Of a DNA stretch of 64,000 bases, positions 1 to 64,000 are shown piece by piece. The DNA lies in the NCBI RefSeq assembly GCF_988242995.1, contig NZ_OZ547043.1, one strand, 5' to 3'. The stretch's first letter is position 1. Each line of letters opens with the position of its first letter. The translations under genes were made by a program, and so were the position numbers. The notes below the pieces were generated by a model. It saw only the letters and a list, made by a program, of their open reading frames with translations. It was not told the origin of the DNA and searched no databases.

Positions 1-452
1 CGTTTAAGGAGGTTTCAGCAGTAAGCCTGAATGGTGTTGCCGGAGGTAACGGTTTTTGTATCGACAGTTTTGATATTCAGTTCGATAACAAACTCCAGAC
101 ACAGCGTTGTATCGGGACTGGCTCGCCTTATGCAGGAGCAAATATTCCGACTACTTTTACACCGTCCGGTACGGTGACGCTTTCATGGTCTAAAGCCGCG
201 TGGGAAATCTGGAGTAAAACACTGACTGGAGAAACAGTTCCGTTCAGCTTCACGCTTTCGAATGGAGAGGGGGCATACACTTTCAGTTTCCCGAAGGTTC
301 AGGTGTCAGGTGAATGGCCTGATGGGGGTAATAGCGACATTATCCAGGTTCAATTGAGCATTACCGCAGCAGATGAAGCACCTACGATAACCAGAAAAAA
401 AAATTCCCCGGCTGCCGTGATCGCAAAAGCCAGTGCTGAGGCGATTAGTTGA
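1..452 (+). CDS. Phage major tail protein (lambda V-like), 3' fragment; the gene starts upstream of the window
   Basis: Reading frame is open from position 3 to the stop at 450-452; it sits immediately upstream of the G/GT-H-M-L-K-I-J block, as V does in lambda. Identity inferred from position only. Confidence 0.45.
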   Translation, partial: FKEVSAVSLNGVAGGNGFCIDSFDIQFDNKLQTQRCIGTGSPYAGANIPTTFTPSGTVTLSWSKAAWEIWSKTLTGETVPFSFTLSNGEGAYTFSFPKVQVSGEWPDGGNSDIIQVQLSITAADEAPTITRKKNSPAAVIAKASAEAIS

Positions 453-500
453 TTTTCCGTTATTCCTCCTGTGGTACTGCCCTACAGGGGGACGCATTGA

Positions 501-962
501 ATGAGGTTATGGATGTTTATTCTTAATCAGAAAATTATCATTGGTGGAGAACGCTGGTTTACGCCAATGAAGGACTTAAAACCTGTAGACGGGTTAAAAC
601 TGTTGGTGGTAAGCAGCGATAACGATCAGTATCGCTCCCGTAATGCATTAATCCGTCGCCACATTGAGAAAATGGATGCCAGTTTGCACGTCGGAACGAA
701 GGAGTTTGATATTTCAAAGGTTTCCGAGGTGGATTCTGTTGATGATTTACTCATTGATAATGCCGCTCGTTATCTGCTGAAAGACTGGAAAGGGGTTGGT
801 GAACTGGTTAATGGTGTTGAGGTTGCACTGGAATATACGGCAGAACGAGGGATCGCGCTGCTTAAGCAGAATCCAGAGTTGTACTGGCAGATCCTTGCAG
901 AAGCAGCCAGCATCGCCCAGGGTAAAGAGCAGCAGAAGCAGGATACGATAAAAAAGCCATAG
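501..962 (+). CDS. Tail assembly chaperone (lambda G-like)
   Basis: 153-aa ORF directly upstream of the tape measure gene; it ends just after an in-frame A_AAA_AAG slippery heptamer, and the -1 frame continues open into the next ORF (G/GT architecture). Confidence 0.6.
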   Translation: MRLWMFILNQKIIIGGERWFTPMKDLKPVDGLKLLVVSSDNDQYRSRNALIRRHIEKMDASLHVGTKEFDISKVSEVDSVDDLLIDNAARYLLKDWKGVGELVNGVEVALEYTAERGIALLKQNPELYWQILAEAASIAQGKEQQKQDTIKKP

Positions 963-1270
963 CTGCCCAGCGGTGGTTATCGGAGTTCGGGGGAGAAAGG
1001 GGGGAAAAGGCAAGATGGAAGCGAGAAAAACTCAGGTTGCCACCGATACCGGAACCAGAAATAGACCCGGTGCTTAAGGAGTTGTTGTACGCCTATTCGG
1101 TAATATCCCGTGCCCGACGTTATGCTGGAATGGCTGGGGTGCCTTTGCCTTTATCTCTGACAGAGATAAATGAATATTTAGCCACTCATCCGGTATTGAT
1201 TGAGCGCGATGAATTTGAAGCAGTGATCTTTGCACTGGATGACCAGTATTTTCAGGAGCAGTGTGTGTAG
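501..1270 (+). CDS. Tail assembly chaperone GT fusion, predicted product of a programmed -1 ribosomal frameshift
   Basis: The -1 frame is open from 956 through the 77-aa ORF 1037-1270 (which the track starts at TTG); I checked codon by codon for stops between 956 and 1037 and found none. Confidence 0.45.
950..956 (+). other. Putative -1 frameshift slippery heptamer A_AAA_AAG
   Basis: Codons ata-aaa-aag sit in the G frame at 948-956, three codons before the G stop; the heptamer is the same type as the dnaX frameshift site. Confidence 0.5.
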
Positions 1271-1390
1271 TTGTTAATTACGTACACTCTGTTACAGAGA
1301 TGTGATTGTGTCTTTAATTAAATCGATGATGCTCCTGGAGAAAAGCATTGCGTGGCCTCGTAATCGCTATATCTACTATTATGTCGCCTG

Positions 1391-1416
1391 AAACCCACTT
1401 CGCGGTGGGTTTTTTG
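1391..1416 (+). terminator. Terminator-like hairpin plus T-tract about 20 nt upstream of the tape measure start
   Basis: aacccac-ttcgcg-gtgggtt stem-loop followed by TTTTTTG; an AGGAG ribosome-binding site follows before the ATG at 1436. Confidence 0.35.
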
Positions 1417-1435
1417 TTGTCAGGAGTTTTAATAA

Positions 1436-4400
1436 ATGGCAGAGCAAACCTCGCGTCTCGCAATAATTATTGATAGCACTGGAGCGAAAAATAATGCTGA
1501 CAATCTGACCTCCTCATTAGTCAAAATGACGCAGGCTGGGGAAACTGCTGCAAATAGCGCAGGGAAAGTGACTAAGGCAACAGAAGATGAGAAGAACGCG
1601 CTCGCAAAATTAAAAGCAGCTATTGATCCAGTTGGTGCCGCAATTGATACTGTCGGTCGACGCTATTCTGAATTAAAGAAATTTTTCGATAAAGGGCTTA
1701 TTGATAAAGAAGAATATGAATTTCTTGTCCGTAAACTTAATGAAACCACAGAGGAATTGAGCGGGGTTGCGCAAGCGCAGAGAGAAGCCGAGAAGGCCGG
1801 AAAACTTGCTGCCGCCCAGCAGGAAGCGCAGGCTCAGGCCTTTCAAAGAATGCTGGACAAGATCGACCCTCTGGCTGCGGCGCTAAGAAATCTTGAACAA
1901 CAGCATGATGAACTTAATGCTGCGTTTGCATCCGGGAAAATAAATGGTTCTCAGTTTGAGAATTATAGCCGAAAAATACAGGAAACACGGCGAGAGCTTA
2001 CCGGAGAGGCTCAGGCAGAGCGAGAAGCAGCAAAAGCGCATGATGAACAGGTTGTTGCTTTGCAACGTCTGATTGCTCAACTTGATCCTGTCGGAACTGC
2101 TTTTAATCGTCTGGTAGAACAACAGAAACAGCTCAATGAAGCAAAAGCTAAGGGGATGCTTTCTCCTGAAATGTATGAGGAGCTTTCTGGAAAACTTCGT
2201 GCTATGCGGAGTGAGCTTGAGGTTACTCAATCACAATTAAGCAAAACCGGAATGTCGGCAAAACAAACGGCTTTTGCTATGCGCATGTTGCCTGCACAAA
2301 TGACGGATATTGTTGTTGGGTTGTCCACTGGTCAGTCGCCATTTATGGTGTTAATGCAGCAGGGCGGCCAGCTAAAAGATATGTTCGGTGGGATTGGCCC
2401 GGCGATCAAAGGTGTAGGTTCTTATGTGCTGGGATTAATTAATCCTTTTACCCTGGCCGCAGCAGCCGTTGGGGTCTTAGGACTGGCTTACTATAAAGGC
2501 TCTCAGGAGCAGGACGAATTTAATAAATCTCTTATTCTTACCGGAAATCAGTTGGGGACAACCAGCGGGCAATTGGGCGATATAGCTCAACGTGCCGGGA
2601 ATGCGGCTGATTCGACAACTGGTGCTGCGGCGGCAGTATTAAATCAGCTTGTGCGTTCGGGAAAGGTAGCGAGCAGTTCGCTGGAGCAAGTGACGACAGC
2701 GATAGTAAAAACGAGCGAAGTAACAGGAATATCAACCGAACAACTGGTTAATGACTTCAATGAAATTGCAAAGGATCCTGTCAGTGCCATATCAAAACTT
2801 AATGATCAGTACCATTTTCTGACACTTGCGACTTATAACCAGATTAAGGCGCTACAGGATGAAGGGAACCAGCAGGAGGCCGCCCGCATTGCGACAGAAG
2901 AATACTCATCCTCAATGATCCAGCGCACCAACCAGATTAAAGAAAATCTTGGTTATCTTGAGACTGCATGGAAAGCTGTCGCAGACTCCGCAAAATGGGC
3001 ATGGGATTCCATGCTGGATATTGGCCGTGAGGCCTCCCTTGATCAAAAAATCTCAGATGTTCTCCGTCAAATTGATGAAATAGAAAAAAATACCCGACCC
3101 GGAGTTTTCGGGTTAGGTGGCATTGGAGATGGCGGAGCTCAAAATAAAAGGCTGGCACGATTAAAGCAGCAATTGGGCGTACTTCAAGCAGAAAAAATTG
3201 CTCAGGACGTACTAAATTCATCAATAAACGATTACAACAAGCGACAACAGGAAGGAATTGAACTCAGACAGAGAGCAGATGCCTTTTCAAAACAATATCA
3301 GACCCGGGAGCAGCAGAGAGCTAGTGAACTTGCAAAACTGGAAAAGCTAAAGAATCAGTATTCAAAGGAAGAATATAATAATCTTATCGCTCAAATAAAT
3401 GAGCGTTATAAAGATCCAAAGCAACCAAAGGCGAAAGGTTATTCTGATGATGCAGCCCAACGAATGATTGATCATCTGAATCAACAGAATGCGTTACTAA
3501 GTTCACAAGCTGAGTTGACCGTTAAATTAAGTTCCTCTGAACAGGAACTGGTTAAGTGGCGTCAGCGGATTGCCGACCTAGAGTCACGACCATCATCGAA
3601 ATTAACCCAGGATCAGAAATCGCTTCTCTTACACCGGGAAGAAATAACCGCGTTGATGGAGAAAAATGTTGCGATTGAAAAGAATAACAGGCTAATCAAG
3701 GAATCCGCCGAAATAACAGCATGGCGTGATTCATTGCAGGCTTCGATTGATAATCGTCAGCAGGGGTATGATATTCAGATTGCTGGTTATGGGGTTGGCG
3801 ATAAAAATCAGCAACGCCAGCAGGAATTACTGCGGATTGAACATGGATATAACAATCAGCGTCTGCAACTTGAACGTGACTATGCAGATAAATCCCGTGG
3901 AATGTCAGATCATGTTTTTCAAGAGAAAATGCAGGCTCTGAATGATGCTCTGGAACGGGAAAAAGAAATTGTCAGACAGAAAAACGAGCAGCTCGATATT
4001 CAGGCAGGAGACTGGGTTAGTGGTGCCTCCCAGGGATTCAATAACTGGCTGGATGACACTAAGGATATCAGTGAGCAGATAAAATCAACCACGACTCAGA
4101 TGTTTGATGGGATGACCGATGCGCTGGGTGATTTTGTCACGACAGGCAAGGCAAATTTTCGTTCTTTCGCTACTTCCGTGATTTCGGATCTTAGTCGAAT
4201 AGCATTAAAGGCTTCAATTACTGGGATTTTCGACAGCATTAGTAACAGTTCTTCTGGGGGGATTTTAGGAACTATCGGGAGTGCTATTAGTAAATTTATT
4301 CCGAATGCAAAGGGCGGTGTTTATGAGTCTCCGTCATTGAGCACGTATTCGAACGGTATTTATGATTCCCCGCAATTTTTTGCTTTTGCAAAAGGGGCTG

Positions 4401-4669
4401 GTGTTTTTGGTGAGGCTGGACCGGAAGCCATTATGCCATTAACACGAACTTCCGATGGTTCTCTTGGTGTCAGAGCTATTAATAGTAAAAGTGGTAATGG
4501 AGGCGGAGATATTACCTATGCCCCTGTATACCAAATCACTATTCAAAATGACGGCCAGAATGGAGAGATTGGCCCTCAGGCAATAAAAGCACTTATGGGG
4601 ATGGTTGATCAGCGGGTGCAGGGCACTCTGTTAAATATGCGACGTGATGGGGGAATGTTAAGTGGCTAA
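1436..4669 (+). CDS. Phage tail tape measure protein (lambda H-like)
   Basis: 1077-aa ORF, coiled-coil-rich N-terminal half and Gly-rich C-terminal part; sits between G/GT and M. Confidence 0.85.
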
Positions 4670-5000
4670 TACGGAAGAATTTCACTGGTTACCAGAGGAT
4701 GGAATGAAAACAGAAAATAAACCATCGATAAAAACTGTAAGATTTGGCGATGGTTATGAGCAACGAAGTCCAAATGGACTTAATCATTCTCTGCGCGTTT
4801 TCACCTGTGATTTCAAAGTTGAGGCGAATGAACGTGATTCATTTGAAAAATTTTTAGCCCGGCATGAAGGCTATAAATCTTTTTTTTGGCGCCCGCCGGG
4901 TATTAACAGAAAAATCAGAGTGGTGTGTCGAACGTGGTCAGCGACAGAACATATCACCTATACCGATTTTTCGTGTCAGTTTGACGAAGTGGTGATCTGA
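4662..5000 (+). CDS. Minor tail protein M
   Basis: 112 aa; [10 protein letters not shown]...KSFFWRPP motifs resemble lambda gpM as I recall it; overlaps the H stop. Confidence 0.85.
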
Positions 5001-5698
5001 TGCAGGACATACAACAGGAAACACTGAATGAATGCATTCGGGCGGAGCAGTCGGCCAGCGTGGTGCTCTGGGAAATCGACCTGACAGAGGTTGGCGGGGA
5101 TCGCTACTTTTTCTGCAATGAGCAGAATGAAAAAGGTGAGTCTGTCACCTGGCAGAGTCGGCAGTATCAGGCCTATCCCATTCAGGGGAGTGGATTTGAG
5201 ATGAACGGCAAAGGTGCCAGTGCAAGGCCAACACTGAAAGTATCTAACCTGCACGGCATGGTCACCGGGATGGTGGAGGATTTACAGAGTCTGGTCGGCG
5301 GAACAGTCGTCCGGCGTAAGGTCTACGCCCGTTTTCTGGATGCGGTGAACTTCGTCAACGGAAACAGAGACGCCGATCCGGAGCAGGAGGTGATCAGCCG
5401 CTGGCGCATTGAGCAGTGCAGCGAACTGAGCGCGGTGAGTGCCTCTTTTGTACTGTCCACGCCGACGGAAACGGACGGCGCTGTTTTTCCGGGACGTATC
5501 ATGCTGGCCAACACCTGCACCTGGACCTATCGCGGCGATGAGTGCGGTTATCACGGTCCGGCGGTCGCGGATGAATATGACCAGCCAACGTCCGATATCA
5601 CGAAGGATAAATGCAGCAAATGCCTGAGCGGTTGTAAGTTCCGCAATAACGTCGGCAACTTTGGCGGCTTCCTTTCCATTAACAAACTTTCGCAGTAA
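5000..5698 (+). CDS. Minor tail protein L
   Basis: 232 aa, lambda gpL-like with a Cys-rich C-terminus (CTWTYRGDECGY...CSKCLSGCKF); start overlaps the M stop. Confidence 0.85.
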   Translation: MQDIQQETLNECIRAEQSASVVLWEIDLTEVGGDRYFFCNEQNEKGESVTWQSRQYQAYPIQGSGFEMNGKGASARPTLKVSNLHGMVTGMVEDLQSLVGGTVVRRKVYARFLDAVNFVNGNRDADPEQEVISRWRIEQCSELSAVSASFVLSTPTETDGAVFPGRIMLANTCTWTYRGDECGYHGPAVADEYDQPTSDITKDKCSKCLSGCKFRNNVGNFGGFLSINKLSQ

Positions 5699-5702
5699 TC
5701 CC

Positions 5703-6446
5703 ATGACAGAGACAGAATCAGCGATTCTGGCGCACGCCCGGCGATGTGCGCCAGCGGAGTCGTGCGGCTTCGTGGTAAGCACGCCGGAGGGGGAAAGATA
5801 TTTCCCCTGCGTGAATATCTCCGGTGAGCCGGAGGCGTATTTCCGTATGTCGCCGGAAGACTGGCTGCAGGCAGAAATGCAGGGTGAGATTGTGGCGCTG
5901 GTCCACAGCCACCCCGGTGGTCTGCCCTGGCTGAGTGAGGCCGACCGGCGGCTGCAGGTGCAGAGTGATTTGCCGTGGTGGCTGGTCTGCCGGGGGGCGA
6001 TTCATAAGTTCCGCTGTGTGCCGCATCTCACCGGGCGGCGCTTTGAGCACGGGGTGACGGACTGTTACACGCTGTTCCGGGATGCTTATCATCTGGCGGG
6101 GATTGAGATGCCGGATTTTCATCGCGAGGATGACTGGTGGCGTCACGGTCAGAATCTCTATCTGGATAATCTGGAGGCCACAGGGCTGTATCAGGTGCCG
6201 TTGTCATCAGCACAACCGGGCGATGTGCTGCTGTGCTGTTTTGGTTCATCGGTGCCGAATCATGCCGCCATTTACTGTGGTGATGGCGAGCTGCTGCACC
6301 ATATTCCTGAACAACTGAGCAAACGAGAGAGGTATACCGACAAATGGCAGCGACGCACACACTCCCTCTGGCGTCACCGGGCATGGCGCGCATCTGCCTT
6401 TACGGGGATTTACAACGATTTGGTCGCCGCATCGACCTTCGTGTGA
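5703..6446 (+). CDS. Tail assembly protein K (NlpC/P60-JAB-like)
   Basis: Start chosen at the internal ATG (MTETESAILAHARRCAPAESCGF...), in frame with the track ORF 5661-6446 (track start is TTG); contains an HSHPGG motif. Confidence 0.8.
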   Translation: MTETESAILAHARRCAPAESCGFVVSTPEGERYFPCVNISGEPEAYFRMSPEDWLQAEMQGEIVALVHSHPGGLPWLSEADRRLQVQSDLPWWLVCRGAIHKFRCVPHLTGRRFEHGVTDCYTLFRDAYHLAGIEMPDFHREDDWWRHGQNLYLDNLEATGLYQVPLSSAQPGDVLLCCFGSSVPNHAAIYCGDGELLHHIPEQLSKRERYTDKWQRRTHSLWRHRAWRASAFTGIYNDLVAASTFV

Positions 6447-6985
6447 AAACGGGGGCTGAAGCCATCCGGGCGCTGGCCACACAGCTCCCGGCGTTTCGTC
6501 AGAAACTGAGCGACGGCTGGTATCAGGTACGGATTGCCGGGCGTGATACAGGTGAAACGGAATTATCAGCCCGTCTTAATGAACCGCTGGCAAATGGTGC
6601 TGTGATCCATATCGTGCCGCGTCTGGCAGGAGCCAAAAGTGGCGGTGTGTTTCAGGCTGTGCTGGGGGCGGCTGTTATGGCGGTTGCTATATGGATGCCG
6701 GGGGTAGGAATTATGGCGAGTAATCTGCTGTTTTCTCTCGGTGCCAGTATGACGCTTGGCGGTGTTGCACAGATGCTGGCCCCTAAACCCAAAACCCCCC
6801 GCACACAGACAACGGATAACGGCAAACAGAACACCTATTTTTCTTCACTGGATAATATGGTTGCCCAGGGCAATGTTCTGCCCGTTCTGTACGGTGAAAT
6901 GCGCGTGGGATCACGTGTGGTATCTCAGGAGATCAGCACAGCAGATGAAGGTGATGGTGGTCAGGTTGTGGTGATTGGTCGCTGA
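6344..6985 (+). CDS. Tail assembly protein I
   Basis: 213 aa starting MAATHTLPLASPGMARICLYGDLQRFGRR, lambda gpI-like; overlaps the end of K as in lambda. Confidence 0.85.
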   Translation: MAATHTLPLASPGMARICLYGDLQRFGRRIDLRVKTGAEAIRALATQLPAFRQKLSDGWYQVRIAGRDTGETELSARLNEPLANGAVIHIVPRLAGAKSGGVFQAVLGAAVMAVAIWMPGVGIMASNLLFSLGASMTLGGVAQMLAPKPKTPRTQTTDNGKQNTYFSSLDNMVAQGNVLPVLYGEMRVGSRVVSQEISTADEGDGGQVVVIGR

Positions 6986-7004
6986 TGAAAAACGTTTTAT
7001 GTGA

Positions 7005-7030
7005 AACCGCCTCCGGGCGGTTTTATCGTT
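7005..7030 (+). terminator. Terminator-like hairpin between I and J
   Basis: aaccgcc-tccg-ggcggtt stem-loop followed by a T-rich run, 16-40 nt upstream of the J start. Confidence 0.3.
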
Positions 7031-7045
7031 TATGGAGCATGACGA

Positions 7046-10000
7046 ATGGGTAAAGGCAGCAGTAAGGGGCATACCCCGCGCGAAGCGAAGGACAACCTGA
7101 AGTCCACGCAGCTGCTGAGTGTGATCGATGCCATCAGCGAAGGGCCGGTTGAAGGTCCGGTGGATGGATTAAAAAGCGTGCTGCTGAACAGTACGCCGGT
7201 GCTGGACAGTGAGGGGAATACCAATATATCCGGCGTCACGGTGGTGTTCCGGGCCGGTGAGCAGGAGCAGACTCCGCCGGAGGGATTTGAATCCTCCGGT
7301 TCCGAGACGGTGCTGGGTACGGAAGTGAAATATGACACGCCGATCACCCGCACCATCACGTCGGCAAACATCGACCGTCTGCGCTTTACCTTCGGTGTGC
7401 AGGCACTGGTGGAAACCACCTCAAAGGGGGACAGGAATCCATCGGAAGTCCGCCTGCTGGTTCAGATACAACGTAACGGTGGCTGGGTGACGGAAAAAGA
7501 CATCACCATTAAGGGTAAAACCACCTCGCAGTATCTGGCCTCAGTGGTGGTGGATAACCTGCCGCCGCGCCCGTTTAATATCCGGATGCGCAGGATGACG
7601 CCGGACAGCACCACAGACCAGCTGCAGAACAAAACGCTCTGGTCGTCATACACCGAAATCATCGATGTGAAACAGTGCTACCCGAACACGGCACTGGTCG
7701 GCGTGCAGGTGGACTCGGAGCAGTTCGGCAGCCAGCAGGTGAGCCGTAATTATCATCTGCGCGGGCGTATTCTGCAGGTGCCGTCGAACTATAACCCGCA
7801 GACGCGGCAATACAGCGGTATCTGGGACGGGACGTTTAAACCGGCATACAGCAACAACATGGCCTGGTGTCTGTGGGATATGCTGACCCATCCGCGCTAC
7901 GGCATGGGGAAGCGTCTCGGTGCGGCGGATGTGGACAAATGGGCGCTGTATGTCATCGGCCAGAATTGCGACCAGTCGGTGCCGGATGGCTTTGGTGGCA
8001 CGGAGCCTCGCATCACCTGTAATGCCTGGCTGACCACGCAGCGCAAGGCGTGGGATGTGCTCAGTGATTTCTGCTCGGCGATGCGCTGTATGCCGGTATG
8101 GAACGGGCAGACGCTGACGTTCGTGCAGGACCGGCCATCGGATAAGGTGTGGACCTATAACCGCAGTAATGTGGTGATGCCGGATGATGGCGCGCCGTTC
8201 CGCTACAGCTTCAGCGCCCTGAAGGACCGTCATAATGCCGTTGAGGTGAACTGGATTGACCCGAATAACGGCTGGGAGACGGCGACAGAGCTTGTGGAGG
8301 ACACGCAGGCCATTGCCCGTTACGGTCGTAACGTCACGAAGATGGATGCCTTTGGCTGTACCAGCCGGGGGCAGGCACACCGCGCCGGGCTGTGGCTGAT
8401 TAAAACAGAACTGCTGGAAACGCAGACCGTGGATTTCAGCGTCGGCGCAGAAGGGCTTCGCCATGTACCGGGTGATGTTATTGAAATCTGCGATGATGAC
8501 TATGCGGGGATCAGCATTGGCGGGCGCGTGCTGGCGGTGAACAGCCAGACCCGGACGCTGACGCTCGACCGTGAAATCACGCTGCCATCCTCCGGTACCA
8601 CGCTGATAAGCCTGGTTGACGGGCAGGGGAGTCCGGTCAGCGTGGAGGTTCAGTCCGTCACCGACGGCGTGAAGGTGAAAGTGAGTCGGGTTCCTGACGG
8701 CGTTGCCGGATACAGCGTGTGGGGGCTGAAGCTGCCGACGCTGCGCCAGCGCCTGTTCCGCTGTGTGAGTATCCGTGAGAACGATGACGGCACGTATGCC
8801 ATCACTGCCGTGCAGCATGTACCGGAAAAAGAAGCCATCGTGGATAACGGGGCGCACTTTGACGGCGACCAGAGCGGCACGGTGAATGGTGTCACGCCGC
8901 CAGCGGTGCAGCACCTGACCGCCGAAGTCACCGCAGACAGCGGGGAATACCAGGTGCTGGCGCGCTGGGATACGCCGAAGGTGGTGAAGGGCGTGAGCTT
9001 TATGCTTCGCCTGACCGTGGCAGCGGATGACGGCAGTGAGCGGCTGGTCAGCACGGCCCGGACGACGGAAACCACATACCGCTTCAGGCAGCTGGCTCTG
9101 GGAAATTACAGTCTGACAGTCCGGGCGGTAAATGCGTGGGGGCAGCAGGGCGATCCGGCGTCGGTATCGTTCCGGATTGCCGCACCGGCAGCGCCATCGC
9201 GGATTGAGCTGACGCCGGGCTATTTTCAGATAACCGCCACGCCGCATCTTGCGGTTTATGATCCGACGGTACAGTTTGAGTTCTGGTTCTCGGAAAATCG
9301 GATTGCGGATATCAGGCAGGTTGAAACCAGCGCGCGTTATCTTGGCACGGCGCTGTACTGGATAGCCGCCAGTATCAATATCAAACCGGGCCATGATTAT
9401 TATTTTTACGTTCGCAGTGTGAACACCGTCGGCAAATCGACATTCGTGGAGGCTGTCGGTCGGGCGAGCGATGATGCGGAAGGTTACCTGGATTTTTTCA
9501 AAGGCAAGATAACCGAATCTCATCTCGGCAAGGAGTTGCTGGAAAAAGTCGACCTGACGGAGGATAACGCCAGCAGACTGGATGAGTTTTCGAAAGAGTG
9601 GAAGGATGCCAACGATAAATGGAATGCCATGTGGGCTGTCAAAATTGAGCAGACCAAAGACGGCAAACATTATGTCGCGGGTATTGGCCTCAGCATGGAG
9701 GATACAGAGGAAGGCAAACTGAGTCAGTTTCTGGTTGCCGCCAATCGTATCGCGTTTATTGACCCGGCAAACGGGAATGAAACGCCGATGTTTGTGGCGC
9801 AGGGCAATCAGATATTCATGAACGAAGTGTTCCTGAAATATCTGACGGCTCCCACCATTACCAGCGGCGGTAATCCTCCGGCATTTTCCCTGACACCGGA
9901 CGGGCGGCTGACGGCGAAAAATGCCGATATCAGCGGTAACGTGAATGCGAACTCCGGGACGCTCAACAACGTCACGATTAACGAGAACTGCCGGGTTCTG

Positions 10001-10441
10001 GGAAAACTGTCCGCGAACCAGATTGAAGGCGATCTCGTTAAAACAGTGGGCAAAGCTTTCCCCCGTGACTCCCGGGCACCGGAGCGGTGGCCATCAGGGA
10101 CCATTACCGTCAGGGTTTATGACGATCAGCCGTTTGACCGGCAAATTGTTATTCCGGCGGTGGCATTCAGTGGCGCTAAGCATGAGAGAGAGCATACTGA
10201 TATTTACTCCTCATGCCGTCTGATAGTGCGGAAAAACGGTGCTGAAATTTATAACCGTACCGCGCTGGATAATACGCTGATTTACAGTGGCGTTATTGAT
10301 ATGCCTGCCGGTCACGGTCACATGACACTGGAGTTTTCGGTGTCAGCATGGCTGGTAAATGGCTGGTATCCCACAGCAAGTATCAGCGATTTGCTGGTTG
10401 TTGTGATGAAGAAAGCCACTGCAGGCATCACGATTAGCTGA
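7046..10441 (+). CDS. Host specificity protein J (central tail fibre / tip attachment protein)
   Basis: 1131-aa ORF; N-terminus [34 protein letters not shown] and most of the length are lambda J-like from memory; the last ~150 aa diverge. Confidence 0.9.
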
Positions 10442-10460
10442 ATTTTATAACCCAGATACG

Positions 10461-10487
10461 GGCACCAGAAATGGTGCCTTTTTTATT
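10461..10487 (+). terminator. Intrinsic terminator downstream of J
   Basis: ggcacc-agaaat-ggtgcc hairpin followed by TTTTTTATT. Confidence 0.6.
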
Positions 10488-10508
10488 GCAGAAAAGCGAG
10501 AGGTAATT

Positions 10509-11108
10509 ATGCGTAAATTATGTGCTGTTATTCTGTCCGCAGTAGTCTGGCTGGTTGCCGCTGGTACGCCAGCGAGCGCAGCAGAGCATCAGTCCACACT
10601 AAGCGCCGGGTATCTTCAGACCCATACTGATATGCCAGGCAGTGATGACCTGAAGGGCATTAACGTGAAATACCGTTATGAATTTACGGACATGCTGGGG
10701 CTGGTGACGTCATTCAGTTATGCCAATGCCAAAGATGAGCAAAGAACGCATTACAGCGATACCCGCTGGCATGAAGATTCAGTGCGTAACCGCTGGTTCA
10801 GCATGATGGCGGGGCCATCTGTACGCGTGAATGAATGGTTCAGTGCTTATGCGATGGCAGGTGTGGCTTACAGCCGTGTTTCGACGTTCTCCGGGGATTA
10901 TCTCCGCGTAACTGACAACAAGGGGAAAACGCACGATGTGCTGACCGGAAGTGATGACGATCGCCACAGCAACACGTCTCTGGCGTGGGGAGCTGGCGTG
11001 CAGTTTAACCCGACCGAATCCGTGGCCATTGATATTGCTTATGAAGGCTCCGGCAGTGGCGACTGGCGCACTGACGGTTTCATCGTGGGTGTCGGTTATA
11101 AGTTCTGA
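10509..11108 (+). CDS. lom: Lom-like outer membrane beta-barrel protein (Ail/Lom/PagC family)
   Basis: 199 aa with a signal peptide and a C-terminal aromatic residue (…VGVGYKF); lambda lom position between J and stf; bracketed by terminator hairpins. Confidence 0.8.
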   Translation: MRKLCAVILSAVVWLVAAGTPASAAEHQSTLSAGYLQTHTDMPGSDDLKGINVKYRYEFTDMLGLVTSFSYANAKDEQRTHYSDTRWHEDSVRNRWFSMMAGPSVRVNEWFSAYAMAGVAYSRVSTFSGDYLRVTDNKGKTHDVLTGSDDDRHSNTSLAWGAGVQFNPTESVAIDIAYEGSGSGDWRTDGFIVGVGYKF

Positions 11109-11134
11109 TTAGCCAGGTAACACAGTGTTATGAC

Positions 11135-11162
11135 AGCCCGCCGGTTCAGGCGGGCTTTTTTG
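11135..11162 (+). terminator. Intrinsic terminator downstream of lom
   Basis: agcccgcc-ggttcag-gcgggct hairpin followed by TTTTTTG. Confidence 0.6.
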
Positions 11163-11166
11163 TGGA

Positions 11167-13530
11167 GTGGATATGGCAGCAGTAAAAATCTCAGGTGTGC
11201 TGAAAGATGGTGCGGGAAAACCAATACAGAACTGCACTATTCAACTGAAGGCAAAGCGTAACAGCACCACGGTACTGGTGAACACGGTGGCCTCTGAAAA
11301 TCCGGATGAAGCCGGGCGTTACAGCATGGATGTTGAGTATGGTCAGTACAGCGTCACCCTGCTGGTTGAAGGTTTTCCGCCTTCACATGCCGGGACCATT
11401 ACCGTCTATGAAGGTTCCAGACCAGGTACGCTGAATGATTTTCTCGGTGCCATGACGGAAGATGATGTCATGCCGGAGGCATTGCGTCGTTTTGAGGCAA
11501 TGGTGGAAGAAGCGGCACGCAACGCCGAAGCCGCCTCTCAGAGCGCAGCAGCGGCAAAGAAATCCGAAACTGCAGCGGCATCATCGAAGAACGCGGCGAA
11601 AACCTCAGAAACAAATGCAGCTAACAGCGCACAGGCGGCAGCGTCCTCGCAGACTGCATCGGCAAACTCCGCGACAGCAGCCAAAAAATCAGAAACCAAC
11701 GCGAAAAATAGCGAGACAGCCGCAAAGACGAGCGAAACCAACGCAAAGTCCAGCCAGACGGCAGCGAAAACAAGCGAAACGAATGCCAAAGCCAGTGAAA
11801 CTGCGGCAAAAAACAGCCAGGTTGCAGCAGCCCAAAGCGAGAGCGCGGCAGCCGGTTCTGCGACTTCAGCAGCTGGATCAGCAACTGCTGCGGCTAACAG
11901 CCAGAAAGCTGCGAAGACGAGTGAAACTAACGCAAAGTCCAGCCAGACGGCAGCGAAGACCAGCGAAACGAATGCCAAAGCCAGCGAAACTGCGGCGAAA
12001 AACAGTCAGGATGCAGCAGCCCAAAGCGAGAGTGCTGCAGCTGGTTCTGCCACTGCATCAGCCAACAGTCAAAAAGCAGCAAAAACCAGTGAAACCAATG
12101 CAAAGACAAGCGAGACTGCAGCGGCGAACTCGGCGAAAGCATCCGCTGCAAGCCAGACCGCTGCAAAAGCAAGTGAAGACGCAGCCAGAGAGTATGCAAG
12201 CCAGGCAGCAGATCCGTATAAATATGTCTTACAGCCGCTGCCTGATGTGTGGATACCGTTTAACGATTCACTGGATATGATTACGGGCTTTTCGCCATCA
12301 TATAAAAAGATTGTTATTGGTGACGACGAAATAACGATGCCTGGCGACAAGATTGTTAAGTTTAAACGTGCATCGAAAGCAACCTATATTAACAAATCTG
12401 GTGTGTTGACAGAGGCTGCCATTGATGAGCCACGATTTGAACGTGATGGCCTGCTTATTGAGGGGCAAAGAACTAATCTTCTGCTTAATTCAACAAATCC
12501 ATCTAAATGGAATAAGTCAGGCAATCTGGAACTCACAGAAATATCCACGGATTCTTTTAATTTTACTTATGGGAGATTTACTGTAAAAGATACTCTTATT
12601 GGTCAGACAAGTGCTATTAATATCGTAACGATTTCTGGCAGTAAAGGGTTTGATGTCACAGGTGATGAAAAATATGTGACCATTTCATGCCGTGTAAGAA
12701 GTGATGTTGAAAATATAAGGTGTCGTTTAAGATTTGAACACCATGATGGTTATACTTACACTTTTTTGGGAGATGCTTACCTCAATTTATCAACACTTGT
12801 AATTGATAAAACTGGTACTGCTGCAGACCGTATTATTGCAAAGGCTGTAAAAGATGAGGTTACTGGTTGGATTTTCTATCAGGCTACAATTAATGCACTA
12901 GATACAGAGAGCATGATTGGTGCGATGGTTCAATACGCTCCTGTAAAAGGTTCAGGTACAGCATCTGGAGACTATCTGGATATCGCAACTCCACAAGTGG
13001 AAGGTGGATCAAGTGCTTCGTCATTTATTGTAACTGATATAACTGCAAGCACTCGCGCAAGCGATATGGTGACAGTCCCAATCAAGAATAACCTTTATAA
13101 TCTTCCTTTTACGGTTCTTTGTGAGGTACATAAGAACTGGTATAAAACGCCAAATGCAGCACCGCGTGTTTTTGATACCGGCGGTCATCAAACCGGAGCG
13201 GCTATTATTCTTGGCTTCGGTCGTTCAACAGATTACGACGGATTTCCTTATTGTGATATAGGTTTGGCTAACAGACGGGTAAACGAAAACGCATCGCTTG
13301 AAAAAATGGTTATGGGGATGCGTGTAAAGTCAGATCAGTCTACGTGCTCAGTAAGTAACGGGCGTATATCCAGCGAAAAGAAAGCCACATGGTCCTATAT
13401 TCAGAACTCCGCAATTATCCGTATTGGAGGCCAGACTACAGCCGGGTTGCGTCATTTATTTGGTCATGTCAGGAATTTCAGAATATGGCACAAGGCATTG
13501 ACTGATGCTCAGATGGGGGAGTCAATCTAA
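11167..13530 (+). CDS. stf: Side tail fibre protein (Stf-like) with a replaced C-terminal receptor-binding region
   Basis: 787 aa; N-terminal region with Ala/Ser/Thr-rich KTSETNAK-type repeats typical of Stf; the C-terminal ~400 aa are markedly AT-richer by eye and end in a motif (GHVRNFRIWHKALTDAQM) reminiscent of ConA/LamG-like lectin folds. Confidence 0.8.
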   Translation: MDMAAVKISGVLKDGAGKPIQNCTIQLKAKRNSTTVLVNTVASENPDEAGRYSMDVEYGQYSVTLLVEGFPPSHAGTITVYEGSRPGTLNDFLGAMTEDDVMPEALRRFEAMVEEAARNAEAASQSAAAAKKSETAAASSKNAAKTSETNAANSAQAAASSQTASANSATAAKKSETNAKNSETAAKTSETNAKSSQTAAKTSETNAKASETAAKNSQVAAAQSESAAAGSATSAAGSATAAANSQKAAKTSETNAKSSQTAAKTSETNAKASETAAKNSQDAAAQSESAAAGSATASANSQKAAKTSETNAKTSETAAANSAKASAASQTAAKASEDAAREYASQAADPYKYVLQPLPDVWIPFNDSLDMITGFSPSYKKIVIGDDEITMPGDKIVKFKRASKATYINKSGVLTEAAIDEPRFERDGLLIEGQRTNLLLNSTNPSKWNKSGNLELTEISTDSFNFTYGRFTVKDTLIGQTSAINIVTISGSKGFDVTGDEKYVTISCRVRSDVENIRCRLRFEHHDGYTYTFLGDAYLNLSTLVIDKTGTAADRIIAKAVKDEVTGWIFYQATINALDTESMIGAMVQYAPVKGSGTASGDYLDIATPQVEGGSSASSFIVTDITASTRASDMVTVPIKNNLYNLPFTVLCEVHKNWYKTPNAAPRVFDTGGHQTGAAIILGFGRSTDYDGFPYCDIGLANRRVNENASLEKMVMGMRVKSDQSTCSVSNGRISSEKKATWSYIQNSAIIRIGGQTTAGLRHLFGHVRNFRIWHKALTDAQMGESI

Positions 13531-13811
13531 TGAAAGATTTAACACTCAAATTTGCAGACAGGGCCGACTTTTCGGCCTTTATGGATAGCATTGGCTATTA
13601 TGATGACGAGTCGATGCAGGATGATATTCTTATTGACGTGATAGGTAACGTGTACAAAGAAACCGGAGAACTGACTGAAGATGGCGAACCGGTATGTGTT
13701 AAGGAAGACGGATATTTTGTAAACGTGCGCATCATTAATGATGCAAAAAAATCGTCAATATTCGATGAATACGCGGTTGTAGTTGAACATCAACTTCGTG
13801 GCTGGATGTGA
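13530..13811 (+). CDS. Hypothetical acidic 93-aa protein; possible tail-fibre chaperone
   Basis: ATG overlaps the stf stop (TAATG), suggesting translational coupling; no family recognised. Confidence 0.4.
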   Translation: MKDLTLKFADRADFSAFMDSIGYYDDESMQDDILIDVIGNVYKETGELTEDGEPVCVKEDGYFVNVRIINDAKKSSIFDEYAVVVEHQLRGWM

Positions 13812-13820
13812 GGGAGACAA

Positions 13821-14525
13821 ATGGCTACATCGACAGTAATTCCAGGAGACATCACCACGTTAAAGGGAGATGTCAGTAAAGCCAAGGAAGATATTTCCTC
13901 AATTAACGGAAAAGTATCAACGCTTCAGGCTGATATGACCAGTGCAAAGCAGGATATCAGCACCAGATACACAAAAACTGAAGTTGATAATAAGCTGAAA
14001 AACAAACTGGAAGTGAACGCTCTGGAAAGCGGTCGTTATGGTGGAGATTTTTACCCGTTGACTGGCCGTGAAGCGTTTTATTTGTGGGGATTGGGCACGA
14101 CTACAGCGGCGGCAAACCTTTATCTTAATCCTGACCCCGCAATTTCGTCTGTGCTGCGGTCAACATCGTCTATCCGCTATAAACATTCAGTAGAGACAAT
14201 AGATTCAGAGCACGCCGAACTCATTTTCAGGATGCGCCCTGTGTGGTACAGGTCACAATGCGAAAATGACAGGCGTGACTGGGGATTCTACGGATTGATT
14301 GCCGAGGAAGTAGGAGAAATTGCCCCTCAGTTTGTACACTGGCGACCAGCTAACGAAGATGATGCACCGGAAGCTATTTCCAGCAATGGCCTTGTTGCCG
14401 AAGGTGTAATGTACGAACGTCTGGTTGTTCCACTGATTCACCATATCCAGAAGCTGACTGAAAGAGTTGATGAACTTGAGTCAGAATTAAAGTTGTTATC
14501 CGTTTCCCGAAGCGATATCGGATAA
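13821..14525 (+). CDS. Short fibre-like protein: N-terminal coiled coil plus C-terminal intramolecular-chaperone (peptidase S74-like) domain
   Basis: 234 aa; heptad-repeat N-terminus; C-terminal region (RPVWYRSQ...WGFYGLIAEEVGEIAPQFV...MYERLVVPLIHHIQKLTERVDELESEL) matches, from memory, the self-cleaving chaperone domain of endosialidase and T5 L-shaped tail fibres. Confidence 0.5.
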   Translation: MATSTVIPGDITTLKGDVSKAKEDISSINGKVSTLQADMTSAKQDISTRYTKTEVDNKLKNKLEVNALESGRYGGDFYPLTGREAFYLWGLGTTTAAANLYLNPDPAISSVLRSTSSIRYKHSVETIDSEHAELIFRMRPVWYRSQCENDRRDWGFYGLIAEEVGEIAPQFVHWRPANEDDAPEAISSNGLVAEGVMYERLVVPLIHHIQKLTERVDELESELKLLSVSRSDIG

Positions 14526-14535
14526 AGGAGGAGTA

Positions 14536-14829
14536 ATGGATATAACACCTTTCCTTCATGCGCTTTGTGCTGTGGCTGCGCAGCTACTGATTGGTCTTTT
14601 TACCGGGAACTGGGCTTACGGGGCGATAGCCGGTTGTACGTTCTTCATTGCGCGTGAACACACCCAGGCAGAATATCGCTGGATCGAAATGTTCGGGCAT
14701 GGCAAGCGAATGAATATGCCGTGGTGGGGCGGTTTTGATCCGCGCGCGTGGGATGTGGCAAGCCTGATGGATTTTGCTGTGCCGGTGGTGGCGTGTCTGC
14801 TGGTCTGGCTGTTGGTTAATCGTGGGTGA
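14536..14829 (+). CDS. Hypothetical small membrane protein
   Basis: 97 aa with two to three hydrophobic segments; GC-rich coding sequence; function unknown. Confidence 0.35.
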   Translation: MDITPFLHALCAVAAQLLIGLFTGNWAYGAIAGCTFFIAREHTQAEYRWIEMFGHGKRMNMPWWGGFDPRAWDVASLMDFAVPVVACLLVWLLVNRG

Positions 14830-14839
14830 AAAAAGGTGA

Positions 14840-14968
14840 GCTGTATATGCAACGGAGGAAGAAACCCCGTTGCTGGAAGCCTGGAAAAAGTATCGGATGC
14901 TGCTGAACCGTGTTGATACATCAACTGCACCTGATATTGAGTGGCCTACGAACCCTGTCAGGGAGTAA
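14840..14968 (+). pseudogene. tfa: 3' remnant of a tail fibre assembly gene (tfa), lacking start and N-terminal part
   Basis: Frame-2 translation gives ...[36 protein letters not shown], which matches the conserved C-terminus of lambda/P2-type Tfa proteins as I recall it; an in-frame stop lies immediately upstream (14837-14839). Confidence 0.55.
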
Positions 14969-15180
14969 TCATTGGGATTATGCCGCAGAAACGTTGTATG
15001 CAATAACGTTCTGCGGTTGGCTGATGCACTTTCGAGAGTGCATGTATTGAATTATTTCCAGCTATTATCGATTTTACGTATTTTTTGCATGAGAGAATTT
15101 GTACCTCCTCCCAACAACGACCTTCCATGACTTTCCGGACTTCTGTGGGCCAGCGGACGATGCTGCCCTCGGATGTTGTG

Positions 15181-16038
15181 CTAATTGGGTGATGACAAAT
15201 CCTGTGTATGGGTGTTTCCCTTTGTGCGTGCGTTGATGCTGGTAACGGTGAACGTCATGATGAACACAACCGCGAATAAGACGACAATCGTCGGAGCTGG
15301 TGCACTGTCGATAAAAAAGGACAACCAGACACCAGTCATTGACACTATTACCGATATGCCAATCGCCAGTAGGAGCGCAATATGAAAGCGTTGTGTCAGG
15401 AGTACCGCAATGGCGCCAGGCGCAATGAGCAGAGAAATGGAGAGAATGATACCTACCGCTTTCAGCGTCGCCACAATGGTCAGAGAGACCATGCACAGCA
15501 GCCCATAATGCAGACATCTCGTATGCAAACCGCTTACCTGCGCCTGTTGATAATCAAAGCTGAACAGCAAAAAATCCCGCCATTTTACGCTAATAACAAG
15601 TGTAACCAGCCCGGCAATAATCACCGTCTGGATTATATCGCCGATGGTTACCCCGAGCATGTCGCCGAAAAGAATATGGTCAAGATGTACGTCTGGTTTG
15701 ACTGCAATATACAAGATCAGACCTGCGGCAAACATGCCAGAAAAAACAATCCCCATCACTGTATCTTGCTTGATTCGGCTGTTGTCTTTCAGGTATCCCG
15801 TCGCCACCGCGCAGAATACTCCGGCGACGAATGCCCCTGTAGCCAGAGGTAACCCCAGAATCCAGGCAAGCACGATGCCAGGAAAAACCGCATGACTCAT
15901 CGCGTCACCCATCAGTGCCCAACCTTTCAGGACCAGAAAGACCGACAGCAGCGCACAGGGTATGGAAACTACCAGTGAAATCAGCAGTGCGTGACTCATA
16001 AAGGTGAACTGCAGTGGCTCCAGTAATAATGCCATCAT
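15181..16038 (-). CDS. sitD: Mn/Fe ABC transporter permease SitD
   Basis: 285-aa polytopic membrane protein of the ABC-3 (ZnuB/MntB) type; last gene of a four-gene operon with overlapping stop/start codons. Confidence 0.8.
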   Translation of the reverse strand: MMALLLEPLQFTFMSHALLISLVVSIPCALLSVFLVLKGWALMGDAMSHAVFPGIVLAWILGLPLATGAFVAGVFCAVATGYLKDNSRIKQDTVMGIVFSGMFAAGLILYIAVKPDVHLDHILFGDMLGVTIGDIIQTVIIAGLVTLVISVKWRDFLLFSFDYQQAQVSGLHTRCLHYGLLCMVSLTIVATLKAVGIILSISLLIAPGAIAVLLTQRFHIALLLAIGISVIVSMTGVWLSFFIDSAPAPTIVVLFAVVFIMTFTVTSINARTKGNTHTQDLSSPN

Positions 16039-16892
16039 GAGCGATCCTCCAGCGCTTTATGCGCACGCCGACGATTTGCCAAAAGCCCATGGGTGGGCGC
16101 AAATACAAATGCTAAAAGAAACAGCAGTGTCTGCGCCACCACGATGATTCCACCTGTCGCGCCGTCCAGAAAGTAACTGACCCACGCGCCGAGGAAACTG
16201 GTTACACTGCCAATAGTTACAGCAATTATGAGCAGGCGGGGAAAACGATCGGTTAACAACCATGCTGTTGCACCGGGAGTCACCACCAGACAGATCACCA
16301 GAAAGGCACCAACCGTTTGCAGCGCCGCAACGGTCGAAACCGACAGCAGGGTGAAGAAGAGGATTTTTAATCTGCCCGGATGCAATCCAATAGCACGAGC
16401 GTGATTCTCGTCGAAAAAGGTCACCATAAGATCTTTCCATTTGAAAAAAAGCACGATGATCGAGAGAATGCCAATGATAGTGAGTTGCAGGATATCCGCC
16501 GGATCGATTGCCAGAATATTGCCCAGGACGATGGTCTGAATGTTCACGGATGTCGGGTTCAATGACACCATAAACAGCCCCAGGCCAAAAAAGGAGGAGA
16601 AGATCAGGCCGATGATGGCATCTTCTTTTAAGCGAGTGCGTTGGTTAAGAAACAGCATGCTGCCCGCTGCCAGTCCGCCGGAAAAGAAGGCTCCCAGAGA
16701 AAACGGAAGCCCCAGCATATATGCCCCCGCAACACCCGGGACAATAGAGTGCGACAGCGCATCGCCAATCAGCGACCAGCCTTTTAGCATCAGATAGCAT
16801 GACAGGAAAGCGCAGAGACCGCCGACCATCGCCGAGACCCACATCGCATTGAGCATATATTCATAGCTGAAGGGTTCCAGTAGCACGTTCAT
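16035..16892 (-). CDS. sitC: Mn/Fe ABC transporter permease SitC
   Basis: 285-aa polytopic membrane protein; overlaps sitB and sitD by 4 nt each. Confidence 0.8.
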
Positions 16893-17716
16893 CTTGCTTC
16901 CCCCTGCACCGCTGACGGTCGATGTGCCACAAAAGGGTGTTCATCGTCAGTAATAATGCTTTCTTCCGAGCCGTTAAGTGTGACATGGCGCAGTACGCCG
17001 CTAAAAGCCAGCTCCAGGTTCTCGGCTGTAAAAGTGGTGTCTGTCGGCCCGCTTGCCAGGACGGTGCCTTTGACCATGACCGTATAATCGCAAAATGTCG
17101 TGACTGAGCCGAGATTGTGCGTTGAGACAAGCATCGTCTTGCCTTCCGCGCGTAACTCCCTCAACAGGCTGATGATTTTCGCTTCGGTTTTCACATCAAC
17201 GCCCGTAAAAGGTTCATCCAGCAGGATCACATCACCCTGCTGTGCAATCGCTCTCGCCAGAAAGACGCGTTTCTTTTGTCCACCGGAAAGCTCGCCGATT
17301 TGTCGATGGCGAAAATCCACCATATCGACACGTTCCAGCGCATCGGTGACAATCTGACGATCCCTCTTTTTGGCTATACGCAACATACCCATGTGCCCAT
17401 AGCGGCCCATCATCACCACATCTTCCACTAGTACAGGAAATGACCAGTCAACCTCTTCTGACTGAGGGACGTAGGCAACCAGGTTTTTCTGTAGCGCCTG
17501 TCGCGTGGGAATACCCAGAACAGATATCTTTCCGCTGGTCAGACGCACAAATCCCATAATCGCTTTAAACAACGTCGATTTTCCGGAACCGTTTACCCCA
17601 ACCAGAGCGGCAATAGATCCACTTGGTACTGTGAAGGATGCATCGCGCAGTGCTGTGTGCCCGTTACGCCAGGTGACAGTAACATCATTAACGACAATGC
17701 CCGCAGATTGCATCAT
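16889..17716 (-). CDS. sitB: Mn/Fe ABC transporter ATP-binding protein SitB
   Basis: Walker [10 protein letters not shown], signature LSGGQKKR, Walker B ILLDEP. Confidence 0.85.
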
Positions 17717-18630
17717 TATTTCTCCCTTTTCCCGGCTTTAATTCCCTGTACCAGCGTACTGGTAGTAACCTTCAGAAGGTCGATATACGTAGGTACCGGG
17801 CCGTTTTCTGTGCTCAGGGAATCGACATAGAGTACACCGCCGTAGTGCGCGCCGGTTTCACGCGCAACCTGACGCGCTGGTTTATCGGAAATCGTACTCT
17901 CGCTAAAGACTGCCGGGATATGATTTTTCTTCACCATATCAACAACCTTACGTACCTGCTGCGGCGTGCCTTGTTGATCGGCATTAATCGGCCACAGATA
18001 AAGCTCTTTTAGCCCCAAATCGCGTGCGAGATAAGAAAAAGCCCCTTCACTGGTGACCATCCATCGCTGATTCTCAGGGAGTTCAGCAATCTGCTTACGC
18101 AGGGGGGCAAGGGTTTGGGTAATCTTGGCTTTATAAGTATCGGCATTACGTTGGTAGGTTTGTGCATTTGCCGGATCGTATTTTATCAACGCATCACGAA
18201 TATTATCGACGTAAATCAGAGCATTATCTGGCGACATCCAGGCATGGGGGTTAGGTTTGCCCTCATAGGGGCCTTCAGTGATCCCTACTGGCGTCACACC
18301 CGAAGAGACAATTACTTCTGGAACCCCATTAAGATGCTGGTAAAAGCGTTGGAACCACAATTCCAGATTCATACCATTGGCGAGAATCAGTTGTGCCCCC
18401 TGCGCACGTTTAATATCGCCAGGGGTAGGCTGATACTCATGAATTTCTGCACCGGGCTTGGTTATGGATGAGACTTCTGCAGCATCTCCAGCCACGTTTT
18501 TGGCCATATCTGCGATGATGGTAAATGTTGTAATGACCTTGAATTTTTCAGTTGCACTCGCCTGAAATGCGATCGAGCAGGTGAGGGCGAGGCACCCCAA
18601 GAGCATGGTTACTTTTTTTATTGAGTACAT
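17716..18630 (-). CDS. sitA: Periplasmic metal-binding protein SitA (cluster A-I substrate-binding protein)
   Basis: 304 aa with a signal peptide; first gene of the operon; MntR and Fur boxes lie upstream. Confidence 0.85.
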
Positions 18631-18662
18631 AATTTAGTACCTATAGTGAGCAAAATTAGAAC

Positions 18663-18684
18663 AAACATAGCAACGGCTATGTTT
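18663..18684 (-). promoter_or_regulatory. MntR-box palindrome upstream of sitA
   Basis: AAACATAGCAACGGCTATGTTT, a perfect 9-bp inverted repeat matching the MntR operator type, ~33 bp upstream of the sitA start. Confidence 0.6.
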
Positions 18685-18703
18685 TATAGCACAACCTATA
18701 CAA

Positions 18704-18722
18704 AATGAAAATGATTATCATT
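18704..18722 (-). promoter_or_regulatory. Fur box upstream of sitA
   Basis: AATGAAAATGATTATCATT; about 16 of 19 positions match GATAATGATAATCATTATC. Confidence 0.55.
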
Positions 18723-18840
18723 AGCAGCTTTGGGGCCCAAAACAGGGATTAGGTTGTTTCCTGCTGGCGACGCGTTATTGAGGAAAAAAGTAAGGCAGCT
18801 AGTAGGCTTTGAAATGACTTGATGAGGAAAATTGTTGATG

Positions 18841-18892
18841 GCAAAAATGGGGCAAAGCGCTGCAAAAGGGGCAAAAAAGGGGCAAAAAAAGA
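18841..18892. repeat. Phased G-GCAAAA A-tract repeats (five copies at ~10-11 bp spacing); predicted intrinsically bent DNA
   Basis: gcaaaaatggggcaaagcgctgcaaaaggggcaaaaaaggggcaaaaaaag, with repeat starts at about 18841, 18852, 18862, 18871 and 18882. Confidence 0.5.
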
Positions 18893-19184
18893 GTGGGTTA
18901 TCGTAGCTTATTGTTGTCGCTGATGATATTTAACACATTGAAAAATAAGTAAAATACTTATGAGTCAGAGAGTTGTGATTTTTGCCCTTACTTGTTCAGG
19001 TTGTATTGTTCTTTCTTACTAAATTCTTGATTTTGCGACATTTAAAAGCGACTCAATTCGTTATATGGCATCAGAAGAGTATGCGTCATGCCGGAACGCC
19101 CAGCATAAGAAATCTGATATAAAAACTGTGGCGTGTATGGTACGGATTAGAGGGGAAAATGTCAGCACATTTGCGAAATGAATC

Positions 19185-19210
19185 AAAAAGCCCGCAGGAA
19201 TGTGCGGGCG
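19185..19210 (-). terminator. Intrinsic terminator downstream of uspF
   Basis: On the minus strand, a gcccgca-cattcc-tgcgggc hairpin followed by TTTTTG. Confidence 0.55.
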
Positions 19211-19216
19211 TTAGTG

Positions 19217-19732
<516 letters not shown>

Positions 19733-19759
19733 TTAGATCAAAGGAGGAAGAATAAGCAG

Positions 19760-19783
19760 AAAAAGCCCGCCATAACAGCGGGC
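19760..19783 (-). terminator. Intrinsic terminator downstream of ompN
   Basis: On the minus strand, a gcccgc-tgttat-ggcgggc hairpin followed by TTTTTC. Confidence 0.55.
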
Positions 19784-19791
19784 AGGAGGAT

Positions 19792-20910
19792 TTAGAACTG
19801 ATAAACCAGACCTAAAGCGACAATATCATCGGTAGAGATGCCGTTGGCAGCGTAGAAGCTGTCATCTTCATCCAACAGGTTGATTTTATAGTCAACATAA
19901 GTGGACATGTTTTTATTGAAATAGTAAGTCGCGCCAACATCGGCGTATTTAACCAGATCTTTATCACCGTCGGTACCGACCAAATCCTTGCCTTTAGACA
20001 TCAGGAAAGAGACTGCCGGACGCAGCCCAAAATCGAACTGATACTGCGCAGTAACTTCAAAGTTCTGGGTTTTGTTGGCAATCGTATTTGTTGAATCACC
20101 GTAAGGTGTCATGTTACGCGTTTCAGAATACATGGTCGCCAGGTAGATATTGTTAGCATCGTATTTTGCCCCGGCAGTCCAGGCATCTGCCTTATCGCCT
20201 TTTGCGGTAGAGAATTCAGCCTGCTGGTTAGTGCGATCGGAACTGGTATAGGCGGCACCAAAACTCATGCCCATACCTAAGTCGTAGGTAGTAGAGATGC
20301 CAAGACCGTCGCCATTGGCGTTCTTAATGTTTCGATCACCACCGTTTGCGGTACCTTCTTGCTCATGGGTGACCTGGTTTTCATTCGCACCCTGGTACTG
20401 TAACGCAAAATTCAGACCATCAACCAGACCGAAGAAATCAGTATTACGATAGGTTGCTACGCCATTGGCTCGACCGGTCATATAGTTATCGGCTTTGGTA
20501 TAAGAGTCACCACCGAATTCCGGTAGCATATCGGTCCAGCCTTCGATGTCGTACATTACGCCATAATTACGACCATAGTCGAATGAACCCAGGTCACCAA
20601 ATTTCAGACCGGCAAAAGCAAGACGAGTCCAGGAATCACCTTTATCACCTTCAGAGCCATTAGCCTGCACGTTATATTCCCACTGGCCATACCCAACCAG
20701 TTGATCCGTGATTTGCGTTTCACCCTTAAAACCAAAACGCACATAAGTTTGATCACCATCACTATTGGTATTATCAGAAAAATAATGCAGGCCATCAACT
20801 TTGCCATACAGATCTAATTTGTTGCCGTCTTTATTATAAACTTCGGCTGCATGTGCAGCACCTGCGGCGAGCAGGGCAGGAATTAAAAGTGCCAGTACTT
20901 TGCTTTTCAT
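19792..20910 (-). CDS. ompN: Outer membrane porin OmpN (OmpC/OmpF family)
   Basis: 372 aa; signal peptide [21 protein letters not shown], porin-like body, C-terminal ...GLVYQF. Confidence 0.8.
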
Positions 20911-21138
20911 TGAATAAATCCTTTAGTTATTTTATTTGCCTTTTCATCCCCATTTTGGGGAGTGAAAGCATCCTAAAGGAGAAGTTCAGTTAGCCGATAA
21001 ATATCATTTGTTACGCCTTAAGTAAAACCTTAATCAAATAATTCTTCTGAAATGATAATAAGTCTGGTGAATGTATTGAAGATAATACATACAAAATAAA
21101 AATTATACTTTTAATTTGCTATACGTTATTCTGCGCGG

Positions 21139-21248
21139 GTTATATGCCTTTATTGTCACAGATTTTATTTTCTGTTGGGCCATTGCGTTGCTACTGATTT
21201 TCCAACAAATAATGAGACAAGCCCGAACAGTCGTTCGGGCTTTTTTTT
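21139..21248 (+). ncRNA. micC: MicC small regulatory RNA
   Basis: Starts GTTATATGCCTTTATTGTCACAGATTTTATTTTCTGTTGGGCCATTGC and ends in a GCCCGAAC-AGTC-GTTCGGGC hairpin plus T8; matches the MicC sequence I recall and its known location between ompN and ydbK. Confidence 0.8.
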
Positions 21249-21276
21249 AGAATTGGATAATCCTTATCCAGTGCAT

Positions 21277-24200
21277 TTAATCGGTGTTGCTTTTTTCCGC
21301 TTTTCCGGCCATTTGTGCCAGGAAGTCATAGCGTTTTTGCAAATCAGCTGCAGCATCTTTCCATAACTGTTCTGCCACTTCTGGCTGCTGCGAATTCAGA
21401 CGACGGAAACGCTGCTCGTGAAGTAACGTTTCTTCCAGTGCTTCTGACGGCGGGCGTGAATCCAGTGCCAGCGGCAGTTTGCCTTCATCGGCTCGACGTG
21501 GATCGAAGCGATATAGCGGCCAGAAGCCGGTGGCAGTGAGTTGGCGCATCTGGTCGTGGCTGAGTGCCAGATCGTAACCATGCTCTTCACACGGGCTATA
21601 AGCAATGATCAGCGATGGCCCCGGATACGCTTCCGCTTCCTGAATCGCTTTCACCGTCTGGTTCAGCTGCGCGCCGAGAGAAATCTGCGCCACATAAACA
21701 TGACCGTACATCATCATACTGACGCCAAGATCTTTACGCGCTTTACGTTTGCCGTGCTCGCCAAACTTAGTCACCGCGCCAAGCGGCGTGGCTTTTGACG
21801 CCTGACCACCGGTATTGGAATAGCATTGCGTATCCAGCACCAGAATGTTGACGTTTTCCGTCAAACTCAATACATGATCCAGACCGCCAAAGCCGATATC
21901 GTAAGCCCAGCCGTCGCCACCAATCAGCCAGATTGATTTTTCCACCAGTGCATCTGCGTCACGTAGCAGTTCATGTGCTTCGGCAACATCGTTGAGTTGC
22001 TGGCGTAAAGCTGCGACCTGTTCTCGACGAACCTCTGGCGTGGCGTCTGATTTCAACGCAGTCAGTAATTCCGCCGGGATTTTATCGGCAAATTGATCCA
22101 GCAGACGCAGCACGCGGACACGGTGTTGATCGACCGTCAGGCGGAAACCAAGGCCAAATTCGGCATTATCTTCAAATAGAGAGTTCGCCCATGCCGGCCC
22201 GCGACCGTTGGTATCGGTGGTATACGGTGTAGAGGGCAGGTTACCGCCATAAATTGAAGAACAGCCGGTGGCGTTAGCGATCAACATCCGGTCGCCATAG
22301 AGCTGAGTCAGCAATTTAATATACGGCGTCTCGCCACAACCGGAGCAAGCACCGGAATATTCAAACAGCGGTGTAATCAGCTGCGATGTACGAATATCAA
22401 TACGCTCCAGTTTGCTACGGTCGATTTCTGGCAGGTTGAGGAAGAAATCGTAATTGATTTTCTCTTCTTCGACATGTTCCAGCCGCGACATCATATTGAT
22501 GGCTTTAATCTCTGGATTCTGACGGTCTTTCGCCGGGCAAACTTCGACGCACAGGTTACAACCGGTGCAATCTTCCGGAGCCACCTGCAAGACATATTTC
22601 TGCCCGCGCATATCACGCGATTTCACATCCAGCGAATGCAGGCTGGCAGGGGCGTTTTCCATCGCTTCAGGCGGCACCACTTTTGCGCGAATAGCTGAGT
22701 GTGGGCAAGCGGCGACGCAGTGGTTACATTGGGTACAGAGTTCCTCTTTCCAGATGGGGATCTCTTCGGCGATATTGCGTTTTTCCCAGCGCGTGGTGCC
22801 CATCGGCCAGGTGCCGTCTGGCGGCAGCGCCGAAACGGGGAGGGCATCACCAAGCCCGGCGAGCATCGCCGCGGTTACGGTTTTCACGAAATCAGGGGCG
22901 GCATCGGAAACCACTGGCGGTCGATTGGCGCTGTGCGGATTAACCGGCTGCAGCGGAACTTCTTCTACGGATTCACGTGCCAGCGCCAGAGCCTGCCAGT
23001 TGCGTTCCACCAGATCCTGACCTTTGCTACTGTAACTTTTGGCAATCGCACCCTGCAATTCTGCGAGGGCGCTATCGCCAGGCAGAATTTGCGTAAGATG
23101 GAAAAAAGCCATCTGCATGACGGTATTAATACGGGCCGCCAGGCCACATTCGCGGGCGATTTTCGCCGCGTTAATCACATAGAAGCGCGCTTTTTTCTGG
23201 TTTAACACGGCCTGAACTTCTTGCGGCAAGCGCGACCACACTTCATCTGCGCTGTACGGCGTGTTGAGCAGGAAAATGCCGCAAGGTTTTAAACGCTCAG
23301 CCATCTGATATTTATCGATAAACTGCAACTGGTGGCAGCCAACAAAATCAGCCTGGGAAATGAGATAAGCGGAACGAATCGGCTGTTCGCTCACGCGAAG
23401 GTGAGAAACCGTCAGGCCGCCCGCCTTTTTGGAGTCGTAAACAAAATAGCCCTGTGCGTACCACGGCGTGGAATTACCGATAATCTTGATATTGTTTTTG
23501 GTCGCGGAAACGCTGCCATCGCTACCAAGGCCATAAAACAAGGCTTCAAGTTTCGCCGAGTTTGGCAGGGTGTTTTCCGGCAACGGCAGTGACAGATTGG
23601 TCACATCATCGTAAATACCAACCGTAAAGCGCGCTTTCGGTTTAGCCGCGTTGAGCTCGGCAAATACCGCCAGTACACAGTCCGGGCCAAATTCTTTGGA
23701 TGAAAGACCATAGCGCCCACCAATGACACGGGGCAGGGTTTCGCGCTCGCCATTATTAAAGGCTTCTGCCAGTGCGGTCATCACATCCAGATAGAGCGGT
23801 TCAGCCTGGGCACCGGGTTCTTTGGTTCTGTCCAGTACCGCCACGCTGCGTACGGATCCCGGCAGAGCTTGTAGCAAGTGTTTGGCGGAGAAGGGACGGT
23901 ACAGGCGAACTTTCAGCACGCCGACTTTTTCGCCACGGGTTAGCAATTCATCAACCACTTCTTCACAGGTGCCAATGGCAGAGCCCATCAGGATAATCAC
24001 CCGTTCCGCTTGCGGATGCCCGTAATACTCAAACGGCTGATACTGACGACCTGTCGCGGCAGAGAAATCATTCATCGCCTGTTCAACATGGTCGTAAACT
24101 GCGTTGTACCACGGGTTGGTGGCTTCACGTGACTGGAAATAGGTGTCCGGGTTAGCCGAGGTACCACGAATCACCGGATGCTCCGGATTCAGCGCGCGGG

Positions 24201-24801
24201 CGCGGTGGGCATCAATTTCGGCCTGCGGTATCAGTTCAAGAATCGTGTCATCGGCCAGCGGGACAATTTTATTGATTTCGTGGGACGTGCGGAAACCATC
24301 AAAGAAATGAATAAATGGCACGCGACTCTTCAGCGTCGCGATGTGCGAAATAAGAGCAAAGTCTTGCGCTTCCTGGACGTTTGCCGCACACAACATCGCG
24401 CAACCCGTCTGGCGCACCGCCATAACGTCGGAATGATCGCCAAAAATAGAGAGTGCATGTGTGGCAACGGTACGTGCCGCTACATGCAGGACAAATGGCG
24501 TCAGTTCGCCTGCCAGTTTGTACAGCGTCGGGATCATCAGCAGCAAACCCTGCGATGACGTAAACGATGTTGAAAGGGCACCCGTCTGCAAAGCGCCATG
24601 CACGGTAGCGATAGCCCCCGCTTCCGACTGCATTTCAACCACGCGTGGTGTGTCTCCCCAAACGTTCTTCAAGCCGTTTCCGGCCCATGCATCAGCCTGT
24701 TCTGCCATCGTGGAACTGGGGGTAATAGGGTAGATGGCGATAACTTCACTGGTGCGAAACGCCACCGAAGCAACCGCGCCATTACCGTCAATAGTAATCA
24801 T
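21277..24801 (-). CDS. ydbK: Pyruvate:flavodoxin/ferredoxin oxidoreductase
   Basis: 1174 aa; 4Fe-4S cysteine motifs (CTQCNHCVAACP, CTGCNLCVEVCP); TPP-binding region. Confidence 0.9.
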   Translation of the reverse strand: MITIDGNGAVASVAFRTSEVIAIYPITPSSTMAEQADAWAGNGLKNVWGDTPRVVEMQSEAGAIATVHGALQTGALSTSFTSSQGLLLMIPTLYKLAGELTPFVLHVAARTVATHALSIFGDHSDVMAVRQTGCAMLCAANVQEAQDFALISHIATLKSRVPFIHFFDGFRTSHEINKIVPLADDTILELIPQAEIDAHRARALNPEHPVIRGTSANPDTYFQSREATNPWYNAVYDHVEQAMNDFSAATGRQYQPFEYYGHPQAERVIILMGSAIGTCEEVVDELLTRGEKVGVLKVRLYRPFSAKHLLQALPGSVRSVAVLDRTKEPGAQAEPLYLDVMTALAEAFNNGERETLPRVIGGRYGLSSKEFGPDCVLAVFAELNAAKPKARFTVGIYDDVTNLSLPLPENTLPNSAKLEALFYGLGSDGSVSATKNNIKIIGNSTPWYAQGYFVYDSKKAGGLTVSHLRVSEQPIRSAYLISQADFVGCHQLQFIDKYQMAERLKPCGIFLLNTPYSADEVWSRLPQEVQAVLNQKKARFYVINAAKIARECGLAARINTVMQMAFFHLTQILPGDSALAELQGAIAKSYSSKGQDLVERNWQALALARESVEEVPLQPVNPHSANRPPVVSDAAPDFVKTVTAAMLAGLGDALPVSALPPDGTWPMGTTRWEKRNIAEEIPIWKEELCTQCNHCVAACPHSAIRAKVVPPEAMENAPASLHSLDVKSRDMRGQKYVLQVAPEDCTGCNLCVEVCPAKDRQNPEIKAINMMSRLEHVEEEKINYDFFLNLPEIDRSKLERIDIRTSQLITPLFEYSGACSGCGETPYIKLLTQLYGDRMLIANATGCSSIYGGNLPSTPYTTDTNGRGPAWANSLFEDNAEFGLGFRLTVDQHRVRVLRLLDQFADKIPAELLTALKSDATPEVRREQVAALRQQLNDVAEAHELLRDADALVEKSIWLIGGDGWAYDIGFGGLDHVLSLTENVNILVLDTQCYSNTGGQASKATPLGAVTKFGEHGKRKARKDLGVSMMMYGHVYVAQISLGAQLNQTVKAIQEAEAYPGPSLIIAYSPCEEHGYDLALSHDQMRQLTATGFWPLYRFDPRRADEGKLPLALDSRPPSEALEETLLHEQRFRRLNSQQPEVAEQLWKDAAADLQKRYDFLAQMAGKAEKSNTD

Positions 24802-25074
24802 ATGACACCCTTACATTGCGCAAATGAGGGGCGCACGAAATTGCTGCGCGCCCAGTAGTAATCCTTCAATTTTAGCAAATGGCTTTCTTCTGCATTTTCG
24901 CTTTTGTGTCCCCCTCATCAGCGTAATGAATGTTTTGATCAAACAGAGGGCAAAAAAATAGCCATAAAAAAGTAAAAATGCGGGGCAACGCGCAGGACAG
25001 CTCTCGACGCCGCCCTCTGTGCTGCCTATTATTTATGGCGGTGTCGTTTGGCTTGAAGATCAGAGGAAGAAAAG

Positions 25075-25341
25075 ATGCGAGCAGCGTTTTGGGTAGGGTG
25101 TGCCGCTTTATTGTTGTCGGCGTGTAGTAGTGAACCTGTTCAGCAGGCGACTGCGGCGCACGTAGCGCCAGGTTTAAAAGCGTCGATGTCCAGTAGTGGA
25201 GAAGCAAATTGTGCAATGATCGGCGGTTCGCTTTCTGTTGCCCGTCAACTGGATGGTACGGCGATTGGGATGTGTGCATTACCCAACGGCAAACGCTGTA
25301 GCGAACAGTCACTTGCCGCCGGGAGCTGTGGCAGCTATTAA
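25075..25341 (+). CDS. ydbJ: Small lipoprotein YdbJ
   Basis: 88 aa with signal peptide and lipobox (LLLSACSS). Confidence 0.7.
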   Translation: MRAAFWVGCAALLLSACSSEPVQQATAAHVAPGLKASMSSSGEANCAMIGGSLSVARQLDGTAIGMCALPNGKRCSEQSLAAGSCGSY

Positions 25342-25760
25342 TTCATTAAATCCGCTAGCTTATAAGTTAATGTCTGTTTCGCGGTCGCCAGCGTTAACTG
25401 GTTCGCGGTCAGATCCACTTGTGCACCTTCTTTCAGCATTTCGCTAATGGTGTTATCGAGTTCATTAAGCTGCGGGTTAGCGCACATCATACGGGTCATT
25501 GCCAGCCCTTTGGCTGTCAGTTTACCATTAGACAGTTTGCCATCACCGCTAAAGCGGTTACACATGCTGCCGGAAATCATCATTTTTTCACCAAAGCTGA
25601 TTTCTGGCGGATTTTTATCGCTGGTCACGGGCTTACCGTTTACGCTTTCCAGCACAAAGCGATGATGCTGTAGCTGTTCTGGGGTTACAGCAATTTTGTC
25701 ATTACTTACACATCCCGCCATCAGCAGGCTTAGCGCAACAAACGCGGCTACTTTCTTCAT
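25338..25760 (-). CDS. hslJ: Heat-inducible lipoprotein HslJ
   Basis: 140 aa from MKKVAAFVALSLLMAGC, in frame with the track ORF 25338-25772. Confidence 0.8.
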   Translation of the reverse strand: MKKVAAFVALSLLMAGCVSNDKIAVTPEQLQHHRFVLESVNGKPVTSDKNPPEISFGEKMMISGSMCNRFSGDGKLSNGKLTAKGLAMTRMMCANPQLNELDNTISEMLKEGAQVDLTANQLTLATAKQTLTYKLADLMN

Positions 25761-25870
25761 TGTGGTTCTCAATTACAGTTTCTGACTCAGGACTATTTTA
25801 AGAATAGAGGATGAAAGGTCATTGGGGATTATCTGAATCAGCTCCCCTGGAATGCAGGGGAGCGGCAAGA

Positions 25871-26860
25871 TTAAACCAGTTCGTTCGGGCAGGTTTCGCC
25901 TTTTTCCAGATTGCTTAAGTTTTGCAGCGTAGTCTGAGAAATACTGGTCAGTGCTTCTGCTGTCAGGAATGCCTGGTGCCCGGTAAACAGCACGTTGTGG
26001 CAGGCAGACAGACGACGGAACACGTCATCCTGGATCACGTCGTTGGATTTGTCTTCAAAGAACAGATCGCGTTCGTTCTCATACACGTCCATACCCAACG
26101 AACCAATTTTCTGATTTTTCAGCGCTTCAATTGCCGCCTGAGAATCAATCAATGCACCGCGACTGGTATTGACGATCATCACGCCATTTTTCATCTGATC
26201 GAAGGCGGCTTCGTTCAACAGATGGTAGTTTTCCGGTGTCAGCGGGCAGTGCAGAGAGATAACGTCTGATTCAGAGAACAGGGTTGGCAGATCGACATAC
26301 TCCACACCGAGTTCCAGTGCCGCCGCACTTGGATACGGATCGAACGCCAGCAGACGCATACCAAAACCTTTCAGAATGCGCAGCATCGCCACACCGATTT
26401 TACCGGTACCGATAACGCCTGCCGTTTTGCCATACATAGTAAAGCCGGTCAGACCTTCCAGAGAGAAGTTGGCGTCACGAGTACGCTGATACGCTCGATG
26501 AATACGGCGGTTCAGCGTCATCATCATACCGATGGCGTGTTCAGCAACGGCTTCTGGATCATAGGCTGGAACACGGACTACTTTCAGCCCCAGTTCTTTT
26601 GCCGCGTCAAGGTCGACGTTATTGAAACCGGCACAGCGCAGGGCGATATATTTAACGCCGTGCTTTTTCAGCTCTTCCAGCACCGGGCGGCTGCCGTCAT
26701 CGTTTACGAAAATACATACCGCTTCGCAGCCATTGGCGGTTTTAGCGGTTTTTTCCGTCAGCAGAAAGTCAAAAAATTCCAGCTCAAAGCCAAAGGACTC
26801 GTTCACCTGTTGCAGGTACTTCTTGTCGTACTGTTTTGTGCTATAAACGGCGAGTTTCAT
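25871..26860 (-). CDS. ldhA: Fermentative D-lactate dehydrogenase (NAD-dependent 2-hydroxyacid dehydrogenase)
   Basis: 329 aa, MKLAVYSTKQYDKKYLQQVNESFGFELEFFDF..., GxGxxG fold motif. Confidence 0.95.
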   Translation of the reverse strand: MKLAVYSTKQYDKKYLQQVNESFGFELEFFDFLLTEKTAKTANGCEAVCIFVNDDGSRPVLEELKKHGVKYIALRCAGFNNVDLDAAKELGLKVVRVPAYDPEAVAEHAIGMMMTLNRRIHRAYQRTRDANFSLEGLTGFTMYGKTAGVIGTGKIGVAMLRILKGFGMRLLAFDPYPSAAALELGVEYVDLPTLFSESDVISLHCPLTPENYHLLNEAAFDQMKNGVMIVNTSRGALIDSQAAIEALKNQKIGSLGMDVYENERDLFFEDKSNDVIQDDVFRRLSACHNVLFTGHQAFLTAEALTSISQTTLQNLSNLEKGETCPNELV

Positions 26861-27067
26861 AAGACTTTCTCCAGTGATGTTGAATCACATTTAAGCTACT
26901 AAAAATATTTTACAAAATTTCAAATATAATTGAAAGCTATGGCGATATTGAAAAATTCATCAACAACTATGCTTAGTGTAGGCGCAACCTTCAACTGAAC
27001 GGTTAAACATGCCACAATACCCGTATTGAATGCTTAATTTTTCGCTAAATCAGGATATTAACTACCC

Positions 27068-29707
27068 ATGCTGGGTAAATATAAAGCCGTTCTCGCGCTG
27101 TTATTACTGATTATTCTTGTGCCGTTGACGCTGCTGATGACGCTCGGCTTGTGGGTTCCCACACTGGCGGGCATCTGGCTACCGCTCGGGACACGTATTG
27201 CATTAGATGAAAGCCCACGCATTACGCGTAAAGGTTTAATCATTCCCGATCTCCGTTATCTGGTGGGAGATTGTCAGCTTGCGCATATCACCAACGCCAG
27301 CCTTTCACATCCGAGCCGCTGGTTATTGAACGTCGGCACGGTAGAACTTGATTCTGCTTGTCTGGCGAAATTGCCGCAGACGGAGCAATCGCCTGCCGCT
27401 CCAAAAACCCTCGCGCAGTGGCAGGCCATGTTGCCTAACACCTGGATCAATATCGATAAACTAATTTTTTCTCCCTGGCAGGAATGGCAGGGAAAACTCT
27501 CTCTCGCATTAAACTCCGATATCCAGCAACTGCGTTATCAGGGCGAAAAAGTTAAATTTCAAGGCCAGCTGAAAGGGCAACAACTTACAGTCAGCGAACT
27601 GGATGTCGTCGCGTTTGAAAATCAGCCGCCGGTAAAACTGGTGGGGGAATTTACTATGCCGCTAGTGCCGGATGGACTTCCTGTAAGTGGTCATGCTACT
27701 GCGACGTTAAACTTGCCGCAGGAACCGTCACTGGTGGATGCCGAGCTGGACTGGTTGGAAAATAGCGGGCAATTGATTGTGCTGGCACGGGATAACGGCG
27801 ATCCGTTGCTCGATTTGCCGTGGCAAATTACTCGTCAACAATTGACCGTAAGCGATGGTCGCTGGAGTTGGCCGTATGCAGGTTTTCCTTTGAGTGGCCG
27901 ACTGGGTGTCAAAGTCGACAACTGGCAGGCAGGGCTCGAGAACGCTCTGGTCAGCGGACGACTGAGTGTGCTGACCCAGGGGCAAGCGGGTAAAGGCAAC
28001 GCGGTGCTTAATTTTGGCCCAGGAAAATTAAGCATGGATAACAACCAGCTGCCTATGCAACTGACCGGTGAAGCGAAACAGGCGGACCTCATTTTATATG
28101 CCCGTTTACCTGCGCAGCTAAGCGGAAGTCTGACTGACCCAACGCTGGCCTTTGAGCCTGGCGCGTTACTTCGTTCAAAGGGAAGAGTCATTGATTCGCT
28201 GGACATCGATGAAATCCGCTGGCCTTTAGCGGGTGTAAAAGTCACCCAACGTGGTATTGACGGACGTTTGCAGGCCATTTTGCAGGCGCATGAAAATGAA
28301 CTGGGCGATTTCGTGCTGCATATGGATGGACTGGCGAATGATTTTCTCCCTGACGCTGGCCGCTGGCAGTGGCGCTACTGGGGAAAAGGCAGTTTTACAC
28401 CGATGAATGCCACCTGGGATGTCGCAGGAAAGGGTGAGTGGCATGACAGCACGATTACGCTGACCGATCTCTCCACCGGTTTCGACCAGTTACAATACGG
28501 TACGATGACGGTAGAAAAGCCGCGATTAATTCTCGACAAGCCCGTCGTCTGGGTACGTGACGCACAGCATCCCTCCTTCAGTGGCGCGCTGTCACTGGAC
28601 GCCGGGCAAACGCTGTTCACTGGCGGCAGTGTGTTACCGCCATCAACCTTAAAATTTAGCGTCGATGGGCGCGATCCGACGTATTTCCTCTTTAAAGGCG
28701 ATTTACATGCTGGTGAGATTGGCCCGGTTCGGGTAAATGGTCGCTGGGACGGTATTCGTCTGCGCGGTAACGCCTGGTGGCCTAAACAATCACTGACTGT
28801 ATTCCAGCCGCTGGTGCCACCCGACTGGAAGATGAACTTACGCGATGGTGAACTGTATGCTCAGGTTGCATTTTCTGCTGCGCCTGAACAAGGATTCCGC
28901 GCGGGAGGGCACGGCGTGTTGAAAGGCGGTAGTGCCTGGATGCCAGATAATCAGGTTAACGGTGTCGATTTTGTCCTGCCTTTCCGTTTTGCCGATGGAG
29001 CCTGGCATCTGGGGACTCGCGGCCCCGTTACGTTGCGAATTGCCGAAGTGATTAATCTGGTGACAGCGAAAAATATTACGGCTGATTTGCAAGGGCGCTA
29101 TCCGTGGACTGAAGAAGAACCATTGCTGTTGACTGATGTTAGCGTCGATGTGTTAGGCGGTAACGTGCTGATGAAACAATTACGTATGCCGCAACATGAC
29201 CCGGCGCTGTTGCGGCTGAATAATCTCTCATCCAGCGAACTGGTTAGCGCCGTCAATCCGAAACAATTCGCCATGTCCGGGGCATTTAGTGGTGCATTGC
29301 CGTTATGGCTAAACAACGAAAAATGGATAGTGAAAGATGGTTGGCTGGCAAATAGCGGGCCAATGACCTTGCGGCTGGATAAAGACACCGCAGATGCGGT
29401 GGTGAAAGACAATATGACTGCGGGTTCAGCAATTAACTGGTTGCGCTATATGGAAATTAGCCGTTCATCGACAAATATTAATTTAGATAATCTCGGTTTA
29501 TTAACCATGCAGGCCAACATTACAGGTACCAGTCGCGTTGATGGTAAAAGCGGTACGGTAAACCTTAATTACCATCATGAAGAGAATATTTTTACGCTGT
29601 GGCGCAGTTTACGCTTTGGCGATAATCTCCAGGCATGGTTGGAGCAGAACGCACGTCTGCCGGGAAATGACTGTCCGCAAGGAAAAGAGTGTGAGGAAAA
29701 ACAATGA
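27068..29707 (+). CDS. ydbH: AsmA/TamB-like envelope protein YdbH
   Basis: 879 aa with an N-terminal membrane anchor; forms an operon with ynbE-ydbL as recalled for K-12. Confidence 0.85.
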   Translation: MLGKYKAVLALLLLIILVPLTLLMTLGLWVPTLAGIWLPLGTRIALDESPRITRKGLIIPDLRYLVGDCQLAHITNASLSHPSRWLLNVGTVELDSACLAKLPQTEQSPAAPKTLAQWQAMLPNTWINIDKLIFSPWQEWQGKLSLALNSDIQQLRYQGEKVKFQGQLKGQQLTVSELDVVAFENQPPVKLVGEFTMPLVPDGLPVSGHATATLNLPQEPSLVDAELDWLENSGQLIVLARDNGDPLLDLPWQITRQQLTVSDGRWSWPYAGFPLSGRLGVKVDNWQAGLENALVSGRLSVLTQGQAGKGNAVLNFGPGKLSMDNNQLPMQLTGEAKQADLILYARLPAQLSGSLTDPTLAFEPGALLRSKGRVIDSLDIDEIRWPLAGVKVTQRGIDGRLQAILQAHENELGDFVLHMDGLANDFLPDAGRWQWRYWGKGSFTPMNATWDVAGKGEWHDSTITLTDLSTGFDQLQYGTMTVEKPRLILDKPVVWVRDAQHPSFSGALSLDAGQTLFTGGSVLPPSTLKFSVDGRDPTYFLFKGDLHAGEIGPVRVNGRWDGIRLRGNAWWPKQSLTVFQPLVPPDWKMNLRDGELYAQVAFSAAPEQGFRAGGHGVLKGGSAWMPDNQVNGVDFVLPFRFADGAWHLGTRGPVTLRIAEVINLVTAKNITADLQGRYPWTEEEPLLLTDVSVDVLGGNVLMKQLRMPQHDPALLRLNNLSSSELVSAVNPKQFAMSGAFSGALPLWLNNEKWIVKDGWLANSGPMTLRLDKDTADAVVKDNMTAGSAINWLRYMEISRSSTNINLDNLGLLTMQANITGTSRVDGKSGTVNLNYHHEENIFTLWRSLRFGDNLQAWLEQNARLPGNDCPQGKECEEKQ

Positions 29708-29889
29708 AAATTTTACTGGCTGCGTTGACGTCATCTTTTATGCTGGTTGGCTGTACGCCTCGCATTGAAGTCGCTGCGCCTAAGGAACCGATCACTATCA
29801 ATATGAACGTTAAAATTGAGCATGAGATCATCATCAAGGCAGACAAAGATGTCGAAGAGCTGCTTGAGACTCGTAGCGATCTTTTCTGA
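29704..29889 (+). CDS. ynbE: Small lipoprotein YnbE
   Basis: 61 aa, MKILLAALTSSFMLVGC; start overlaps the ydbH stop. Confidence 0.8.
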   Translation: MKILLAALTSSFMLVGCTPRIEVAAPKEPITINMNVKIEHEIIIKADKDVEELLETRSDLF

Positions 29890-29896
29890 GGCGATG

Positions 29897-30223
29897 ATGA
29901 AGAAAACATTACTTCTTTGTGCGTTTCTTGTTGGGCTGGTAAGCAGCAATGTAATGGCATTGACTCTGGATGAAGCCAGAACTCAGGGGCGGGTAGGGGA
30001 AACATTTTATGGTTATCTGGTTGCGCTGAAAACAGATGCTGAAACAGAGAAATTAGTAAACGACATTAATGCCGAACGTAAAGCGAGTTACCAACAACTG
30101 GCAAAGCAGAATAATGTCTCGGTAGATGATATCGCGAAACTCGCCGGGCAAAAGCTCGTAGCTCGGGCTAAACCGGGGGAATATGTACAAGGGATAAACG
30201 GTAAATGGGTGCGAAAATTTTAA
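29897..30223 (+). CDS. ydbL: Periplasmic protein YdbL
   Basis: 108 aa from MKKTLLLCAFLVGLVSSNVMA, in frame with the track ORF 29816-30223. Confidence 0.75.
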   Translation: MKKTLLLCAFLVGLVSSNVMALTLDEARTQGRVGETFYGYLVALKTDAETEKLVNDINAERKASYQQLAKQNNVSVDDIAKLAGQKLVARAKPGEYVQGINGKWVRKF

Positions 30224-30357
30224 TAGCAAAACCGCAATATCGGGATAACGCTACAGGAGAAGGCGATTATTCTATTTTCCGGAAACAAGGTGAATATTCA
30301 AAAATTCCTGTCAAATTGCCTTTCGCCCTGAAAAATGCATAGTCAAATATCTGTTTT

Positions 30358-30396
30358 AACTAATTCGCGTTGCTGTACATGCAACGCGAATTAGTT
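30358..30396. terminator. Perfect 16-bp inverted repeat between convergent ydbL and feaR (candidate bidirectional terminator or protein-binding site)
   Basis: aactaattcgcgttgc-TGTACA-gcaacgcgaattagtt; there is no clear T-tract on either side. Confidence 0.4.
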
Positions 30397-31300
30397 AGCG
30401 GAATTTACGTCGATACTCGCCTGGCGTCATCCCAAAGCGTTGCTTAAATACCGTTGAAAAATGACTCTGGTCGGAAAATCCCCAATGAAAGCCAATGCCT
30501 GCCAGTTTTTCATCATCTGCGGCATGGCGAATCGCATCTGCACAAAAATCGAGACGACGGTTACGGATATATTGCGCGACTACCAAACCTTTATCGGCAA
30601 ACATTCGGTACAAACTACGTACTGACATACCTGTCTCTCCGGCTATCCACTCCGGGCGTAATATCTCTTCGCGAATATTATCGTCTATCAACGTAACCAC
30701 TTTTTGAAACTGACGTTCACGGCGAGGTTGGACAGATTCCCGCTGATGAAGTACTGGGCGAAGCAGACACACCATCGCCTGTAGCGCAGCTTCACTTTCT
30801 GTTTCAGAAAGTGCCGGATTATTCATGCTCTCCTGTAACAGGCGATGACTGAGTTGCACCATGGGTAAGTCAGCGTCCAGTCTTTCTGCGCAGACAGGTT
30901 TTTGATGGGGAAAATATTGTTCCAGCAGAGTGCGTGGCAAAAGTAATGAAATCTGTTTAGAAGACTCCTGCCAGTAAAGCGAACAGGGGCGTGAGGCATC
31001 GAGTAACGTAATATCGCCAGCGCCAATCTGCACCTGACGCTCATCCTGCTCCATTATTGCCTGACCACTAAGCTGAAAAACGGTGTAAAACCAGGCATCG
31101 TCGCTGCCTTTTATTTCCTGCCAGGTGCGGGATAAATTCACCCCGTTGGTTGTCACGGTACTCAGCTTTAGTCCTTTGGCAAAATGCGTATCCAGTACAC
31201 CCGTGTAACGCTCAGTCAGCAGGCGTCCGGTAAAATTTCCGCATACCTGATTGATTTGGGAAAGCCATTGCTGAAACTCATTATCCACTGCGGGGTTCAT
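30395..31300 (-). CDS. feaR: AraC-family transcriptional activator FeaR
   Basis: 301 aa with a C-terminal AraC helix-turn-helix; divergent from feaB. Confidence 0.9.
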   Translation of the reverse strand: MNPAVDNEFQQWLSQINQVCGNFTGRLLTERYTGVLDTHFAKGLKLSTVTTNGVNLSRTWQEIKGSDDAWFYTVFQLSGQAIMEQDERQVQIGAGDITLLDASRPCSLYWQESSKQISLLLPRTLLEQYFPHQKPVCAERLDADLPMVQLSHRLLQESMNNPALSETESEAALQAMVCLLRPVLHQRESVQPRRERQFQKVVTLIDDNIREEILRPEWIAGETGMSVRSLYRMFADKGLVVAQYIRNRRLDFCADAIRHAADDEKLAGIGFHWGFSDQSHFSTVFKQRFGMTPGEYRRKFR

Positions 31301-31418
31301 GGCACGTTTTCGCTCTGTGAAATGTATTTTTATTGTTGCATTTGTGTTGCAATAAACGAAGCTAATGAGCCTGACTATAGGAAATAAGTCTTGTCAGGCA
31401 TAGAGACATAAGCGGTTA

Positions 31419-31480
31419 TTGTCACGATTTGCGGAGCTTGTCACAGCTGACAAAGCGAATGTCACAGCGAAAAAAGTGAC
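31419..31480. promoter_or_regulatory. TGTCAC(A)-repeat cluster in the feaR-feaB intergenic region (candidate FeaR operator)
   Basis: Four TGTCAC/GTGACA motifs, including the palindrome TGTCACAGCTGACA; a related palindrome lies upstream of tynA. Confidence 0.4.
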
Positions 31481-31535
31481 TTTTCTTGTCGCTGCGTACA
31501 CTGAAATCACACTGGGTAAATGATAAGGAAAAGTG

Positions 31536-33035
31536 ATGACAGAGCCGCATGTAGCAGTATTAAGCCAGGTCCAACAGTTTCTCGATCGTCAACACGGTCT
31601 TTATATTGATGGTCGTCCTGGCCCCGCACAAAGTGAAAAACGGTTGGCGATCTTTGATCCGGCCACCGGGCAAGAAATTGCGTCAACTGTTGATGCCAAC
31701 GAAGCGGATGTAGATAACGCGGTCATGTCTGCCTGGCGGGCCTTTGTCTCGCGTCGCTGGGCCGGGCGATTACCCGCAGAGCGTGAACGTATCCTGCTAC
31801 GTTTTGCCGATCTGGTGGAACAGCACGGTGAGGAGCTGGCACAGCTGGAAACCCTGGAGCAAGGCAAGTCAATTGCTATTTCCCGTGCTTTTGAAGTGGG
31901 CTGTACGCTGAACTGGATGCGTTATACCGCTGGGTTAACGACCAAAATCGCGGGTAAAACGCTGGACTTGTCGATTCCCTTACCCCAGGGGGCGCGCTAT
32001 CAGGCCTGGACGCGTAAAGAGCCGGTTGGCGTAGTGGCGGGAATTGTGCCATGGAACTTCCCGTTGATGATTGGCATGTGGAAGGTGATGCCAGCACTGG
32101 CAGCAGGCTGTTCAATCGTGATTAAGCCTTCGGAAACCACGCCACTGACGATGTTGCGCGTGGCGGAACTGGCCAGCGAGGCTGGTATCCCTGATGGCGT
32201 TTTTAATGTCGTCACCGGGGCCGGTGCTGTATGCGGCGCGGCCCTGACGTCACATCCTCATGTTGCGAAAATCAGTTTTACCGGTTCAACCGCGACGGGC
32301 AGAGGTATTGCCAGAACTGCTGCTGATCGCTTAACGCGTGTAACGCTGGAACTGGGCGGTAAAAACCCGGCAATTGTATTAAAAGATGCTGATCCGCAAT
32401 GGGTTATTGAAGGCTTGATGACCGGAAGCTTCCTGAATCAGGGGCAAGTATGCGCCGCCAGTTCGCGAATTTATATTGAAGCGCCGTTGTTTGACACGAT
32501 GGTTAGTGGATTTGAGCAGGCGGTAAAATCGTTGCAAGTGGGACCGGGGATGTCACCTGTTGCACAGATTAACCCTTTGGTTTCTCGTGCGCACTGCGAC
32601 AAAGTGTGTTCATTCCTCGACGATGCGCAGGCACAGCAAGCAGAGCTGATTCGCGGGTCGAATGGACCAGCCGGAGAGGGGTATTATGTTGCGCCAACGC
32701 TGGTGGTAAATCCCGATGCTAAATTGCGCTTAACTCGTGAAGAGGTGTTTGGTCCGGTGGTTAACCTGGTGCGAGTAGCAGACGGAGAAGAGGCGTTACA
32801 ACTGGCAAACGACACGGAATATGGCTTAACTGCCAGCGTCTGGACGCAAAATCTCTCCCAGGCTCTGGAATATAGCGATCGCTTACAGGCAGGGACGGTG
32901 TGGGTAAACAGTCATACCTTAATTGACGCTAACTTACCGTTTGGTGGGATGAAGCAGTCAGGAACAGGCCGTGATTTTGGCCCGGACTGGCTGGACGGTT
33001 GGTGTGAAACTAAGTCGGTGTGTGTACGGTATTAA
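31536..33035 (+). CDS. feaB: Phenylacetaldehyde dehydrogenase
   Basis: 499 aa from [26 protein letters not shown]; aldehyde dehydrogenase family. Confidence 0.9.
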
Positions 33036-33049
33036 TCTGGTTCGCTCAT

Positions 33050-33762
33050 AATAAATATCCTCCGGCATAGCCGGAGGTTTTTCAAATGCGCCTATAAGGC
33101 TCTCTTACCAGCCGCGCCCTAACAGGCGCACACGATCTGACATTTGCATCCAACTTCGTTACTTACGGCCCGTAAACGGGCTGCCCGGATAGGGAATCGA
33201 TAACTGCTCTCCCATTTTATCCTCTTCAAGCTGGTGCTTTATGTAATCCTGTATCTTCGCCGTGTTCTTACCCACTGTATCGACGTAGTACCCTCTGCAC
33301 CAGAACTCCCTGTTCCTGTATTTGAATTTCAAATCACCAAACTGCTCGTAAAGCATCAGACTGCTTTTCCCTTTCAGATATCCCATAAACCCGGATACGC
33401 TCATTTTGGGCGGGATCTCCACAAGCATATGGATATGATCTGCACAGCATTCAGCTTCCAGAATCCGTACGCTTTTCCACTCACACAGCTTTCTCAAAAT
33501 ACTGCCTATTGCTCTACGCTTCTCTCTGTAGAACACCTGTCTTCGGTATTTTGGCGCAAAAACTATGTGATATTTACAGTTCCATCGGGTGTGCGCTAAG
33601 CTCTTTTCGTTCCCCATTGGGACCCCCTTTTGATTTCTTGTTTGACACTTGCAGTTGCCAGACCGCAAAGTGTTTTAACAAATCAAAAGGGGTTTTAATA
33701 ACTGGCTCAAAGCTGAAAGCTTTCCGGAACCCCCAGCCTAGCTGGGGGTTTTCTGTGCACAA
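33050..33762 (-). mobile_element. IS200-type insertion sequence (IS200/IS605 family), copy A
   Basis: ~713-bp unit whose reverse complement matches 62558-63270 along its whole length by eye; encodes a 152-aa HuH Y1 transposase; sits between convergent feaB and tynA. Confidence 0.8.
33159..33617 (-). CDS. tnpA: IS200/IS605-family transposase TnpA (Y1 HuH)
   Basis: 152 aa from MGNEKSLAHTRWNCKYHIVFAPKYRRQVFY; the track ORF has an upstream extension. Confidence 0.85.
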   Translation of the reverse strand: MGNEKSLAHTRWNCKYHIVFAPKYRRQVFYREKRRAIGSILRKLCEWKSVRILEAECCADHIHMLVEIPPKMSVSGFMGYLKGKSSLMLYEQFGDLKFKYRNREFWCRGYYVDTVGKNTAKIQDYIKHQLEEDKMGEQLSIPYPGSPFTGRK

Positions 33763-33763
33763 G

Positions 33764-33792
33764 TAAAAAACGGCACCTGGTGCCGTTTTTTT
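33764..33792 (-). terminator. Bidirectional terminator hairpin downstream of tynA
   Basis: A7-cggcacc-ggtgccg-T7. Confidence 0.55.
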
Positions 33793-33804
33793 AGTCTGAA
33801 ACAA

Positions 33805-36078
33805 TCACTTATCTTTCTTTAGCGCCCCTAGCGTTGGCGTTTCGTCAAAGAAGTTCCATGGTTTCAGCAGGGTATGTACCCATTCGGTCGGCATAATCGG
33901 CCACTCTTCGGCGCGGGCCACATGTGTGGTGCCGGTGGTCATCCAGACAACGGCGTCGGTGTTGTCCAGCGACTCGTTATCTTTACTGTATTGTCCAAGA
34001 CCGGTGTCATGAGTAGAACGGTTCGGATATTTGCCTTCCGGGAAACGCTCGCCAGGATGATAACGCGTTACCCAGAGCTGCTTGTCCATAAAGCTTAAAC
34101 GATGATAGATCCACTCGTCCGGCGCGAACTGGGCACCTTTTGCTACCGGGTGAGTACCACCTGCATAAGGAATAATTTGATAGGAAACCGGATTGCCCAT
34201 GCGGTTCTCTTTGTTCAGGTTACTCAACAGACGAATCGTGCCCGGATCAAACTTCTGCGCGGCATCCTGTTCATTGCCGATGTTGTACTGATTAACTTGC
34301 ATGGTACTGGTGCGTGGGCCACCGGCAGTATTCGGTTTTACCACCGGGTCCATCGCCACCAGGCTGTTATTCTCGCCATCTACATCCAGATCGAGGCGGA
34401 AATTATAAATATGTTGGTGTGTAGTACCCACTATATTGTGATCGATAAGCGTGCCGTAGCGCGTGTCATCTTTCGCCGTCTCATCGTGCATGGTTTTCGC
34501 TTTAACACCTTTCACCGCTTCGATGCCCGTAGCACCGGCATCAATGCCAATAGTGCCGTTTTCATGGAAGATCCAGTCAAAAATGTAGTCATAGTTACCC
34601 ACTGTACTGATCCAGCGCACCACCAACTCCCGGCGTTCGGTACTGACGTTGGGCTGGCCCATTTCCTGATGCTTATACTCAGGCCCGGCATAACGTTCAA
34701 ATACCGCGATAGCGCGAGGGATCTCCATCGGCACGCCAGTGTAGTCGGCGATGGTTTCATTAAGGAGCACTGCGTTAGACGGTGCATCTTTACCACGAGC
34801 AATTGGTGAGGTTAGCGTGCCCATACCGTAGTCACCAGAGTCCAGATACGCTTTAAAGTACCAGCCAATATCAGGATCACCGTAAGGCACAATCATGCCG
34901 CCGAGAGAACCTTCGTACATGACTTTGCGTTTGGTGCCATTGTCGTTATAAGTCACGGTGGAGATCATCGGCCCGACGCGAGAGTTCATGCTGAGGTGAA
35001 AATCCCAGTTACGCCAGTGAATCATATCGCCAGTAATGGTGTAATTTTTACCTTCAGGCTCGATGATTTGCATAGGTTTAACTGCCGGAGCAATGCGGTC
35101 ACGGCCATCAAATGGGCGTGCGGTCATTGGCACCGGAACTACCGGACCTTCTTCAATCTTAACGATTTTTTTCTGTTCTAAGTCAACGACCGCCACCAGG
35201 TTTTCGATGGGATGTGCCCAGTAGTTGCCATCACCAACATCAAGATAGCTGATGACTTTGAGCAACCGGGCATCTTGTTTCAGGCCATCTTTACCATCGA
35301 AATAACCTACGGTCAGCGGCGTGGTAATCACTTTCTTCGCATCAGTAATACCGCGCTTCTTCACGGCAGCGGCAAATTCTTCACTGTTGTTAATAATGTT
35401 CTGCACACTGGCGAAATCATCCAGCAACACCATACCGTGGGCGTCTTTAATGGGTTGCCAGGAGAGCAGTTTGTTGTTTTGCAGATCCACCACCGCTTCG
35501 ATGATATGTTTGCCGTCGAGCATAATGACGTCGGCTTTGCGCGGCTGGTCAACTGGTTTGTTTTCGAGCGCAAACGCCCAGACAGCTTCTTTATCTGGCG
35601 GTAGCAGGGAGATCTCAGTAAAACGGGTATTGGGTTTGAAGTCCGCGGAAGCTTTAACAATTTCAACGGCCTGTTTAATTTCGTCCGCAGTTAGCGCATT
35701 AAGTGGGTGAGGGCGCTTTTCTACCTGAAAGGTTTGATCCAGCCCGGACTGGAAAACATCGTTAATAAAGGTGTCAGAAACCCAGGCTTTATTGTCTTTC
35801 ATCACTACCGGGACTTGCAGTGCCAGAGGCTGACCATTAACAATTGCTGTTTGCGCACCAGGCTTCACTTTCACGTACGCGCCATCTTTAATCAGGGTAA
35901 AGATCTGGGCGTAGTCGTCCCACTGCACATCGGCACCAAATTCTTTAAGCGTTTTATCCATTGGCACCATATGCGCTTCACCACCGTGGGCAAATACCGG
36001 CGCTTGCCAGGCGAAACTTAAGGCGACTGCCAACGCCAGGGCTGTTTTACGGGCAGAATACAGAGAGGGGCTTCCCAT
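33805..36078 (-). CDS. tynA: Periplasmic copper/topaquinone amine oxidase (tyramine oxidase)
   Basis: 757 aa from MGSPSLYSARKTALALAVALSFAWQAPVFA, in frame with the track ORF. Confidence 0.9.
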   Translation of the reverse strand: MGSPSLYSARKTALALAVALSFAWQAPVFAHGGEAHMVPMDKTLKEFGADVQWDDYAQIFTLIKDGAYVKVKPGAQTAIVNGQPLALQVPVVMKDNKAWVSDTFINDVFQSGLDQTFQVEKRPHPLNALTADEIKQAVEIVKASADFKPNTRFTEISLLPPDKEAVWAFALENKPVDQPRKADVIMLDGKHIIEAVVDLQNNKLLSWQPIKDAHGMVLLDDFASVQNIINNSEEFAAAVKKRGITDAKKVITTPLTVGYFDGKDGLKQDARLLKVISYLDVGDGNYWAHPIENLVAVVDLEQKKIVKIEEGPVVPVPMTARPFDGRDRIAPAVKPMQIIEPEGKNYTITGDMIHWRNWDFHLSMNSRVGPMISTVTYNDNGTKRKVMYEGSLGGMIVPYGDPDIGWYFKAYLDSGDYGMGTLTSPIARGKDAPSNAVLLNETIADYTGVPMEIPRAIAVFERYAGPEYKHQEMGQPNVSTERRELVVRWISTVGNYDYIFDWIFHENGTIGIDAGATGIEAVKGVKAKTMHDETAKDDTRYGTLIDHNIVGTTHQHIYNFRLDLDVDGENNSLVAMDPVVKPNTAGGPRTSTMQVNQYNIGNEQDAAQKFDPGTIRLLSNLNKENRMGNPVSYQIIPYAGGTHPVAKGAQFAPDEWIYHRLSFMDKQLWVTRYHPGERFPEGKYPNRSTHDTGLGQYSKDNESLDNTDAVVWMTTGTTHVARAEEWPIMPTEWVHTLLKPWNFFDETPTLGALKKDK

Positions 36079-36248
36079 TATTAACCTCGTCAGATGTTGT
36101 GTTCTTGTTAGCAACCGCGCTCTGTGGGCGGTTTAGTCAGGTTCACATTATCAGTACTGATGTAAAGGGGATTGCCTGCACCTGCCAGGTTGTTTGGCAG
36201 GTGTGCCAGCTTTTCATACAGTGAGTGCCCTGAAAATACAGATACACA

Positions 36249-36263
36249 TCATGCATAATGTGA
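36249..36263. promoter_or_regulatory. TGTGACA-ACG-TCACA palindrome upstream of tynA (candidate FeaR site)
   Basis: Same TGTCAC motif family as in the feaB promoter region. Confidence 0.35.
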
Positions 36264-36276
36264 CAACGTCACAAAA

Positions 36277-36306
36277 TTTGGTGAAATAAAAGGGCAACTA
36301 TTCGCC
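36277..36306 (-). terminator. Intrinsic terminator downstream of paaZ
   Basis: Minus strand: aagggcaac-ggcgaata-gttgccctt followed by TTTATTT. Confidence 0.5.
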
Positions 36307-36325
36307 GTTGCCCTTCATTGACCGA

Positions 36326-38371
36326 TTAATCGACAAAATCACCGTGCTGCCTGGCCACCAGCGTCAGAATTGAATACAGCGCCACCGGGGTTTGATGCTG
36401 ATTGAATACCTCTACCGACCATTCCACTACACCTGTTGGTTTTTCTTCTGCGCTACGCTGTTTTTTCAGCGTCTTGCGCTTACAGGTGAGACGCACCTGG
36501 ATGGTATCGCCTGGTTTTACGGGTTCGATAAAACGCAAGTTTTCCAGCCCGTAGTTAGCAATGACCGGACCAACTCCGGCATCGACAAACAGACCCGCAG
36601 CCGCAGAAAGCACAAAATACCCATGCACCACCCGCTCACCGAAAATAGATTCGGCAGCGGCAATTTTATCCATATGTGCATAGAAATGATCGCCGCTGAG
36701 GCAAGCAAAGTTAACAATATCGGCCTCTGTCATTGTGCGGCGGGGGGTCAGCAGGCTGTCGCCTGGTTGCAACTCCTCAAAATATTTGCGGAACGGATGA
36801 ATACGATCTTCTTCGACTTTCGCACCGCGCACCCACTGTTTACTGATAGCGGCAAGCATCGTCGGACTACCCTGAACAGCGGTTCGCTGCATGTAATGTT
36901 TCACCGCTCGTAAACCACCTAATTCTTCACCGCCTCCTGCGCGACCAGGCCCACCATGTAACAGTTGTGGCAGTGGGGAGCCATGCCCGGTGGATTCTTT
37001 TGCCGATTCTTCATTGAGGATCTGAATTCGCCCATGCGTACGCGCCGCGTCGGCAATAAACTGACGCGCAATTTGCGGATCAGCCGTCACCAGCGTTCCC
37101 GCAAGGCTACCACCGCCTGCACAAGCCAGTTGCAGAGCATGTTGCTGGTTTTGTGCTGGCATCAGCGTTGCGACAGGGCCAAAGGCTTCTGTTGCATGTA
37201 CCGCCGGTGTTTCATCCGGCTGCGGACAGTACAATAAGGTTGGCGGGAAGAATGCACCCGCAGCAGATAAATCCGCCTGACCACCGAGGCGAATCTCGCA
37301 TCCTGCAGCCAGCAATGTGTTCACTTTTTCCTGCACATCGGCACGCTGTTCAGCATTTACCAGTGCGCCCATTTTCACGCCTTCCTGCCCAGGATCACCG
37401 ACCACGACTTTCTGTAATCGCGCAACCAGAGCATCACTGACAGCATTAACCAATGCCTGCGGCACAATAATCCGCCGGATTGCCGTACATTTTTGCCCGG
37501 CTTTTGTGGTCATCTCACGCACAACTTCACGAATAAACAGTGCAAACTCCGGTTGATCCGGGGTGACATCTTCGCCCAGTACGCAGCAGTTCAGGGAATC
37601 AGCTTCCATGGTGAAGGGGATAGATTTGGCGACGATATTTGGCTGAACACGTAGCATCTGTCCGGTCGTCGCAGAGCCCGTGAAAGTCACCACATCCTGG
37701 CTGTCCAGATGATCCAACAAGTCGCCCGCACTACCGCAGATCAGACTAATTGCGCCTTCGGGAACAAGACCACTATCGACAATTGATTTTACCATCGCCT
37801 GAGTCAGTTGGGCAGTCGCGGTGGCAGGTTTGATGATGGCTGGCATTCCGCCCAGCCACGTTGGTGCCAGCTTTTCCAGCATTCCCCAGCAGGGGAAGTT
37901 AAAGGCGTTAATATGCACTGCCACGCCTGACTTTGAGGTCAGTACATGGCGCGCGGCAAATCCACCTTCTTTCGATAAGGGGATCAATTCATCTTCCGGC
38001 CACAGCGTATCGTCAGGCAGCTCCCGGCTACCGAGGCTGGCGTATGTAAATAACGTCCCAATGCCACCTTCAATATCAACCCAACTGTCTGCCCGCGTTG
38101 CGCCTGTTTGTGCAGAAAGAGCATAGAAACGCTCTTTTTCACTCAGCAGATGTTTAGCGACCGCTTTAAGCATCGCCGCACGTTCGATAAAGGTCATAGC
38201 GCGGAGGGCGGGGGCACCTTTTTCAATGGCAAACTGGCGGGCAGCCGCCATATCAAGACCTTCACTGGTCACTTCCCATAACGCCTCGCCGCTAATGGCG
38301 TGGTGAATCAAACGGCTACGGCCCCGGCCAGACTGCCAGGTACCGGATAAGAAACTGGCTAACTGCTGCAT
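36326..38371 (-). CDS. paaZ: Bifunctional oxepin-CoA hydrolase / aldehyde dehydrogenase PaaZ
   Basis: 681 aa; aldehyde dehydrogenase domain plus C-terminal MaoC-like hotdog domain. Confidence 0.9.
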
Positions 38372-38603
38372 CGCTACTCTCCAGATGTTTCACATTTCTG
38401 TTGCTAATAGTTAAATCGCGAATCATAAAAAGCAAGTGGTCTTTTAACGAAATGTTAACTATGCGATCTGTATAGCAACTGCGAAAAACATTAATGCACT
38501 GATAAATAATGATTTATAAAAATAGGGTGCGAAATTCGTCACAGTTCAAACATACAAAATTTGTGATTTTAGTTAACCATTGTGTAACTTTCATAAAACA
38601 ACG

Positions 38604-38642
38604 TGATTCGTGTTTTTAATTAAATCACGAAATCTGGAATCG
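38604..38642. promoter_or_regulatory. Candidate PaaX operator in the paaA promoter
   Basis: TGATTC-N27-GAATCG, one mismatch to the TGATTC-N27-GAATCA consensus as I recall it, just upstream of paaA. Confidence 0.45.
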
Positions 38643-38655
38643 TAAAGGTGATGAC

Positions 38656-39585
38656 GTGACCCAAGAAGAACGCTTTGAGCAACGGATAGCCCAGGAAACG
38701 GCTATCGAGCCGCAGGACTGGATGCCCGATGCTTACCGAAAGACATTGATCCGCCAGATTGGGCAGCATGCGCACTCCGAGATTGTGGGTATGTTGCCTG
38801 AAGGTAACTGGATCACTCGCGCACCAACCTTGCGGCGTAAAGCCATTCTGTTAGCCAAAGTGCAGGATGAAGCCGGTCATGGTCTGTATCTCTATAGCGC
38901 CGCCGAAACACTGGGCTGCGCCAGAGAAGACATCTACCAAAAAATGCTCGACGGACGGATGAAATATTCCTCCATCTTTAATTATCCGACATTGAGTTGG
39001 GCTGATATCGGTGTTATCGGCTGGCTGGTGGATGGCGCAGCGATCGTCAATCAGGTGGCGTTATGCCGCACTTCTTATGGCCCGTATGCCAGAGCAATGG
39101 TGAAAATCTGCAAAGAAGAGAGTTTTCACCAGCGTCAGGGGTTTGAAGCCTGCATGGCACTGGCGCAGGGCAGCGAAGCTCAAAAGCAGATGTTGCAAGA
39201 CGCCATTAACCGTTTCTGGTGGCCAGCCTTAATGATGTTCGGGCCAAACGATGATAACTCGCCAAACAGCGCCAGAAGTCTCGCCTGGAAAATCAAACGT
39301 TTCACCAACGACGAACTCCGCCAGCGTTTCGTGGATAACACCGTTCCACAGGTTGAAATGCTCGGTATGACCGTTCCTGACCCGGATCTGCATTTTGATA
39401 CTGAAAGCGGTCACTACCGCTTTGGTGAGATCGACTGGCAGGAGTTTAACGAAGTGATAAACGGTCGCGGAATTTGTAATCAGGAGCGGCTCGACGCCAA
39501 ACGTAAAGCCTGGGAAGAAGGTACCTGGGTACGGGAAGCTGCGCTGGCCCATGCACAAAAACAACATGCCTGTAAGGTCGCATAA
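38656..39585 (+). CDS. paaA: Phenylacetyl-CoA 1,2-epoxidase subunit A
   Basis: 309 aa, [14 protein letters not shown] (GTG start). Confidence 0.9.
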
Positions 39586-39596
39586 GGAGTTTCAAA

Positions 39597-39884
39597 ATGA
39601 GTAATGTTTACTGGCCGTTATACGAAGTTTTCGTGCGTGGCAAACAGGGCTTATCACACCGCCATGTTGGCAGTTTACATGCTGCCGATGAGCGGATGGC
39701 ACTGGAAAATGCCCGTGATGCTTATACCCGTCGTAGCGAAGGATGTTCAATTTGGGTGGTGAAGGCGAGTGAAATTGTTGCCTCGCAACCGGAAGAACGC
39801 GGTGAATTTTTTGATCCGGCTGAAAGCAAGGTCTATCGCCATCCAACGTTTTACACCATCCCTGATGGCATTGAGCACATGTGA
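39597..39884 (+). CDS. paaB: Phenylacetyl-CoA epoxidase subunit B
   Basis: 95 aa. Confidence 0.9.
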   Translation: MSNVYWPLYEVFVRGKQGLSHRHVGSLHAADERMALENARDAYTRRSEGCSIWVVKASEIVASQPEERGEFFDPAESKVYRHPTFYTIPDGIEHM

Positions 39885-39892
39885 GGTCGGAA

Positions 39893-40639
39893 ATGAATCA
39901 GTTAACGGCTTACACCTTGCGCCTGGGCGATAACTGCCTGGTGCTCTCCCAGCGGTTGGGTGAATGGTGCGGTCACGCACCGGAACTGGAAATCGATCTC
40001 GCACTGGCAAACATTGGCCTCGATTTATTAGGTCAGGCACGCAACTTCTTATCGTATGCCGCTGAATTAGCGGGAGAAGGCGATGAAGATACCCTGGCCT
40101 TCACCCGAGACGAGCGCCAGTTCAGCAACTTATTGTTGGTTGAACAACCAAACGGCAATTTTGCCGACACCATTGCACGCCAGTATTTCATCGATGCATG
40201 GCATGTGGCGCTCTTTACCCGTCTGATGGAAAGCCGCGAGCCGCAACTGGCGGCGATTTCTGCCAAAGCAATTAAAGAAGCTCGCTATCACCTGCGTTTT
40301 AGTCGTGGCTGGCTGGAGCGACTGGGCAATGGTACTGACGTATCAGGGCAAAAGATGCAGCAGGCCATCAACAAGTTGTGGCGTTTTACCGCCGAACTGT
40401 TCGATGCCGACGAGATTGATATTGCACTGAGTGAAGAGGGTATTGCGGTTGACCCACGCACTTTACGCGCAGCGTGGGAAGCCGAAGTTTTTGCCGGGAT
40501 CAACGAAGCCACATTGAACGTACCGCAAGAGCAGGCGTATCGCACTGGCGGTAAAAAAGGACTGCATACCGAACACCTTGGACCCATGCTGACAGAAATG
40601 CAGTATCTCCAGCGTGTCTTGCCCGGTCAGCAATGGTAA
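39893..40639 (+). CDS. paaC: Phenylacetyl-CoA epoxidase subunit C
   Basis: 248 aa from MNQLTAYTLRLGDN. Confidence 0.85.
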   Translation: MNQLTAYTLRLGDNCLVLSQRLGEWCGHAPELEIDLALANIGLDLLGQARNFLSYAAELAGEGDEDTLAFTRDERQFSNLLLVEQPNGNFADTIARQYFIDAWHVALFTRLMESREPQLAAISAKAIKEARYHLRFSRGWLERLGNGTDVSGQKMQQAINKLWRFTAELFDADEIDIALSEEGIAVDPRTLRAAWEAEVFAGINEATLNVPQEQAYRTGGKKGLHTEHLGPMLTEMQYLQRVLPGQQW

Positions 40640-40653
40640 CAGAGGAGATGGGT

Positions 40654-41151
40654 ATGCAACGTCTGGCCACCATTGCACCGCCACAGGTTCATGAAATATG
40701 GGCGCTACTCAGCCAGATCCCGGACCCGGAGATTCCGGTGCTGACCATTACCGATTTAGGCATGGTGCGTAATGTGACACAGATGGGAGAAGGATGGGTG
40801 ATCGGCTTTACGCCAACATATTCCGGTTGTCCGGCAACGGAACATTTGATTGGCGCGATACGTGAGGCAATGACAACCCACGGGTTTACTCCCGTTCAGG
40901 TTGTGCTTCAACTCGACCCGGCATGGACCACCGACTGGATGACCCCCGATGCCCGTGAGCGTCTGCGACTGTATGGCATTAGCCCGCCCGCCGGACACAG
41001 TTGCCATGCCCATTTGCCGCCAGAAGTACGTTGCCCGCGCTGCGCCAGCGTCCATACCACACTTATCAGTGAATTTGGTTCCACGGCCTGCAAAGCATTG
41101 TATCGCTGCGATAGTTGCCGCGAACCTTTCGATTATTTCAAATGTATTTGA
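40654..41151 (+). CDS. paaD: Phenylacetate degradation protein PaaD
   Basis: 165 aa from MQRLATIAPPQVHEIW. Confidence 0.85.
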   Translation: MQRLATIAPPQVHEIWALLSQIPDPEIPVLTITDLGMVRNVTQMGEGWVIGFTPTYSGCPATEHLIGAIREAMTTHGFTPVQVVLQLDPAWTTDWMTPDARERLRLYGISPPAGHSCHAHLPPEVRCPRCASVHTTLISEFGSTACKALYRCDSCREPFDYFKCI

Positions 41152-41158
41152 GGATGCC

Positions 41159-42229
41159 ATGACAACGTTTCATTCCTTAACGGTGGCAAAAGTGGAGCCG
41201 GAAACCCGTGATGCGGTGACCATTACCTTTGCGGTGCCCCAGCCTTTGCAGGAGGCGTATCGCTTTCGCCCCGGTCAACATTTGACCTTAAAAGCCAGCT
41301 TTGATGGTGAAGAATTACGCCGTTGTTACTCCATTTGCCGCAGCTACCTGCCTGGCGAAATTAGTGTGGCGGTGAAAGCCATTGAAGGCGGACGTTTCTC
41401 CCGCTATGCCCGCGAACACATACGCCAGGGTATGACGCTGGAGGTCATGGTGCCGCAGGGGCATTTCGGCTATCAGCCGCAGGCCGAACGCCAGGGGCGC
41501 TATCTGGCTATTGCAGCAGGATCAGGTATTACGCCAATGCTGGCGATTATCGCTACCACTTTACAAACCGAGCCTGAAAGTCAGTTCACCCTGATCTACG
41601 GTAACCGTACCAGCCAGAGCATGATGTTTCGCCAGGCACTGGCAGACCTGAAAGACAAATATCCTCAGCGTTTACAGTTGTTGTGCATTTTCAGTCAGGA
41701 AACCCTCGACAGCGATCTGCTTCACGGGCGTATTGACGGTGAAAAATTACAGTCACTTGGGGCCTCGCTCATTAATTTTCGTCTTTATGATGAGGCGTTT
41801 ATTTGTGGTCCGGCGGCGATGATGGATGACGCGGAAGCCGCCTTAAAAGCACTGGGAATGCCAGAAAAAGCTATTCATCTGGAGCGGTTTAATACGCCTG
41901 GCACGCGCGTCAAACGTAGCGTTAACGTGCAAAGTGACGGACAAAAAGTGACTGTACGTCAGGATGGGCGGGATCGGGAAATCGTGCTTAATGCCGACGA
42001 TGAAAGCATTCTCGATGCGGCATTGCGCCAGGGGGCGGATCTGCCCTATGCCTGCAAAGGCGGCGTCTGTGCGACCTGCAAATGCAAAGTGCTGCGTGGC
42101 AAAGTGGCGATGGAAACCAATTACAGTCTGGAACCGGATGAACTGGCCGCAGGCTATGTGTTGAGTTGCCAGGCACTGCCGCTGACCAGCGATGTGGTGG
42201 TTGACTTTGACGCGAAGGGGATGGCATGA
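41159..42229 (+). CDS. paaE: Phenylacetyl-CoA epoxidase reductase subunit (ferredoxin-NADPH reductase)
   Basis: 356 aa from MTTFHSLTVAKVEPETRD; C-terminal 2Fe-2S motif CKGGVCATCKC. Confidence 0.9.
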   Translation: MTTFHSLTVAKVEPETRDAVTITFAVPQPLQEAYRFRPGQHLTLKASFDGEELRRCYSICRSYLPGEISVAVKAIEGGRFSRYAREHIRQGMTLEVMVPQGHFGYQPQAERQGRYLAIAAGSGITPMLAIIATTLQTEPESQFTLIYGNRTSQSMMFRQALADLKDKYPQRLQLLCIFSQETLDSDLLHGRIDGEKLQSLGASLINFRLYDEAFICGPAAMMDDAEAALKALGMPEKAIHLERFNTPGTRVKRSVNVQSDGQKVTVRQDGRDREIVLNADDESILDAALRQGADLPYACKGGVCATCKCKVLRGKVAMETNYSLEPDELAAGYVLSCQALPLTSDVVVDFDAKGMA

Positions 42230-42993
42230 GCGAACTGATCGTCAGCCGTCAGCAACGAGTATTGTTGCTGACCCTTAACCGTCCCGCCGCACGTAATGCG
42301 CTAAATAATGCCCTTCTGACGCAACTGGTAAATGAACTGGAAGCTGCGGCTACCGATAGCAGCATTTCGGTCTGTGTGATTACCGGTAATGCACGCTTTT
42401 TTGCCGCCGGGGCCGATCTCAACGAAATGGCAGAAAAAGATCTCGCGGCCACCTTAAACGATACACGTCCCCAGCTATGGGCGCGATTGCAGGCCTTTAA
42501 CAAACCACTCATCGCAGCCGTCAATGGTTACGCGCTTGGTGCGGGTTGCGAACTGGCATTGTTGTGCGATGTGGTGGTTGCCGGAGAGAACGCGCGTTTT
42601 GGGTTGCCGGAAATCACTCTCGGCATCATGCCTGGCGCAGGCGGAACGCAACGTTTAATCCGTAGTGTCGGTAAATCGTTAGCCAGCAAAATGGTGCTGA
42701 GCGGAGAAAGTATCACCGCCCAGCAAGCACAGCAGGCCGGGCTGGTTAGCGACGTATTCCCCAGAGATTTAACCCTCGAATACGCCTTACAGTTGGCATC
42801 GAAAATGGCACGTCACTCGCCGCTGGCCTTACAAGCGGCAAAGCAAGCGCTGCGCCAGTCGCAGGAAGTGGCTTTGCAAGCCGGACTTGCCCAGGAGCGA
42901 CAGTTATTCACCTTGCTGGCGGCAACAGAAGATCGTCATGAAGGCATCTCCGCTTTCTTACAAAAACGCACGCCCGACTTTAAAGGACGCTAA
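42226..42993 (+). CDS. paaF: 2,3-dehydroadipyl-CoA hydratase (enoyl-CoA hydratase)
   Basis: 255 aa, crotonase fold. Confidence 0.9.
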   Translation: MSELIVSRQQRVLLLTLNRPAARNALNNALLTQLVNELEAAATDSSISVCVITGNARFFAAGADLNEMAEKDLAATLNDTRPQLWARLQAFNKPLIAAVNGYALGAGCELALLCDVVVAGENARFGLPEITLGIMPGAGGTQRLIRSVGKSLASKMVLSGESITAQQAQQAGLVSDVFPRDLTLEYALQLASKMARHSPLALQAAKQALRQSQEVALQAGLAQERQLFTLLAATEDRHEGISAFLQKRTPDFKGR

Positions 42994-43781
42994 TGATGGA
43001 ATTCATCCTCAGTCATGTAGAAAAGGGCGTGATGACACTAACGCTCAACCGCCCGGAACGCCTGAACAGTTTTAATGATGAGATGCACGCACAACTGGCA
43101 GAGTGCCTGAAACAGGTCGAGCGCGACGACACTATCCGTTGCTTGTTAATTACAGGTGCCGGACGTGGATTTTGTGCTGGTCAGGATCTTAACGATCGTA
43201 ACGTTGATCCCACAGGCCCCGCACCGGATTTAGGTATGTCAGTGGAGCGTTTCTATAACCCACTGGTACGTCGCCTGGCAAAACTGCCAAAACCGGTGAT
43301 CTGTGCAGTTAATGGCGTGGCTGCAGGGGCAGGCGCAACACTGGCACTGGGGTGCGATATCGTTATTGCTGCCCGTTCAGCAAAATTCGTCATGGCGTTT
43401 AGTAAGTTAGGTTTGGTACCCGATTGCGGTGGTACCTGGTTACTGCCACGCGTTGCCGGACGAGCGCGCGCCATGGGGCTGGCACTGCTGGGGAATCAAC
43501 TGAGTGCTGAACAGGCGCACGAATGGGGGATGATCTGGCAGGTTGTTGATGATGAAACGCTGGCAGATACCGCGCAACAGCTGGCACGGCATCTGGCGAC
43601 ACAACCGACATTTGGTCTTGGACTTATCAAGCAAGCGATAAATAGCGCTGAAACCAATACGCTTGATACGCAACTGGATCTGGAACGTGACTATCAGCGA
43701 CTTGCCGGACGGAGCGCAGATTATCGTGAAGGTGTCAGTGCGTTCCTGGCTAAACGCTCACCGCAGTTCACGGGGAAATAG
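42993..43781 (+). CDS. paaG: 1,2-epoxyphenylacetyl-CoA isomerase
   Basis: 262 aa, crotonase fold. Confidence 0.9.
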   Translation: MMEFILSHVEKGVMTLTLNRPERLNSFNDEMHAQLAECLKQVERDDTIRCLLITGAGRGFCAGQDLNDRNVDPTGPAPDLGMSVERFYNPLVRRLAKLPKPVICAVNGVAAGAGATLALGCDIVIAARSAKFVMAFSKLGLVPDCGGTWLLPRVAGRARAMGLALLGNQLSAEQAHEWGMIWQVVDDETLADTAQQLARHLATQPTFGLGLIKQAINSAETNTLDTQLDLERDYQRLAGRSADYREGVSAFLAKRSPQFTGK

Positions 43782-43782
43782 C

Positions 43783-45207
43783 ATGATGATAAATGTGCAA
43801 ACTGTGGCAGTGATTGGGAGCGGCACCATGGGGGCTGGCATTGCTGAAGTTGCCGCCAGTCATGGACATCAGGTTTTACTGTATGACATTTCTGCTGAAG
43901 CGCTGACCCGCGCAATCGACGGGATACACGCGCGGCTAAATTCACGAGTGACGCGGGGAAAACTGACTGCTGAAACCTGTGAACGCACATTGAAACGCCT
44001 GATCCCGGTGACCGATATTCACGCGCTGGCAGCTGCGGACCTGGTCATTGAAGCGGCGTCTGAACGTCTGGAAGTCAAAAAAGCGCTCTTTGCACAGCTG
44101 GCGGAAGTTTGCCCGCCACAAACGCTATTGACCACTAACACTTCGTCAATCTCTATAACCGCGATTGCTGCGGAGGTAAAAAATCCTGAACGTGTTGCGG
44201 GGCTGCATTTTTTTAACCCGGCACCGGTGATGAAGTTGGTGGAGGTGGTCAGTGGGCTGGCAACGGCAGCGGAAGTTGTTGAGCAGTTGTGTGAACTAAC
44301 GTTGAGTTGGGGTAAGCAGCCTGTGCGCTGTCATTCGACTCCTGGATTTATCGTTAACCGTGTTGCGCGTCCTTATTATTCCGAGGCCTGGCGGGCACTG
44401 GAAGAGCAGGTTGCTGCACCAGAAGTGATTGACGCTGCACTTCGCGATGGCGCTGGTTTCCCGATGGGGCCGCTGGAATTAACCGATCTGATTGGTCAGG
44501 ACGTCAATTTTGCTGTCACCTGTTCGGTGTTTAACGCTTTCTGGCAGGAGCGTCGTTTTTTACCTTCGCTGGTGCAACAGGAACTGGTGATTGGTGGACG
44601 GTTGGGCAAGAAAAGTGGGCTGGGCGTGTACGACTGGCGCGCGGAACGTGAGGCAGTTGTTGGCCTGGAAGCGGTAAGCGACAGTTTTAGCCCCATGAAA
44701 GTAGAAAAGAAAAGTGACGGTGTCACGGAAATTGACGATGTTTTATTGATTGAGACACAAGGCGAGACGGCACAGGCGCTGGCAATACGACTGGCACGCC
44801 CGGTGGTAGTGGTCGACAAAATGGCGGGCAAGGTGGTGACCATTGCTGCGGCAGCGGTGAACCCGGACTCAGCGACCCGCAAGGCCATTTATTACCTGCA
44901 ACAGCAGGGCAAAACAGTGCTGCAAATTGCAGATTACCCAGGAATGCTGATTTGGCGAACGGTAGCAATGATCATCAATGAAGCCCTTGATGCGCTTCAA
45001 AAAGGCGTGGCCTCTGAACAGGATATCGATACCGCCATGCGTCTTGGGGTGAATTATCCATATGGCCCGCTTGCCTGGGGAGCGCAACTTGGCTGGCAGC
45101 GAATATTAAGGCTCCTGGAAAATCTACAACATCACTATGGCGAAGAACGCTATCGCCCATGTTCATTGCTGCGCCAACGAGCGCTTCTGGAGAGCGGTTA
45201 TGAGTAA
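43783..45207 (+). CDS. paaH: 3-hydroxyadipyl-CoA dehydrogenase
   Basis: 474 aa from MMINVQTVAVIGSGTMGAGIA (Rossmann GxGxxG). Confidence 0.9.
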   Translation: MMINVQTVAVIGSGTMGAGIAEVAASHGHQVLLYDISAEALTRAIDGIHARLNSRVTRGKLTAETCERTLKRLIPVTDIHALAAADLVIEAASERLEVKKALFAQLAEVCPPQTLLTTNTSSISITAIAAEVKNPERVAGLHFFNPAPVMKLVEVVSGLATAAEVVEQLCELTLSWGKQPVRCHSTPGFIVNRVARPYYSEAWRALEEQVAAPEVIDAALRDGAGFPMGPLELTDLIGQDVNFAVTCSVFNAFWQERRFLPSLVQQELVIGGRLGKKSGLGVYDWRAEREAVVGLEAVSDSFSPMKVEKKSDGVTEIDDVLLIETQGETAQALAIRLARPVVVVDKMAGKVVTIAAAAVNPDSATRKAIYYLQQQGKTVLQIADYPGMLIWRTVAMIINEALDALQKGVASEQDIDTAMRLGVNYPYGPLAWGAQLGWQRILRLLENLQHHYGEERYRPCSLLRQRALLESGYE

Positions 45208-45622
45208 TAAGGCCTGGCAAAATGCCCATGCAATGTATGAGAACGATGCCTGCGCCAAAGCGCTTGGCATCGACATTATCTCAATGGATGAAGGCTTTGC
45301 TGTAGTGACCATGACCGTCACTGCACAAATGCTTAATGGTCATCAAAGTTGCCACGGCGGGCAGCTATTTTCACTGGCTGATACTGCCTTTGCCTACGCC
45401 TGCAATAGCCAGGGGCTGGCAGCCGTCGCTTCTGCCTGCACGATTGATTTTTTGCGTCCAGGCTTTGCCGGAGACACCTTAACTGCTACTGCGCAGGTAC
45501 GTCATCAGGGCAAGCAAACCGGTGTTTACGACATCGAAATTGTTAACCAACAACAAAAAACGGTTGCGCTGTTTCGCGGTAAATCTCACCGCATCGGCGG
45601 CACCATTACAGGAGAAGCCTGA
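45200..45622 (+). CDS. paaI: Hydroxyphenylacetyl-CoA thioesterase (hotdog fold)
   Basis: 140 aa from MSNKAWQNAHAMYEND. Confidence 0.9.
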   Translation: MSNKAWQNAHAMYENDACAKALGIDIISMDEGFAVVTMTVTAQMLNGHQSCHGGQLFSLADTAFAYACNSQGLAAVASACTIDFLRPGFAGDTLTATAQVRHQGKQTGVYDIEIVNQQQKTVALFRGKSHRIGGTITGEA

Positions 45623-46827
45623 TGCGTGAAGCCTTTATCTGTGACGGAATTCGTACGCCAATTGGTCGCTACGGCGGGGCATTATCAGGTGTTCGGGCTG
45701 ATGATCTGGCTGCTATCCCTTTGCGGGAACTGCTGGTGCGAAACCCGCGTCTCGATGCGGAATGTATCGATGATGTGATCCTCGGCTGTGCTAATCAGGC
45801 GGGAGAAGATAACCGTAACGTAGCCCGGATGGCGACTTTACTGGCGGGGCTGCCGCAGAGTGTTTCCGGCACAACCATTAACCGCTTGTGTGGTTCCGGA
45901 CTGGACGCACTGGGGTTCGCCGCACGGGCGATTAAAGCGGGCGATGGCGATTTGCTGATCGCTGGTGGCGTGGAGTCAATGTCTCGGGCACCGTTTGTTA
46001 TGGGCAAGGCAACCAGTGCATTTTCTCGTCAGGCTGAGATGTTTGATACCACTATTGGCTGGCGATTTGTGAACCCGCTCATGGCTCAACAATTTGGAAC
46101 TGACAGCATGCCGGAAACGGCAGAGAATGTAGCTGAACTGTTAAAAATCTCGCGAGAAGATCAAGATAGTTTTGCGCTACGCAGTCAGCAACGTACAGCA
46201 AAAGCGCAATCTTCAGGCATTTTAGCTGAAGAGATTGTTCCGGTTGTGTTGAAAAACAAAAAAGGTGTTGTAACAGAAATACAACATGACGAGCATCTGC
46301 GCCCGGAAACGACGCTGGAACAGTTACGTGGACTAAAAGCACCATTTCGTGCCAATGGAGTGATCACCGCAGGCAATGCCTCCGGGGTGAATGATGGAGC
46401 CGCTGCGTTGATTATTGCCAGTGAACAGATGGCAGCAGCGCAAGGACTGACACCGCGAGCGCGTATCGTAGCCATGGCAACCGCCGGGGTGGAACCGCGC
46501 CTGATGGGGCTTGGTCCGGTGCCTGCAACTCGTCGGGTGCTGGAACGCGCGGGGTTGAGTATTCACGATATGGACGTGATTGAACTGAACGAAGCGTTCG
46601 CGGCCCAGGCGTTGGGTGTACTACGCGAATTGGGGCTGCCTGATGATGCCCCACATGTTAACCCCAACGGAGGCGCTATCGCCTTAGGCCATCCATTGGG
46701 AATGAGTGGTGCCCGCCTGGCACTGGCTGCCAGCCATGAGCTGCATCGGCGTAACGGTCGTTATGCATTATGCACCATGTGCATCGGTGTCGGTCAGGGC
46801 ATCGCCATGATTCTGGAGCGTGTTTGA
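45622..46827 (+). CDS. paaJ: 3-oxoadipyl-CoA / 3-oxo-5,6-dehydrosuberyl-CoA thiolase
   Basis: 401 aa, thiolase motifs. Confidence 0.9.
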
Positions 46828-46853
46828 GCATATCAACCTGCGAGTAACCTACA

Positions 46854-48167
46854 ATGATAACCAATACAAAGCTTGACCCGATTGAAACCGCGTCTGTTGA
46901 TGAGTTACAGGCGTTGCAAACACAGCGTCTGAAATGGACGCTCAAACACGCGTATGAAAATGTGCCGATGTATCGGCGCAAATTCGACGCAGCAGGCGTA
47001 CATCCTGATGATTTCAGGGAACTTTCAGACCTGCGTAAATTTCCCTGTACCACCAAACAGGATCTGCGCGACAACTATCCCTTTGACACCTTTGCCGTGC
47101 CAATGGAACAAGTGGTGCGCATTCATGCTTCTTCGGGAACCACAGGTAAACCGACAGTTGTCGGCTATACGCAAAACGATATTGATAACTGGGCCAATAT
47201 TGTAGCGCGTTCTTTGCGTGCGGCAGGGGGCTCGCCCAAAGACAAAATTCATGTCGCCTATGGTTACGGCCTGTTTACTGGCGGGCTGGGTGCGCACTAT
47301 GGTGCCGAACGTCTGGGCGCTACGGTGATCCCGATGTCTGGCGGGCAGACGGAAAAACAAGCGCAACTGATCCGTGATTTTCAACCAGATATGATCATGG
47401 TTACGCCATCTTATTGCCTTAACCTGATTGAAGAGCTGGAGCGGCAGTTGGGCGGTGATGCCAGCGGTTGCTCGCTGCGGGTTGGAGTATTTGGTGCTGA
47501 GCCGTGGACACAGGCCATGCGTAAAGAAATTGAGCGTCGCCTGGGGATCACCGCACTGGATATTTATGGCCTGTCAGAAGTGATGGGGCCGGGGGTGGCG
47601 ATGGAGTGTCTGGAAACTACCGACGGCCCAACCATTTGGGAAGATCATTTCTATCCTGAAATTGTTAATCCTCAGGACGGCACACCGCTTGCCGATGGTG
47701 AACATGGCGAACTGTTATTCACCACGCTGACCAAAGAAGCATTGCCGGTCATTCGTTACCGCACGCGTGATTTAACCCGACTGTTACCAGGAACGGCGCG
47801 GACTATGCGCCGCATGGATCGCATCAGCGGACGCAGCGATGACATGTTGATTATTCGCGGTGTAAATGTCTTTCCGTCACAACTGGAAGAAGAGATTGTC
47901 AAATTCGAACATTTATCGCCGCATTACCAACTGGAGGTGAACCGCCGGGGGCATCTTGATTCACTTTCTGTGAAAGTGGAGTTGAAAGAAAGCAGCCTGA
48001 CATTGACGCATGAGCAGCGTTGCCAGGTGTGCCACCAGCTACGCCATCGGATTAAGTCGATGGTGGGGATCTCTACTGATGTAATGATCGTGAACTGTGG
48101 CAGTATCCCGCGTTCAGAAGGCAAGGCGTGTCGGGTGTTTGATCTGCGCAATATTGTTGGTGCCTGA
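46854..48167 (+). CDS. paaK: Phenylacetate-CoA ligase
   Basis: 437 aa, adenylate-forming enzyme. Confidence 0.9.
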   Translation: MITNTKLDPIETASVDELQALQTQRLKWTLKHAYENVPMYRRKFDAAGVHPDDFRELSDLRKFPCTTKQDLRDNYPFDTFAVPMEQVVRIHASSGTTGKPTVVGYTQNDIDNWANIVARSLRAAGGSPKDKIHVAYGYGLFTGGLGAHYGAERLGATVIPMSGGQTEKQAQLIRDFQPDMIMVTPSYCLNLIEELERQLGGDASGCSLRVGVFGAEPWTQAMRKEIERRLGITALDIYGLSEVMGPGVAMECLETTDGPTIWEDHFYPEIVNPQDGTPLADGEHGELLFTTLTKEALPVIRYRTRDLTRLLPGTARTMRRMDRISGRSDDMLIIRGVNVFPSQLEEEIVKFEHLSPHYQLEVNRRGHLDSLSVKVELKESSLTLTHEQRCQVCHQLRHRIKSMVGISTDVMIVNCGSIPRSEGKACRVFDLRNIVGA

Positions 48168-48267
48168 TGTGTCGTCTGGCCCTGGTGAGGTAAAGCGCCA
48201 GGGCCAGAAGTCGATACGACCTGTGCTATGATTCATAAATCACAACAATAACAACAGACTGAATCGA

Positions 48268-49218
48268 ATGAGTAAACTTGATACTTTTATCCAACATGCT
48301 GTAAACGCTGTTCCGGTCAGTGGCACATCTTTGATCTCCTCTCTGTATGGTGATTCACTTTCCCATCGTGGTGGTGAAATCTGGCTGGGTAGTCTGGCTG
48401 CTTTGCTGGAAGGGCTGGGATTTGGTGAGCGTTTCGTGCGCACCGCTTTGTTTCGTCTTAATAAAGAAGGCTGGCTGGATGTTTCCCGCATCGGGCGACG
48501 CAGTTTCTATAGCCTCAGTGATAAAGGCTTGCGCCTGACGCGACGGGCAGAAAGTAAAATTTATCGCGCTGAGCAACCTGCATGGGATGGTAAATGGCTC
48601 CTGTTGCTCTCGGAAGGTTTAGATAAAACGACGCTGGCTGATGTCAAAAAGCAGTTGATCTGGCAAGGTTTTGGCGCACTGGCACCCAGCCTGATGGCAT
48701 CGCCGTCGCAAAAACTGGCCGATGTACAGACACTTTTGCATGAAGCGGGTGTGGCGGATAACGTGATTTGTTTTGAAGCGCAAATACCACTGGCGCTTTC
48801 TCGCGCAGCACTGCGTGCCAGAGTAGAAGAGTGCTGGCATTTAACTGAACAAAATGCCATGTACGAAACCTTTATTCAGTCATTCCGCCCGCTGGTGCCG
48901 CTGTTAAAAGAGGCGGCAGACGAATTAACCCCGGAGCGTGCATTTCATATTCAGCTTTTACTGATCCATTTTTATCGCCGTGTCGTCCTTAAAGACCCAT
49001 TGTTGCCGGAGGAGTTGCTTCCGGCTCACTGGGCAGGGCATACGGCGCGTCAGCTGTGTATCAACATTTATCAGCGCGTAGCGCCTGCTGCTTTAGCGTT
49101 CGTTAGTGAAAAAGGTGAAACCTCGGTCGGTGAACTGCCTGCGCCGGGAAGCCTGTATTTTCAACGTTTTGGCGGTTTGAACATTGAACAGGAGGCGTTA
49201 TGCCAATTTACCAGATAG
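48268..49218 (+). CDS. paaX: Transcriptional repressor PaaX
   Basis: 316 aa. Confidence 0.9.
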
Positions 49219-49790
49219 ACGGTCTGACTCCGGTTGTACCAGAAGAGAGTTTTGTTCATCCGACAGCGGTATTGATCGGCGATGTTATTCTCGGCAAGGG
49301 CGTGTACGTTGGGCCAAATGCCAGCCTGCGTGGCGATTTCGGTCGTATCGTGGTGAAAGATGGCGCGAACATTCAGGATAATTGCGTTATGCACGGTTTT
49401 CCCGATCAGGATACTGTCGTGGAAGAAGATGGGCATATTGGTCATAGCGCTATCCTTCACGGCTGCATTATCCGCCGCAATGCATTAGTGGGTATGAACG
49501 CGGTAGTGATGGACGGTGCGGTGATTGGCGAGAACAGCATTGTTGGCGCTTCCGCATTTGTGAAAGCCAAAGCAGAAATGCCTGCTAATTACCTGATTGT
49601 CGGCAGCCCGGCAAAAGCGATTCGTGAACTTAGTGAGCAGGAACTGGCATGGAAAAAGCAGGGCACGCATGAGTATCAGGTGCTGGTGACACGCTGTAAG
49701 CAGACGTTACATCAAGTCGAGCCATTGCGGGAAGTTGAACCTGGCAGGAAACGCCTGGTATTTGATGAGAATCTGCGACCGAAACAGTAA
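49200..49790 (+). CDS. paaY: Hexapeptide-repeat thioesterase PaaY
   Basis: 196 aa, left-handed beta-helix repeats. Confidence 0.9.
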
Positions 49791-49822
49791 CAGATGTAAA
49801 ATTATTTTGTCCTTTTAATTAT

Positions 49823-49860
49823 AAAGCAGAGTTATGTTTCAGCTCTGCTTTATTTATTTT
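49823..49860 (+). terminator. Intrinsic terminator downstream of paaY
   Basis: aaagcagag-loop-ctctgcttt hairpin followed by ATTTATTTT. Confidence 0.55.
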
Positions 49861-50120
49861 AGTATTAAATCATACCGTTTTTTTCATTATATGATTATTT
49901 ATAATGGTAATTTGGTTTAATTTATAATATGTATAATATACACAATTCATATATTTCATGGTCTTTTTTTATTCATCTGAATTATAACTGTGAATTATCG
50001 TAAAGTATATTTGATTAGATAATAATCCACTGGCAATATAGGATGTCTTCAATGTTTTAAATAACTAATTGGTCGGGTTAGTGCATCCGGCTTTCTTTAT
50101 ATTCGCCAGAAGGATTTATT

Positions 50121-53100
50121 ATGCAAAGGAAAACTTTATTGTCGGCCTGTATTGCATTAGCTCTGAGTGGTCAGGGTTGGGCGGCAGATATCACAGAGGT
50201 AGAAACCACCACAGGTGAAAAGAAAAATACTAATGTGACTTGTCCGGCAGATCCAGGAAAACTCAGTCCGGAAGAGCTTAAACGCTTACCCTCTGAATGC
50301 ACCCCTTTAGTCGAACAAAACCTGATGCCATGGCTTGCCACAGGCGCTGCTGCGTTAATCACGACCTTAGCCGTAGTGGAACTAAACGACGATGATGATC
50401 ATCATCATCGCAACAATTCTCCACTCCCACCGACGCCCCCTGATGATGATTCAGACGACACTCCAGTGCCCCCAACTCCTGGCGGAGATGAGATAATACC
50501 GGACGTTCCGGATGATACGCCTACACCTCCCAAACCGATTTCGTTTAATAATGACGTTATTCTCGATAAAACAGAAAAAACGTTAACTATTCGCGATTCA
50601 GTTTTTACTTATACCGAGAATGCTGACGGGACTATTTCTCTGCAAGATAACAGTGGTCGTAAGGCAACGATTAATCTTTGGCAGATTGATGAAGCGAATA
50701 ATACTGTTGCCCTTGAAGGTGTGAGCGCAGATGGCACAACAAAGTGGCGATATAATCACAACGGTGAGCTTGTTATAACGGGTGATAATGCCACAGTAAA
50801 CAACAATGGCAAAACCACCGTTGACGGTAAAGACTCCACCGGCACGGAAATCAACGGTAATAACGGAAAAGTTATCCAGGACGGCGATCTGGATGTCAGC
50901 GGCGGCGGTCACGGCATTGATATCACCGGCGACAGCGCGACGGTGGATAACAAGGGCACCATGACCGTCACCGATCCGGAGTCCATCGGTATTCAGATCG
51001 ACGGCGACAAGGCGGTTGTTAACAACGAAGGCGACAGCACCATCAGCAATGGTGGCACCGGCACACAGATTAACGATGATGATGCCACGGCGAATAACAA
51101 CGGCAAAACCACCGTTGACGGCAAGGATTCCACCGGTACAGAAATCAACGGTAATAACGGGAAGGTTATCCAGGATGGCGATCTGGATGTCAGCGGTGGC
51201 GGTCACGGGATTGATATTACCGGCGACAGCGCAACGGTGGACAACAAGGGCACCATGACCGTCACCGATCCGGAGTCCATGGGGATCCAGATCGACGGCG
51301 ACAAGGCCATCGTCAATAACGAAGGCGAGAGCACCATCACCAACGGCGGCACCGGTACGCAGATTAACGGTGATGACGCCACGGCGAACAACAACGGCAA
51401 AACTACCGTTGACGGTAAAGATTCCACCGGTACAGAAATCAACGGTAATAACGGAAAAGTGATTCAGGGCGGCGATCTGGATGTCAGCGGCGGGGGCCAC
51501 GGCATTGATATCACCGGTGACAGCGCGACGGTGGATAACAAGGGCACCATGACCGTTACCGATCCGGAGTCCATCGGTATCCAGATCGACGGCGACAAGG
51601 CGGTTGTCAATAACGAAGGCGACAGTTCCATCAGCAACGGCGGCACCGGTACGCAGATTAACGGAGATGACGCCACGGCGAACAACAGCGGCAAAACCAC
51701 CGTTGACGGTAAAGACTCCACCGGCACGGAAATCAACGGTAATAACGGAAAAGTTATCCAGGACGGCGATCTGGATGTCAGCGGCGGCGGTCACGGCATT
51801 GATATCACCGGTGACAGCGCAACGGTGGACAACAAGGGTACCATGACTGTCACCGATCCGGAGTCCATCGGTATTCAGATCGACGGCGACAAGGCCATCG
51901 TCAATAACGAAGGCGACAGCACCATCAGCAACGGCGGCACCGGCACACAGATTAACGGTGATGACGCCACGGCAAACAACAACGGCAAAACCACCGTTGA
52001 CGGTAAAGATTCCACCGGTACGGAAATCAACGGTAATAACGGAAAAGTGATTCAGGACGGCGATCTGGATGTCAGCGGTGGCGGTCACGGGATTGATATT
52101 ACCGGTGACAGCGCGACGGTGGATAACAAGGGCACCATGACCGTCACCGATCCGGAGTCCATGGGGATCCAGATCGACGGCGACAAGGCCATCGTCAATA
52201 ACGAAGGCGAGAGCACCATCACCAACGGCGGCACCGGCACGCAGATTAACGGTGATGACGCCACGGCGAACAACAACGGCAAAACTACCGTTGACGGCAA
52301 GGATTCCACCGGCACGGAAATCAACGGCAATAACGGAAAAGTTATCCAGGACGGTGATCTGGATGTCAGCGGCGGCGGTCACGGCATTGATATTTCTGGC
52401 GATAATGCCGCCGTCGATAACAAAGGCAATATGACCGTCACGGACGCAGACTCGATCGGTGTACTGATCAATGGCGACAACGCGACACTTGCCAATACTG
52501 GTGATGTGGATGTCAGTAATTCAGCGACGGGATTTGCTATTACCAGCGACGAGGGGAAAATCTCCCTCGCGGGAAGTATGCAGGTCGGTGATTTTTCAAC
52601 AGGGCTGACATTAACTGGCGATAATAATAGCCTGACAATGGCAATGCAGGATCTTAATGTCGTTGGTCAGAAAGCTACAGGTATTAACGTCTCCGGTGAT
52701 GCCAACACAATTGATATAACTGGTAATATTCTGGTTGATAAAGATCAGAGCGCAGACAATGCGGCAGAGTATTTTTATGACGCTTCCGTGGGCGTAAATG
52801 TCAGTGGTCATAATAACAATGTGACACTGGATGGTAAATTAACGCTTGTTGCGGATGGTGAAACTACCACACGTGATGTCTCGAATTTTGATGGTAGCCA
52901 GGAAAATATTTCTGGTCTTATTGTTTCCGGTGATGGTAACAACATCAATCTGAATGGCGGGATTGCATTTGTTGGTGAAATAAATGCGCTGACCGATGGT
53001 TCAGCCATTGCTAACAAACGGACTTTCTTCGGTAATACGCCACTTATTGGTATTGATGGTGAATCGAAGGTATATCTGAATGGTGACTCAACGATCAGTG

Positions 53101-56100
53101 GTGATCTGCAACTAGGATATGCAAGCCTTATCCAGTTAAAAAATAAAGCAGCTATTGAGATTGGCAGTGAAGCTACTTTCAATATGCGGGATATTGAAAA
53201 TTATGATCATTACTATGCACAAACACCACAGATTATAAAGGCAGAAAGTAGCTCTGAGGTCATAAATAACGGTAATGTTGATATCTGGAATATCAGTTTT
53301 GCTGGTATCTTTGGCGAAAATACCACAGGTATCAATAACGGGAATATCACACTTTCTCTGTATGATTATGCCTCAACTAATACGCCAGCACCGGAACCAG
53401 ATAACACGGCCTTCTTGACCTCTAACGGCGGCAGCGCAGTAAACAAAGGGGTAATTACCTCAAAAGTAATGGAGCAACATAGCGTTGTTAATATGGCTGC
53501 ACTCACGGGGTCAACGGATCAGCGCGTGTTTAATAACAGCGTAGCAAGCATGATGGGGATGGAGGCGTATAATAAAGGCTCTGTTCTCAATGCCGAAGAT
53601 GCTGTCATTGATATGTATGGACGCGGTAGCATTGGCATGTTAGCCATCGATAACTCAACGGCGGATAATGCAGGCAATATTACGGTGGATACGTTATGGA
53701 TTGATGACAATGACACCACCAGTTTGCATACCGATCTTCCGGGGGCAACGGCAAAAGATTATGGCGTTGGTATGGCAACCGGGACAGACACCGGGGGTGG
53801 CGCTCGTAACAACGCTATTGCGACCAACCTGGAAGGTGGTGTAATTACTGTATATAACGCAGGTGCCGGTATGGCCGCCTACGGTAACAGTAATATGGTT
53901 ATTAACCAGGGAATCATTAACCTCGAGAAAAATGCAGATTACGATGCAAACCTGGGTAGTAATACGCTGGTAGGGATGGCAGTGTATAAAGGTGCTACGG
54001 CAATAAACGACCAAACTGGTGTAATCAATATTAATGTTGATACGGGCCAGGCGTTTTATAATGATGGTACAGGCATTATCCTCAACTATGGTGAGATTAA
54101 TCTCAACGGAGCGGAAATTGATAGCACCGACTCTCATTATGGTGCTCCTGCAGAGAATCTGGAACTGTTATCTGAATTGAGTGCCAGTGGAGAGAACATT
54201 ACAAAAACAGTTATCCGAGATGGCTTTGTTACCATTAAACCGCTGGCTAATTATGGTACAGAAATACTGAACGGCGATGTCGATGCCAACCTATGGTTAT
54301 ATAACGAGGATAAGGCCAGCCTGACAGTTAATGGTGATTTGAATATTGTCCAGGGGCTGGAAAACAGCGGGAGCATGGATGCCGACAAGCTTACTGCCAA
54401 TGCCAGTGTTTACAATCGCGCCTCGGGCAGTATGACAACCGAACTGTTAATGTTAAAAGGCGGGTCTGCCTTCTTCAATGAGGGAAGCTTTAGCGGAGTA
54501 ATTAGCGGTGATAGTTATAAACAAAACGTTGTAAATACGGGGGAGATGACAACTGTCACAGATGGTAGTGCCTTAATTAACGGCAGTTTCGTACTTTATA
54601 ATGAAGCCGGTTCAACGCTTACAAATAGCGGCAATGCTATTGCGGGAGGGGAAAATGCCATCGTTAATATCACACGCACCAGTGATTCTCTTTCACAGGT
54701 TAACCGCGGAAAAATTACCGCCACAAACGGTTACAGTGCGATTAAAACTGCCAGCACAGCCTCTAACAGCAACGGCAAATGGATTTGGAATACAGAAACC
54801 GGTGTAATTAATGGTATCAATCCAGATGCTCCACTGATTGATTTAGGTCGCGGGTATAATTTTGCTAACGCCGGAACAATTAATGTTCAGGGTGATGGTT
54901 CAGTTGCTATTAGCGGAGGCACCACCAGCTATACTGTTCAGTTAGTGAACAGCGGCACAATTAACGTGGGTACTGAACAGGGCAAAGCAGATGGAAGCAA
55001 CGGTGAAGGTCTGATTGGCATCAAAGGAAATGGTTCTGCAACAACGATTAATAATACTAAAGACGGTGTCATTAACGTTTATGCAGATAATTCATGGGCG
55101 TTTGGTGGTTCCACTAAAGCGATTGTGAATAATGGGATAATCAACCTGTTGTGTAATATTGGTTGCGAGATTTATGCGCCAAATACCACAGGGACGAGAA
55201 ACAGTCAGGATGGAACTGCGGATATAATCGTACCGGTCGCTTCTGCGACGCCTGGGCAAGGTAATGTTCCTGCGGCACCAGTCAATGCTGTAAGTCAGCA
55301 AAAACTTACCAATTACACTATTGGTACTAATAGCGACGGAAGTTCCGGCACCTTGAAAGCCAATAACCTTGTTATCAGTGACAACGTCAAGGTAAATACT
55401 GGCTTTAGTGCAGGAACTGCTGATACTACCGTGGTGATTGATGATGTTTTCAAAGGTGAAAATATCAGCGGCGCGGAGAATATCACTTCCTCTTCAGTTG
55501 TCTGGAACGCTAAAGGCAGTACCGATGCCAGCGGCAACGTTGACGTCACTATGAGCAAAAACGCTTATACCGATGTGGCGACCGATGCTTCGGTGAATGA
55601 CGTCGCGAAAGCACTGGATGCGGGTTACACCAACAACGAGCTGTATACCAGCCTGAACGTCGGCACGACTGCCGAACTGAACAGCGCCCTGAAACAGGTC
55701 AGCGGTAGCCAGGCGACCACGGTATTCCGCGAAGCGCGTGTGCTCAGCAACCGCTTTAGCATGCTGGCAGATGCCGCACCGAAAGTGGGTAACGGTCTGG
55801 CGTTCAACGTGGTGGCGAAAGGCGATCCGCGCGCGGAGCTGGGGAACAATACCGAGTACGACATGCTGGCACTGCGTAAAACCATTGACCTGAGTGAAAG
55901 TCAGACCATGAGTCTGGAGTACGGTATCGCTCGTCTCGATGGCGACGGTGCGCAGAAAGCTGGCGATAATGGTGTTACAGGCGGTTACAGCCAGTTCTTT
56001 GGCCTGAAACATCAGATGTCCTTCGACAATGGCATGAACTGGAACAACGCATTGCGTTATGACGTTCACAACCTTGACAGCAGCCGTTCGATTGCATTTA

Positions 56101-56612
56101 GCAACACGAACAAAACTGCTGATACCGACGTGAAACAGCAGTACCTGGAGTTCCGCAGCGAAGGAGCGAAGACTTTCGAACCGAGCGAAGGGCTGAAGGT
56201 CACACCATATGCGGGTGTGAAACTGCGTCACACACTGGAAGGTGGCTATCAGGAGCGCAATGCCGGAGACTTTAACCTGAATATGAACAGTGGTAGCGAA
56301 ACGGCGGTGGACAGCATCGTCGGGCTGAAACTGGACTATGCAGGTAAAGACGGCTGGAGCGCTAGCGCTACGCTGGAAGGCGGGCCGAACTTGAGCTACG
56401 CGAAGAGCCAGCGCACAGCAAGCCTGGCAGGTGCAGGCAGTCAGCACTTTAACATCGATGACGGTCAGAAGGGCGGCGGCATCAACAGCCTGGCAAGTGT
56501 CGGCGTGAAGTACAGCAGCAAAGAAAGTTCGCTGAATCTGGATGCGTACAACTGGAAAGAGGAAGGCATCAGCGACAAAGGCGTGATGCTGAACTTCAAG
56601 AAAACGTTCTAA
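50121..56612 (+). CDS. ydbA: Large autotransporter adhesin-like protein, uninterrupted
   Basis: 2163 aa: signal peptide, Pro/Asp/His-rich linker, about six and a half tandem 98-aa repeats, long beta-helix-like passenger, and a C-terminal beta-barrel translocator ending in F. Confidence 0.85.
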   Translation: MQRKTLLSACIALALSGQGWAADITEVETTTGEKKNTNVTCPADPGKLSPEELKRLPSECTPLVEQNLMPWLATGAAALITTLAVVELNDDDDHHHRNNSPLPPTPPDDDSDDTPVPPTPGGDEIIPDVPDDTPTPPKPISFNNDVILDKTEKTLTIRDSVFTYTENADGTISLQDNSGRKATINLWQIDEANNTVALEGVSADGTTKWRYNHNGELVITGDNATVNNNGKTTVDGKDSTGTEINGNNGKVIQDGDLDVSGGGHGIDITGDSATVDNKGTMTVTDPESIGIQIDGDKAVVNNEGDSTISNGGTGTQINDDDATANNNGKTTVDGKDSTGTEINGNNGKVIQDGDLDVSGGGHGIDITGDSATVDNKGTMTVTDPESMGIQIDGDKAIVNNEGESTITNGGTGTQINGDDATANNNGKTTVDGKDSTGTEINGNNGKVIQGGDLDVSGGGHGIDITGDSATVDNKGTMTVTDPESIGIQIDGDKAVVNNEGDSSISNGGTGTQINGDDATANNSGKTTVDGKDSTGTEINGNNGKVIQDGDLDVSGGGHGIDITGDSATVDNKGTMTVTDPESIGIQIDGDKAIVNNEGDSTISNGGTGTQINGDDATANNNGKTTVDGKDSTGTEINGNNGKVIQDGDLDVSGGGHGIDITGDSATVDNKGTMTVTDPESMGIQIDGDKAIVNNEGESTITNGGTGTQINGDDATANNNGKTTVDGKDSTGTEINGNNGKVIQDGDLDVSGGGHGIDISGDNAAVDNKGNMTVTDADSIGVLINGDNATLANTGDVDVSNSATGFAITSDEGKISLAGSMQVGDFSTGLTLTGDNNSLTMAMQDLNVVGQKATGINVSGDANTIDITGNILVDKDQSADNAAEYFYDASVGVNVSGHNNNVTLDGKLTLVADGETTTRDVSNFDGSQENISGLIVSGDGNNINLNGGIAFVGEINALTDGSAIANKRTFFGNTPLIGIDGESKVYLNGDSTISGDLQLGYASLIQLKNKAAIEIGSEATFNMRDIENYDHYYAQTPQIIKAESSSEVINNGNVDIWNISFAGIFGENTTGINNGNITLSLYDYASTNTPAPEPDNTAFLTSNGGSAVNKGVITSKVMEQHSVVNMAALTGSTDQRVFNNSVASMMGMEAYNKGSVLNAEDAVIDMYGRGSIGMLAIDNSTADNAGNITVDTLWIDDNDTTSLHTDLPGATAKDYGVGMATGTDTGGGARNNAIATNLEGGVITVYNAGAGMAAYGNSNMVINQGIINLEKNADYDANLGSNTLVGMAVYKGATAINDQTGVININVDTGQAFYNDGTGIILNYGEINLNGAEIDSTDSHYGAPAENLELLSELSASGENITKTVIRDGFVTIKPLANYGTEILNGDVDANLWLYNEDKASLTVNGDLNIVQGLENSGSMDADKLTANASVYNRASGSMTTELLMLKGGSAFFNEGSFSGVISGDSYKQNVVNTGEMTTVTDGSALINGSFVLYNEAGSTLTNSGNAIAGGENAIVNITRTSDSLSQVNRGKITATNGYSAIKTASTASNSNGKWIWNTETGVINGINPDAPLIDLGRGYNFANAGTINVQGDGSVAISGGTTSYTVQLVNSGTINVGTEQGKADGSNGEGLIGIKGNGSATTINNTKDGVINVYADNSWAFGGSTKAIVNNGIINLLCNIGCEIYAPNTTGTRNSQDGTADIIVPVASATPGQGNVPAAPVNAVSQQKLTNYTIGTNSDGSSGTLKANNLVISDNVKVNTGFSAGTADTTVVIDDVFKGENISGAENITSSSVVWNAKGSTDASGNVDVTMSKNAYTDVATDASVNDVAKALDAGYTNNELYTSLNVGTTAELNSALKQVSGSQATTVFREARVLSNRFSMLADAAPKVGNGLAFNVVAKGDPRAELGNNTEYDMLALRKTIDLSESQTMSLEYGIARLDGDGAQKAGDNGVTGGYSQFFGLKHQMSFDNGMNWNNALRYDVHNLDSSRSIAFSNTNKTADTDVKQQYLEFRSEGAKTFEPSEGLKVTPYAGVKLRHTLEGGYQERNAGDFNLNMNSGSETAVDSIVGLKLDYAGKDGWSASATLEGGPNLSYAKSQRTASLAGAGSQHFNIDDGQKGGGINSLASVGVKYSSKESSLNLDAYNWKEEGISDKGVMLNFKKTF
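50798..52560 (+). repeat. In-frame tandem repeats inside ydbA: 294-bp unit (98 aa), ~6.5 copies
   Basis: Recurring unit NNNGKTTVDGKDSTGTEINGNNGKVIQDGDLDVSGGGHGIDITGDSATVDNKGTMTVTDPESIGIQIDGDKAVVNNEGDSTISNGGTGTQINDDDATA with a few substitutions per copy. Confidence 0.85.
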
Positions 56613-56630
56613 TTTTTAGCACGTGATACA

Positions 56631-56666
56631 CAAACCGCAATGCTGATACAGGTTGCGGTTTTTTAT
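56631..56666 (+). terminator. Intrinsic terminator downstream of ydbA
   Basis: aaccgcaa-tgctgatacaggt-tgcggtt hairpin followed by TTTTTATT. Confidence 0.55.
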
Positions 56667-56819
56667 TGCCGGATGCGATGCTTTAGGCGTTTTGTTTTGG
56701 TGTCTTCAAGGACAATAGAGCAACTCATCCAGTAATCTTGTTTACGCCTTCGCATTATTTATCTCTTTTCGTTTCTATACTGATTTTTCTTAATCCGTTT
56801 TATTACAGGGCAGGGTGCG

Positions 56820-57680
56820 ATGAGCAGCAACACATTTACTCTCGGTACAAAATCCGTTAACCGTCTTGGTTATGGCGCGATGCAACTGGCAGGCCCTGGG
56901 GTTTTTGGCCCCCCAAGAGATCGCCACGTTGCTATAACCGTGCTGCGCGAGGCGCTGGCATTGGGCGTCAATCATATTGATACCAGCGACTTTTATGGTC
57001 CGCACGTCACCAATCAGATTATCCGCGAAGCGCTACATCCTTACTCTGACGACCTGACAATTGTCACTAAAATTGGTGCACGACGTGGTGAGGATGCTTC
57101 CTGGTTGCCCGCATTTTCTCCGGCAGAGCTGCAAAAAGCGGTACACGATAATCTACGTAATCTCGGCCTGGACGTACTGGATGTGGTTAACCTGCGCGTC
57201 ATGATGGGGGATGGTCATGGCCCGGCGGAAGGATCGATTGAAGCCAGCCTGACCGTGCTGGCAGAGATGCAACAACAAGGCCTGGTAAAACATATTGGCC
57301 TGAGCAACGTCACACCGACGCAGGTCGCAGAGGCGCGTAAGATTACCGAAATCGTCTGTGTGCAGAACGAATACAACATTGCTCATCGTGCTGATGACGC
57401 AATGATTGATGATTTGGCCCGCGTTGGCATTGCTTACGTGCCGTTCTTCCCGCTTGGGGGCTTTACGCCGCTGCAATCCTCCACACTTTCGGATGTAGCA
57501 GCGAGCCTGGGCGCAACACCAATGCAGGTGGCGCTGGCGTGGCTGTTACAACGTTCACCGAATATTTTGCTGATCCCAGGGACATCTTCTGTTGCGCATT
57601 TACGGGAGAATATGGCTGCTGAAAAATTGCATCTTTCTGAGGAAGTGTTGTCTACGTTGGATGGTATTTCGCGAGAATAA
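56820..57680 (+). CDS. ydbC: Aldo-keto reductase
   Basis: 286 aa; family motifs (GYGAMQLAG, IDTSDFYG). Confidence 0.85.
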   Translation: MSSNTFTLGTKSVNRLGYGAMQLAGPGVFGPPRDRHVAITVLREALALGVNHIDTSDFYGPHVTNQIIREALHPYSDDLTIVTKIGARRGEDASWLPAFSPAELQKAVHDNLRNLGLDVLDVVNLRVMMGDGHGPAEGSIEASLTVLAEMQQQGLVKHIGLSNVTPTQVAEARKITEIVCVQNEYNIAHRADDAMIDDLARVGIAYVPFFPLGGFTPLQSSTLSDVAASLGATPMQVALAWLLQRSPNILLIPGTSSVAHLRENMAAEKLHLSEEVLSTLDGISRE

Positions 57681-57749
57681 CGAGTCAGGCGCTCGCAGAT
57701 TGTGCTTAAGGAAGAGCACAAAGCGATAGAAAACAGGTAAGCGGATTGA

Positions 57750-57779
57750 GATGTGGACTGAATATCTACAGTCCACATC
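57750..57779. terminator. Strong hairpin between convergent ydbC and azoR (candidate bidirectional terminator)
   Basis: gatgtggact-(10 nt)-agtccacatc, a perfect 10-bp stem. Confidence 0.45.
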
Positions 57780-57793
57780 AAGATCGTGTCCGG

Positions 57794-58408
<615 letters not shown>

Positions 58409-58599
58409 TTATGGATGTTTGAATGGGCGATGCCCTGTTGCTTGTTGACACTTTATTCACAATCCTGCCACAGAGATAGCGCAATAAATCGAAGCCTATG
58501 TTCGAATTTATTGAACAACGCATAGAAAGCCGCGATGTGGTACTCTATATCTATCATTTAAAAGAAAATTAATCAGGCAGCCTACTGCCCACTAACGTT

Positions 58600-61500
58600 A
58601 TGACAGAACAACAAAAATTGACCTTTACGGCCTTGCAGCAGCGGCTGGATTCGCTGATGCTGCGCGACAGACAGCGTTTTTTACGCCGTCTTCACGGTGT
58701 GAAGAAGGTTAAAAATCCTGATGCACAACAGGCCATTTTCCAGGAGATGGCGAAAGAGATTGACCAGGCGGCAGGGAAAGTCCTGCTGCGTGAAGCGGCA
58801 CGTCCGGAAATTACTTATCCGGACAATTTGCCGGTTAGTCAGAAAAAGCAGGACATTCTCGAAGCAATTCGTGATCACCAGGTAGTGATCGTCGCCGGGG
58901 AAACGGGTTCCGGTAAAACGACTCAGCTACCGAAAATCTGTATGGAGCTGGGCCGCGGGATTAAAGGGCTGATCGGCCATACCCAGCCGCGTCGTCTGGC
59001 GGCACGAACGGTGGCCAACCGTATTGCGGAAGAGCTGAAAACGGAGCCGGGCGGTTGCATCGGTTACAAAGTGCGTTTCAGCGATCACGTAAGTGATAAC
59101 ACGATGGTCAAGCTGATGACCGACGGTATCCTGCTGGCGGAGATCCAGCAAGACCGCCTGCTGATGCAGTACGACACTATCATTATTGACGAAGCGCACG
59201 AACGCAGCCTGAATATCGATTTTCTGCTCGGCTATTTGAAAGAGTTGCTGCCGCGGCGTCCTGACCTAAAAATCATTATCACTTCCGCGACTATCGACCC
59301 GGAACGCTTTTCGCGCCACTTTAATAATGCGCCGATTATCGAAGTCTCCGGCCGGACCTATCCGGTGGAAGTGCGCTATCGCCCGATTGTTGAAGAAGCC
59401 GATGATACCGAGCGCGATCAGTTGCAGGCGATTTTTGACGCCGTAGACGAACTGAGCCAGGAAAGTCCCGGCGACATTCTGATCTTTATGAGCGGTGAGC
59501 GGGAAATTCGCGATACCGCCGATGCGCTGAACAAGCTGAACTTACGCCATACCGAAATCTTGCCGCTTTATGCGCGGCTTTCGAACAGCGAACAGAACCG
59601 CGTGTTCCAGTCGCACAGCGGACGGCGTATTGTGCTGGCGACCAACGTCGCGGAAACCTCGCTGACCGTACCGGGGATTAAATACGTTATCGACCCCGGT
59701 ACAGCACGTATCAGCCGCTACAGCTATCGCACCAAAGTGCAGCGTTTGCCGATTGAGCCGATTTCGCAGGCGTCTGCCAATCAGCGTAAAGGCCGCTGTG
59801 GTCGTGTGTCTGAAGGGATCTGTATTCGTCTCTATTCCGAAGACGATTTCCTCTCGCGCCCGGAGTTTACCGATCCGGAGATTCTGCGTACCAACCTGGC
59901 CTCGGTTATTTTGCAGATGACCGCGCTGGGGCTGGGTGATATCGCGGCGTTCCCGTTTGTCGAAGCACCGGATAAACGCAATATCCAGGATGGCGTGCGT
60001 CTGCTCGAAGAACTGGGCGCGATCACCACTGATGAACAGGCCAGCGCTTATAAACTGACGCCGCTCGGTCGCCAGCTCTCGCAGTTGCCTGTCGACCCAC
60101 GTCTGGCGCGTATGGTGCTGGAAGCGCAAAAACATGGCTGCGTGCGTGAGGCGATGATTATCACGTCCGCGCTCTCCATTCAGGATCCGCGCGAGCGTCC
60201 GATGGATAAACAGCAGGCATCGGACGAAAAACATCGCCGCTTCCACGACAAAGAATCCGACTTCCTCGCGTTTGTAAATCTGTGGAATTATCTCGGCGAG
60301 CAGCAAAAGGCGCTTTCTTCTAACGCCTTCCGTCGCCTGTGTCGTACCGATTATCTCAACTATCTGCGCGTGCGCGAATGGCAGGATATCTACACCCAGT
60401 TGCGTCAGGTAGTGAAAGAACTTGGCATTCCGGTTAACAGCGAACCGGCGGAGTATCGCGAAATTCACATCGCCTTACTGACCGGTTTGCTTTCCCATAT
60501 CGGCATGAAAGATGCCGATAAACAAGAATATACCGGCGCACGTAACGCGCGTTTCTCCATTTTCCCCGGTTCCGGCTTATTTAAAAAGCCGCCGAAATGG
60601 GTAATGGTGGCGGAACTGGTAGAAACCAGCCGCCTGTGGGGGCGCATTGCGGCACGCATCGACCCTGAATGGGTAGAACCCGTTGCTCAGCATTTGATTA
60701 AACGCACCTACAGCGAACCGCACTGGGAACGGGCGCAGGGCGCGGTGATGGCAACGGAAAAAGTCACTGTTTATGGTTTGCCGATTGTTGCTGCGCGTAA
60801 GGTCAACTACAGCCAGATCGATCCGACGTTATGTCGTGAACTCTTTATTCGCCACGCTCTGGTGGAAGGTGACTGGCAGACACGTCACGCATTCTTCCGT
60901 GAAAACCTGAAACTGCGGGCCGAAGTGGAAGAGCTGGAACACAAATCACGTCGCCGCGATATTCTGGTTGATGACGAAACGCTGTTTGAGTTCTACGACC
61001 AGCGCATCAGCCACGATGTAATCTCCGCTCGTCACTTCGATAGCTGGTGGAAAAAAGTCAGCCGCGAAACGCCTGATTTGCTCAACTTTGAAAAGAGCAT
61101 GTTGATCAAAGAAGGGGCGGAAAAAATCAGCAAGCTGGATTACCCGAACTTCTGGCATCAGGGCAATCTCAAGCTGCGTTTGAGCTATCAGTTTGAGCCC
61201 GGCGCGGACGCGGACGGTGTGACCGTGCATATTCCGCTGCCGCTGCTTAATCAGGTAGAAGATAGCGGGTTTGAATGGCAAATCCCCGGCCTGCGTCGTG
61301 AACTGATCATCGCACTGATTAAATCGTTGCCGAAACCGGTACGCCGTAATTTTGTGCCTGCACCAAACTACGCCGAAGCGTTTTTAGGCCGCGTCACACC
61401 GCTGGAGTTACCGTTGCTCGACAGCCTTGAGCGCGAGTTACGGCGGATGACCGGCGTTACCGTTGACCGCGAAGACTGGCACTGGGATCAGGTGCCTGAT

Positions 61501-62502
61501 CACCTGAAAATCACCTTCCGCGTGGTGGATGACAAAAACAAGAAGCTAAAAGAAGGGCGCTCTCTACAAGGTCTGAAAGATGCGCTGAAAGACAAAGTGC
61601 AGGAAACGCTGTCTGCGGTGGCGGATGACGGTATCGAGCAGAGCGGCTTACATATCTGGAGTTTTGGTCAGCTGCCGGAAAGCTACGAACAGAAGCGTGG
61701 CAACTATAAAGTGAAGGCGTGGCCAGCGCTAGTGGATGAACGCGACAGCGTGGCGATCAAACTGTTTGATAATCCGCTGGAACAAAAGCAGGCAATGTGG
61801 AACGGTCTTCGCCGTCTACTGCTGCTGAATATTCCCTCGCCAATCAAATATTTGCATGAGAAGTTGCCAAACAAAGCCAAGCTGGGGCTGTACTTTAACC
61901 CGTATGGCAAAGTGCTGGAGCTGATCGACGACTGTATCTCCTGCGGTGTGGATCAACTGATCGACGCCAATGGTGGCCCGGTCTGGACGGAAGAAGGCTT
62001 TGCTGCGCTGCATGAAAAAGTCCGCGCTGAACTGAACGACACGGTGGTGGATATTGCGAAGCAGGTCGAGCAAATCCTTACTGCAGTCTTCAATATCAAC
62101 AAACGCCTGAAAGGGCGGGTGGATATGACTATGGCGCTGGGGCTTTCTGACATCAAAGCGCAGATGGGCGGGTTGGTGTATCGCGGTTTTGTCACTGGCA
62201 ACGGTTTTAAACGGCTGGGCGACACGCTGCGTTATTTGCAGGCGATTGAAAAACGACTGGAAAAACTGGCGGTTGATCCGCATCGTGACCGTGCTCAGAT
62301 GCTGAAAGTCGAAAACGTCCAGCAGGCGTGGCAGCAATGGATCAACAAACTGCCGCCCGCACGTCGTGAGGATGAAGACGTGAAAGAGATCCGTTGGATG
62401 ATAGAAGAGTTGCGCGTTAGTTACTTCGCTCAACAACTTGGTACGCCTTATCCGATTTCAGATAAGCGTATTTTGCAGGCGATGGAGCAGATTAGCGGTT
62501 AA
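58600..62502 (+). CDS. hrpA: ATP-dependent RNA helicase HrpA (DEAH-box)
   Basis: 1300 aa; Walker A GETGSGKTTQ, DEAH motif (IIIDEAHERS). Confidence 0.95.
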   Translation: MTEQQKLTFTALQQRLDSLMLRDRQRFLRRLHGVKKVKNPDAQQAIFQEMAKEIDQAAGKVLLREAARPEITYPDNLPVSQKKQDILEAIRDHQVVIVAGETGSGKTTQLPKICMELGRGIKGLIGHTQPRRLAARTVANRIAEELKTEPGGCIGYKVRFSDHVSDNTMVKLMTDGILLAEIQQDRLLMQYDTIIIDEAHERSLNIDFLLGYLKELLPRRPDLKIIITSATIDPERFSRHFNNAPIIEVSGRTYPVEVRYRPIVEEADDTERDQLQAIFDAVDELSQESPGDILIFMSGEREIRDTADALNKLNLRHTEILPLYARLSNSEQNRVFQSHSGRRIVLATNVAETSLTVPGIKYVIDPGTARISRYSYRTKVQRLPIEPISQASANQRKGRCGRVSEGICIRLYSEDDFLSRPEFTDPEILRTNLASVILQMTALGLGDIAAFPFVEAPDKRNIQDGVRLLEELGAITTDEQASAYKLTPLGRQLSQLPVDPRLARMVLEAQKHGCVREAMIITSALSIQDPRERPMDKQQASDEKHRRFHDKESDFLAFVNLWNYLGEQQKALSSNAFRRLCRTDYLNYLRVREWQDIYTQLRQVVKELGIPVNSEPAEYREIHIALLTGLLSHIGMKDADKQEYTGARNARFSIFPGSGLFKKPPKWVMVAELVETSRLWGRIAARIDPEWVEPVAQHLIKRTYSEPHWERAQGAVMATEKVTVYGLPIVAARKVNYSQIDPTLCRELFIRHALVEGDWQTRHAFFRENLKLRAEVEELEHKSRRRDILVDDETLFEFYDQRISHDVISARHFDSWWKKVSRETPDLLNFEKSMLIKEGAEKISKLDYPNFWHQGNLKLRLSYQFEPGADADGVTVHIPLPLLNQVEDSGFEWQIPGLRRELIIALIKSLPKPVRRNFVPAPNYAEAFLGRVTPLELPLLDSLERELRRMTGVTVDREDWHWDQVPDHLKITFRVVDDKNKKLKEGRSLQGLKDALKDKVQETLSAVADDGIEQSGLHIWSFGQLPESYEQKRGNYKVKAWPALVDERDSVAIKLFDNPLEQKQAMWNGLRRLLLLNIPSPIKYLHEKLPNKAKLGLYFNPYGKVLELIDDCISCGVDQLIDANGGPVWTEEGFAALHEKVRAELNDTVVDIAKQVEQILTAVFNINKRLKGRVDMTMALGLSDIKAQMGGLVYRGFVTGNGFKRLGDTLRYLQAIEKRLEKLAVDPHRDRAQMLKVENVQQAWQQWINKLPPARREDEDVKEIRWMIEELRVSYFAQQLGTPYPISDKRILQAMEQISG

Positions 62503-62528
62503 CACTGCTATTTGCCTGATAAATCTAA

Positions 62529-62559
62529 AACCCGGTAAGCATTTAGCGCCGGGTTTTTT
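62529..62559 (+). terminator. Intrinsic terminator downstream of hrpA
   Basis: aacccgg-loop-ccgggtt hairpin followed by T6; IS200 copy B begins in or directly after the T-tract. Confidence 0.5.
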
Positions 62560-63270
62560 GTGCACAGAAAACCCCCAGCTAGGCTGGGGGTTCCGGAAAG
62601 CTTTCAGCTTTGAGCCAGTTATTAAAACCCCTTTTGATTTGTTAAAACACTTTGCGGTCTGGCAACTGCAAGTGTCAAACAAGAAATCAAAAGGGGGTCC
62701 CAATGGGGAACGAAAAGAGCTTAGCGCACACCCGATGGAACTGTAAATATCACATAGTTTTTGCGCCAAAATACCGAAGACAGGTGTTCTACAGAGAGAA
62801 GCGTAGAGCAATAGGCAGTATTTTGAGAAAGCTGTGTGAGTGGAAAAGCGTACGGATTCTGGAAGCTGAATGCTGTGCAGATTATATCCATATGCTTGTG
62901 GAGATCCCGCCCAAAATGAGCGTATCCGGCTTTATGGGATATCTGAAAGGGAAAAGCAGTCTGATGCTTTACGAGCAGTTTGGTGATTTGAAATTCAAAT
63001 ACAGGAACAGGGAGTTCTGGTGCAGAGGGTACTACGTCGATACAGTGGGTAAGAACACGGCGAAGATACAGGATTACATAAAGCACCAGCTTGAAGAGGA
63101 TAAAATGGGAGAGCAGTTATCGATTCCCTATCCGGGCAGCCCGTTTACGGGCCGTAAGTAACGAAGTTGGATGCAAATGTCAGATCGTGTGCGCCTGTTA
63201 GGGCGCGGCTGGTAAGAGAGCCTTATAGGCGCATTTGAAAAACCTCCGGCTATGCCGGAGGATATTTATT
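62558..63270 (+). mobile_element. IS200-type insertion sequence (IS200/IS605 family), copy B
   Basis: ~713 bp, reverse complement of copy A (33050-33762); the transposases differ at one residue (Tyr vs His in CCAD[Y/H]IHML). Confidence 0.8.
62703..63161 (+). CDS. tnpA: IS200/IS605-family transposase TnpA (Y1 HuH)
   Basis: 152 aa from MGNEKSLAHTRWNCKYHIVFAPKYRRQVFY. Confidence 0.85.
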   Translation: MGNEKSLAHTRWNCKYHIVFAPKYRRQVFYREKRRAIGSILRKLCEWKSVRILEAECCADYIHMLVEIPPKMSVSGFMGYLKGKSSLMLYEQFGDLKFKYRNREFWCRGYYVDTVGKNTAKIQDYIKHQLEEDKMGEQLSIPYPGSPFTGRK

Positions 63271-63443
63271 CTTTATGAATTCTGAAAAATAGCAAGGGCG
63301 GTACTATTTTACATAAGTTACATTCATACTCTGCCCATGGTAAACAGGACGTATTGCAATGAGTAAGCATGATATTTTAATGAGATCGTATTATGAGCGA
63401 ATAATAGAGCTTGATTGCGTCGGTCAGGCTTTAATCTCTTTCT

Positions 63444-63836
63444 ATGAAAAACTTCCAGAGGAAATTTTATCAGAAAGTAATGGATTGGATTAATAGTATG
63501 AAAAATTTAGACAATATTATCTGGCATGATGGTGTTTTAGTAGAAACCAGAATGGAATGTCACCACACCGAGTATAATTTTATATTGACGGCAGAACTTT
63601 ATGTTGATGAATTTACAGCCGGAAGGGAACGAAAAAGGTTCGAGTTTACGGGAGTGGAACATTTATCGCAGGTTATGGATATTGCTGAACTTATAGATAA
63701 CCAAAATGCAGGTAATATTAAAGATGCGGTAATTGTTTATAAGGCAAAGAAGTATGAAATTTCACTTCATTTGTTTGGCGGTTTTTTAAATTTTATATTT
63801 AAAACCATGCGAGTTGTTGACAATGAATTTGAGTAA
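63444..63836 (+). CDS. Hypothetical protein in an AT-rich accessory segment; start uncertain (candidate ATG at 63498 gives 112 aa)
   Basis: Track ORF of 130 aa; an overlapping 44-aa ORF (63359-63493) in another frame suggests a possible frameshifted or degenerate gene; no family recognised. Confidence 0.35.
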   Translation: MKNFQRKFYQKVMDWINSMKNLDNIIWHDGVLVETRMECHHTEYNFILTAELYVDEFTAGRERKRFEFTGVEHLSQVMDIAELIDNQNAGNIKDAVIVYKAKKYEISLHLFGGFLNFIFKTMRVVDNEFE

Positions 63837-64000
63837 TACCAAATGCGACAAATTGTCTTTTTATGAAGAAAAAATCCGCTGGCGAATGCGTCGGCAAATC
63901 TCGAATGCAGAGGCAATATTTTACGAGAATCAGGAAGAACACATTCAGCGCTTTTTAGGCAGATATACCTGCCGCAAACCGGTTCTTGTTTATTGGGAAA
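63826..64000 (+). CDS. Hypothetical protein, 5' fragment running off the window end
   Basis: ATG at 63826 overlaps the stop of the previous ORF by 11 nt; open to the window end (MNLSNTKCDKLSFYEEKIRWRMRRQISNAEAIFYENQEEH...). Confidence 0.3.

Follow-up and report, generated by a model that had tools for sequence, protein, structure and literature searches.

A small low-GC island in the hrpA-ydcF spacer of Escherichia coli is probably a decaying orphan-immunity locus without a toxin

Both orphan immunity genes and polyimmunity loci have been amply described, and the locus reported here involves no new mechanism. Such genes decide survival in the contact-dependent warfare of densely populated habitats, the gut among them. 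The AID gene clusters of Bacteroidales are reportedly arrays of orphan immunity genes against T6SS toxins that the host does not make, and they are said to be large and mobile and to carry a dedicated recombinase. Heterogeneous polyimmunity loci consist of genes in the same orientation with short spacers, lack interspersed toxins and vary from strain to strain; several of the published loci, but not all, have an adjacent recombinase (Zhang et al. 2012, PMC3482391). Another known arrangement is the orphan rhs-CT/immunity module, which lies 3′ of an rhs gene (Poole et al. 2011, PMC3150448; Koskiniemi et al. 2014, PMC3967940). Among single immunity families, Imm50 is mostly beta and is paired with the HNH-type nuclease toxins Tox-HHH and Ntox24 (Zhang et al. 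2012, PMC3482391), and in Salmonella SPI-6 it follows Rhs-Tox-HNH-EHHH (PMC10469887). PIM7 of Bacillus cereus (PDB 8owu) confers cognate immunity to PT7, a DNase polymorphic toxin linked to an LXG domain; inside cells it neutralises this toxin, whose active site it occludes (Nachmias et al., 10.1101/2021.10.19.465003).

The locus compared here with these systems lies at the right end of the window, i.e. the whole analysed stretch of 64,000 nucleotides (RefSeq assembly GCF_988242995.1, contig NZ_OZ547043.1), which is E. coli DNA. Genes are named after the length of their products: g112, g149 and g125 for the 112-, 149- and 125-aa genes, and g130 for a 130-141-aa gene. The features of the region are as follows.

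62502: 3′ end of hrpA
62530-62559: hairpin and T-run 3′ of hrpA, the presumed hrpA terminator
62560-63270, + strand: IS200C copy with tnpA at 62703-63161, as annotated by RefSeq at the near-identical locus L001
62570-62693: STnc490-type 5′ RNA element of IS200C
63288-64000, + strand: left 713 bp of a low-GC accessory island, delimited by composition, K-12 junction mapping and the copies L001 and L002
63359-63493, + strand: ORF 1, 44 aa, a 5′ remnant (about 35-42 codons) of g130, annotated as a pseudogene in RefSeq
63444-63836, + strand: ORF 2, 130 aa when read from its first ATG
63498-63836, + strand: g112 (WP_001523214), the 112-aa form of ORF 2 from the RefSeq start ATG at 63498, a predicted orphan immunity protein, intact
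63823-64000, + strand: g149 (WP_001314706, 149 aa), ORF 3, with its ATG at 63823 and its first 59 codons in the window, running off the end

The sequence-only reading had described an AT-rich cluster beyond IS200 with a 44-aa ORF, an overlapping ORF of 112-130 aa and a third ORF leaving the window, and all of these were present. The GC content was 0.51-0.57 within hrpA and dropped to 0.33-0.36 over the stretch between about 63250 and the window end. Two full copies of the locus, L001 with IS200 and L002 without it, provided the extension to the right that had been proposed as a check: the island measures 1524 bp in total, and beyond the window it continues with the remainder of g149 and then g125 (WP_000343026), followed by ydcF. 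In both copies the order is pseudogene stump, g112, g149 and g125, and RefSeq places all of them on the + strand and labels all of them 'hypothetical'. The spacers are 4 nt between the remnant and g112, −14 nt between g112 and g149 and 119 nt between g149 and g125; the overlap of g112 and g149 is 14 nt with the stop codon and the previously noted 11 nt without it. The impression that these genes were unlike those following hrpA in K-12 was also right, as K-12 has a hrpA-ydcF spacer of only 271 bp and lacks the island. Similarity to K-12 stops at about 63287 and resumes past the island, so that about 128 bp of the K-12 spacer have been replaced, at one exact position past the hrpA terminator. 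The whole island has a GC content of 35.9%, compared with 53.6% for hrpA and 52.1% for ydcF, indicating a foreign origin. Of 5426 complete E. coli genomes, 600 contain near-identical DNA, each in a single copy. The region is an accessory island, probably acquired horizontally, the promoter-proximal half of which lies in the window. A promoter scan upstream of the island gave no convincing site, and fewer sites than shuffled sequence.

At 35% GC, the chance per start of an open frame of 112 codons is about 2.5e-4 and that of 149 codons about 1.6e-5; a 44-codon frame is unremarkable (chance 0.04). Orthologues for dN/dS estimates were taken from L008 (O157:H7 type), L004 (Escherichia sp. MOD1-EC7003) and L003 (a more distant Escherichia). 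Every island gene gave a dN/dS of 0.19-0.60 across these lineages, g149 lying at 0.20-0.51, and the dS of island genes was about that of ydcF, with g112 and ydcF both at about 1.0 against L003. These values indicate that the island genes are real and have long been inherited together with the locus. The deeper comparisons gave a dN/dS of about 0.2 at a dS of about 1, which argues that the genes were long maintained by selection, and as judged by substitution ratios g112 is under purifying selection. The closest comparison, within E. coli, gave values of up to 0.5-0.6 for g112 and g149, which may hint at relaxed constraint. The 14-nt overlap of the two genes was kept in all lineages compared. 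The overlap suggests that they may be co-translated, with translational coupling on one transcript.

It had also been supposed that the overlapping frames of the first two ORFs might mean a single frameshifted gene. This was rejected. The start of the 44-aa ORF is identical to that which opens the 130-141-aa gene in O157:H7 and in Escherichia sp. MOD1-EC7003 (intact copies at L008 3052-3477 and L004 6221-6613, respectively), and alignment to these copies showed that about 0.29 kb has been lost inside g130 in the window type. The 44-aa ORF is thus the deletion remnant of a separate gene, and a frameshift is likewise contradicted by g112, which has its own ATG and is of full length in every lineage. 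The deleted segment was present in 335 genomes, largely O157:H7 and all at ≥99% identity, where the four-gene island is intact; the remaining approximately 265 island carriers, including the window lineage, have the reduced island with the stump. No match to g130 was found in Pfam, NCBIfam, PADLOC or the PDB sequences, and Pfam, NCBIfam, PADLOC and PHROGs gave nothing significant for any of the island proteins.

The g112 protein accordingly had no match in these four collections, and a word-indexed search returned only Escherichia and Shigella. Exhaustive phmmer searching yielded 49 relatives of similar length. That relatives at 31-65% identity exist in other genera again speaks for real genes. 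The family is characterised by an N-terminal WHDG, a central ELxDNxxAGNI and a C-terminal [GD]G motif. The Pfam model of Imm50 (PF15594) did not match g112 even at E<=10, nor any of 47 aligned family members at E<=0.1; the hits of a search with the family profile carried no Pfam labels, and neither g112 nor the profile matched a chain among the PDB sequences at E<=10. The AF2 model of g112 (pLDDT 93) is mostly beta and is composed of eight strands plus two short helices. Its best structural match was PIM7 (PDB 8owu chain E), to which it is predicted to have the same fold at 13-14% identity in structural alignments. Matches in AFDB50 included two that bear the annotation 'Immunity protein 50' (TM 0.86-0.90, 27-32% identity) and also an 'integron gene cassette protein'. 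Environmental relatives of g112 are single-gene integron cassettes, a context that is not specific to toxin immunity. The modelled g112 thus shares its fold with PIM7 and differs from it in the absence of a profile-level sequence match and of an adjacent toxin. To Imm50 it is similar in its mostly-beta model and in its structural agreement with the annotated proteins, although PF15594 never matched. We regard the g112 family as a sister family to Imm50 that lacks a Pfam model of its own.

A degenerate DNA pattern for two of the g112 motifs was found at nine genome loci, while a narrow-alignment profile search of contigs found none. Three of the family members occupy immunity positions near Rhs toxin domains. 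Inside a PAAR-rhs locus of Citrobacter youngae, a family member of 111 aa lies 17 nt 3′ of an orphan Rhs-CT; in this fragment the Rhs core, whose end matched NCBIfam, finishes with ...NWIDPLGL and is followed by a 126-aa CT with Pfam Tox-WTIP at its C-terminal end. E. coli G3/10 carries, downstream of vgrG-rhs, an orphan module of a CT 82% identical to that of Citrobacter (L034 6902-7444, counted from DPLGL) and a 114-aa family member. In Ignatzschineria, a family member follows at about 0.3 kb after a decayed homologous CT, which is 61% identical over the part CGKGCRIRID...GRHLHWEC...SHGxDY. The CTs are thus mutually 61-82% identical, and g112 is 31-37% identical to the three immunity-position proteins. 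Two of these three paralogues stand directly after the one conserved Rhs-CT type, whereas the g112 of the window has no toxin neighbour. The pair of CT and family member was found in 404 of 5426 E. coli genomes. When compared with the PDB sequences, the partner CT matched no chain at E<=10, PT7 included, and Tox-WTIP was its only Pfam match. The two toxins therefore differ as far as sequence comparison reaches, PT7 being an LXG/T7SS-linked DNase with a solved novel fold and the partner of the g112 paralogues an Rhs-CT with Tox-WTIP. The CGKGCRIRID...HLHWEC motif of this CT may hint at a metal-dependent nuclease. The modules of C. youngae and of E. coli G3/10 correspond exactly to the published orphan rhs-CT/immunity modules, with a CT demarcated by DPxGL and a small immunity gene after it. 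The window locus has neither an rhs core fragment nor a CT, and its immunity-like genes are found by themselves, at a chromosomal site that is unrelated. The g112 protein is acidic (pI 5.2), as are the toxin-linked paralogues, and the Rhs-CT is basic.

The recurrent placement after one Rhs-CT type is the strongest evidence that the g112 family is an immunity family, and the membership of g112 in a toxin-immunity family is quite probable, more so than the reading of the island as a whole. Since no toxin adjoins the island, 'orphan' is an apt description. No ORF of the island matched a toxin family in Pfam, NCBIfam or PADLOC, and no rhs or cdiA fragments were found at the loci L001, L004 and L008. 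Of the Rhs or CdiA toxin domain that had been suggested as a thing to look for, an Rhs toxin exists beside the paralogues in the 404 other E. coli genomes, and none adjoins the island itself. Immunity is usually narrow, and with an identity of only 31-37% to the toxin-linked paralogues the present target toxin of g112 is in doubt.

The evidence for g149 is of another kind. No Pfam family, CdiI_3 (PF18616) included, and no PDB sequence matched it; relatives were obtained only from Escherichia and Shigella in the word-indexed search, a DNA-pattern scan of metagenomes returned only E. coli copies, and plasmid tblastn and viral contigs returned none. The AF2 model was unreliable (pLDDT 39). One distant homologue was found, residues 99-236 of a 237-aa protein encoded on contig L011 of another bacterium, in an expanded immunity-gene array (36% identity, E 8e-36), residues 16-85 of which, outside the g149-like part, are Pfam CdiI_3. 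Through this one domain fusion g149 may be tied to immunity by association. The g125 protein had no significant match in Pfam, NCBIfam, PADLOC or the PDB sequences, and a weak full-length match among the PHROGs (E 0.0096); it was rejected as a member of the g112 family (profile-profile probability 0.4%). A relative of g125 (46% identical; 32% GC) belongs to the cargo of a P2/Mu-like prophage, in whose tail region it adjoins a ThsB-like TIR gene (PADLOC E 1e-128), again a context that is not specific to immunity.

The contents of the slot between hrpA and ydcF vary. At least four states occur in E. coli: empty (K-12), three genes with the stump, four genes (the O157:H7 type) and, in E. coli M114, an SMI1/KNR4 cassette in which the SMI1/KNR4 gene is accompanied by a 99-aa gene on the other strand. 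Escherichia sp. MOD1-EC7003 has a DUF7021/DUF2262 gene before the four island genes, giving five genes, and L003 has g112 alone. Contig L011 opens with the last codons of hrpA (...LQAMEQISA*) and then carries, on one strand, a DUF596 gene corresponding to Imm-NMB0513, the CdiI_3-g149 fusion, an ankyrin gene, a g112 relative, a 138-aa gene and a g125 relative. Two further loci, L012 and L013, in which HrpA is about 94% identical to that of E. coli, have a g112-like gene with LprI and a g125 stump, and a g130-like and a g112-like gene with a 217-aa gene, respectively.

Compared with the polyimmunity loci described, the island shares tandem small genes on the same strand, short or negative spacers, the absence of toxins and a content that varies between strains. 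It differs in being small (3-5 genes) and visibly decaying and in having no recombinase; apart from IS200, none adjoined the annotated island copies either with or without IS200. Within the E. coli island, immunity families could be linked to two genes only, g112 through its fold and context and g149 through the fusion. As an array of orphan immunity genes the island would be similar to the AID clusters, while it has nothing comparable to their size, mobility or recombinase. On balance we favour the interpretation that the island is a small, old and decaying orphan-immunity locus of the heterogeneous polyimmunity type, without a toxin, in the hrpA-ydcF spacer. The sequence-only reading had named orphan immunity or toxin-antitoxin cassettes, and of these the former was supported, for g112 by the fold and the Rhs-linked paralogues and for g149 by association, while for the latter there was no family match.

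If the orphan-immunity interpretation is correct, the product of g112 would act in the cytoplasm, as would probably those of g149 and the rest of the island, by binding a polymorphic toxin domain that a competitor sends in through T6SS/Rhs or CDI. The active site of the toxin would be blocked one-to-one, as PIM7 does with the DNase PT7, and a cell that does not make the toxin itself would thereby be protected. Analogy with PIM7 and the acidic nature of g112 and its paralogues suggest that a nuclease-type Rhs/T6SS toxin may be bound and occluded. The deletion in g130 and the insertion of IS200 suggest erosion of the locus where the matching toxins may no longer be met.

Erosion can also be taken further, to the point that the locus is a functionally dead remnant of an ancient accessory island, whatever its original role, that is drifting to loss. 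The truncation of g130 and the presence of IS200 at the upstream edge agree with this, as do the lack of the island in about 89% of E. coli, the mere fragments in other lineages (e.g. L003, L007 and L012) and the absence of a promoter-like site upstream; the dN/dS of 0.5-0.6 of g112 and g149 within E. coli, together with the deletion of one gene, means that function may already be lost in this strain. However, three genes are intact, and identical or nearly so, in hundreds of genomes, the deep dN/dS is low and the g112/g149 overlap has been kept in all lineages, so that we consider a dead remnant unlikely, even though it is the most serious of the alternatives. Somewhat less probable still is a role of the small proteins in phage-host conflict, either as anti-phage defence or as phage-derived cargo (morons). 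Its main support is the prophage relative of g125 beside the ThsB-like TIR gene, to which the weak PHROG match of g125 and the occurrence of g112 relatives as integron cassettes may be added. Against this, no island protein matched PADLOC, viral contigs held no g149 relatives, no phage structural or integrase genes flanked the island in L001 or L002, and the best structural and contextual links of g112 were to toxin immunity proteins and Rhs toxins.

Two other explanations appear very improbable. A toxin-antitoxin cassette, in which one small protein is poisonous and its neighbour neutralises it, would agree with the low GC of the island and with the small size, tight packing and overlap of its genes. 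Such a cassette, and a type II module in particular, was rejected because the gene combinations vary: g112 occurs alone in L003, with LprI in L012 and in the order g149-ankyrin-g112 in L011, its environmental relatives are single-gene cassettes, and the loss of g130 left the neighbouring genes intact in about 265 genomes; family matches in Pfam, NCBIfam and PADLOC were also lacking. No more credible is a functional link of the genes to HrpA, in which they might modulate this RNA helicase, and which would explain why g112-like genes lie 3′ of hrpA in several genera, i.e. directly after it in Escherichia, L012 and L013 and, as far as its last codons show, in L011. Yet hrpA is kept in K-12 and in most E. 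coli without the island, and the presumed terminator, here joined by IS200, separates it from the island genes. Family members occur without hrpA in Rhs loci and integrons, the low GC indicates a foreign origin, and the synteny is accounted for by an old insertion that was inherited vertically.

The orphan-immunity interpretation may be extended to a joint reading of all loci, which is put forward tentatively, as it is somewhat more likely to be wrong than right. The 3′ flank of hrpA would be a long-lived polyimmunity hotspot across Enterobacteriaceae, g130, g149 and g125 would represent three further immunity families, and g112 would stand for a new Imm50/PIM7-like family (WHDG...DNxxAGNI) that has also spread as integron cassettes and neutralises an uncharacterised Rhs toxin domain (CGKGCRIRID...GRHLHWEC...SHGxDY with Tox-WTIP). 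The hrpA-ydcF slot as a recurrent home of such genes, the g112 family and its pairing with a WTIP-type Rhs-CT appear to be new in the literature searched. A protein family without a Pfam model and a conserved chromosomal slot with gene turnover are thereby brought to attention. The predicted immunity fold of g112 and the Rhs toxin type of its paralogues, carried by 404 E. coli genomes, make a directly testable toxin-immunity pair, and with them one could examine whether strains lacking the toxin already carry protection from it.

The IS200C copy is context and lies outside the island proper. It sits between the T-run of the hrpA terminator and the island, its empty site is seen in locus L002, and most island carriers are without IS200. 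Its 5′ RNA element matched the STnc490 type in Rfam with 144.6 bits.

Paralogues of g112, the 112-aa predicted orphan immunity gene of the hrpA-ydcF island, lie downstream of Rhs C-terminal toxin regions (Rhs-CT), each comprising a conserved N-terminal part and a Tox-WTIP segment:

L025 (Citrobacter youngae), 2845-3285: Rhs-CT
L029 (Ignatzschineria), 5588-5977: Rhs-CT
L034 (E. coli G3/10), 6902-7444: Rhs-CT

The N-terminal part, conserved in all three loci (CGKGCRIRID...GRHLHWEC...SHG[DE]DY), is followed by the Tox-WTIP segment, which is hydrophobic. No sequence match to this N-terminal part was obtained in Pfam or PDB, and the Rhs-CT may represent an uncharacterised toxin domain. When the stretches L025 2492-3285 and L034 6902-7818 are compared, the Rhs-CTs from C. 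youngae and from E. coli G3/10 show 82% identity, whereas the proteins in the immunity position downstream of them are only 44.5% identical. For a toxin-immunity pair, divergence mismatched in this way is unusual.

Environmental relatives of the 112-aa protein were located in long same-strand arrays:

L017, 6597-10342: array with g112 relatives
L020, 233-7063: array with g112 relatives, close to an integrase and IS91
L023, 9367-11370: array with g112 relatives

The spacers of these arrays contain attC-like sites (AACAAA, an imperfect inverted repeat, then GTTAGC/GTTATG). This arrangement indicates that the g112 family also moves as integron gene cassettes.

A relative of g125, the fourth island gene (125 aa, just outside the window), was detected in a prophage contig:

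L042 (IMGVR_UViG_2814123068_000003), 5938-6390: g125 relative, 46% identical

It is a cargo gene of 32% GC within the tail region of a P2/Mu-like prophage of 54% GC. Its flanking genes are an STM2901-family gene and a ThsB-like TIR gene in divergent orientation (PADLOC E 1e-128), which has no ThsA in its vicinity.

Two upstream genes were recorded in other Escherichia loci:

L004 (Escherichia sp. MOD1-EC7003), 5302-6097: extra upstream island gene with DUF7021 and DUF2262 domains
L001, 2513-3409, and L002, 3212-4108: ynbB, annotated pseudogene upstream of azoR-hrpA

The former is split by a frameshift into ORFs of 62 and 212 aa; a literature search for DUF2262 returned nothing. The pseudogene annotation of ynbB, in lineages with the window-type island, reflects an internal stop.

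The IS200 copies of the window and of strain 98224 (L001) were compared:

Window, 62560-63270: IS200
L001, 11309-12019: IS200

The window copy is placed between the T-run of the hrpA terminator and 'CTT TATGAATTC', and the same element in strain 98224 lies 3 bp further right, i.e. after 'CTT'. This offset implies that the element either inserted twice, independently, at one site close to the hairpin or underwent a micro-rearrangement. At its 5′ end (62570-62693), the window copy matches the Hfq-binding sRNA STnc490 of Rfam (144.6 bits). Another IS200 copy is present on the minus strand at about 33660 of the window.
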